Below, piece after piece: positions 1-40,669 of a DNA stretch of 40,669 bases. Below the pieces are notes generated by a model that did not search any database, was not told where the DNA came from, and saw only the letters and a program-made list of their open reading frames with translations. The stretch lies in IMG/VR virus record IMGVR_UViG_3300016263_000110, positions 1 through 40,669 of that record, one strand, 5' to 3'. Positions within the stretch are counted from its first letter, which is position 1. Each line of letters opens with the position of its first letter. The translations under genes and the position numbers were made by a program. Source of the stretch: a virus. Its lineage: Duplodnaviria; Caudoviricetes.

Positions 1-156
1 TCCTTAAATACTACCCTTGAGGAAGTTGGTAATGAGTTAAAGATAAGCCCTGACGCTGCACGTAAACGTGTCGATAGAGCCATCCAAGCCATGATAGATG
101 AACTAGGTGGCAAAAGACCATACACAGAATATGACCATGGTAAACCAGAAGAATGA
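1..156 (+). CDS. C-terminal part (region-4 HTH) of the sigma-factor-like protein that begins at 40187
   Basis: Frame 1 reads SLNTTLEEVGNELKISPDAARKRVDRAIQAMIDELGG...EE*, a sigma-70 region-4-like HTH, in frame with 40187-40669. Confidence 0.85.
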   Translation, partial: SLNTTLEEVGNELKISPDAARKRVDRAIQAMIDELGGKRPYTEYDHGKPEE

Positions 157-424
157 TTATCGTGGCATACCCACCCCAATGTGCCCAAAATGTGGCTCAA
201 ATTGGTTCAGAATGGCTGTTATGTTTGATGAGATAAGTTACTTACCAGCCGTATATGGATTAGATGATGCCGAATGTTGGCAGTGTGGGTCACTAGTAAC
301 ACCAGCAACACCTTTAGATAGAGCACCATATCCTCCCTGCAAAATATGTGGTGAGGAAGAAGGATTAATAGATGGGTACTGTTGGGATTGTGACCCATTA
401 GACGAGGACTTTTATGGGAACTAA
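131..424 (+). CDS. Small Zn-ribbon protein (several CxxC motifs)
   Basis: Contains CPKC, CWQC, CKIC and CWDC. ATG at 131 or 137 is preferred over GTG 107. Overlaps both neighbours. Confidence 0.7.
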   Translation: MTMVNQKNDYRGIPTPMCPKCGSNWFRMAVMFDEISYLPAVYGLDDAECWQCGSLVTPATPLDRAPYPPCKICGEEEGLIDGYCWDCDPLDEDFYGN

Positions 425-782
425 AAGTAATTGGGACATAGATTTAAGATATGGACAAATAGGTGAGAAATATGTTGAGAATCTTTTAACTAATGTTGAA
501 ACTGTTGAAGTTAAAAGAGATAAACGTTGGATAGAAACAGGTAACATTTATATTGAAACACAATGCTGGTCTGATAAAAGAAAAATATGGTACAAGTCGG
601 GACTAACAACAAGTAAAGCAACCCACTGGGCATATGTTGTAGAAGAACTAGTTGTTATGGTACCAACAGAACATCTTAAAAAAGTGGTTGAAAAGTATGG
701 TAGAATCATAGAGATGAGAAGACCAGAGTATTCCACTAAAGGATATCTGATTACTATAGAAGATATATTTAAACGCAAATGA
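414..782 (+). CDS. Putative PD-(D/E)XK-fold nuclease-like phage protein
   Basis: GE...VEVKRD...TGNIYIE pattern typical of a widespread phage restriction-endonuclease-fold family. Confidence 0.6.
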   Translation: MGTKSNWDIDLRYGQIGEKYVENLLTNVETVEVKRDKRWIETGNIYIETQCWSDKRKIWYKSGLTTSKATHWAYVVEELVVMVPTEHLKKVVEKYGRIIEMRRPEYSTKGYLITIEDIFKRK

Positions 783-928
783 GTGAGATAGAAGAGTTTA
801 TTAAAAAGATAGAAGACGCTATGATTACTGGTAAAGAAACCACACCTATGGATGAATGGGAAAGTGGATTTAATAGTGGACTATCTTGGGCTGTAAGAAT
901 ATTGAAGAAAGATAAATCAGCATATTAA
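779..928 (+). CDS. Hypothetical protein, 49 aa (MSEIEEFIKKIEDA...KDKSAY)
   Basis: Hand-translated. ATGA overlap with the upstream stop; ends just before the terminator. Confidence 0.65.
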   Translation: MSEIEEFIKKIEDAMITGKETTPMDEWESGFNSGLSWAVRILKKDKSAY

Positions 929-930
929 AT

Positions 931-975
931 AAAAAAAACGGACCGCACATGTGGGGATGTACGGTCCGTTTTCTA
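931..975. terminator. Bidirectional intrinsic terminator between the converging arms
   Basis: AAAACGGACCGCACAT-GTGGGG-ATGTACGGTCCGTTTT. The stem is fully paired (with G-U) on the minus strand and followed by a U8 run; a short T tract follows on the plus strand. Confidence 0.85.
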
Positions 976-976
976 T

Positions 977-1273
977 TTATTCAGTTGTAGATTTGGCTAC
1001 CTTACCGCAGTGATACCACGGTTGCCAGCCACGCTTAGCATACAACAACTTGGCACGCCTGTGCTGTTCTGCTCTGCTTGCTTTGGCAGGGTCCCCCACT
1101 CCACCAACTGATTCCCATGTAGGTAAATCAAACTGGTAAAGACCCCTATATTTTCCTGTTCTTGATACAGCATTGGTTCTATTACTAGACTCACACATCC
1201 TCAACGCAGACCATTGTTCTGCTGTTGGTTCTGGATGTTGCAGAGTCAAAGCAATGATTGCCTCAACTAGCAT
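977..1273 (-). CDS. rpf: Resuscitation-promoting-factor (Rpf)-like lytic transglycosylase
   Basis: W..LRMCES...G.YRGLYQFDLPTW..VGG...PA.AS..EQ...A..LY..RGWQPW..CG matches the Rpf domain, with catalytic Glu and two Cys. GGAGG RBS; hydrophobic N-terminus. Confidence 0.85.
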   Translation of the reverse strand: MLVEAIIALTLQHPEPTAEQWSALRMCESSNRTNAVSRTGKYRGLYQFDLPTWESVGGVGDPAKASRAEQHRRAKLLYAKRGWQPWYHCGKVAKSTTE

Positions 1274-1307
1274 TCGCCTCCAGTGTAGTAGGGATTACAG
1301 AGACTAA

Positions 1308-1508
1308 CTACTCCTCTGTCTTGTCACTATTTAAAGTCACTTTTACCAGTGTCCAAATAGCGAAAGCACCTAAAGATACTATAGCAATAGTATTCCTTGT
1401 TGGTCCAGGCTCAACCAAAATCCATGCAATAATTAAACCTACTAAAGTAAATGCTTCCCCAGCCCAAGCATCTATATGTTTCCAAATAAACTTAGCAACA
1501 CGCTTCAA
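1308..1508 (-). CDS. Small two-TM membrane protein (holin-like)
   Basis: Two hydrophobic segments; located in the lysis region. Confidence 0.6.
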   Translation of the reverse strand: MKRVAKFIWKHIDAWAGEAFTLVGLIIAWILVEPGPTRNTIAIVSLGAFAIWTLVKVTLNSDKTEE

Positions 1509-1509
1509 T

Positions 1510-2295
1510 TTATTTTATTCTCCTAACTATAGATGATGCTAATTGTGGTACTATAATTGCAGCAAGAACTACTTGCTGTGCTTCCTTACGTTCTTCAGGA
1601 CTAAGGTCAGCACCAAGATTAGAAATGGATTCTAATGAATTATTTATGGCTTCAAATACTTGTTGCACTGCTTCTGAAAGAAGCGGCGGTAATTCTATAT
1701 CAACGCCTAAGAATGAGACGGACTCTTCATCGAGTAATGGCTGAACTAGAGGCTCGTCCAAAGAAGAAGGCTCGTAAGAAGGCGAGACGCTAGGTGACGA
1801 ATCAACAACTTCTTCTAAAGTATCTTGAACATCTGGAAGAGGAGATGGCTCAGGCTCTGAAAACGTTGGTGAAACTACAGGGGCTGGCTCGTCTTGCTCT
1901 TGAACTGGAGGTTCTGGAACCTCTGGATATGATGTTGGATAAGGAGTATCAGTCGGTGACGGAGAAGGAGAAGAAGGCTGTGGAGATTCAACAGCGTCTG
2001 TCGGTGATGAAGTCGGAGTTGGGACTGGACTAGATGTCTCAGTTTCTGACGGCGTTGGGCTTGGTTCTTCTGTTGGTGTTGGCTCAGGTGTTGGCGAATA
2101 AGTTGGTGAAGGTGATGGGTTACCGTACCTCCAAGCCTCGCAATCGCTCCAAGTAGGCATATAATCATCAGGTAATTCCATCTGCCAATTATCGCCATTC
2201 CAGTCATAGCAAGTCCAAGTGACAGCATTAGATGGTATAGATATTAAAGTAGTTAACACCCCAACTGCTACTACCGCAAATAAGCGGTATAACAA
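1510..2295 (-). CDS. Secreted or membrane-anchored Pro/Ser/Thr-rich protein
   Basis: Signal-peptide-like N-terminus, small 2-Cys domain, long PSPTP-type linker, C-terminal hydrophobic helix and basic tail. Confidence 0.7.
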   Translation of the reverse strand: MLYRLFAVVAVGVLTTLISIPSNAVTWTCYDWNGDNWQMELPDDYMPTWSDCEAWRYGNPSPSPTYSPTPEPTPTEEPSPTPSETETSSPVPTPTSSPTDAVESPQPSSPSPSPTDTPYPTSYPEVPEPPVQEQDEPAPVVSPTFSEPEPSPLPDVQDTLEEVVDSSPSVSPSYEPSSLDEPLVQPLLDEESVSFLGVDIELPPLLSEAVQQVFEAINNSLESISNLGADLSPEERKEAQQVVLAAIIVPQLASSIVRRIK

Positions 2296-2296
2296 T

Positions 2297-2698
2297 TTAT
2301 GCTTCTAAAATATCTTTAGGGTCTACTGGTTCACCATCTGACCAGCGTGGTTTATTTCTAACTTCAAAATGTAGATGAGGACCAGAAGAATTACCAGTAT
2401 TACCTGACTTACCAATCAACTGTCCCTTCTCAATCCTATCTCCAGCCTTAACAAGAACCTTAGACAAGTGAGCATATATCATCCATACTTTTTTAGAATG
2501 CAAACCATGTTCAACAATGATTTGATTGCCATATGCTTTACCCCAGTTGTTGGCTAAAACTTTACCCTCGACAGCAGCAACAATGTCTGTGCCTTCTGGT
2601 ACTGCAAAGTCAACACCAGTGTGTTTACCTGATTTCCACATCTTGCCAGCCTTACCGAAAGGTGTGGTTATCTTTCCATTAATTATAGGTAATCCCAT
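2297..2698 (-). CDS. M23-family peptidase (endolysin)
   Basis: HTGVD, YAHL and GNTGNSSGPHLHFEVR motifs. Confidence 0.92.
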   Translation of the reverse strand: MGLPIINGKITTPFGKAGKMWKSGKHTGVDFAVPEGTDIVAAVEGKVLANNWGKAYGNQIIVEHGLHSKKVWMIYAHLSKVLVKAGDRIEKGQLIGKSGNTGNSSGPHLHFEVRNKPRWSDGEPVDPKDILEA

Positions 2699-2700
2699 GA

Positions 2701-3069
2701 TTAGTACTTTGGATTATTGTAGAAACCATTAGGGTCATTAAACCTTTTCTTAATGATGTCTATTGGATTTGGTTTAGGTCTAATAGGTCTTATAGGTTTA
2801 CCTGGTGGCATAGGGCTAGGTTTACCTGGCATAGGGTTTATTTGTTCTAAAGGTTTACCAGTTATAGGCATAGATTTTATAGGTTTTTCTACTGGTTTTT
2901 CACCTTTGATAGGTTCAGGTCCAGGTATTGGTTTAATTTCTGATATTGGTTTTCCAATTATTGGTCTATAAGCATCACCACCACCAATTTTTAAACCTGG
3001 GTCAACAGGTCTTAAATCCCTTTTACCAGTCTTAACAACTTTCTTAGGACCATATCCAAATGTTGCCAC
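2701..3069 (-). CDS. Pro/Lys-rich low-complexity protein
   Basis: Imperfect GKPI..I.P.PG repeats; tightly packed in the operon. Confidence 0.65.
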   Translation of the reverse strand: MATFGYGPKKVVKTGKRDLRPVDPGLKIGGGDAYRPIIGKPISEIKPIPGPEPIKGEKPVEKPIKSMPITGKPLEQINPMPGKPSPMPPGKPIRPIRPKPNPIDIIKKRFNDPNGFYNNPKY

Positions 3070-3071
3070 TA

Positions 3072-3326
3072 TTATTTACCACCTTCAGATTTCTTGTTTG
3101 CTCTCTTAAACACAATGTCAACTTCTTCTTGAGTAAGTTTTCCATCTTCAAGAAAAGCCTTAGCCAAATCAGTTAACACCTTAGACACACCAAGTGCCCC
3201 AGCAATCAATGCAGATTTAACTGGTTCAACACCAGCAAAAGCACCAGCACCAATAGCAGGCAATGCCATTGTCATAAACAAGGCAATTGAACGAAAGATA
3301 ACATCTTTCAATATACTTAACTTCAT
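3072..3326 (-). CDS. Putative holin
   Basis: Two hydrophobic helices and a charged C-tail; AAGGAG RBS; upstream of the endolysin. Confidence 0.65.
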   Translation of the reverse strand: MKLSILKDVIFRSIALFMTMALPAIGAGAFAGVEPVKSALIAGALGVSKVLTDLAKAFLEDGKLTQEEVDIVFKRANKKSEGGK

Positions 3327-3351
3327 ACTTGCTCCTTATTTGTTTTTGCTA

Positions 3352-5301
3352 TTAAGCAAACTTACGTAATGTCACAGTTAATAATCCACCAAAACCACTA
3401 AACCTTTGGTCAGGTGGTGTGACAGAAAAGAACTTGACATCTTCAATTAAACCCTGGAATATTTCACCAGTTCTAAAATCTTTAACTTGTACAACGTTAG
3501 AAGATTTTTCAATTTCTTCAAGTTCAATAATTCTTTCATAAGCACGACCATCATAACCAGTTATGTTATTGAACTTATCCATTTCAACGTCATAACAATA
3601 TAATGGATATTGAACTATTCTTTGTTTAACTGTTGCAGGTAATGCTTTAATTTGATAACCATTCATTACCGAACCAATACTATTATCGGTAGCAGAACGA
3701 TTCAAAGTAAATTTAAATGATACAAACTCTTGACCACCTGCAGGTTTAGATATACCTAAATCAGTATTAACAATAGAAGCATTAACGCTTACAAGAGTTT
3801 CTTCTGTTCCAAGATAATCAATAGTTGAAACAGTAACATCTGCTTGACTTAAATCACCACGGATTTTAAAGAACTTAAAGTATTTAGATTCTAAAGTTGC
3901 ATAACGGATAGCACCAGTAGTTAGATAGCCATTAGGTCTAAGGGTTGTTGCATCTTCAATATACACATAATCATTAGCACCAGTAAATGCCATACGATTA
4001 GTTGAACCAACAAATGCACAAGCAGTAGTTGTATGAGTTGAACTTGTTACCTGTAAATCATTAGCATAAGCAAAACGTAATGATTGATAGTAACTTGATG
4101 CACCTATCTGTTCAGATAAATCGATACGAGTTAAACCAGTGTTGCCATGAACACTTGTTGTAGCCCAAACGAATCTATCTTTGAAAGCAAAATCATAAAC
4201 AGGTTGGTCTGTTTCAACAATGAGAGGACCATAAGATATTGAACCATCTTGGTCTGAAACAACTGCAGCACGAATACCTTTAGAAGTTCCAATCATCATG
4301 TAGCCAAGATAGTATTTAATTGCATGAACAATTTCACCATCAGGCATCTGTGCAGCAACAACACCTTCATTTAAAGTTGCTGTCACTTCACCACTTGATG
4401 TGCTTAAAGTAAATTTATATATAACTGATTTAACACCAGAATATCCAGCAACATAAATTGCTACACCAGAAGCAGTTATAGAAGTAAATATGAATGAAGA
4501 GTTTTTATGTGTAAAGAATGCTGCAGGTGCAGACCCATCTGTTGGTGTTATTTCGTAAAGTTTATTATCTGCTGCAAGAATGACACGTTCCATGCACCAT
4601 TCCATAACAGCGTTAGTAACGTTACCTGTTTCATTAAACATTAAAGTATCAGCAGTAGTTGAATCACCAGTTAATACTTTTTTATAAATATGTTTCTTTA
4701 AAGAACCACTAGCAGTTTTATTTGTAATCCAATATGCTGTAGTACCATCATCACAGATAGCATAAACAGGTTCATCAACACCAGAATTGTAATCAATAAA
4801 ATGTACAACTGTACCACTTGCAGTAATTTTATCAACATCATAACCATCTTGAACTAAAACAGCATCAGTACTACCGTATTTAATTGAACGCATATGTTGC
4901 ATAGATTCAGTAGTTTGATGGGTAGCAGTAACATTCTTTAATAAACTTACTTGACCCTTAGTCCAAATATCAACACCTTCAGAATCAGTAAATCTATATT
5001 TTAAAGTTTCATCTTGAGAAGGTTCAAAGAATTTAGCACCAGCACCATTATGGAAAGATGATTGACTTCTAAACCACCAACCAGTAAATGATTGTTCACC
5101 TGGTTCAGTTGATTGGTCAACTTGTTGTCTTCTATATTCTGCTGTTTCTCTACGATAAGGATTATCTACAGTAGGTGCAACAATGAAAGGCATGGTATTG
5201 ATTGCTAAATCATATGATTCAGCGAATAGTTCGTAGTTAAGAATTGCTGTTGGTGCAATAGATAAATCATATGGAAGTGGTTCTGTAATATCAAATGCCA
5301 T
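3352..5301 (-). CDS. Tail structural protein (nozzle / tail tubular B-like, beta-propeller-type)
   Basis: 649 aa, beta-rich; position in a podovirus-like tail module. Confidence 0.55.
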   Translation of the reverse strand: MAFDITEPLPYDLSIAPTAILNYELFAESYDLAINTMPFIVAPTVDNPYRRETAEYRRQQVDQSTEPGEQSFTGWWFRSQSSFHNGAGAKFFEPSQDETLKYRFTDSEGVDIWTKGQVSLLKNVTATHQTTESMQHMRSIKYGSTDAVLVQDGYDVDKITASGTVVHFIDYNSGVDEPVYAICDDGTTAYWITNKTASGSLKKHIYKKVLTGDSTTADTLMFNETGNVTNAVMEWCMERVILAADNKLYEITPTDGSAPAAFFTHKNSSFIFTSITASGVAIYVAGYSGVKSVIYKFTLSTSSGEVTATLNEGVVAAQMPDGEIVHAIKYYLGYMMIGTSKGIRAAVVSDQDGSISYGPLIVETDQPVYDFAFKDRFVWATTSVHGNTGLTRIDLSEQIGASSYYQSLRFAYANDLQVTSSTHTTTACAFVGSTNRMAFTGANDYVYIEDATTLRPNGYLTTGAIRYATLESKYFKFFKIRGDLSQADVTVSTIDYLGTEETLVSVNASIVNTDLGISKPAGGQEFVSFKFTLNRSATDNSIGSVMNGYQIKALPATVKQRIVQYPLYCYDVEMDKFNNITGYDGRAYERIIELEEIEKSSNVVQVKDFRTGEIFQGLIEDVKFFSVTPPDQRFSGFGGLLTVTLRKFA

Positions 5302-5312
5302 TTATATTTTCC

Positions 5313-6155
5313 TTAAATTAGTGATTTCGAATATCTAATAGAACACCAACCAGAGCCGCCAGAGCCGCCAGTGCCAATACCAAAAAAAGCGGAATAAGCA
5401 CCGCCACCACCAGAACCTGAATTAGCAGTTGCAGAAGTTGCAGCAGTAGTAGTTTCATCTCCACCATTACCAGCACCAGAACCTCCAGAACCACCTGCTG
5501 AACCACGACTAGCACCACCGCCACCGCCTGCTTTACTAGATGTCATAGGTGTCCAACCAGAAATAATTTTTCCAGCACCACCAGTTCTACCTGAACCGAT
5601 ACCACCAGCACCGCCTCCACCACCGCCAGTATCAGAAGCAGAGTTATTTATACCATTGTTACCAAAACCGCCAGATGCTGAACTAGGTTGATTACCTGTA
5701 CCTGCGCCAGTTGCATAAGCACCAGAGCCGCCACCAGAACCGCCATTACCACCAGCAACACGACTAGTATTATCATTATTGGAGTTACCTCCACGACCTC
5801 CACCTTCAGCAATTAAACCACAAAAAGTTGAATTTCCACCTTTACTACTTGCACCACCACCAGCGCCAATAACAACAGGGTTATTACCATCTATAGTAGT
5901 AACGGTTGTATAAATAAAACCTCCAGCACCACCGCCACCTCCACCGCCTCCGCCAGCACCAGAGTTAGATGAAGCGCCACCACCGCCACCACCAATTAAA
6001 ATAACTTCAACAGGAATTGCTTGATTAATAACAAATTGTTCAGTACCAACAGAGGAAAAAGTATGATAAACGTAATTAGCATCTTCCGTTTTAACTCCAC
6101 CAGTAGCGACAACAGGTACGGCAGAACCAATAACACCTGGAATAATAAAAACCAT
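5313..6155 (-). CDS. Glycine-rich domain tail adhesin-like protein
   Basis: YHTF...IGGGGGG...GAGG and C-terminal GGSGWCSIRY motifs. Confidence 0.7.
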   Translation of the reverse strand: MVFIIPGVIGSAVPVVATGGVKTEDANYVYHTFSSVGTEQFVINQAIPVEVILIGGGGGGASSNSGAGGGGGGGGGAGGFIYTTVTTIDGNNPVVIGAGGGASSKGGNSTFCGLIAEGGGRGGNSNNDNTSRVAGGNGGSGGGSGAYATGAGTGNQPSSASGGFGNNGINNSASDTGGGGGGAGGIGSGRTGGAGKIISGWTPMTSSKAGGGGGASRGSAGGSGGSGAGNGGDETTTAATSATANSGSGGGGAYSAFFGIGTGGSGGSGWCSIRYSKSLI

Positions 6156-6982
6156 TATGAAATCCTGTATCTAATAACAACAATGCCAGAGCCGCCATTG
6201 CCACCTTGACCTGAGCCTTCAACATCATCAGTAGCACCGCCACCACCACCGCCAGTATTAGCAGTTGCATTACCACCGCCACTTGCACCACCACCAGAAC
6301 CAGCAACTACAGCAGCACCAATACCACCGTTAGCAGGAGAAGCAAAACCGTTACCACCACCGCCACCGCCAGCATAAGTTTGAGCAACACCTGTACGAAG
6401 AGAATTAGTTAAACCAGCACCAGCAGAACTAGTTGAACCAGCACCACCAGCACCGCCACCGCCAGAACCACCTTGGTCAGTTCCTCTACCTGGACCAGCA
6501 TTGTTACCTTGACCAGCAGTACCAGAACCGCCAGGAGCACCACCTGAACCACCGTTATTAGCAGCAACAGTACTACCTTCAGTTAAATTACCACCACCAC
6601 CGCCAAGAGCAGTAACTGTATGAAATACAGAATTTCCACCTTTGGTTGCTTGAGAAGTATTAATGTTTCCACCAGTGCCACCAGCACCGACAGTAATTGT
6701 ATAAATTCCAGCAGGTATGACGTTAGCACCAGAAAATGAACCAGTTAAAAATCCACCTGCTCCACCGCCGCCACCACCTGAATCTCCAGGTCCGCCACCG
6801 CCACCGCCACCACCAGCAATAACTAAATAATCAATATCCCCAGTTGAATTAAGAGTAAAAGTATCATTGCCAGTAGTAGTAAAAGAATGAACCTTATAGG
6901 TTACGCCACCTAAAGTATAAGTAGTTTCAGTACCACCACTTGCTAAAACCCCACCTGCAGCAGCAGAAGTAAATAATAACAT
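6155..6982 (-). CDS. Glycine-rich domain tail adhesin-like protein (paralog)
   Basis: VHSF...IAGGGGGG...GAGG and C-terminal GGSGIVVIRY motifs. Confidence 0.7.
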   Translation of the reverse strand: MLLFTSAAAGGVLASGGTETTYTLGGVTYKVHSFTTTGNDTFTLNSTGDIDYLVIAGGGGGGGGPGDSGGGGGGAGGFLTGSFSGANVIPAGIYTITVGAGGTGGNINTSQATKGGNSVFHTVTALGGGGGNLTEGSTVAANNGGSGGAPGGSGTAGQGNNAGPGRGTDQGGSGGGGAGGAGSTSSAGAGLTNSLRTGVAQTYAGGGGGGNGFASPANGGIGAAVVAGSGGGASGGGNATANTGGGGGGATDDVEGSGQGGNGGSGIVVIRYRIS

Positions 6983-6994
6983 TATGCCCCTTAA

Positions 6995-7804
6995 TTAAAC
7001 TGCTAAGTTACCGAAAGCAACCCAAGTATTAGTAGCCGTTTTTAAAATAGAACCAGCAGCATATTGTGCTTTAAGTTTATACTTATTACCTTCAGACTGT
7101 AAAGTAACACCAGCATCAGGGCTAATAGTTGTTTGACCAGCACCAGTTTGAACAAGAGTAATAACAGTACCTGTAGGAAAAGCAACAGAACTATTTAAAG
7201 GAATGGTAACAGTATTAGCAGAAGCAGAGTTTACAGGAATAACTTTACCCGCATCAGTCAATACCAAAGTATAGTTAGCAGTCTGAGCATTCAAAGCATA
7301 ATAAATAACCCCACCACCAGTAGAATCCAGATGTGTATGGTTAGCATTAGCAAATGATGCAATAGTTGGTGTAGTTAAAGTAGAAGAAGTTAAAGTACCA
7401 CCAGTAATAGTAGGTGCAGTTAAAGTTTTATTAGTTAAAGTTTGAACAGAACTTGTTCCAACAACTTCAGCACCACCAGAAAGACCATGCACGTTAGTAG
7501 AAGCACCAATATGGTCCTGTGGTTCTTGTAAATCACGAGCAGTAATCATATGACGAACAGTTGCACCAGCATCATGAGACACAGCAGAAGTACCATCTTG
7601 TGCACGAGAAACGTTAACAGTTGTACCAGAAGACAAACTATTAACGGTAACAATTTCCTCATTAGCAGTATCAGGGTCAATAACCATAGTAAATGGATAT
7701 GATGGAATACCAGTAATGTTATTTAATTTCATAGTAAGAACAGAAGTGTTCATACTTGTATCTAACGTTTTAGCATCTAATGTTGATTTATAATTTCTTC
7801 CCAT
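6995..7804 (-). CDS. Tail fibre protein
   Basis: QTLTNKTLTAPTI fibre repeat and a C-terminal NAQTANYTLVLTDAGK...FPTGT...W..FGNL domain. Confidence 0.65.
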   Translation of the reverse strand: MGRNYKSTLDAKTLDTSMNTSVLTMKLNNITGIPSYPFTMVIDPDTANEEIVTVNSLSSGTTVNVSRAQDGTSAVSHDAGATVRHMITARDLQEPQDHIGASTNVHGLSGGAEVVGTSSVQTLTNKTLTAPTITGGTLTSSTLTTPTIASFANANHTHLDSTGGGVIYYALNAQTANYTLVLTDAGKVIPVNSASANTVTIPLNSSVAFPTGTVITLVQTGAGQTTISPDAGVTLQSEGNKYKLKAQYAAGSILKTATNTWVAFGNLAV

Positions 7805-7811
7805 TGTTTAC

Positions 7812-8705
7812 CTATCTTGTGTAATGGACTCTAATTGGATATTTTCCAGACAACTTACGTGACTCCTCAGCAAGTCTTTGTTGATAAAGAGCAAGCAAAT
7901 ATCTAGCAGTAGTAGTTCCAACACCATACTGCAAACGTGAAGATTGTAAATCTGCTTCTGGTGCTGTGAAAGTTAAACGACCTGGTTCAATTAAAGAAGC
8001 CAAACGGTAAGCAGCACCATACACAATAACATCTTTAGTTGATATAGGTAGCCCAGTTATTTGTTCAAAGTCATCATCATCAAACTCAAGAACTTCAGGT
8101 TCCTTCGCATAAAAAACTTGAACATCTCTACCAGGAACTATCGCATCATATATTGATACAGAGTTTCTTGAATCAAAAGAACCAATACTTGCCATAGGGT
8201 CAATACGCCAAGAACGAATTGGATACCATTCTTGTGTAGGACCTATCGACTGCCAACTAAGAGCAAGAATTGTTTCACAATCATTAGGTAAAGCATAAGT
8301 TACCTGTGAAGGATTATATGAAAAAGTAGTTGAAGCAGTTGCATAAATATCAGGATAGATAGCACGAAGAGTATCATTAATAGCCTTCTTAATATTATAT
8401 TTAGGAAAAGTTGGACCAATAATAACCTGGTCACCAATGAAATGACCACCTTTAACACTACCTAAATATCCACGACCATAAGGAGGAATAGTTAAGTTAC
8501 CTGTTGCTCTATCAAAAGAATCAACCCATATAAGTTCATCACCTATTTGAATAATACCTTTAGCAATATTATCTACAGATGCAACTTGTATTGTTGTTGC
8601 AGATGAAGAAATATCTCCAAGTAAATGTGTTGACCTGTCTTGACGTAAAGTAAAACCTGCAAGGTTTAACGATACTTCATCTACTAGTTCCTTAAGTGTT
8701 GGCAT
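7812..8705 (-). CDS. Head-tail adaptor / tail tubular A-like protein
   Basis: N-terminal TLKELVDEV helix, INDTLR and Y.LP.D motifs; gene position. Confidence 0.55.
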   Translation of the reverse strand: MPTLKELVDEVSLNLAGFTLRQDRSTHLLGDISSSATTIQVASVDNIAKGIIQIGDELIWVDSFDRATGNLTIPPYGRGYLGSVKGGHFIGDQVIIGPTFPKYNIKKAINDTLRAIYPDIYATASTTFSYNPSQVTYALPNDCETILALSWQSIGPTQEWYPIRSWRIDPMASIGSFDSRNSVSIYDAIVPGRDVQVFYAKEPEVLEFDDDDFEQITGLPISTKDVIVYGAAYRLASLIEPGRLTFTAPEADLQSSRLQYGVGTTTARYLLALYQQRLAEESRKLSGKYPIRVHYTR

Positions 8706-10744
8706 TAACCGATACCTTTTTCTGCGTAGATTAAATTGATTTCTATTTCGTGATTTGTTGCTGTAGTTCCAATAATGCCAACTTGAGGACCTGCTAAAGC
8801 AAGGTTATGTGCTGGAATATCAGTACCTGTAACAGTAACCCAACCAGTTGTTGTAGCAGTTGTGAGGTTAGTTGCTTTATATTTTAAATTATAAGTTGTT
8901 GCACCAGTTGGAACAACATCTATTTCAAATTGGAACATATCAGTATCAATAGTGTTGCAAGGATATGCAGCACCCAAGTCAATTAATGTTGGTGCACCAG
9001 TAGCATCATTGTGCATAAACTGCCAGTTGGAATGATTAGTGTCATAACCAAAACCAAACAAGTTAACATACAATGTTGTGTTTGAAAAAGCGTTGTTTGA
9101 TAACTGTTGAGCAAGACCACCATAACCAATGAACACACGTCTTGTCTGTGCGGCAGATAAAGAGTTACCAGCAACAACAGTTGACCTAATACCTTGGATA
9201 GGATAATTTTCTAACACAACGTTACGAACACCTGCAAAAGTACCAGCAGTAGTTCCACAAGGAATAGCAATACGTCTAGTTCTAGTGAACAAGTTTGTAT
9301 TAGCAATAGTAACTGCTGCTGCAGTACCAGTTGTTGTCCAAGCAACACCACCATCTGTTACAGCAGTTGCTGAGTTAGCAATAGCCTCATAACGCATAGT
9401 GCTTCTACCCCAAGAGTTAGGAAGAATATGTCCACCATAATAGGTTGTGTATGCGGCTAAATTATTTGTACCGTTAGCATTCAAAGTACCACTTGTTGTT
9501 AAGTTAACAGCAGTAGCAGTACCTGTTAAAGCAGGACTTGCTAAAGGAGCAAGAACAGTGTTATCTGCTTCAATAGTTCCAGGGGTAGGTTCAGTTAAAC
9601 CATAACCAACAGCAATAGTTGGTGCTGAAGAAAATGCTGTATAAGATAAAGATGTTGTACCAACAGTAATAGTACCTGTAGTTGTTAAAGTATAACCATA
9701 ACCAGCGTTAGTTGTTCCTTCAAGAACAAAACAGAAATCACCAGCAGCAAGTTCACCAGCAGGACTGTTATCAGCATCAGTAGCACGAGTTAAAACATAA
9801 GGAGTACCAGCAGAACCAGCATCACTAACAAAATAGATACCATTCTGTAAACCAGTAGTTTGATTCTTAACAAGAACTCTATCATCAACAGATAATGAAA
9901 CACCATCAATAGATATAGCACCATTAGCAGATGCAGTTAAAGTAGCACCAACACCAGCAGTACCATTACTATATGTTGCTGAAAGGTTTGCTGTAGTAGC
10001 AACACGAACAGAAGCATGAATGTTAATACCAGCAACGATAGAGTCAGCATAAGTTTTATTAACAGCATCACCAGCAGCAGTAGGTGTACCAAGATTTGTA
10101 ATCTTAAAATTACCCATATCAAGTGCACCAGACATAGTGTCACCAGATACGTTAACGTAGAAGCCATCTGCTTGTGCTTGAGTTAAAGAACCAACATCAC
10201 CAACACGATAAAAGTTAGCAAACAATATTGTATTAGCAACAGGTAAAGTACCACTAACATAAGCAACAGGAATCTTGTAATATCCAGTTGCTGAAGTTAC
10301 AGCACCAGTAACATTAAATACAATAGAACCTAAGTTATATGTATTGAATATTAATTGACCTTTAATAACAGTACTTGTTGAATCATCAAAAGAGTCATAC
10401 CAAGCAGTTTGATTAACGGAAGCAACATCAGTATTATCAATGTAAAGGAAAGTAACACTACCAATAGTAGCGTTGTTAAATTTAATTTTACCTGCACCTG
10501 GGTCAGAATCAGTAACACCAGTATCAAAAGTATATTCAATACCAGCAGGTTCACCTCTAGGAATCTGTAAACTTAAAGTTTGAGTAGGTGCAGTACCAGT
10601 AATAGTTGCTGTAGCATTAGCACCAGTAGCAACAGTAGTAACTGTACCTATAGATAAAGAGTTGGCTGGACCAACTGCTCCTTGAAGATTCTCAACTTCA
10701 ACTGTGATATTTGTATTACTTATAGCGTTTACTTCTGTTGGCAT
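8705..10744 (-). CDS. Long tail fibre protein
   Basis: Thr/Gly/Ala-rich; GDTMSG.L, ITNL..P....DAVNK.Y and DRVLVKNQT..QNGIY fibre motifs. Confidence 0.75.
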   Translation of the reverse strand: MPTEVNAISNTNITVEVENLQGAVGPANSLSIGTVTTVATGANATATITGTAPTQTLSLQIPRGEPAGIEYTFDTGVTDSDPGAGKIKFNNATIGSVTFLYIDNTDVASVNQTAWYDSFDDSTSTVIKGQLIFNTYNLGSIVFNVTGAVTSATGYYKIPVAYVSGTLPVANTILFANFYRVGDVGSLTQAQADGFYVNVSGDTMSGALDMGNFKITNLGTPTAAGDAVNKTYADSIVAGINIHASVRVATTANLSATYSNGTAGVGATLTASANGAISIDGVSLSVDDRVLVKNQTTGLQNGIYFVSDAGSAGTPYVLTRATDADNSPAGELAAGDFCFVLEGTTNAGYGYTLTTTGTITVGTTSLSYTAFSSAPTIAVGYGLTEPTPGTIEADNTVLAPLASPALTGTATAVNLTTSGTLNANGTNNLAAYTTYYGGHILPNSWGRSTMRYEAIANSATAVTDGGVAWTTTGTAAAVTIANTNLFTRTRRIAIPCGTTAGTFAGVRNVVLENYPIQGIRSTVVAGNSLSAAQTRRVFIGYGGLAQQLSNNAFSNTTLYVNLFGFGYDTNHSNWQFMHNDATGAPTLIDLGAAYPCNTIDTDMFQFEIDVVPTGATTYNLKYKATNLTTATTTGWVTVTGTDIPAHNLALAGPQVGIIGTTATNHEIEINLIYAEKGIG

Positions 10745-11088
10745 TAGTAGGTCACCTCTGGTCTTATAGTAAATTTGCCTTCTAAAATTCTTTGAACATT
10801 ACCTGAAACAATACCTTCAAACTCAATGTCATAAACATATTTATCTGCAGGTAAATCAGCCATATCTTCTGCAGTAATATTTAAACTAAAAGTTCCTTGA
10901 CTATCAAAAGTCATACGACCATTACTTGTAGTTAACTCAATTAAATTATCTGCTGAACCAATAAACTTTTTAATTTTCATTCTGCCTGTATAGGCATTTA
11001 AATCCCAATACACTCCATCAGTATTGATGGTAAATGTTATATTAAACGTTGAACCTTGTTCAGCAAATATGTTGTATCTACCAGCCAT
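10744..11088 (-). CDS. Small Ig-like virion/tail accessory protein
   Basis: QGSTF...YVYDIE...RILEG.FTIRPEVT pattern, common upstream of fibre genes. Confidence 0.55.
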   Translation of the reverse strand: MAGRYNIFAEQGSTFNITFTINTDGVYWDLNAYTGRMKIKKFIGSADNLIELTTSNGRMTFDSQGTFSLNITAEDMADLPADKYVYDIEFEGIVSGNVQRILEGKFTIRPEVTY

Positions 11089-11246
11089 TATTTCTTCTTT
11101 CTTGCTACAGCAGCATTATCAACTAGATTTGGATACTTTCTTCCAGCAGCCTTAGCACGAGCCTTAGCCTGTTTAATTTGTGCTGGTGTTAATTTCTTAG
11201 AAGTCTTATTAGGATTTTTTTTATCCCAGAATTGTTTCTTTACCAT
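11088..11246 (-). CDS. Small basic protein, 52 aa (MVKKQFWDKKNP...ARKKK)
   Basis: Hand-translated; TAATG coupling to the next gene. Confidence 0.7.
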   Translation of the reverse strand: MVKKQFWDKKNPNKTSKKLTPAQIKQAKARAKAAGRKYPNLVDNAAVARKKK

Positions 11247-11503
11247 TTTATTTTATTTGCCCAATACGCTGCAGACATAGGACCTTTAGCAATATTCTTT
11301 GCATGTCTTGCTTTAAATGATGCTTGTCTTGCAGTTGGTTTTTTGTCCCCAGTAACACCTTGTTGACCAAAGCGGATTGTTTTAACCTTATTACCAACCT
11401 TGGCAACAACAACGTGTGATTTAGTTGGATGGCTTGGTGTCCGCTTTGGTTTGTTATAACCAGAGACTCCTGCTTTTTTCAGTCTTGAGTCTTTTGGTTT
11501 CAT
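11240..11503 (-). CDS. Small basic phage protein (IRFGQQG...SFKARH...YWA family)
   Basis: Motifs recur in diverse phages (DUF6321-like, from memory); very K/R-rich. Confidence 0.7.
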   Translation of the reverse strand: MKPKDSRLKKAGVSGYNKPKRTPSHPTKSHVVVAKVGNKVKTIRFGQQGVTGDKKPTARQASFKARHAKNIAKGPMSAAYWANKIKW

Positions 11504-11505
11504 AA

Positions 11506-11904
11506 TTATTTACCTTTATTTTTCTTAATTATTTGTGCTCTTTTATAGTCTTGTTTTCTAATTTGTTTTGATTTAGTAGGTGCAGGTTTGTTAACTTTAT
11601 TTTTAAAATTACGTTTAGTCATTTCTTTGACAGCACCTTGTGCTTGGTAATCAGCATAAGAACCTTCAGTTTTCCAAGCGTCTTCTAACACATTACGATA
11701 AAGACGTTGTGCACTTTGTTGATTGTAATACTTCTTTTTAACATCAGAAGTTTTCTTAACAACCTTAACATTAGAAGTAGGATACTTACTTGCAGGCTTA
11801 CTAGACTTAGCACTACTCTTTATAGCCTTAGCAACAGCAGCCCTACCATACTTTGCAATCAATCTCGCTGCAGCATCTGCAGCACCCTTTTGTGGCTTAG
11901 CCAT
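11506..11904 (-). CDS. Lys/Ala-rich basic protein with MAKPQKG...LIAKYG N-terminus
   Basis: Tightly packed ORF; N-terminus paralogous to 11908-12258. Confidence 0.75.
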   Translation of the reverse strand: MAKPQKGAADAAARLIAKYGRAAVAKAIKSSAKSSKPASKYPTSNVKVVKKTSDVKKKYYNQQSAQRLYRNVLEDAWKTEGSYADYQAQGAVKEMTKRNFKNKVNKPAPTKSKQIRKQDYKRAQIIKKNKGK

Positions 11905-12258
11905 TATCTATTTCCTTTTCTTTCCTAGTGCTTTTTTCATTTTTGCTAAATCTTTAGCAGTCTTAGGACCAGATGCTTTTCTAGGTAAATCAACTTTGTC
12001 ACCAGTAAAAATTTTATTTGTACGAGCATCTCTAACATTGCCGTATGCTTCTTTATTAGAAGGAGTAGGAAAGCCAAACTTGTTAGCCATCTTTTTATAT
12101 GCTGCAACTTCTTTCATAAAGTTAGCACGTTCAGTTTGACCTGAACGAATCTTAGAAGGTTTATTTGCAGCCTTCAAAGCATTATGAACAGCACGAGCAC
12201 CATATTTTGCAATTAGTTTTGCTGCAGCATCTGCAACACCTTTTTGTGGTTTAGCCAT
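11845..12258 (-). repeat. Diverged ~60-nt direct repeat encoding the shared N-terminus (11845-11904 and 12199-12258)
   Basis: ATGGCTAA(G/A)CCACAAAA(G/A)GGTG(C/T)TGCAGATGCTGCAGC...ATTGCAAA(G/A)TATGGT; differences are mostly synonymous. Confidence 0.8.
11908..12258 (-). CDS. Lys/Ala-rich basic protein with MAKPQKG...LIAKYG N-terminus
   Basis: TAATG-coupled; paralogous N-terminus. Confidence 0.75.
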   Translation of the reverse strand: MAKPQKGVADAAAKLIAKYGARAVHNALKAANKPSKIRSGQTERANFMKEVAAYKKMANKFGFPTPSNKEAYGNVRDARTNKIFTGDKVDLPRKASGPKTAKDLAKMKKALGKKRK

Positions 12259-12692
12259 TATTTTCCCTTTTTCTTTTTGTACTTATTTAAATTAGTAACA
12301 TTACCAGCCTTCTCAGCACGAAGCCTTGCAGAACGTGCAGAAGCAGCATTAGTCATACCAATAAATGGGGAAGACGGTTTAGAAACGGCAACACCGTTCT
12401 TTTTTAATTCATTCAAAAACTTTTGAGCCTTTTTAACTTTACGTGCCTCATTAATAGCCTTAGCACCCTTACCAACTACCTTTGCTGCCCTACCATAAGG
12501 TGCGGTAGCCAAAGCAGCATCCAAAGCCAAACCCCTAATAACCTTATTTTTTTGAGCAGGAGTTAAAGCATTCCAATTCTTACTAGCCCTTTTATTAGCC
12601 TTAGCAGCATCTTTAGGTTTAACACCCATACCGCTAGACCCAGCATAAAAATATGGTTTCTTACCATCATTCTTCTTAGGTTTCTGTGCCAT
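12258..12692 (-). CDS. Lys/Ala-rich basic protein
   Basis: TAATG-coupled at both ends. Confidence 0.75.
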   Translation of the reverse strand: MAQKPKKNDGKKPYFYAGSSGMGVKPKDAAKANKRASKNWNALTPAQKNKVIRGLALDAALATAPYGRAAKVVGKGAKAINEARKVKKAQKFLNELKKNGVAVSKPSSPFIGMTNAASARSARLRAEKAGNVTNLNKYKKKKGK

Positions 12693-13336
12693 TATTTACC
12701 CCCACTCATTTTCTTCATTTTCTTTTTAACAGCCCTAGCCCTCTTAACAAGAAGTTCACGTTGCTTAATAATGCCAAGTCTTTCCTGACTTAACTTATCA
12801 ATAGCAATAGAAATTTTTTCTTTCTGTGCAGGAGTAGTAGGTTTTTGTTTCATTAAACTAGACATTTGAGTTTGAATAGCATTAAGTCTAGAATCAAACT
12901 CTTCCCTTAAATCACCAAGAGTTTTAGGTTTAACAGTGCTTTTAGGTGTCCATTTACCAGTAACACCTTTAGGTTCAGTTTCTTGCAATTTTGCTGGACT
13001 TCTATCTGTAGTAATAAGAACTTTTTTACCTTTAGCAGGTCCTTTAATTCTACCAGAACGAGTAACTTGACCTTCAGCATTAATTTTAGCAGTTAATTCA
13101 TCTTTAAGACCATCAAGTCTTTTCTTTAAAGTAATACCAAAATCTGCAAGTTTCTTTTTAACAGCAGGATTAGTTTCATTCTTAAACATCTCACGACCTT
13201 TAGCAAGACGTTTCTCTAACTCATCAATCTGCTGTTCAAGAGTTTGAGCAGCCCTCTTAACTGTCTTCTTAACAACTGGTGCTGCTTTGGCTGCAGCCTT
13301 AGCGGCAGCCTTAGCACCCTCACTAGCGATACTCAT
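12692..13336 (-). CDS. Lys/Ala-rich basic coiled-coil protein
   Basis: AKAAAKAAAKAA N-terminus and heptad segments; coupled overlaps. Confidence 0.75.
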   Translation of the reverse strand: MSIASEGAKAAAKAAAKAAPVVKKTVKRAAQTLEQQIDELEKRLAKGREMFKNETNPAVKKKLADFGITLKKRLDGLKDELTAKINAEGQVTRSGRIKGPAKGKKVLITTDRSPAKLQETEPKGVTGKWTPKSTVKPKTLGDLREEFDSRLNAIQTQMSSLMKQKPTTPAQKEKISIAIDKLSQERLGIIKQRELLVKRARAVKKKMKKMSGGK

Positions 13337-13473
13337 TTCTTTGGTTTACTTGGCTTTGCTGTTTCAATACTTGATGGGGTAGGACTGATAGGCATACCCA
13401 TTGGGTTATCACCTTTAGCATTAGCCATAGCATGGTCTACGTTTGGATAGTTGCATCCACATGTTGAACACAT
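13333..13473 (-). CDS. Small protein, 46 aa (MCSTCGCNYP...KPKK)
   Basis: Hand-translated; CxxCGC N-terminus; ATGA overlap. Confidence 0.65.
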   Translation of the reverse strand: MCSTCGCNYPNVDHAMANAKGDNPMGMPISPTPSSIETAKPSKPKK

Positions 13474-13474
13474 A

Positions 13475-13648
13475 TTATTTACCTTTCTTTTTTAAACTTT
13501 GTTGTCTTACTTTAAATTCAGCAGCCTTACGTTTTGGTTTAGGTGCTTGAATACTAGAAGAATTTTTATACATTTTTACTAATTTGTCTGCTTCTTTTTG
13601 ACGACGTCTTAAAGCAGCCTCATAGTAACTACCATTATTATTTGCCAC
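13475..13648 (-). CDS. Small basic protein, 57 aa (MANNNGSYYEAALRRR...KKKGK)
   Basis: Hand-translated; GTG start with AAAGGAG RBS. Confidence 0.6.
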   Translation of the reverse strand: MANNNGSYYEAALRRRQKEADKLVKMYKNSSSIQAPKPKRKAAEFKVRQQSLKKKGK

Positions 13649-13817
13649 GACGAACTCCTTTAACTTTCTTTAAATTAGGATTTTTTCTTTTAGCCGCAGG
13701 AGATGCTTTACGAGCACCTGCTGCAAGAATAGCACCAGCACGTTCCATACTGATACCTTGTTTTTTAGAAATTTGTTTTTGGGCTTTCTTAAAACCCATA
13801 CCTTTCTTAACTGCCAT
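13638..13817 (-). CDS. Small basic protein, 59 aa (MAVKKGMGFKKAQ...ERAGAILA...NPNLKKVKG)
   Basis: Hand-translated; AGGAG RBS. Confidence 0.7.
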   Translation of the reverse strand: MAVKKGMGFKKAQKQISKKQGISMERAGAILAAGARKASPAAKRKNPNLKKVKGVRRGK

Positions 13818-14058
13818 ACGCCACTCCTGCTTTATTAGATATATCTATAGCCTTACGTATATCCTTAGTCTTAGTAGAGTCAGGTTGAATACCTTGTCTA
13901 CGTGCTTCACGATATAACGCAAGTTCATTATCCCACTTCTTGGCTGACATACTTAACCTAGAATTGGCTTCTCCTGGATTCAAATCAAGTGTGGATGCTT
14001 TACATCCAAAACATCCTTCAACAAATTCTGGATGTGTTTTAAGTCTATGAAGACTCAT
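13807..14058 (-). CDS. Hypothetical protein (H..H....CFGC motif)
   Basis: Coupled ORF in the head module; possible metal-binding motif. Confidence 0.7.
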   Translation of the reverse strand: MSLHRLKTHPEFVEGCFGCKASTLDLNPGEANSRLSMSAKKWDNELALYREARRQGIQPDSTKTKDIRKAIDISNKAGVAYGS

Positions 14059-14342
14059 CTATTCCCCTGTAGTTTATCTAACTTAAATTCAATACGTTGA
14101 ACTGCGTCTTTCAAAGATGAACCACCATTATTAGAAAGTTCACCATCAAGTCTGTTTAACCGTTCCATTACCCCTGGAACTCTGTCTCTGCCTGGTTCTG
14201 CTTCTTCGCCTTCCCAGTCCCTACGAAACTTATCAAGCCAAGTAAAGAATACTTTAATCTTTTTAATCGGAACAGCAATCACCGCAATGACCGCAGCGAT
14301 TGCACCTGCAACGGCACCAATAGTAATAATCGTGTTTGTCAT
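14055..14342 (-). CDS. Single-TM membrane protein (NGGSSLKD motif)
   Basis: N-terminal TM helix; NGGSS.KD motif seen in actinophage membrane/holin-associated proteins. Confidence 0.65.
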   Translation of the reverse strand: MTNTIITIGAVAGAIAAVIAVIAVPIKKIKVFFTWLDKFRRDWEGEEAEPGRDRVPGVMERLNRLDGELSNNGGSSLKDAVQRIEFKLDKLQGNR

Positions 14343-14593
14343 TCGAAATTAACCTCAGTAATGCCGATGCCTGCTGCAATAAGTGCGTTCTTAATTTCAA
14401 TACTAACTTCATACTCGTGACCTCCAGCGTAATATTCTGATGCGGATTCTATTTGGTCTGTGGAAGGAACTCTAATAATTCTATATGTGTTATTAATTTT
14501 TAAAACAGATTTTCCCCTTTTATGTTTATATCTATAAAATAAACCTTTACCTGCTGGTCCTTCATCAACAGTAGGTGGGAAAAACTTTGGCAA
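14339..14593 (-). CDS. Hypothetical head-associated protein
   Basis: TTG start with CAGGAG RBS; immediately after the capsid gene. Confidence 0.65.
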   Translation of the reverse strand: MPKFFPPTVDEGPAGKGLFYRYKHKRGKSVLKINNTYRIIRVPSTDQIESASEYYAGGHEYEVSIEIKNALIAAGIGITEVNFE

Positions 14594-14613
14594 TTTAATT
14601 CTCCTGAAATAGA

Positions 14614-14637
14614 GTAGCCCCCAATTAAGGGGGCTAC
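14614..14637 (-). terminator. Stem-loop after the major capsid gene (terminator or mRNA stabiliser)
   Basis: GTAGCCCCC-TTAATT-GGGGGCTAC followed by TCTATTT on the minus strand. Confidence 0.7.
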
Positions 14638-14647
14638 AGTTATAGCA

Positions 14648-15664
14648 TTAGTTAATGCTTGAGGCAGATTCGATTCTGTATAAGGCTGCTTCACGATAGC
14701 GTTTGAAGCCTAATACACCGTACCAACCGATTGGACGTAAACGCATTAATTTATCGGTTACGTTACCAATGACTACATGTGGTTCTTCTGCAACTGCTTC
14801 AGCAAGTGCTTGTTGACCTGCTAAGTAAGTGCGGAATACACGGCGACTTGATGCACCGTCAGTTGCGTTGTAGCAACGTGGTGATTCGATGAAGTATGCT
14901 CCTTCGAATTGTCCAATTTCGCCAGACCAAATGTTTTCATTTGTTTGGTATTCATGTGGCAATCTCCATGCACCAGAACCAGTTTCTGCACGAAGGTCGT
15001 GTGAAACTTCTGGGTGGATTGCACACCAGTACAATGAACCCTTACGTGGAACAGCATTTGCTGCACGTAATTTAGCAATAGAGTAACGAATATCTGCTGC
15101 AGAGATTGTGTCTTCTGCTGCGATTTCGTTTGTTGCTGTTGGGTCAGATGCACCAGCAGAACCATAACGGACGTTTGTTCCGCCACGAAGTTCTGTTTGA
15201 ACTATTTCATCAATTGAGTCAGCCATGTTGTATGCAACAATGTTTGCAATTGCTGGGTCAACATCTGCTAATGAGAATAGTTGTAGTTTGCGTGTGGTCA
15301 ACACTGCGTTACCGTATTCGTTGAGAGTTACAGTAACTGCAGTTGGAGTACCAATTGCTACTGAATCTGGGTCAACTTGTTCGGATAGAGCAGTTGTTGC
15401 TTTGGTCATATCATTGTAAATTTGAAATACAATGGATGAACCAGGCATTGATTGTCTTGCTGGTTTTTTATCAGCAACTGAACGAAGCAATGGTTGGGAA
15501 CGTAGAGAAAACTCTACTAAACGGTCGTATGCTTTTTGTACAAGACCTGCACCATTAGATGGTGTAAAGGTACCTACGTTATCAGCACTTGAATATTGAC
15601 CGCCACCAAGACCACCGTTAGTTGTTGCTGTACCACCAGAGAGAGCGGTATAGGCATTTGCCAT
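14648..15664 (-). CDS. Major capsid protein (N4-gp56-like family)
   Basis: 338 aa; VTL.EYGN, IHP....DL, GEIG..EG..FIES and IGWYG..G motifs; strong RBS and highly-expressed codon bias. Confidence 0.88.
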   Translation of the reverse strand: MANAYTALSGGTATTNGGLGGGQYSSADNVGTFTPSNGAGLVQKAYDRLVEFSLRSQPLLRSVADKKPARQSMPGSSIVFQIYNDMTKATTALSEQVDPDSVAIGTPTAVTVTLNEYGNAVLTTRKLQLFSLADVDPAIANIVAYNMADSIDEIVQTELRGGTNVRYGSAGASDPTATNEIAAEDTISAADIRYSIAKLRAANAVPRKGSLYWCAIHPEVSHDLRAETGSGAWRLPHEYQTNENIWSGEIGQFEGAYFIESPRCYNATDGASSRRVFRTYLAGQQALAEAVAEEPHVVIGNVTDKLMRLRPIGWYGVLGFKRYREAALYRIESASSIN

Positions 15665-15678
15665 TTCGGTTTTCCTTT

Positions 15679-16167
15679 TTAGTAGTTATCGGAAGATTCA
15701 CCATAAATCATGTTAATGATTTCTTGTGCATCTTGTGCTTGGTTGATGCGAAGCATCATGTCATCCACACCGATAGGAGTTTGTCCTGCTGCGGTGATGG
15801 TGTCAATTTGTCGAAGGGTTGCTAAACTTGGATTTTCAGCAGGTCGTTCCTCTTGAATTTCTAAACCAAAAACATCGGCATTTTCCTTAATCCAGTTTTC
15901 AACTGTTTCAGTATTAACTTCGATATCACTTGGAATAAATTTAGCAATCTTTGGATTAACGCCCATCGACTCTAAAACAAACTGGACAGTATTATCACGC
16001 TCAGCAACTTTATAGTTGGTGAGTTGACTTTCTAGTTCCTTGATTCTTCTTGACTGTTCTTTTTCTAATTTCCTTAATTGCTTAAGTAAATCAGTTTCAG
16101 CAGGAATATCATATTCATCATACTCATCATTGATATCTGCATCCCAGTTGTTTCTTTTGTTGCTCAT
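15679..16167 (-). CDS. Scaffolding protein
   Basis: Acidic coiled-coil directly upstream of the capsid gene. ATG 16167 with a GGGAG RBS is preferred over GTG 16209. Confidence 0.7.
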   Translation of the reverse strand: MSNKRNNWDADINDEYDEYDIPAETDLLKQLRKLEKEQSRRIKELESQLTNYKVAERDNTVQFVLESMGVNPKIAKFIPSDIEVNTETVENWIKENADVFGLEIQEERPAENPSLATLRQIDTITAAGQTPIGVDDMMLRINQAQDAQEIINMIYGESSDNY

Positions 16168-16198
16168 GCAACAGTCTCCCATTCTTTTAGTAGTTGAC

Positions 16199-16282
16199 GT
16201 AAGCCTCACACCGAAACAGGGGACGTATCAATGTGGCTCTTACTACCAGACTTTTACTCACGCAAGGGCTGGTCAATCTTGC
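16199..16282 (-). promoter_or_regulatory. Structured 5' leader (pseudoknot plus long hairpin) of the scaffold/capsid mRNA
   Basis: GCAAG/CTTGC stem whose loop ACCAG can pair with downstream CTGGT, then a GTAAG-A-GCCACATTGA...TCGGTGT-GA-GGCTTAC hairpin with a GTCCCCT loop. Confidence 0.5.
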
Positions 16283-16298
16283 TGTGGAGGTTTATGTG

Positions 16299-17405
16299 TT
16301 AGATTGCTCCTGCAATTTGTTGTTTAAATGCAGTACCAACATTAGTTCCTGCAGAACCAGAAAACATTGCTTCTTCTTTTTTCTGCAGTTTCTTACGACG
16401 TTGAGATTCTAATCCTTTAAATTGTTCAGAAGTTAATTCTTCTTGAATACCAGCAGAAGTACCTTCATATAATCTGGCAAGTTTTTCTGTAGCAGAAAGA
16501 TTACGTGAAACATTAGAGAAACCAACTCTTGCTTGTTCTCTAGTTATACCTAATTGTTCAAGTTCACCAATGGTTTGTTCAGCAGTTTGGATATTAAATC
16601 TTCTTGATTCAGAACCAATCTCTGCACGTTGAACTTTACGTTGTAATTGTGCAGCCATATCTTCAGGATTTTTACCAGTCAATAATGCTTTAGCATAATC
16701 AGTATCATCCAATGTTGGAAAATATGTTTTCAAAGTATCTTTTAATAACTTGTCAGCATTTTTAACTTTGTCATATACATTAATAATTCTTGCTTTAGTT
16801 TCATCAACAGAAACATCATTACCTATCAGTTCAGCATAGGTTGCTTGGTTAGCCAAGTCACCTAAACCAGCACGTTGTAAAGTTTCTTGATAATCTTTTT
16901 CTAACTGTATATAAGTAAATGGGTCTACTGCTTGTGCTTTTTTACCAGCAGCAATATCTGCAGCAAAAGTTTTATTATATTTATCTATACCAGCAAAACG
17001 TTCTTTAAATTCAGGCAAGTCACGTATAGCAACTTGAACACTTTCTGCAGTGTAACCTTGATTAATAATAAGGTCAGATATTTTATCAACAATACTTTCT
17101 TTTAAACCTAAAATTTTTGCTAAGTTCTTTGCAACAGCCTTGGCACTAACTCTATCTTTTTCTGCTTGTGCTGCTTGGGCTGCTTCCCATTGCACTTGCC
17201 AATCAGGTTTAGTTTCAGTTGTTGCAGGTAATTTAACACCAGCAAGGGCTGCATTAGTTGCAGCGTTAACAGCATTCCAATCTGTTTTTTTATCTAATAA
17301 ATATTCTTGATATCTACCTGAACCACCTGTACGAGCAGTAGTAGAACCTTTACCTTTAGAACTAGAACCTTTAGAACTAGAACCTTTGCCTTTACCTTTA
17401 GCCAT
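16299..17405 (-). CDS. Internal virion (ejection) protein, putative
   Basis: Helical 368 aa protein between portal and scaffold; low-complexity KGSSS N-terminus. Confidence 0.55.
   Translation of the reverse strand: MAKGKGKGSSSKGSSSKGKGSTTARTGGSGRYQEYLLDKKTDWNAVNAATNAALAGVKLPATTETKPDWQVQWEAAQAAQAEKDRVSAKAVAKNLAKILGLKESIVDKISDLIINQGYTAESVQVAIRDLPEFKERFAGIDKYNKTFAADIAAGKKAQAVDPFTYIQLEKDYQETLQRAGLGDLANQATYAELIGNDVSVDETKARIINVYDKVKNADKLLKDTLKTYFPTLDDTDYAKALLTGKNPEDMAAQLQRKVQRAEIGSESRRFNIQTAEQTIGELEQLGITREQARVGFSNVSRNLSATEKLARLYEGTSAGIQEELTSEQFKGLESQRRKKLQKKEEAMFSGSAGTNVGTAFKQQIAGAI
17352..17387. repeat. 15-nt tandem repeat (ACCTTTAGAACTAGA x2.4) encoding KGSSS
   Basis: Seen directly in the sequence. 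Confidence 0.8.
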
Positions 17406-18703
17406 TAGAACCTTCCACCAACCATGTCAAGAAGTGAACCAACTAATTCATTTTGAGCACGTTTAGTCTTATCATATCTAGGGTCGTTTTGAATAATTTT
17501 TAATCTTTCAGAAGCAGACATAGCATAAGGTGAACCATCTTTAGGATTAGTTGCAGTAAGAATTGCCTTAAGAGCAGGGTCACCATAATTAATATCTGCC
17601 ACATTTAATTCCAAATAATCAGCAATCTCTGTTTTAAATGGGTCGGCAATATCATCAAGAGTAGCACCAGCATCAAACCTAGCCTTATAGTTAGGAAATG
17701 CTTTAATTGCTTCCTGTTTAAATTGGTTAGCAATATCATCATCTGACATTGCACCAGTAAACTTATTCTTAACTAAAGTCTTTAACTCTTTACTATTATC
17801 TGGAATATTAATACCATAAGATTGTGCTTTCTTACGAATATCCATAGCATAAGTATTTGCTAAACCTTTAAGATAATTAGATTCAAAGTCAATAGAGTTT
17901 GAAACTATCTTTATAAAATCTTCTTGGGTAATATCAAACATTATTGATTGAACAGCAAGATTTTTAATTTGCTTTTCATCATACTCAGCGCCAGCGTCAA
18001 TAAAGACTTGTCTAATCTCATCTTGAATATTTTTTAAATCTCTGTTAAAAGTTGCTGGGTCTTTTTGCCTTAAAGCAAGTGCTTGTCTTTTCTCGGCAAA
18101 AGTAGTCTTAAAAAATTTAGATGATTCAATAGCAGTTTGTGCTTGCGCTGGAGTAATAGTACCATCATTCAATTTAGTAACTAAATAACCTAAACCAGAT
18201 ATTTCAGCAAGAGTTTGAATAAAAGATAAATCAACAGTATTATCAGTTTCAGTATTTAAAAGACCAGACAAACTACCAATAGGTTTACTTCTACCCTTAG
18301 TAGCAAAAGGTTTCTTGCCATTCCTTGATGGAATATTTGTATTATCTCTACCTGCTATTTGCTTATTGTAGGTAGTCCAATGTGTAAACCCTTGACCTTC
18401 GCCTTTACTTTTTTCTTTAGAACTCCAAAGTTTATAAGCAGCCTTAGCGTTAGTTACAGGGTCTAATAATTCTTCATTAGATTTAATACCAAACCATTTC
18501 CTACGTTCAGGACCCATCTTACCAAGCATATTGATTTGAAATAAACCATAAGATAAATCACCAGTAGCAGGATTATCATTAACTGAATCACTATTATTAC
18601 TTGACTCTAACTGAGCAATACGAACCATAGTAGGTATGGCAGATTCAGGGAAACCTGCTTCTCTTAAAAGATTAGCAATTTGTTCTGCTGTATATTGTGC
18701 CAT
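17405..18703 (-). CDS. Internal virion protein with N-terminal lytic transglycosylase (SLT-like) domain
   Basis: IAQLESS...SYGLFQIN...L.DP.TNAKAA...F.HW motifs. Confidence 0.75.
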   Translation of the reverse strand: MAQYTAEQIANLLREAGFPESAIPTMVRIAQLESSNNSDSVNDNPATGDLSYGLFQINMLGKMGPERRKWFGIKSNEELLDPVTNAKAAYKLWSSKEKSKGEGQGFTHWTTYNKQIAGRDNTNIPSRNGKKPFATKGRSKPIGSLSGLLNTETDNTVDLSFIQTLAEISGLGYLVTKLNDGTITPAQAQTAIESSKFFKTTFAEKRQALALRQKDPATFNRDLKNIQDEIRQVFIDAGAEYDEKQIKNLAVQSIMFDITQEDFIKIVSNSIDFESNYLKGLANTYAMDIRKKAQSYGINIPDNSKELKTLVKNKFTGAMSDDDIANQFKQEAIKAFPNYKARFDAGATLDDIADPFKTEIADYLELNVADINYGDPALKAILTATNPKDGSPYAMSASERLKIIQNDPRYDKTKRAQNELVGSLLDMVGGRF

Positions 18704-19992
18704 TATTGTAATACCTCACCTAAAGTATTTGGACGATTACCAGTATTAGCATTTATTGCACTATTGAAAGCGTTACCAAATTGTTGTAAAGCCCAATATG
18801 ATTTACGTTCTGGTGTACCTCTAGTCATCTCTTCAGCCAAGTCTTGAACATCTTGAGCAGAGAAACCACCTTGAGTCATTTGAGTAGTAGTGCCAGTAAC
18901 TGGGTCTTTAAACTCAGAAGTTGTAGTTGGTGCAGCCTTTGCTGCAGCCAAAACTTTTTGAGTAAAATCATTAAAGTCTTGTTCACTAGGTTCAGTATTT
19001 TTATAAGTTCTATAAACATCTTTTAAAGTATCTCTAATAGACTTTTCACTAGGAACAGCAACTGAAGTACCAGTAATAACAGCATCTTGATATGTTTGTT
19101 TTAAAAAGTCTTGCCATCCAAGAACTTCCATATTACCTTGTTCAAGTAGTTTTTTATTAGATACACTAACTTGATTCAACATACCTTCAACAGCACGAGA
19201 TGTTGCTGGGTCAAAACGATTATCTAAGCCTGGTCTAGTTGCTTGTCTATAATCTTCATCAGACATATAACGATTACGCCACAGTTCATCTTTCAAATTA
19301 CGAACAGATGGACCACCAGTTTGTGCTTTATAAGAATAAGTTTTCTCAAACTCTTCAGCAGCATCAATAAGAGGTTTAACATAAAAGTAACCCATACCAC
19401 CAGGTAGAAGAACAGCAGGTTGTGCAACTTCTGTTCCAGTACCAGTTGGGTCGGGTAACATGTATAAGAAAGAAGCATTACCTTGTGGGTCAAATTCTAC
19501 TGAACCTTTACTATTTACTGAAGTAGATGGAAGATAATCAGTAGGTTTAATCTTAATAGTATCAGGTGTAGCAACAGCATTATTTAAAAAATTTTCTGCA
19601 GTTAAAGACTGTTTACCTTTTGGTTGTTCAAGATTGTTTAAAGAATCTTCAATTGTTTTATTTCTAGCCTTAACACCTTCTGCTTGTGCTTTGGCTGCAG
19701 CACCAGAAATACCACCTACGTTCCAATTTTTATTATAGTTTTGTAAAACTTTAGGACTAGCAATAGCATACTTTTTGCCATCTTCTTGATAAAGTTCGAC
19801 GTTAGGATTTAAATATAAATCAACAGAAACTGAATACTTTTCTCTAGGGTCAGCAGGTGCAAAAGGGTTCAGTGTTTGAGATATACCTTCTTTGATGGAA
19901 CGTGTAATAGAAAAAGGAAGTTTAGTTGGAACAAATGTTTTACCATCATCACTTAAAACTAACGTAATCTTATTATCTTTTTTATCAGCCAT
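18703..19992 (-). CDS. Putative internal virion protein
   Basis: 429 aa; coupled within the ejection-protein block. Confidence 0.55.
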   Translation of the reverse strand: MADKKDNKITLVLSDDGKTFVPTKLPFSITRSIKEGISQTLNPFAPADPREKYSVSVDLYLNPNVELYQEDGKKYAIASPKVLQNYNKNWNVGGISGAAAKAQAEGVKARNKTIEDSLNNLEQPKGKQSLTAENFLNNAVATPDTIKIKPTDYLPSTSVNSKGSVEFDPQGNASFLYMLPDPTGTGTEVAQPAVLLPGGMGYFYVKPLIDAAEEFEKTYSYKAQTGGPSVRNLKDELWRNRYMSDEDYRQATRPGLDNRFDPATSRAVEGMLNQVSVSNKKLLEQGNMEVLGWQDFLKQTYQDAVITGTSVAVPSEKSIRDTLKDVYRTYKNTEPSEQDFNDFTQKVLAAAKAAPTTTSEFKDPVTGTTTQMTQGGFSAQDVQDLAEEMTRGTPERKSYWALQQFGNAFNSAINANTGNRPNTLGEVLQ

Positions 19993-20003
19993 TATAACCT
20001 TAT

Positions 20004-23000
20004 CTATAATACATCTCTAGATTTAAACCTAAGCATAGGTTCAAATATAACTTTGTTTGCTTGACTCATTGAACTATCGCCCACACCTAGTTTTCTTAAA
20101 TCATTTAAAGCATTGTTTCTGAAAACTTTTTTACTTTGAACAGATTGAGGTCCACCAATACTTGCTTCATAATTAAAATAATTCATAGCATTATTTGTAA
20201 TCTCTATCGCTGCTTCTAACTTACGTCTAGTCATATCATCGATAGGAGCATTAGGGTCAGCAAGCATTTGCTTTAAAGAAGTAAGCATTGTTTCTTGTTT
20301 AGAAATACCAAAGTCACCTTGCTGTAAAGCACGGTCCAAGAAAGGATTACTAATTCTTAAAGCATCCCTATATTGTTGAGTAGCCTGTTTAATAAGTTCT
20401 TGTTTTCTATAATCAGGTTCAGCAGCAATAGCACTAAATGCTTCATCTTCAGCATCAAAATACTTTTGTCTATCAACAGCAACTTGTACTTCATTTAAGA
20501 AAGATTCTAAATCTCTATTCTTAATCATACCTGCTGCTTCAAACCATGCGTAAGAAGAAGGACTGAAATCACCAGTATCAGGTGCTGCAAGATAAGCAAC
20601 ATCCCCATACTTATTTATAAAGTCTTGGTTACGTATAGTCCAATCTTTAACAGCATCAGTCTTTTGAAATGCTATCTGTCTAACTTTGTCATTACGTGAA
20701 ACAGTGTAAACAAGTCTATTAGGATTCTCTCCAATAAAAGCAACTAATGCTTCTTCATAAAGGTCATCATGTCTAGGATTAGGTGCTTTAGAAATGTTTT
20801 CGTAAAGGTCAAAAAACTCTTGACGAATAGCACCAATACCTACTTCTTTCAAATACCTTGGCACATCTTTAGATTCTTGAACAGATACACCGAAAGGAAT
20901 AGGAGTTAAACCTAAAATGTTTCTTAATGCTACAACATTGTGTGCACTAATTTTTATTTGTTTAATATAATTATATTTAGTTTCAGCATCAGCATCTACA
21001 GGTAGACCATAACCATTTGCTTGGTTATATGCAATTGCTTGATGGATAGCAGTTATTTCTTGTTTTTCTTTTTCACTAGAAGTTAGAACTCTTAAACTTC
21101 TATCTAAAAATACTGGAACTACTGCTCTACGTAAAGTTAAATTATCGCCAATATCACCAAGTAAAACGTTATCTATTCTATCGGCAATAACATCACCAGT
21201 TGTTCCTGGTAAAGAACCAACCACTGCTTTAAATAACCAAACACTTGCACCTGCAAGAGGTCCAGATAGTGTTGGTGTTGCAGCATCAGCAGATAAAGAA
21301 GGGTTAGCGTAGTTTAACTTTAAAGTTATTTCATTAAACAATGGTTGTTTATATGCAAAACGTCCACCACTTAAAACACTCATCACTGGATTAACTGCTT
21401 GGAATATTAAATCATCCATTGGCATAACTACATAACGATTACCTGAAGCATCTTCGTGTATAAAACCACTACCATTTAAACCTAAAGATGCTAAACGCAT
21501 TCTATAAATAACAGGTAAAGTGGCTTTACGTAGACGATACATACGTCTAATAAAGTCCTCAGTTGCACGATAAAAACGACCAACGTTACGCACAGACCAT
21601 GCCATTTGGCTTCGTATTGATGGGTTATCTATGAATTGTAATAACTCCATAGTTGCTTCTTGATTAGCCATTTCAGCAAATCTAGTCTTGGCTTGTTGCA
21701 CAGCCCATTCTTTTGGATATCCAGGATTATTCTTTAAAAGACTATCAATATAATCTTTTTCTGCCTGACGATACACATCTCTTTTAGCAAGATACATAGC
21801 AGTATGTGCAGGTGCACGATGCCATGCTGTTACTTGTTGGTCAAAACGTTCAAAGAACCACTGTTTACCTTTAGCAAAATTAGATGTAGGGTCAGAACCA
21901 GCAAATTCTATATTAGTTCTAAATGGTCCAGAGATAAGATTATTCTCAGATGTTCTTAAATAATCTTCAAAGTCAAGATTACGAAATACATCTTTAACTT
22001 CACTACCTGTTTCATCAATCTTTAATTTAATATAATTAAATAAATTCTCGTTAAATGCCTTCTCATGTCCACCATTAAAGATGTTTTTTAAATCAGCAAG
22101 AACATTAACTATTCTCTCCTGTGCAATTTCTGCATCAGTAAAACCTTGTTTACGTTTAACAACTGTATCTGCTGAACCGTTAATAAAGGCTGTTGCTTTT
22201 CTAGGGTCTGAAATAGTCCAAGTATTATTAACATCAGGGAAAAAACCAACTGAAAGCATTGAATCATCAACAGCATTCTTAATATCTTCAGCAGTTCTTA
22301 AACCATTATGTTTAAAAAATATTTCTGCTGGTTGATAGTAGACTTGTTTACCACGTCTAAAGTCATTGAAACCAAAACGTTTAATGGTTTCCCACCATTG
22401 TGCCCCAGCACGTTCACGTATCTTAAGATTAGAATCAACAACTTTAAAAGTATTACCAATAGTTGCACCTAAAGTTTGTTCAACTCTAGTAGATAAAGTA
22501 TCTGTTGGGTCAATATTAATAACAGCAGCATCAAATTTTCCACCACCAACAGTTTGACCTACAGTTGATGTGTAATTTTCTGCAGCATGTGGGTTAGTTG
22601 ATATTAAATCAAATATATCTTCACGTTGTTGTTCAGTAACTACTTTAAATGTAGACTTTTCATCAACAGCACGTATTGATTCATCAGCAAGTATTGCAAG
22701 TTTCTCTGATTTTTGAAGTTTTCTAGCAGCAACCTCTGCTCTTAACTCATCAGATATAGCACCAGAATAGTTTTTAAACTTATTTCTTAACCAAGATATG
22801 GATTTTGCTGGTCCACCAACAAGAACACCTGCAGCAGTAGCACCAAATCTACCTGCACCTATTAAATAATTCCATAATGCTTCCTTTGGTGCATATAAAA
22901 GGAAGAACATTTGTTCATCTAATGCAGATTTGATACCAAGTTTTGGTGCAAGAGTAAAGAAAGTCCAGTTATCGTTAAAACCTTGAACAGTTTTAGAGTT

Positions 23001-25007
23001 AACTGTGGCACCTAAACGTTTTAATCTTTCAAATTTAGTACCAGTTTTATCTTTAATGAAAGCACCTGACATGAACTTGCCTATTTCATCCCAAGGAAGT
23101 TGTCCAATAAAAGGAGTTTCTTGGTAAGCGTGTGGTGCACCAGATACTGTTTGACGTAAAGGTTTAATTTCTGTTAATGCTTGAGGTCCACCAACAGCAA
23201 GTCTTGTTTTATCGCTAACAACGCCTGCTTCAAGGAACTCTTGACCTATAAAACTTTCTTCTTTAGAAAGCATTCCAGGAGCATTACCGAATTTATCTTC
23301 AAGAACATTCTTTATGAAGACGTCTCCGCCTTCCATTGCACTTACTCCCATTCGGTGCATAATGTAGGCATATAAACCACGTAATGCTAAAACTCTATCG
23401 CCAGGTGTTTCAAGATTTTTAAACATTTGTGCATATAAACGTGCTAAAGGTTTGTTCATTACTAAACCTGCTGTTGATTCAACAACATCAAGTGTTGAAT
23501 CAACACCACCTTCAACATATTTAGTACCTGTTAATGAATCTTTAACTGTTCCATCAACAACACTAATCATTCTGCTGCCAGGATGTATTCTTAGTTTGTT
23601 AACTATTCGTTTAAAACCTTTAATACTATCTTGTGCCATTTCAAAAGAACGAGTTCCTTCGAACTGTCTTAAACTATCAAGTTTATCTATGGCTGTTTCT
23701 GCACCTAATGCAATAGTTTTTTCAAGAAAGTCTGCATTAAATAATTCTTTTTCAGCATTAGTTAATGGTTTATTTTTAGATGCTGCATTCCAAAAATTTG
23801 AAACAGTAGTAAGTACTTTATTTTTAATTTCTCTTTTACGGCTAGCATATAAAACACTATTACCAACAAATCTATCTATGGTGTGTGTTCTTCCACCAAA
23901 GAATAAAGAAAAATCACTCATCTGCATAAAGAAATCTTTAGCAGATTTAGCATCATAAACATTATTGAGTGCTAATAAGTTTAAAGCCTCATCATTATCC
24001 CATTGTGTACCACGAGTAATCGGAAGTATTTCGTTATCTAAAATGTTTTGTCTAGCAACTGGGTTGCCTCTAGCCTCATCGTATTTTTTAACTAAAGGTC
24101 CTAGTTGGTCCCATGCTTTAACAACTGAAGGATAGTAATCGAATGCTTTTCTTATACCATTAACACCTTGTGATGCAAGGTTTGCTAAACGTGCAGCCCT
24201 AGTTAAACCTAAACGTGCAAACGTTCCAATACCAAACGTTGCATATGTTAAAGGGTCTATCGCTATTTGATATTGTAAATCAGCAATACCAGATAAAGTA
24301 TTAAATGCTAATTTATAGAACGGATTATCAGTAGTTCTATTACCTAAAATGTTTCTGGCTAAAGTACGACCAGGACTTAATCTTGCTCTTTGATATTCTT
24401 CAAGTATTGGTTGAAAAACTTCTGGTTTATTAAAAACTAAATCAATAACTTTATTTAATTCATCATTACTTAAACCTTGGTTAGCAATAATTTCGCCAGG
24501 TGTTTTACCTTCTGCTAAACCTCTAGCAACCATACCGATAGTTGCACCATAGTTTTGGTCAAGTCTTTGCATCTCTGATTGGTCAAACATGTTGGAGCCA
24601 TCCCAACCGCTATTCCAAATCTTATTACTTAAATCAGGACCTTGTGATTTTAATTGTGCTACACGACCAGGTGTATTAATAACATTTGAATATTGAATTG
24701 CTGTACCGAAAGCAAGTTTGAAGGGTGATTTTAATAAATCAAAAGCAGTTTTAGCAAGACTCCAGTTACCTGGTTGATACATGTAATCAGTCTTACCAAA
24801 TAAACTTTTTAAAGAATCTTTAACAGTAGGGTCAAGATTTTCGTAAATATTTTGAGCAGACTCTTTATCATCCATGTTTAATAACTCACGATGTTTATTA
24901 AACAAATAAGAATACTGGTCGATAGTGTTTTGAGCAGGTATACTTAAGTTTGCTTTATATGCTGCAGTAGCAAGTGATGGTGAAGTTTTCCAAACTATTT
25001 CGTCCAT
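20004..25007 (-). CDS. Very large internal virion protein (1667 aa)
   Basis: Largest ORF, mostly helical; DPLTY motif; position analogous to podovirus ejectosome proteins. Confidence 0.6.
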   Translation of the reverse strand: MDEIVWKTSPSLATAAYKANLSIPAQNTIDQYSYLFNKHRELLNMDDKESAQNIYENLDPTVKDSLKSLFGKTDYMYQPGNWSLAKTAFDLLKSPFKLAFGTAIQYSNVINTPGRVAQLKSQGPDLSNKIWNSGWDGSNMFDQSEMQRLDQNYGATIGMVARGLAEGKTPGEIIANQGLSNDELNKVIDLVFNKPEVFQPILEEYQRARLSPGRTLARNILGNRTTDNPFYKLAFNTLSGIADLQYQIAIDPLTYATFGIGTFARLGLTRAARLANLASQGVNGIRKAFDYYPSVVKAWDQLGPLVKKYDEARGNPVARQNILDNEILPITRGTQWDNDEALNLLALNNVYDAKSAKDFFMQMSDFSLFFGGRTHTIDRFVGNSVLYASRKREIKNKVLTTVSNFWNAASKNKPLTNAEKELFNADFLEKTIALGAETAIDKLDSLRQFEGTRSFEMAQDSIKGFKRIVNKLRIHPGSRMISVVDGTVKDSLTGTKYVEGGVDSTLDVVESTAGLVMNKPLARLYAQMFKNLETPGDRVLALRGLYAYIMHRMGVSAMEGGDVFIKNVLEDKFGNAPGMLSKEESFIGQEFLEAGVVSDKTRLAVGGPQALTEIKPLRQTVSGAPHAYQETPFIGQLPWDEIGKFMSGAFIKDKTGTKFERLKRLGATVNSKTVQGFNDNWTFFTLAPKLGIKSALDEQMFFLLYAPKEALWNYLIGAGRFGATAAGVLVGGPAKSISWLRNKFKNYSGAISDELRAEVAARKLQKSEKLAILADESIRAVDEKSTFKVVTEQQREDIFDLISTNPHAAENYTSTVGQTVGGGKFDAAVINIDPTDTLSTRVEQTLGATIGNTFKVVDSNLKIRERAGAQWWETIKRFGFNDFRRGKQVYYQPAEIFFKHNGLRTAEDIKNAVDDSMLSVGFFPDVNNTWTISDPRKATAFINGSADTVVKRKQGFTDAEIAQERIVNVLADLKNIFNGGHEKAFNENLFNYIKLKIDETGSEVKDVFRNLDFEDYLRTSENNLISGPFRTNIEFAGSDPTSNFAKGKQWFFERFDQQVTAWHRAPAHTAMYLAKRDVYRQAEKDYIDSLLKNNPGYPKEWAVQQAKTRFAEMANQEATMELLQFIDNPSIRSQMAWSVRNVGRFYRATEDFIRRMYRLRKATLPVIYRMRLASLGLNGSGFIHEDASGNRYVVMPMDDLIFQAVNPVMSVLSGGRFAYKQPLFNEITLKLNYANPSLSADAATPTLSGPLAGASVWLFKAVVGSLPGTTGDVIADRIDNVLLGDIGDNLTLRRAVVPVFLDRSLRVLTSSEKEKQEITAIHQAIAYNQANGYGLPVDADAETKYNYIKQIKISAHNVVALRNILGLTPIPFGVSVQESKDVPRYLKEVGIGAIRQEFFDLYENISKAPNPRHDDLYEEALVAFIGENPNRLVYTVSRNDKVRQIAFQKTDAVKDWTIRNQDFINKYGDVAYLAAPDTGDFSPSSYAWFEAAGMIKNRDLESFLNEVQVAVDRQKYFDAEDEAFSAIAAEPDYRKQELIKQATQQYRDALRISNPFLDRALQQGDFGISKQETMLTSLKQMLADPNAPIDDMTRRKLEAAIEITNNAMNYFNYEASIGGPQSVQSKKVFRNNALNDLRKLGVGDSSMSQANKVIFEPMLRFKSRDVL

Positions 25008-25444
25008 TAAACACCTGGAGCGACATCAGAGGAATTATTAATTTCATTTATAATAAATGCAACAGTTTCATCACTAGCGTATGGAAGCATAGCATTTAAA
25101 GTATCTTCTAAAGTTGGTTTATCTGGTAAAGATAAACCTGTTGGGTCAAAACCTGCACCAGCACCAACTCTTGAACCTTGAGTAATAACTTCGTCAGGAC
25201 GTTCAGTTGGAGAAAAAAGACCAGTAACTTTAGGTCCCATCATTTGTCTTTGAATATCTGAAGCAGTAGGAACACCAGCAGTCTTAGGCTTACCAGCCAT
25301 ATCTGCACTTTGTTGAAGATTTAACAACTCTTGACCTTCACCATAACTACCACCAGACATATATCTGACAGGTTGTTTAGAAACATTTAAATCTGTACGT
25401 TTAGCATCTTTGCCTGGTCCAGATACTTGTTCTCTAATTGCCAT
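25007..25444 (-). CDS. Hypothetical structural-module protein (VSGPG...RTD, YGE, TERPDE motifs)
   Basis: Coupled ORF downstream of the portal gene. Confidence 0.65.
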   Translation of the reverse strand: MAIREQVSGPGKDAKRTDLNVSKQPVRYMSGGSYGEGQELLNLQQSADMAGKPKTAGVPTASDIQRQMMGPKVTGLFSPTERPDEVITQGSRVGAGAGFDPTGLSLPDKPTLEDTLNAMLPYASDETVAFIINEINNSSDVAPGV

Positions 25445-25698
25445 TAGTCATAATCCTCTTCATTAAGTTTGTCATCTAATTGTATGTGTGCTTCGTCAAG
25501 CATTCCTTTAAGTTTCCAAACAGGAGACTTACCATCATCTATGATATGTAAAAAATATTTTCCTTCAGAGTTCATCATTTCAACAACAGTAATAACACCA
25601 GTTGCCATACCACCCATAGGATGCATATCTTGCACAAAAGCATCTAATGCCGATTGGAACTCAGAGACATAATCTCTTCCTGTTCTTTTCTTCGACAT
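25444..25698 (-). CDS. Hypothetical protein
   Basis: CAGGA RBS; fills the gap after the portal gene. Confidence 0.65.
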   Translation of the reverse strand: MSKKRTGRDYVSEFQSALDAFVQDMHPMGGMATGVITVVEMMNSEGKYFLHIIDDGKSPVWKLKGMLDEAHIQLDDKLNEEDYD

Positions 25699-25699
25699 A

Positions 25700-27415
25700 T
25701 TATCCTGCCAATTGTCCTAGTATTGCGGTTAAGTTTGGTACTTGAGGAGCGGCTCCAGTTGAGGGAGAGGGAGCACTCTGAGGGGACGGTTGTGCTACAA
25801 CCTGTTGTGGTGATTCCTCAACTGGAGTAGGTTCAGGTTCAGCAAAAACTTTCTTTGCTGCTTCTTCAATTGAACTACCATTACGCCTTGCATCAATAAT
25901 TTCAGAAAGTTGTAAAATTAGTTTTGCAGGATTTTGTCCAGTTGCAATCATTTCAGGTAATGCTGTTGCACTAGCCTCTATTGCTTTATTTAAATTATCA
26001 CGCATACGTTGAATATCTATGCGTTCTTGTTCTTTAGAAACATTGATTGACCATGGAAGTTCACTCATAACAAATTCGCGTGAAACTAAATCTCCACCAA
26101 GTGCTTGAAGTGAAAAAATTAAAGCACGAGAAGGGTCAAGTCCTGCCATTAAACCGTAACGTACCTCTACAGTGTAGTCACCTTTAATGTCTTTAATAGG
26201 ATTATATTTAAGTTCATATGGTGAACCATCATTATATCCACGAATAGTTTTTTCATAACCAAAAATCTTTTCATCAGCACGCATACAAAGACTAATAACA
26301 TCTTCAAATGTTTGAGAAAGAACTTGTTGACCTGCTTTAATTTGAGAATCAAAAGCACCTAATAACGCCTGGACGCCTTGACCAGTAATGATACTGGCAT
26401 CAATATTGCCAGTTCGACCTTCTGGATATCGGGCACCCAGACGCATTTCCTGTTGCAACACTGCTTGTTCTGTAAATGCTGCGTTCGGTAGTTCGAGCCC
26501 CACTCTGCGTATTTGTTGAGGGTTTTGACTTCTCAACACCGCATCTGGACCGAATGCTAACTCTTGAACGTCATTAGGCAGTGCCAACGGAGCCTGAACA
26601 GATTTCTCTGCTGCTTCTAAAGCAAGTAAAGAAAAACGTGCACGAGCAAGTTGAACCCAAATAACATCATCAAATTGTCCACGCATATCATCATCAATAC
26701 TTGGACGTCGTGCTACACGTACCATCATTTCACCCAAAGGATTAGGTGTACGTTTTAAAGGAAGATTACCTCTAGATGGAACATACAAAACAATTTGGTC
26801 TTTATCTTCATAACGAACCATTTCAACCAAAGCATACAAATCAGCATTCTCACGACCTTTAGGTCCAACTAGTTGAGATTCGTATTCTGGAAACTCTACA
26901 ATTAACTCTGCAAGAGTTTTATAATATCTACGAGTATAAGAAACAACACGATTAAATCTATCAAACTCTGGATATGCACCAGCAGGATTATCTAAACGTA
27001 TACGAGGCTGACTATTTTCTACATCTAATTCTAAAACTATTGGCAAAAAGCCATATGTTAGGTACCAATCAGCCCCAGTATACATTTGTGTTTGTAGACG
27101 TGAAGTGTGAATATAAGAGTTCACAATCATGCTACGTTTTTCTGCTGCAGACTTAGCACGGTCAGAAGACACATTGTAAGTCGTACAGTTGAAACTTGGA
27201 AGAGGTGCAAGTACTTCCGCTAAATCTCTAGCAGCAACATCTATAAAGTTAGCAATCATAGGTGAAGGCATACCTTCAGGGAAGAAATCTGGTGCAACAT
27301 CAGACAGTTGTCCACGTCTAACACTTAAAACATTAGCCATACGTGAATCACGGTCAGCATAACGACGCTTTAAAGCCTCAACCTTATCAGCGATTTGACG
27401 CACCTCAAGTGCCAT
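25700..27415 (-). CDS. Portal protein
   Basis: 571 aa directly after the terminase; N-terminal ANFID and YG motifs, P/Q-rich C-tail; AGGAG RBS. Confidence 0.8.
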   Translation of the reverse strand: MALEVRQIADKVEALKRRYADRDSRMANVLSVRRGQLSDVAPDFFPEGMPSPMIANFIDVAARDLAEVLAPLPSFNCTTYNVSSDRAKSAAEKRSMIVNSYIHTSRLQTQMYTGADWYLTYGFLPIVLELDVENSQPRIRLDNPAGAYPEFDRFNRVVSYTRRYYKTLAELIVEFPEYESQLVGPKGRENADLYALVEMVRYEDKDQIVLYVPSRGNLPLKRTPNPLGEMMVRVARRPSIDDDMRGQFDDVIWVQLARARFSLLALEAAEKSVQAPLALPNDVQELAFGPDAVLRSQNPQQIRRVGLELPNAAFTEQAVLQQEMRLGARYPEGRTGNIDASIITGQGVQALLGAFDSQIKAGQQVLSQTFEDVISLCMRADEKIFGYEKTIRGYNDGSPYELKYNPIKDIKGDYTVEVRYGLMAGLDPSRALIFSLQALGGDLVSREFVMSELPWSINVSKEQERIDIQRMRDNLNKAIEASATALPEMIATGQNPAKLILQLSEIIDARRNGSSIEEAAKKVFAEPEPTPVEESPQQVVAQPSPQSAPSPSTGAAPQVPNLTAILGQLAG

Positions 27416-27423
27416 TAAAACTC

Positions 27424-29298
27424 CTAAAAGTAACTGTCAGCAGTTTGTGCTGCTGCTAATTGGTCTAAATTCACAACACCACGCTGTCTCATACCAGCCT
27501 TAGTTGCATACTTGTTATATGAATGAGATTGTGCAAACCCCATTTGTTGAATTAACTCTTTAACTCTAATCTCACAAAACCACAACGCCATCACACAATC
27601 AGTAGGTTGGGCTTTCTTCATGTTAGGAGCCCAAGTAATCAACTGATTAATTAAAGCCTTAACATGTTCATTACCCTCAGAAGAAGGCAATTCAATTAAA
27701 TTATCATCTTGATGTTTACCATCACGTTCTGTACCAAAAAGGTCAGACATAGATGCCACACCAAAATCAACATCCCACTTATTCTTACCAGTGAAATGGG
27801 AACGAAGTTGAATACCTCGACTAGCCATCCACTGATTCAATTCCTCATCAAGAGCATACGCTTTCTGGTGAGCATTAATCTCAACACGTAACTCATTAGG
27901 AGAATACTTATTAACCCAATCCTCCATCAAAGCACGAATCTTTTGAGGATTAGGGTCTTCCATATTGTAAACATCTAACACATAACGTTTATGTGTCTGT
28001 CTATCAAAAGCCAAAATAACTGCAGCAGTCTTACCAGACATAGCAGGGTCAATACCCATGATGGTATAAAAATCAGATTTATTAGGATGACCAACAGCAC
28101 CAAACTTTAAAACACCAGACTTACGTGCACCATTAATAGAACCCTGAACACATAAAGGTTTAAAGATGGAATCTTCCATCACATCCTGCTGTTGATAAAC
28201 CAAAGCCCATGTAGTAGGTGTGACTTCTCCACGTCTACGGTACAGGGCTGGACCGTCCCACTTAGAATATAAACCATTCTCATCAGGTTGCTTACTGCCA
28301 GACTTCTGGTCAGTCTTAGCCCACAAAGTCTTCCAATCCTTAGGCTCATCAGCAAACTCTAAAACTGCTGGCATAGAAAAATAAGTAAAAGGAGAAACCC
28401 CATTAGACCAATGTTTAGGATTACGAATCTCACGATAAAGGTCAGTAGCAGCAAAACGAGTACCAACCACAAGAAGAACACCCTCATCATCAAGACGAGT
28501 AATAACTTCCTTCTGAATCCACTCCAGTTGCTTCTCCCACTCATGGGCATTAGCACCAGTCACACAGTCATCAAGAATAATCAGATTAGCACGAGCACCA
28601 TACACTTGACCACCAATACCAAGAGCCTGAACCGTAGGGTCCTTCTCAGTAGAATTACGAGACAACGTAATAGCGTTGGCTTTCCAAGAATCAGCATCCT
28701 CACGCCACCCACCAGGAGGGGCGTACGTTGCCTGCAACTTAGCCCACATAGGATGAGTTAAACGTTGCTTAATAGAATAAACAAACTCCTGAGCCTTAGT
28801 CAAAGTTTTAGAAATAACAATAATTCTAGTATTGTCAGGGTCCATACAAATCTTGTAAGTAGAATAATTAACAGTAATCGTAGTCGACTTAGCATGCTCA
28901 GGCGGAACATTAATCAACAACCTAGTAGGGTCAGCCTTCTCATAAACCATCGACGAATGAAGCCAAGAAGGCTCACGCCCCTCCAAAACATCAACCCAAT
29001 TCTGTTGATGCGGAAAAACCCTAACACCCAAAAACTGTTCAGAAAAAGAACTAAAATCTAAACTAAACTTATCCCCATCGACAACCCTAGAAGCACCCTG
29101 TTCCCGAGCCTCCTCAAGTTTACGAGCAAACACAGAATCACGATTAAGCCACTGCCGAAGAGTAACAGGTTGCCTATCAACCATCGACATAGCCTGATTA
29201 ACCCCAATACCAGAAGCCACATAATCAAGCACCATACGCTTAGCATCAGTAGTCTCAATAGACTTAACATTAGCCGATTTAGGCTGAAACTTCCCCAT
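27424..29298 (-). CDS. terL: Terminase large subunit with N-terminal HTH-like extension
   Basis: Walker A PPEHAKS, Walker B LIILDD, nuclease GIDPA and DCVMA motifs. ATG 29298 has a GGAAGG RBS. Confidence 0.9.
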   Translation of the reverse strand: MGKFQPKSANVKSIETTDAKRMVLDYVASGIGVNQAMSMVDRQPVTLRQWLNRDSVFARKLEEAREQGASRVVDGDKFSLDFSSFSEQFLGVRVFPHQQNWVDVLEGREPSWLHSSMVYEKADPTRLLINVPPEHAKSTTITVNYSTYKICMDPDNTRIIVISKTLTKAQEFVYSIKQRLTHPMWAKLQATYAPPGGWREDADSWKANAITLSRNSTEKDPTVQALGIGGQVYGARANLIILDDCVTGANAHEWEKQLEWIQKEVITRLDDEGVLLVVGTRFAATDLYREIRNPKHWSNGVSPFTYFSMPAVLEFADEPKDWKTLWAKTDQKSGSKQPDENGLYSKWDGPALYRRRGEVTPTTWALVYQQQDVMEDSIFKPLCVQGSINGARKSGVLKFGAVGHPNKSDFYTIMGIDPAMSGKTAAVILAFDRQTHKRYVLDVYNMEDPNPQKIRALMEDWVNKYSPNELRVEINAHQKAYALDEELNQWMASRGIQLRSHFTGKNKWDVDFGVASMSDLFGTERDGKHQDDNLIELPSSEGNEHVKALINQLITWAPNMKKAQPTDCVMALWFCEIRVKELIQQMGFAQSHSYNKYATKAGMRQRGVVNLDQLAAAQTADSYF

Positions 29299-29339
29299 CA
29301 ACAACCTTCCATCGTAACAACCTAATACTGGGTATCTGT

Positions 29340-29800
29340 AACAGTTAAACTGTACAGTTAAAACCCCCTTAAAGGGGTTTTAAACTACTGTACTGGAAGG
29401 GCATTAAAAATGCCCTTCACTATATACTAATCCGTCCAAAAAACAAAAGCGGACAAAAAAACACCAAAATGTTATAAAAAACCCACAATTGTTACCAAAC
29501 CGTAACCAAACTGTCTGTCACACAAATATAAAAACCGAGATACACACAGGTATCAATCTGTAATTTAATAACCCTGGGTTCATACTGTACCGTCACAAGT
29601 CCCACCCGACAGACCACAGTCTGCCAGTGTAACGGTGTGACATTGTTGGTTTGTACTTTGTGTCTTCGTTGGTGTGCCGCCAAGAGTCTACCAGATGGCT
29701 AGCCTAAAATGAACTTGTCAAGCAACTTGTTCAGTCGCGTCGTCCCTAATGGACGCCGCGAGACTTCTCTGCATTGCTTCGACAAGGGCTAGCCCTCTGG
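29340..29800. other. Divergent control region with clustered inverted repeats (candidate origin, packaging site or genome terminus)
   Basis: Hairpins at 29352-29393, 29396-29418 and 29736-29760; palindrome AGGGCTAGCCCT at 29785-29796; abrupt AC-rich to GT-rich switch near 29625. Confidence 0.55.
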
Positions 29801-29832
29801 TTGTGTTTGTTGGCAGATGAAAGGAGGAAGGT

Positions 29833-30018
29833 ATGGATTACAGAAAGTTTGTTTTCTGTTATCAATGTGATGCACATGTTGAAGTAAAGTTTCAACCTGC
29901 TATTGAACATTATGTTCATACATGTCATTGCCCGCTTTGCAAAGGTCCTATGAGCATGTCTTGGCATGATTATGAAGATTATTGCAATACGGAAAATTGC
30001 CCCAATTCATTTTCATGA
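29833..30018 (+). CDS. Small Cys/His-rich early protein
   Basis: AAGGAGGAAGG RBS; CYQC, CHCPLC and CNTENC motifs. Confidence 0.7.
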   Translation: MDYRKFVFCYQCDAHVEVKFQPAIEHYVHTCHCPLCKGPMSMSWHDYEDYCNTENCPNSFS

Positions 30019-30033
30019 TAACCAAATTGGTTA

Positions 30034-30068
30034 TTGGTCACGCTGTCGTAAACGGTCAGCGTGACCAA
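30034..30068 (+). promoter_or_regulatory. 12-bp stem-loop upstream of an early gene
   Basis: TTGGTCACGCTG...CAGCGTGACCAA, preceded by the palindrome TAACCAA-A-TTGGTTA. Confidence 0.55.
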
Positions 30069-30093
30069 AGTATATATCAGGAGGAAAGTAAGT

Positions 30094-30474
30094 ATGTATA
30101 CAGTAAATAAGCAAGATGATAGATTACCATCGTTACCTGATGGTGTTGCAAAAGTAAGTTTCGGTGTTACCAGTAAAGGTGGTAAGAAACTTATTTTGGA
30201 TGTTCCTACTTGGTTGATGGGTTATACCAAGTCTGGTGCTCCTCGTCCTACTACCAGGAACAAAAGGTTACAAACAAGTGACTCTGAAATGGTTGCTAAG
30301 TTTGAACATATTATTGAGTCTGGTTGGTTTGAATTGGATTCTCAAGGTAATCATATTGTTAAGTTAGTTAACATTAGTTATTTTGATAATTCTTTCCAGA
30401 CTCAAGATAAGTCTTGGATTAGTTTTAGTCAACTTGTTTCTGCTGATATTGCTCCAGTTGACGGTCAACACTAA
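30094..30474 (+). CDS. Hypothetical early protein (beta-rich)
   Basis: AGGAGG RBS before ATG 30094. Confidence 0.7.
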   Translation: MYTVNKQDDRLPSLPDGVAKVSFGVTSKGGKKLILDVPTWLMGYTKSGAPRPTTRNKRLQTSDSEMVAKFEHIIESGWFELDSQGNHIVKLVNISYFDNSFQTQDKSWISFSQLVSADIAPVDGQH

Positions 30475-30794
30475 TGTTTCTTGACTTTGTTGTAGACATT
30501 GCCCACTCAGAACATTGTTTTGAGTGGGACAGATGTGATGACTGTTGGGAAGACCAGGTGGTCAAGAATATCTATCAACCTGAGCCAGTTGATGCTGAGA
30601 TGGTTGGTCGTGATTCTCTTCAAGATGACCCTTTATATGCAGGTTATTCTGTTGCTGATAGAAAGTTCCAAATGTTAGATATGTCAGAAAGTATTTCTGA
30701 TTTAGATGTTTGGAATTTCTACAAAACTCAGGTTGTTTGTAAAGTTTGTAATCTTTACTACAATTCTAGGTTAGGTTATTGTTACAATTGTTAG
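30474..30794 (+). CDS. Acidic Cys-rich hypothetical protein
   Basis: TAATG coupling; CDDC, CKVC and CYNC motifs. Confidence 0.7.
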   Translation: MFLDFVVDIAHSEHCFEWDRCDDCWEDQVVKNIYQPEPVDAEMVGRDSLQDDPLYAGYSVADRKFQMLDMSESISDLDVWNFYKTQVVCKVCNLYYNSRLGYCYNC

Positions 30795-30800
30795 GTGCTT

Positions 30801-30849
30801 GTGCTAGGCATGGCTTCGCGGTCATGCCTAGCACTTGTATATTTTTTTT
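30801..30849 (+). terminator. Intrinsic terminator-like hairpin
   Basis: GTGCTAGGCATGGC-TTCGCG-GTCATGCCTAGCAC then TTGTATATTTTTTTT. Confidence 0.65.
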
Positions 30850-30898
30850 ACGCAGGTGCTTTTGTTTGTACCTAGGATAACGACAAGTGGAGGTTTGT

Positions 30899-31144
30899 GT
30901 GGTTGATGATAGGAAGTTGGCGTGGGTTGGTTTGAATAATGCGTTGGCTCGTGTGAATAATGCGTTGTCTTCGTTGGGTGGTATTCCTAGTTTGGGGGAT
31001 GAGGATGGTTTGTTTCCTGATTCTTTGGATTCTTTTATTGGTCTTGTTGAGTTGGATTTGGTTCGTATCCGTGTTCAACTTGAGAATACTATTGGTAAAT
31101 TAGAGAAGGAGATTAAGGCAAATGATTTGTCTGTTTTGCAATGA
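30899..31144 (+). CDS. Hypothetical coiled-coil protein
   Basis: GGAGG RBS before GTG 30899. Confidence 0.6.
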   Translation: MVDDRKLAWVGLNNALARVNNALSSLGGIPSLGDEDGLFPDSLDSFIGLVELDLVRIRVQLENTIGKLEKEIKANDLSVLQ

Positions 31145-31319
31145 TAAGGGTACCGTTATATATACTTTATCTCCTGATGAGTGGCGTCGCGTTCCTTGCA
31201 ACATTTGCAATGCCCACTCCCATCACTGGTCTACTGATGAGTGGTATGGGGATTGGTTTTTTTGCACTGAGTGTGATTTGGTTCGCAATTCGCAAGACAA
31301 CACGGTTCAAATAGGTTAA
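31122..31319 (+). CDS. Small Zn-finger protein
   Basis: CLFC, CNIC and CTEC motifs. Confidence 0.6.
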   Translation: MICLFCNDKGTVIYTLSPDEWRRVPCNICNAHSHHWSTDEWYGDWFFCTECDLVRNSQDNTVQIG

Positions 31320-31328
31320 GGAGAATAT

Positions 31329-31589
31329 ATGAGTATGGATATTGAGTGGGATTATGACAAGTCTATTAATGTTCCTGTCCCTTTTGAGGGTACTAAGGAG
31401 CAGATTATGGCTAACTTTAAGTCTCATAATTTTACTTGGGGTGATGACGAGTTTGATGCTCGTTGTTCTGAGTGTGATTGTAGACCGTCTCATGCTGCGG
31501 CTCATTACCCTTGCGGCAATGAGCCTCCACGTAAGATGCGTTACATTAAGGATGGTGTGATAGTTATGGAGAGAAGGATAGATGAGTAA
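31329..31589 (+). CDS. Hypothetical protein (CxxC)
   Basis: AAGGAG RBS. Confidence 0.65.
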   Translation: MSMDIEWDYDKSINVPVPFEGTKEQIMANFKSHNFTWGDDEFDARCSECDCRPSHAAAHYPCGNEPPRKMRYIKDGVIVMERRIDE

Positions 31590-31821
31590 TACTATTGAGT
31601 TTAAATTACTGCCTCATGAGTTGAAGAATATTTCTTTCTACTTTATCTGTAATGTTATTGATAATGTTATGGCTAAGGCTGATGTTGATGGTGAATACAA
31701 GTGGGGTAAGGAGGATGCTTCTCATTTGATTGTGTCTTCTATTGATACTATTCGTGGCTTGGATGATGATGTGTGGTCTGCGTTGCGTGATAGTTTATTG
31801 GAAAGATATAAGGGAAGATAG
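31582..31821 (+). CDS. Hypothetical protein
   Basis: GAAGGA RBS; overlaps the upstream gene. Confidence 0.65.
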   Translation: MSNTIEFKLLPHELKNISFYFICNVIDNVMAKADVDGEYKWGKEDASHLIVSSIDTIRGLDDDVWSALRDSLLERYKGR

Positions 31822-31824
31822 ATA

Positions 31825-31983
31825 ATGATTACAGTAAAAGACATAATTAAATATAAAAAAGCCATAGATAAAGTGTGGTTACCTTTATTAAAAGATAGTC
31901 CTGACTCTAAAGAAACAAAAGTGTGGAGTGAGATGTTTGACTATTTTGATTATCTGCTAGTAACAGGTAGATATGATGACTAA
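31825..31983 (+). CDS. Hypothetical protein, 52 aa (MITVKDIIKY...RYDD)
   Basis: Hand-translated; AGGGAAG upstream. Confidence 0.55.
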   Translation: MITVKDIIKYKKAIDKVWLPLLKDSPDSKETKVWSEMFDYFDYLLVTGRYDD

Positions 31984-32006
31984 AAAGTTTCTGGTTAACG
32001 ATGTCC

Positions 32007-32040
32007 TTGACACTGACAAGTGAGCAAGAGCCTCTAAGTT
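32007..32040 (+). promoter_or_regulatory. Putative housekeeping-sigma promoter
   Basis: Tandem TTGACA/CTGACA; CTGACA-16 nt-TAAGTT. Confidence 0.45.
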
Positions 32041-32049
32041 AATCAGATT

Positions 32050-32237
32050 GTCTGGTCCTCAATGATAAAAGGGTAAGAGTGACGTAGTCGTGCCACCAGA
32101 TTGCTGATATCCAAGGTAGTCTTATTCCTGATACGTGCATTTGCACCATTCCTGGAATTTGTGAACCATAAGGTAGTCGAGTATACACCTGTTGACGAAT
32201 AGGTACACGCTCGTAAACCACACTGGCTATGTCAGCA
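32050..32237 (+). ncRNA. Candidate structured non-coding RNA, unknown class
   Basis: No credible ORF; two multi-stem domains; bracketed by a promoter-like sequence and a terminator. Confidence 0.5.
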
Positions 32238-32239
32238 CC

Positions 32240-32278
32240 GCCCTACCTAGTGTCGTGCTAGGTAGGGCTTTAACATTT
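32240..32278 (+). terminator. Intrinsic terminator-like hairpin
   Basis: GCCCTACCTAG-TGTCGTG-CTAGGTAGGGC-TTTAACATTT. Confidence 0.65.
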
Positions 32279-32291
32279 CTATGAAGGAGGA

Positions 32292-32747
32292 ATGATGAGT
32301 AAAGGTATTAGTGTCAAAGTATCAAGAGTAAAAGTTATTGATGCTTTGATGAGTAAGTTAGATGATATGGAATATCTACAAGCAAAGTATAAGACTGATG
32401 TCGAACAGTATGAAAAAGATAGAGATGAATGGAAAGATGCTGTTGCTCAGATTGCGTTTGCTAAGTTTGATATAACATCAGCAAATAAAAAAAGTGTTGT
32501 TGTTAGAAACTGGCATAATGATGATACTACAAGAGTAGAAGTTGAAGTTCATGTGGAAAACGACAAGTTGCCTGAAGAACCACAACGTCCAAAGAATCCG
32601 TTTGAATCACGTGGTCATGGACGTGACTACATCGGTGACTATGATGATAGGAAAGCAGACATTTTGAATGCTATTCGTATCTTACAGTTATCTGATGAAG
32701 ATACTGTTAACACTGCAACATATGCATCAGTAGCAAAGTACCTGTAA
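32292..32747 (+). CDS. Hypothetical protein
   Basis: AAGGAGG RBS; 151 aa. Confidence 0.75.
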   Translation: MMSKGISVKVSRVKVIDALMSKLDDMEYLQAKYKTDVEQYEKDRDEWKDAVAQIAFAKFDITSANKKSVVVRNWHNDDTTRVEVEVHVENDKLPEEPQRPKNPFESRGHGRDYIGDYDDRKADILNAIRILQLSDEDTVNTATYASVAKYL

Positions 32748-33016
32748 TGGGAAGCAACTTTGCAACTGAGTTATCTGATAGTAAATTAGATTTAGAAACT
32801 CAGATAGGAATACATTTAACTGGTAATCATTATCCACCAGTTCCAACAAGTATGATTAACCCATGCATTGCAGCAATCAATGTCTGCAATGCAGGGATGT
32901 TTTCTACTTTAATTGCTTTACCTGATGGTATAACTTGGAGAGGTAAACCTACTGCTCCAGCATCAGCCATCGTTGAAGCACATCATTTGGAAGCATGGTT
33001 AGAAGGAGAAGAATGA
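32747..33016 (+). CDS. Hypothetical protein (HL.GNHYPPVP...HHLEAW)
   Basis: TAATG coupling; His-rich motifs. Confidence 0.7.
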   Translation: MGSNFATELSDSKLDLETQIGIHLTGNHYPPVPTSMINPCIAAINVCNAGMFSTLIALPDGITWRGKPTAPASAIVEAHHLEAWLEGEE

Positions 33017-33435
33017 TAGATACAGAAAAAGCATTAGAGGATTACACTATAACTTGTGAAAGGTATATGATTACTGATGACAAGAAAAATACTAGAGATG
33101 CTTATCTTCAACATCTTATGGAATCATATGCTGCTGAAGATTACAACAAGTTAATTGATGTCATAGGTATAGAATATATTTCTTTACCTAGTGATAATCA
33201 AAAACACTTTGCAGAGTTAACAATAGAGGTTCTTGCCTCATTGTTATTCGCTAGCAAAGACTATGATGGGTTAAGAGAATTAGTTGAAGATAAACCTTTA
33301 ACTAGTTTGATTGGCTTATTGTTATCAAGTGCTGAATTATGTGAAGAAGAACCATCATATCATAGAGAGTTTATGGAATGCTTTGGTTATTCAACAGACA
33401 AAGCAATAGACAAGGAGGGATATATAAATGCATAA
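33013..33435 (+). CDS. Hypothetical acidic helical protein
   Basis: AAGGAG RBS before ATG 33013. Confidence 0.7.
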   Translation: MIDTEKALEDYTITCERYMITDDKKNTRDAYLQHLMESYAAEDYNKLIDVIGIEYISLPSDNQKHFAELTIEVLASLLFASKDYDGLRELVEDKPLTSLIGLLLSSAELCEEEPSYHREFMECFGYSTDKAIDKEGYINA

Positions 33436-34441
33436 TCTAGAACAAATAGATGGCAAGACTGCGTTCGTGGCATACCGTGAACCAGGCTGGCATGGACTAG
33501 GTGAAGTAGTTCAAGAAGAACTAACAGCAGCAGATGCAATCAAGAAAGCAATGCTTGATTGGACTGTTGAATTACATCCAGTTCAAACTGTTGTAATGAA
33601 ACCTAACGGTGTTGAAATCGTTGAGGTTGAAGACAAGTTTGCAACTGTACGTAAACATCCATTAAAAGATAAACATGATGCATTAGGTATTGTGGGTACA
33701 AGATACACACCGATACAAAATGTGGAAGTGTTTAACTTTCTTGATGCATTAGTTGATGCAGGTTCACAATATGAAACTGCTGGTTCCATTGATGGTGGTC
33801 GTAAAGTATTTATTACTATGCGTATGCCTAATGGAATCTTAGTTGGTGGTGAAGACAAGTCAGACATGTATGTGTTTGCTACTACATCACACGATGGTTC
33901 ATTTAGTTTATCTGTAGCATTAACTGCTGTTCGTGTAGTGTGTCAAAACACTTGGCGTATGGCACGTCGTGCATCAGAATACAAACACACCATTAGACAC
34001 ACTGCTAATAGCAATAAGACTATTGCTCAAGCACGTGATGTTATGCAACTGTCATTTGAATATGGTGGTTTCTTACAAGAACAAGCAGACAAGTTAACTA
34101 AATCAACAGTAACTAATAGTGATGTTGATAAGTTCTTATCTGATTTGTTTCCGATACCTGCTGATATTCAAAAGGTTATGGGACTAAGACCATTAGAAAA
34201 GAATGAACAAAAAGTTATCACCATGATTGAGAACAAACGTAATACAATCAGCGATTTGTATTACAATTCCCCAGGTCAGACAGTTCTTGACCACAATGCA
34301 TGGCGTTTATTCAATGCAGTAACTGAGTATTCAGATTACTTTTCTTCTGTTCGTGGTAACGATACTCGTCGTGCTGAACGTGTAGTTCTAGCCGATGGTG
34401 AAGTTATCAAAGACAGAGCATTGGATTTGTTATTGCAATGA
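33428..34441 (+). CDS. DUF932 / LGT_TIGR03299-family phage-plasmid protein
   Basis: REP.WH.LG, Y.P.QN, ETAG...GG..VF, SHDG, RVVCQNT, RHT and AW...NAVTEY motifs. Confidence 0.85.
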   Translation: MHNLEQIDGKTAFVAYREPGWHGLGEVVQEELTAADAIKKAMLDWTVELHPVQTVVMKPNGVEIVEVEDKFATVRKHPLKDKHDALGIVGTRYTPIQNVEVFNFLDALVDAGSQYETAGSIDGGRKVFITMRMPNGILVGGEDKSDMYVFATTSHDGSFSLSVALTAVRVVCQNTWRMARRASEYKHTIRHTANSNKTIAQARDVMQLSFEYGGFLQEQADKLTKSTVTNSDVDKFLSDLFPIPADIQKVMGLRPLEKNEQKVITMIENKRNTISDLYYNSPGQTVLDHNAWRLFNAVTEYSDYFSSVRGNDTRRAERVVLADGEVIKDRALDLLLQ

Positions 34442-34980
34442 TAGAAGAATGGTGCTTTGCATGTCATGGTGCAGGCTTTATTCAAGTAAGTAATGTAAAC
34501 ATCGTGTGCCCAACCTGTTGTGGTATGGGCACACTCTACAAAGGAGGACAACAAATGTCAGAAGATGGAACAGCAACGGTTACTTTTGGTAATGGACCGT
34601 TAGATGCAGTGCAAGAAGAACTAAATAGATATAAAGAAAAAATAAAACAACAAGAAGAAACAATAGACAGTAGAAGAAATGAACTTCGTAAGTTTCAAAC
34701 TCAAGTGTTTGAGTTTTTTGATTCGCACTTTGATGCTAGTGAAGAAGAAATAACTATTCATCGTGATGAAGTCAATGAATTATTGTCAGACATCGGTGCT
34801 CAAGAACTACAACGAGAGTTTGAAGGAACAGTTACTGTTACTTTCTCATTCACTGTTAAAGCACAAGATGAAGATGAAGCAAGAAGTATAGTTGAAGATG
34901 CAGTCAGTGGTTTGGAAAACCAAATCGATGCTGGCTCTGATGATTCATATTCACAAGATGACATCAGTGTTGACCTCTAG
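34438..34980 (+). CDS. Hypothetical acidic protein with N-terminal DnaJ-type CxxCxGxG finger; strong internal start at 34555
   Basis: CFACHGAG and CPTCCGMG; AAGGAGG RBS before in-frame ATG 34555. Confidence 0.65.
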   Translation: MIEEWCFACHGAGFIQVSNVNIVCPTCCGMGTLYKGGQQMSEDGTATVTFGNGPLDAVQEELNRYKEKIKQQEETIDSRRNELRKFQTQVFEFFDSHFDASEEEITIHRDEVNELLSDIGAQELQREFEGTVTVTFSFTVKAQDEDEARSIVEDAVSGLENQIDAGSDDSYSQDDISVDL

Positions 34981-35701
34981 TCTACCAAGACTGAGACGCA
35001 ACAACGACAGGAAGACAGCAACATTATCAACACCAGATGGTAAACGTCCACTGATTGCTAACGCATTCGGTTTACCATCTGGTAAACAATACTCTTGTCC
35101 TGGTGCGACATCAGTGTGTGAAAAGATTTGTTATGCAGGTAAGTTAGAAAAAATATTTAAAGGTACTAGAGAATTACTATTAGAAAATTGGAATAACCTT
35201 CAAGGTAAAACACAAGAACAAATAGTTAGTATGCTACAAGTTATGATGGATGATTTCAAATATGAGTCTAACAAGTACAATGCAGATAAACTATTTCGTA
35301 TTCATTGGGATGGTGATTTCTTTAGTGAAGACTACACATCTGCATGGAAACAAGTAATACTAAACAATACAGATATACAATTCTGGGTATACACTAGAGT
35401 TAGAAGTGCAGCAGTTATGTTGAATAATATTTCTAATTTAAGTTTATATTTTTCAGCAGACCAAGACAATTATGATGACGCCAAGTATCTTGCGGGAGAA
35501 GATGTGCGTCTTGCGTGGTTGTCCGATACTTTCGATGAGGCAAAACAATATCTACTTGAATTGACTGGTAGACCTGGTGCTAAATGTCCTGAACAGACAC
35601 GCCAGATTCCACTCATTTCAAATGACGGTGGTGCATGCTACACTTGTGGACTATGCACACAAAACAAAACGGATATTCGTTTCTCAATAAGCAAAACGTA
35701 A
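34958..35701 (+). CDS. Gene product 88 (gp88)-like, radical-SAM-related Fe-S protein
   Basis: FGLP....SCPGAT..C..ICYA, FRIHWDGDF, FWVYTR and a C-terminal CP...CxxCxxC. Start uncertain (34958 or 34970). Confidence 0.75.
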   Translation: MTSVLTSSLPRLRRNNDRKTATLSTPDGKRPLIANAFGLPSGKQYSCPGATSVCEKICYAGKLEKIFKGTRELLLENWNNLQGKTQEQIVSMLQVMMDDFKYESNKYNADKLFRIHWDGDFFSEDYTSAWKQVILNNTDIQFWVYTRVRSAAVMLNNISNLSLYFSADQDNYDDAKYLAGEDVRLAWLSDTFDEAKQYLLELTGRPGAKCPEQTRQIPLISNDGGACYTCGLCTQNKTDIRFSISKT

Positions 35702-35709
35702 ATGACACC

Positions 35710-35746
35710 GTAGACCTATCTGCTCCTTCCTCCTGGGTAGGTCTAC
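35710..35746 (+). promoter_or_regulatory. 12-bp hairpin with a pyrimidine (anti-SD-like) loop
   Basis: GTAGACCTATCT-GCTCCTTCCTCCT-GGGTAGGTCTAC. Confidence 0.6.
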
Positions 35747-35750
35747 ACTA

Positions 35751-35957
35751 ATGATTAATATAAACGGTGAAGAATTACCTGACCATATTAGTTACTCATC
35801 ACTAACAGATTTCTTATCTTGTGGTTATATGTATTACTTGTCTAGAGTTCGACAAGTAAAAGAGATACCAGCATGGTGGTTATTCGGTGGTATATCTGTA
35901 CATAAAGCATCAGAAACATTTGACTTAGACATGTGGAAGTTGGAAAATGACAAATAG
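35751..35957 (+). CDS. N-terminal part of a PD-(D/E)XK RecB/Cas4-like exonuclease
   Basis: HISYSSL..FLSC...YYL...G..VH motif. Confidence 0.7.
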   Translation: MININGEELPDHISYSSLTDFLSCGYMYYLSRVRQVKEIPAWWLFGGISVHKASETFDLDMWKLENDK

Positions 35958-36582
35958 TTTAGAAGATATTTGGAAGAATGCTTGGACTAATACTGAAACA
36001 GAAATGCGTGACCGCATTGGTCCTAACTGGAATGAGAAAGAGTTTCGTTCTGCCAATAAACGTAAACCTGAAGACAAATCATGGTGGTATACCAATGGTT
36101 TAGAGATGCTCAAGAACTATCAGCGTTGGAGAGCAACAAGTGATTGGAAAATTTGGACAGCACCAGATGGTAAGCCAGCAATTGAATTAGTTATGCAAGT
36201 TAACTTTGGTACAGCCTTAGTTAAGATGGCATTAGATAGAATTATGCAACGACCTGATGGAGAGTTAGTCGTTCTCGACCTCAAGACTGGCTCGAGAACT
36301 CCATCTACTACATTGCAATTAGGTTTCTATTCAGTAGGTATTGAACTAACCTATGGCATCAAGCCTAAGTTTGGTTCGTACTGGATGGCTAGAAAAGGTG
36401 AACCTACCGAACCTGTAAGCCTTGAATGGTATACAAAAGATAGGTTAATACGATTAGCAGAAATGTTTAATCGAGCAAGGTATGAAGGAATGTTCATACC
36501 AAACATATCCAATTGTTCACTATGCGGATACACCGCACACTGTGAATGGTACAAGAAAGAAGAGGACAAGACGAATGTCTGA
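35947..36582 (+). CDS. C-terminal catalytic part of a PD-(D/E)XK RecB/Cas4-like exonuclease
   Basis: IE...LDR...DLKTG...QL.FY and CSLCGYTAHC motifs. Confidence 0.8.
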   Translation: MTNSLEDIWKNAWTNTETEMRDRIGPNWNEKEFRSANKRKPEDKSWWYTNGLEMLKNYQRWRATSDWKIWTAPDGKPAIELVMQVNFGTALVKMALDRIMQRPDGELVVLDLKTGSRTPSTTLQLGFYSVGIELTYGIKPKFGSYWMARKGEPTEPVSLEWYTKDRLIRLAEMFNRARYEGMFIPNISNCSLCGYTAHCEWYKKEEDKTNV

Positions 36583-37012
36583 ATCAAAAATACAGGTAAG
36601 TTTTAAATTACCTAACGGAACAATACCTTTGTTTCGTGGCGACACTGTAGAAGAAGTACAAAAGTTAGTTGAAGTTGCAACACTTTCAGAAAACTTTATA
36701 GGTACATTGGATGCATTCGCTGAAGCAGCAGGTATAAATAAATCAGCACCTGTAATTACACAAACCCAAGCAATGACAAATGTATCTCAAGCATTGGGTG
36801 CCAGTGTGATTAGTATTAATGGTGCTGCACCAACACGTCATTGTTTACATGGCAAGATGACTGCCATTGAAGGCAATGGTCAATTTGGATTGTATAAAGC
36901 CTTCTTCTGTGCTGCACCTAAAGGTGCTACAGATAAATGTGCAACCATCTATTTAAAGAAGAAAGATGCAGACTATAACAAGTTTGTAGCGGACAAGGTT
37001 GCTGCCAAGTGA
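36575..37012 (+). CDS. Hypothetical protein with C-terminal C.HG...C...C finger
   Basis: AGAGGA RBS before ATG 36575; lies between the nuclease and helicase genes, as in actinophages. Confidence 0.7.
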   Translation: MSESKIQVSFKLPNGTIPLFRGDTVEEVQKLVEVATLSENFIGTLDAFAEAAGINKSAPVITQTQAMTNVSQALGASVISINGAAPTRHCLHGKMTAIEGNGQFGLYKAFFCAAPKGATDKCATIYLKKKDADYNKFVADKVAAK

Positions 37013-37803
37013 GAACCCTTTATAGGGCTGTCAGTGGTAAGGAAGTAGGGGGAGAACCACTCCCCCTCACTTTCAAATCATTACAGCAAAATGAAATAGT
37101 TTTACGTAGAGCAGAATTAAATCTTATTGCTGGCACTCCTGGTGCTGGTAAATCTAGTATTGCATTAGCAATTGCTGTTCAGGCTAAAGTTCCTACACTT
37201 TATATGTCTGCTGATACTAATGCACACACTATGGGTATGCGTGTTGTTTCTATGGCAACAGGTATGACTCAATCTAATGCTGAACAAATATTAAAGTATG
37301 AAAAAGATAGTGCAGAAAATATTCTTAAACAATTTGATTACTTACGTTGGTCTTTTGAATCAAGTCCAACACTTACAGACATTGATGAATCTGTTCAAGC
37401 ATTTGAAACAACATGGGGAACTAGTCCAACATTAATTGTTATAGATAATCTTATGGACATAGCAATGGATGGACATGAAGAGTTCTCTGGTATGAGAGCA
37501 GCAATGAAAGAATTAAAATATCTTGCTCGTGATACTAATGCATGTGTACTAGTATTGCACCATACTAAAGAAGGATTCACTGGTACACCATGTCAACCAC
37601 GTTCAGCGATACAAGGATTAGTTAACCAAATACCTGCACTAATATTAACTATTGGTCAAGAAATAATTGGTGAATCAATTTATCTTTGTGTTGCTGCAGT
37701 GAAGAATAGATATGGTAGAGCAGATGCTACAGGTAACACATTTACTATGTTGTCATTTGACCCATCAACTATGCAGTTGAAAGATGTTATAACAAATGAT
37801 TAA
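37009..37803 (+). CDS. DnaB/RecA-fold replicative helicase
   Basis: Walker A GTPGAGKS, Walker B LIVIDN, VLHH and KNRYG motifs. Confidence 0.85.
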   Translation: MRTLYRAVSGKEVGGEPLPLTFKSLQQNEIVLRRAELNLIAGTPGAGKSSIALAIAVQAKVPTLYMSADTNAHTMGMRVVSMATGMTQSNAEQILKYEKDSAENILKQFDYLRWSFESSPTLTDIDESVQAFETTWGTSPTLIVIDNLMDIAMDGHEEFSGMRAAMKELKYLARDTNACVLVLHHTKEGFTGTPCQPRSAIQGLVNQIPALILTIGQEIIGESIYLCVAAVKNRYGRADATGNTFTMLSFDPSTMQLKDVITND

Positions 37804-37954
37804 TGACACTGAACAAGGCTACGTTGTTATTAGATGTGAACGATGTGGCATGGACGGTGGACAAGTTGCATATGGTTGGGCTATATTGTGTGACCAATGT
37901 AAACATTTAGATGACCAAGAATGGTGGGAAGATGGGAAAAGGGAAGAAAGGTAA
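37796..37954 (+). CDS. Small Zn-finger protein, 52 aa (CERC...CDQC)
   Basis: Hand-translated; overlaps the helicase stop. Confidence 0.55.
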   Translation: MINDTEQGYVVIRCERCGMDGGQVAYGWAILCDQCKHLDDQEWWEDGKREER

Positions 37955-38120
37955 GTCTTCGGGTGTCAGAAATTCTGACAGACCGAATGGTAAATCTTGG
38001 AAAAAGAATCCAAGAAAACCTAGAAAGACTGGACGCACCACTGGTGGGTACAGTCAAGCGAAGATAAAGATAAGAGCGGAGAAAAGAAATGTCACTACCT
38101 CAAGTGATAGTCTACGGTAG
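37932..38120 (+). CDS. Small basic protein (MGKGKKGK...)
   Basis: K/R/G-rich; fills the gap; start may be 37911. Confidence 0.5.
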   Translation: MGKGKKGKSSGVRNSDRPNGKSWKKNPRKPRKTGRTTGGYSQAKIKIRAEKRNVTTSSDSLR

Positions 38121-38406
38121 ATTAACCGAAGACCCAGAAGTAAAAGAAATCAACTCTAAGAAAGTATTAAACTATAGAGTTGCAGCCAATGCTAGAAAAC
38201 AAAACGAACAAGGCGAATGGGTTGATGCTGCAACTACATACCTTGATGGTTCATATTGGGGTGACTATGCTGCATCTATTGGACTTAAAAAAGGTGACGC
38301 AGTAGTTATCAATGGTGAACTTAGACAACGTTCATATGAAACTAAAGACGGAGACAAACGTACCGTCTATGAAATTAGTACAGATTCTATAGCGAAAACT
38401 AAATAA
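38089..38406 (+). CDS. ssb: Single-stranded DNA-binding protein
   Basis: GRLT.DPE, LKKGD.V...GEL.QRSYE..DG.KR motifs; lacks the acidic C-tail. Confidence 0.88.
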   Translation: MSLPQVIVYGRLTEDPEVKEINSKKVLNYRVAANARKQNEQGEWVDAATTYLDGSYWGDYAASIGLKKGDAVVINGELRQRSYETKDGDKRTVYEISTDSIAKTK

Positions 38407-38777
38407 TGAGTAGCCCCAGCAAACGTAAAGGTTCACAGGCTGAACGTGATGTTGTACAACATCTTGTACAACATGGCTGGAAGTATGCTGAACGCCGTCT
38501 TGCTGGGGATATTCACGACAAAGGTGATGTATCTGGTGTACGTGGAGTATGTATAGAGATTAAGAACCATGCCAAGATGGACTTAGCAGGATGGTTACAA
38601 GAACTTTTAGTTGAAATAGTTAACGCTAAAGCAGATACAGGTGCAGTGATACATAAACGTAAAGGCAAGTCTGATGTTGGTCAATGGTATGCAACAATGA
38701 CTGTAGATATCTGGATACAATTATTGAAAGAAGCAGGATATGAGGAAAAGATTACCAGAAAAGGATTTAAAAATTAA
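38406..38777 (+). CDS. Holliday junction resolvase (Hjc-like PD-(D/E)XK)
   Basis: K.KG...ER, D.GD and IEIKN motifs. Confidence 0.8.
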   Translation: MSSPSKRKGSQAERDVVQHLVQHGWKYAERRLAGDIHDKGDVSGVRGVCIEIKNHAKMDLAGWLQELLVEIVNAKADTGAVIHKRKGKSDVGQWYATMTVDIWIQLLKEAGYEEKITRKGFKN

Positions 38778-39129
38778 AGATGTACTCACATATTACAATG
38801 TTAAACTTCCAAACAAAACATACGGTAGACTTAGTATCTTATGTCCATTCCATAATGACAGTAAGAAATCTGCTGTCGTAGATTTCGACACGCAAAGTTT
38901 CTGTTGCTTTGCTTGTGATGTTAAAGGCGACGGATACGATTTAATACAACATAAAGAAGGAGTAAATTTTAATGAGGCTATCAGTTTCGCAGCGAGAGTT
39001 TTTAATCAAAGCAGTACAACACTACGAAAAAAACGTGGACAAAGCGTCATCCTATTTGGAAGGGAGAGGACTATCCCTTCAGGAAGTAAGTCCGTTCCAC
39101 CTGGGCGTCGTGGTAGAACCACTACCTAG
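38740..39129 (+). CDS. Primase zinc-binding (CHC2) domain protein
   Basis: CPFH.D...S...F.CFAC...GD motif. Confidence 0.85.
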   Translation: MRKRLPEKDLKIKDVLTYYNVKLPNKTYGRLSILCPFHNDSKKSAVVDFDTQSFCCFACDVKGDGYDLIQHKEGVNFNEAISFAARVFNQSSTTLRKKRGQSVILFGRERTIPSGSKSVPPGRRGRTTT

Positions 39130-39595
39130 CCATGAACAATTCGTAGGACGATTATCTATCCCATACATTACAAGAAGTGGTGTAGTAGATATAAGGTTTC
39201 GTTCTTTAGATAACAGTGAACCAAAATATATGGGAATGACAGGTGCAGAAACAACACTATACAATGTTGAATCATTTTTCCAAGCAAAAAATTATATATG
39301 TATTTGTGAAGGTGAACTAGATACATTAACCATGGCAATAAAGACGCAGCATCCTGCTGTCGGTGCACCAGGTGCTGCGTCATGGAAACAACACTATTCA
39401 AGAATACTAGAAGATTTTGATGTAGTTCTAGTGTTAGCAGATGGTGATGAAGCAGGACTGGAGTTCGGTAAAAGAATACAAAGAGCCGTGGCAAATGTGA
39501 GAATATTACAAATGCCTGAAGGTGAAGATGTAAATAGTTTAGTTCTTAAGAAAGGAACAGAGTACTTAGATGAACGAATCAAGCAAGCAATTTGA
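38972..39595 (+). CDS. Primase TOPRIM catalytic domain protein
   Basis: RL.IPY, FR, KY, CEGELD, DGDEAG and EDVN motifs; GAAGGAG RBS. Confidence 0.88.
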   Translation: MRLSVSQREFLIKAVQHYEKNVDKASSYLEGRGLSLQEVSPFHLGVVVEPLPSHEQFVGRLSIPYITRSGVVDIRFRSLDNSEPKYMGMTGAETTLYNVESFFQAKNYICICEGELDTLTMAIKTQHPAVGAPGAASWKQHYSRILEDFDVVLVLADGDEAGLEFGKRIQRAVANVRILQMPEGEDVNSLVLKKGTEYLDERIKQAI

Positions 39596-39866
39596 ATCTA
39601 TCTTTGATTTAATTGAAGATAAAGAAATAAATATACCAGCAGTACAATTAAAGAATGGTGCAGTAGTAAATATATTAAAAGCATTAACAGATATCTATAA
39701 TGATTTAGATGATGTTAACAATATTAATAATGTTAGAATGGATATAGATTTATTAGCAACACTTTTATTATCTGATGAGAATGAGATAGCAAAAGATAGG
39801 TTAATAACTTGGCAAGCAAACATATTAACAAATCAATTAGAGAAAGAAATCCAAGATGCAATATGA
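39570..39866 (+). CDS. Hypothetical protein
   Basis: 98 aa, acidic; overlaps both neighbours. Confidence 0.6.
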   Translation: MNESSKQFESIFDLIEDKEINIPAVQLKNGAVVNILKALTDIYNDLDDVNNINNVRMDIDLLATLLLSDENEIAKDRLITWQANILTNQLEKEIQDAI

Positions 39867-40167
39867 TATCGAGAAGTTTAAAGATGAATCGATGGCTATC
39901 TATGATGAGGCATGGAATCTACTAGTACAAAAACAAATAGATTACGGACCATACAATATTGCAAACGCACCAGGAGGACCATTAAATGGTCTGATGGTGC
40001 GGATGCACGACAAGATGGCAAGATTAAATAACTTAGTATATGTAGTTAAAGACACGCCAAAGAACGAGTCGATAGAAGATTCTTTCATAGACCTGCTAAA
40101 CTATTCAGCAATTGCTCTAATGGTACTTCGTGGCAAATGGTCAGGAGTTCCTCGTCAGCCAGACTAA
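39856..40167 (+). CDS. Nucleotide-modification-associated domain 1 (DUF1599-like, MazG-related helical fold)
   Basis: K..DYG..NI...R..DK..RL...ES..D...DL.NY motifs. Confidence 0.8.
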   Translation: MQYDIEKFKDESMAIYDEAWNLLVQKQIDYGPYNIANAPGGPLNGLMVRMHDKMARLNNLVYVVKDTPKNESIEDSFIDLLNYSAIALMVLRGKWSGVPRQPD

Positions 40168-40186
40168 AACAAAACAATAAAGTTAT

Positions 40187-40669
40187 ATGGACAAAACATA
40201 CATATTAGATTACACAGCAATAGTTAAACTAATATCATACGAGTATTCTCAGCGTTATCGCATGATAGATAGAGACGATATCAGTCAAGAGTTATGGCTA
40301 TGGTTTGCATCCAGACCTAATAAAGTTAAAGACTGGTATGAAAACTTTGAACAAAAAGACAGAGACAAACTCATAGCCAAATCATTACGTAATGCTGCAT
40401 TAAAGTTTTGCACTAGAGAAAAAGCAAAAATAGCAGGTTATGAAGTACAAGATAATTTCTACTATCAACCAGAAGTTATTGAAGAGTTTCTTCCATACAT
40501 ATTAACTGGTTCTTATATGATGCCAACAGGTGTTAATGATGTTAACTACAAGCCAGATAGAAACTCTGTAGCAGAGTCTAATACTTGGCTGGCTGTACGT
40601 GCAGACATATCTGAAGCCTTTGATTGTGTAGAAGAAAGACATCAGAATGTGTTAAGACTTAGGTTTAAC
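40187..40669 (+). CDS. Sigma-70-like factor, N-terminal part (continues at 1-156; 212 aa total)
   Basis: DDISQELWLW region-2-like segment; open to the window end and in frame with position 1. Confidence 0.8.
   Translation, partial: MDKTYILDYTAIVKLISYEYSQRYRMIDRDDISQELWLWFASRPNKVKDWYENFEQKDRDKLIAKSLRNAALKFCTREKAKIAGYEVQDNFYYQPEVIEEFLPYILTGSYMMPTGVNDVNYKPDRNSVAESNTWLAVRADISEAFDCVEERHQNVLRLRFN

Follow-up and report, generated by a model that had tools for sequence, protein, structure and literature searches.

What is encoded between positions 31983 and 32292 of this virus sequence, where the plus strand has no ORF of at least 40 amino acids? The first-pass annotation, which had likewise seen no credible ORF here, proposed a single noncoding RNA gene composed of a promoter, two structured domains, and a terminator. 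A 60-amino-acid ORF on the minus strand (32039–32221) was rejected as not credible, because a 53-nt deletion found in lake contigs would shift its frame. We find that positions 31990–32268 (+) are a cassette of separately folding modules, A, B, and C, with two arms and a closing hairpin. The modules are real, plus-strand, and uncatalogued RNA elements, for which we infer a function below.

The window (the whole stretch of DNA that was analyzed, 40,669 nt) is a virus record rated complete. Its terminase, portal, and capsid genes are located on the minus strand, and a plus-strand early/replication arm encodes DUF932, GP88, a PD-(D/E)XK nuclease, a DnaB-like helicase, a single-stranded DNA-binding protein (SSB), and a primase, together with a sub-threshold match to gp49 of L5/D29. 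The sequencing runs in which the window is best represented are from freshwater, reservoir, or aquatic samples. WhiB has no match in the window itself; it is encoded in 30 of the 37 records examined (36 carriers of module B and one close relative), from which we infer that the host is an actinobacterium.

A cassette of plus-strand RNA modules

The plus strand of the region folds better than the minus strand (z of -4.7 vs. -2.6), and folding of 31986–32280 yields the same modular picture. We rejected the folding z-score as proof of an RNA, since coding windows of the same arm reach z of -4 to -6; because the z-score alone is weak, we relied on comparison with relatives. Coding windows at 30000–40400 (+) often fold far better than dinucleotide shuffles (z of -4 or lower in 7 of 19 other sampled 200-nt windows of the arm; for example, -6.3 at 33121), which suggests selection for structured early mRNA. 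A strongly folded leader (29690–29805, +; z of -6.3) is situated just before the ribosome-binding site (RBS) of the first early ORF (29833) and has no homolog among the fetched loci.

All motifs named in the first-pass annotation are present at the coordinates given there: CTGACA at 32013 with a 16-nt spacer to TAAGTT at 32035, the closing arms of its first domain (GTCTGGT at 32050 and ACCAGAT at 32095) and of its second domain (TGCTGATAT at 32102 and ATGTCAGCA at 32229), the word AAGGTAGTC repeated at 32113 and 32170, the inner hairpin at 32135, and the CGAGT/GCTCG and ACCTGTT/AATAGGT stems. Homologs with covarying pairs were found for all three modules, with two-sided changes in 14 of 17 pairs of B, 7 of 16 core pairs of C, and 3 of 17 pairs of A.

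Module B (32050–32101, +) is a 52-nt three-way junction that is present as a single copy in the window and matches its model with 60.7 bits. It consists of helix P1 (32050–32056/32095–32101, +), helix P2 (32057–32059/32070–32072, +) with the loop CAAUGAUA-AA, the unpaired junction GUAAGA (32073–32078, +), helix P3 (32079–32083/32090–32093, +) with the loop GUAGUC, and a single C as linker (32094, +). A search with the loop pattern returned 83 viral and 98 metagenome matches, and a search with fixed spacing returned 166 matches comprising 91 distinct 60-mers, 90 of which pass a loose pairing filter. Across these 90 distinct sequences from freshwater phages and metagenomes, 91.4 per cent of the cells are paired, vs. 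71.4 per cent in shuffled and 31–48 per cent in slid controls; the covariation counts refer to sequences and not to independent events. In 84 of the 90 sequences (six rows with a 1-nt shift are omitted), G–U cells outnumber A–C cells by 71 to 6, and this excess marks the plus strand and RNA as the level of selection, in line with the earlier suggestion.

The unpaired parts of B are conserved even when the search does not demand it. Specifically, with loop 2 left free, 51 of 52 matches keep both stems, and all 51 read CAATGATA, so that the loop CAAUGAUA is invariant (51 of 51). When the junction and loop 3 are instead unconstrained, 51 of the 56 matches are structured, and all of these read GTAAG(A/G) and GTAGTC; among the other five, two have a 3-nt insert in loop 3 and three are chance matches. 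The J3/1 linker is a single pyrimidine (C in 82 and U in 2 of the 90 sequences). B is an RNA of about 45 nt with conservation of the grade seen in riboswitches or ribozymes.

Module A (31990–32047, +) is a hairpin with eight aligned homologs, a closing helix of 10 bp (31990–31999/32038–32047), conserved internal loops, an inner CYUG/CARG and CAC/GUG stem, and a variable apical loop. The RNA region proposed earlier is real, with a start located about 17 nt farther upstream than had been assigned. Of the cells of A, 98 per cent are paired, in a covariation set of only seven distinct and closely related rows; two of its three two-sided pairs belong to the outer helix, and the source of these outer-helix changes could be recombination with the arms of B. 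The hexamers once read as a promoter (CTGACA-N16-TAAGTT) fall within this covarying hairpin. CTGACA lies in its variable loop, and three of the eight aligned homologs lack the loop sequence yet keep the fold; a promoter scan calls none here, and we rejected a sigma-70 promoter at 32013–32040. Five matches to GATGTCC..GTGAGCA, plus locus L107, were dropped as chance because the closing helix of A is missing from them.

Scaffold C (32102–32237, +) is closed by an outer helix (32102–32110/32229–32237), within which a CNA/UNG helix (32111–32113/32224–32226, +) is followed by an A x AYAC internal loop, GG/CC pairs, and an exchangeable arm. The outer helix is kept in 19 distinct loci; another 9 of the 28 distinct pattern matches were dropped because they lack it. 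Among the 19, the middle pair of CNA/UNG occurs in all four Watson–Crick forms (TA in 11, GC in 5, CG in 2, and AT in 1), and 96.7 per cent of the core cells are paired in the 17 loci aligned. The exchangeable arm can be an ACACACA hairpin, the whole of B, a short GCAAUUCGCC hairpin (L300 and L313), or, in the window, arms 1 and 2; the repeated word AAGGTAGTC is the socket of each arm. Arm 1 (32115–32167, +), as folded, has a GG-UAGU/UGAA-CC internal loop, an AUUCC/GGAAU stem, and the inner GUGC/GCAC hairpin. Its socket, GGUAGUC..GUGAACC, bears a different insert in L300 and L313, and the insert itself has no homolog among the fetched loci. Arm 2 (module D; 32170–32221, +; 52 nt, optional) is a second AAGGUAGUC..UAAACC unit with the CGAGU/GCUCG and ACCUGUU/AAUAGGU stems, and one contig of run X3 carries a compensatory change in it (G32179A and C32212T). 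A short GCAAUUCGCC-type hairpin, module M, forms the arm of C in L300 (290–342) and L313 (1201–1253) and is found alone beside module J in other phages (L089, L090, and L169).

The cassette ends with a hairpin of 12 bp (32240–32268, +) before the RBS. It had been taken for a terminator; only three U residues follow it, a terminator scan does not call it, and it shows a compensatory change (A32245G and T32263C) in X5 and X11. This hairpin is kept in close relatives, and a different hairpin takes its place in L026, L300, and L313.

Turnover of the modules and the settings of B

The modules come and go independently of each other, which, together with the location of the supposed promoter inside module A, is at odds with a single promoter–RNA–terminator gene. 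Close relatives, fetched via the DUF932 gene, match the region in separate pieces. We also compared the region with lake contigs from eight public runs. B is flanked by a 7-nt direct repeat, CAGATTG (32044–32050 and 32097–32103, +), and a deletion of 53 nt between the two copies (32044–32096) removes it; the joint 32043->32097, with seven shared letters, is found in X2, X4, X5, and X11. Arm 2 is deleted (32170–32221, 52 nt, with one T in its place) in contigs of five of the eight runs (X18, X4, X3, X5, and X7) and is present in X11 and in one X3 contig. The two deletions are independent: B is retained and D missing in X7 and X18, the reverse holds in X11, and the window contains both modules. 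Because the ATAAG strand is lost with arm 2, the CTTAT/ATAAG helix drawn in the first-pass annotation cannot form in these strains, and we rejected it; of the earlier two-domain scheme, B and the outer helix of C were borne out, and the CTTAT/ATAAG junction was not. Run X18, the only metatranscriptome in which the region is represented, has contigs that also cover the flanking genes; its depth, being that of contigs, was not taken as a sign of expression. Runs X19 and X20 have a small share only.

The same independence is seen among relatives. The 19 loci of scaffold C include three with both A and B, four with A only, three with B only, three with neither, and six with B inside C, where it serves as an arm; A is thus present in seven. 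L103 and L144 show A and B substituted for each other within common flanks. These presence/absence and arm-swap variants of the B cassette are natural controls, and B is small enough for synthesis.

B occurs exactly once in each of the 36 records that carry it, which range from 13 to 118 kb and include those of 85–118 kb; because only 10 of the 36 carriers are near complete, this count is a lower bound. It is missing from one complete close relative, and its carriers represent several unrelated phage groups of abundant lake bacteria. The exact pattern of B has no match in 185,579 GTDB genomes, and its model found no convincing copy in sets of 5, 151, and 8 actinobacterial-type genomes, which possibly do not include the true hosts. 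One bacterial match of 25.6 bits was rejected because it lacks the conserved loops; true copies score at least 60 bits. Searches of cultured phages with the region and with B (blastn) gave chance matches only.

The surroundings of B vary. In 17 of 91 nonredundant contexts (vs. 12 of 452 in the control), the first helix of B begins 5–6 nt past a -10 box. B also often lies directly before an A/C-rich linker and an RBS; an RBS-like site with a start codon follows within 90 nt in 63 of 91 contexts by a loose pattern scored without a control. Elsewhere, B lies between a gene and a U-tract terminator (L033, L172, and L136) or is followed by a fresh promoter (L167, L032, and L024). The terminators found begin 6–57 nt past the GG/CC core of B and do not pair with P1. 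The first downstream ORFs fall into 38 blastp clusters, some of which are probably spurious.

An own conserved promoter with a U-tract terminator, as a discrete sRNA gene should have, is absent from the window and present for B in other phages. ORF-free units of about 130 nt consist of a promoter, B, a second module (K), and a U-tract terminator in L043, L045, L128, and L215; their promoter was read from the sequence and is missed by strict promoter patterns. These units are the best candidates for a discrete B-containing sRNA.

Other elements accompany B in particular loci. In the 3' end of the L033 and L172 units, before the U-tract terminator, B is preceded at about 60 nt by another structured-looking module. 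In L019, L077, and L151, an inverted pair, TTATCCACA/TGTGGATAA, which we take to resemble DnaA boxes, is found about 55 nt 3' of B, after a B–hairpin unit. A terminator-like hairpin of the window (30801–30834, +) has outer arms, GTGCTAGG/CCTAGCAC, identical to those that form P1 of B in L068 and its relatives, so that B and a plain hairpin carry the same arms. Module J, with GAGAUGCA and AGCGUAA strands, adjoins B in two circularly permuted forms (L014:1444–1474, -; L070:486–510 and L089:1457–1480, +).

Module H, a 27-nt H-type pseudoknot whose first stem covaries, adjoins B in many actinophages (for example, L016:1626–1648, L052:1546–1568, and L293:1501–1529; also L292, L294, L295, and L319) and is not found in the window. 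It occurs in 6 of 37 records in one to four copies, before genes and tRNAs. In L052, L159, L187, and L189 (4 of 20 loci scanned), tRNA genes preceded by H lie about 150 nt or less from B. H is also found between genes in Roseobacter, Lentibacter, Celeribacter, Clostridium, Lactobacillus, and C48C1 phages, one example being a site between ribonucleotide reductase and glutaredoxin genes. It has no match in Rfam and is a candidate cis element working across phyla.

The ORF directly downstream of the cassette (32292–32747, +; 151 amino acids; RBS GAAGGAGG at 32283) is an early ORF with no Pfam or PHROG match. Its predicted fold (pLDDT of 85), a long helix with a small beta and alpha part, resembles uncharacterized phage proteins only, without a named match. 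The first protein-based locus search with this ORF found nothing; the family comprises 137 clusters at 50 per cent identity and is common in early regions of actinophages of 40–118 kb. It lies near B in 65 of 221 redundant loci and is encoded in 20 of 37 records. We rejected the ORF as an obligatory protein partner of B, since only 5 of 11 near-complete records have it.

Candidate functions

Rfam 15 has no match at gathering score over the whole window, and matches over the region and its relatives L004 and L300 are at chance level (E-values of 1.9–9.7), so the search agrees with the earlier impression that no described family is represented. Over 20 B loci, Rfam finds tRNAs only, and ARAGORN finds no tRNA or tmRNA gene in the window. 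None of modules A, B, and C, whether in the window or in L004, has an Rfam match of the type III antitoxin or CRISPR-repeat kind, which speaks against the antitoxin mimic considered earlier; they do not form a tandem array of one repeated unit, and a single chance-level match to CRISPR-DR53 (E-value of 3.4) falls on the minus strand of L300, for the most part upstream of C. An rRNA mimic or ribosomal-protein leader is unsupported, as the best score of the B model on the Escherichia coli rrnH operon is 5.1 bits, and the 7-mers that A, B, and C have in common with rRNA are matched by 17, 189, and 69 of 200 shuffles and are not above chance. Among ten modules put to this 7-mer test, only the permuted J reached 1 of 200 shuffles.

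Two readings of the locus are very improbable. A riboswitch or attenuator leader serving the genes from ORF 32292 on, as had been proposed, is suggested by an aptamer-like three-way junction upstream of a hairpin and an RBS, and by the complementarity of CAUUCCU in arm 1 to AGGAAUG at the RBS and start of the ORF, as read from the sequence. This complementarity is lost in relatives with other arms. Riboswitches would be expected at a fixed place before related genes, and B precedes 38 clusters of first downstream ORFs, lies also 3' of genes, before terminators, before fresh promoters, and nested in C, and has no copy in the host-type genomes searched. No expression platform overlapping B and no switching helix was found, as the P1 flanks vary freely and never overlap or pair with the terminators found. 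With neither a fixed gene nor a platform, we regard the riboswitch as very unlikely. Slightly less credible still is that the elements act as DNA (as cruciforms, recombination sites, or protein-binding sites) or are chance folds. The short repeats that bound the modules and the good folding of the arm throughout would suit this explanation; the 71 G–U vs. 6 A–C cells, a three-way junction with invariant loops, and covariation of B far above the shuffled and slid controls are evidence against it.

Three alternatives remain, and we consider each of them unlikely. B, and perhaps A, C, and J, would in one of them be a new class of small self-cleaving ribozymes that process early transcripts and leave ends that alter their stability. 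This would fit a three-way junction of about 45 nt with invariant unpaired cores that works in many positions, the tRNA genes beside B and H in 4 of 20 loci, and the two permuted forms of J. The core blocks of the hammerhead ribozyme are CUGANGA and GAAA, and CUGANGA is absent from the cassette, from three relatives, and from 90 of 90 B sequences. For twister, we required a UNNNAAGY loop closed by a helix together with UAA and GAG blocks; UGACAAGU in A was rejected, since it is closed by 1 bp only, is absent in L007, and has no Rfam match. No Rfam match at an E-value of 10 or lower supports a ribozyme, B is present once per record, and a self-cleaving B nested inside C would cut its scaffold. 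For comparison with J, hammerhead and twister ribozymes, 5S rRNA, and group II introns are reported to occur in naturally permuted forms in the available part of a paper in which none of 10 non-hammerhead candidates tested cleaved (PMC10085705). A little less probable is a cis stabilizer, by which the modules would block scanning by RNase J or RNase E or the action of 3' exonucleases and so shield early mRNAs. The predicted +1 position of B (17 of 91 contexts), its place before RBS linkers, the tandem stacking of modules before a gene, the occupation of the same arms by B and a plain hairpin, and the unusually folded coding regions of the arm point this way. A barrier of this kind would be expected in several copies and with some freedom in its loops, whereas B is single-copy with invariant loops and also precedes terminators and new promoters, where no downstream RNA would need shielding; the stabilizer reading fits H better than B. 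The least probable of the three has B acting like put. The put RNA of HK022 is a nascent RNA that binds RNA polymerase and causes read-through, and B would likewise bind host polymerase and allow read-through of early terminators. The early location, the +1 position in the same 17 contexts, the terminators soon after B in several loci, and a conserved host target that would explain the invariance are in its favor. Against it, large phages with several early promoters have one copy of B, which often ends a unit with a new promoter next; population variants, and a complete close relative as well, lack B. Were B a cis barrier or antiterminator, copies would be expected at several early units; H recurs and B does not, and a trans-acting payload fits B better.

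We therefore return to the decoy-type role that the first-pass annotation had listed and that we retain as the leading explanation, at a confidence just short of even: the cassette modules may be trans-acting decoys that titrate a conserved host factor early in infection. B is single-copy, position-independent, and optional, and its loops are invariant; hence, a trans-binding payload fits best. The cassette would be transcribed within the early-arm mRNA and would probably survive as a stable fragment, and its modules would move by recombination between short common helix ends. The invariant loops and junction of B may make up a binding pocket, which a contact of GAUA in loop 2 with UA(G)UC in loop 3 might close; because both loops are invariant, this contact has no covariation behind it, and two B variants insert 3 nt where the bulged G of UA(G)UC would lie. 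As the target, a core component of the host would be expected, most probably a protein that serves transcription, translation, or RNA decay; a nucleotide signal is the alternative. According to the accessible part of PMC12143481, defence systems are few in streamlined freshwater hosts, which makes a core host factor likelier than a patchily distributed immune protein. Several observations weigh against the decoy: invariant loops would be equally at home in a catalytic core, the frequent place of B before an A/C-rich linker and RBS suits a cis role, and a barrier function is hinted at by the plain hairpin that has the same arms as B. More speculatively, and in our estimation doubtful, freshwater actinophages may draw on an accessory pool of RNA domains of 30–60 nt (B, A, C, J, H, K, and M) that recombine via helix ends, plug into one another as arms, and act in the first transcripts as aptamers or ribozymes against core host machinery, with B founding a new aptamer or catalytic class. 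If the decoy reading is true, phages use a modular RNA toolkit for the takeover of streamlined cells.

Comparison with known systems

No description of the A, B, or C motifs was found in the literature searched, which includes few subscription papers. The B motifs are absent from supplement files 3–6 of PMC10690425, where an unnamed listing elsewhere is possible, and from the accessible supplement of PMC10085705, in which one word of C was found within twister alignments. The candidate RNAs from IMG/VR (Fremin et al., PMC10690425) are similar to B in being orphan, covarying, intergenic phage RNAs of about 30–150 nt; swappable cassettes are not described in the portion of that study available.

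In architecture, B resembles riboswitch aptamers such as the purine class. Purine-class riboswitch aptamers are three-way junctions, and B shares with them a junction of about 50 nt, two conserved loops, a long conserved J2/3, and a single-pyrimidine J3/1. It differs from them in lacking both an expression platform and a fixed downstream gene, and neither Rfam nor the bacterial genomes searched gave a match to it.

In the mode of action proposed here, the cassette would resemble RNA decoys. Phage pseudo-ToxI, RNA anti-CRISPRs, 6S/Ms1, and CsrB are RNA decoys or mimics. ToxI-type antitoxin repeats are another such example (PMC13728456, in its accessible part). Like these, the cassette is a folded RNA, accessory in phages, that would titrate a host factor; unlike them, it does not consist of tandem copies of one repeat and is without a match in Rfam, and the rRNA and actinobacterial-type genome searches yielded no host RNA as a template for B.

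The nearest precedent of the cassette is the early ncRNA of cluster A mycobacteriophages. In phages L5, D29, and StarStuff (Pleft and the 63–64 intergenic ncRNAs), as in the window, an ncRNA is encoded in the early arm of an actinophage, and the replication arm of the window has L5/D29-type genes (GP88 and the sub-threshold gp49 match). The cluster A ncRNAs are abundant, stable, processed, and toxic, and no covariation model of them is described in the available part of the report (PMC5712189). Compared to them, the units of the cassette are small, modular, and common to phages of 40 kb and of more than 85 kb; if the decoy reading is true, these units offer a handle on the role of the abundant early ncRNAs of actinophages.
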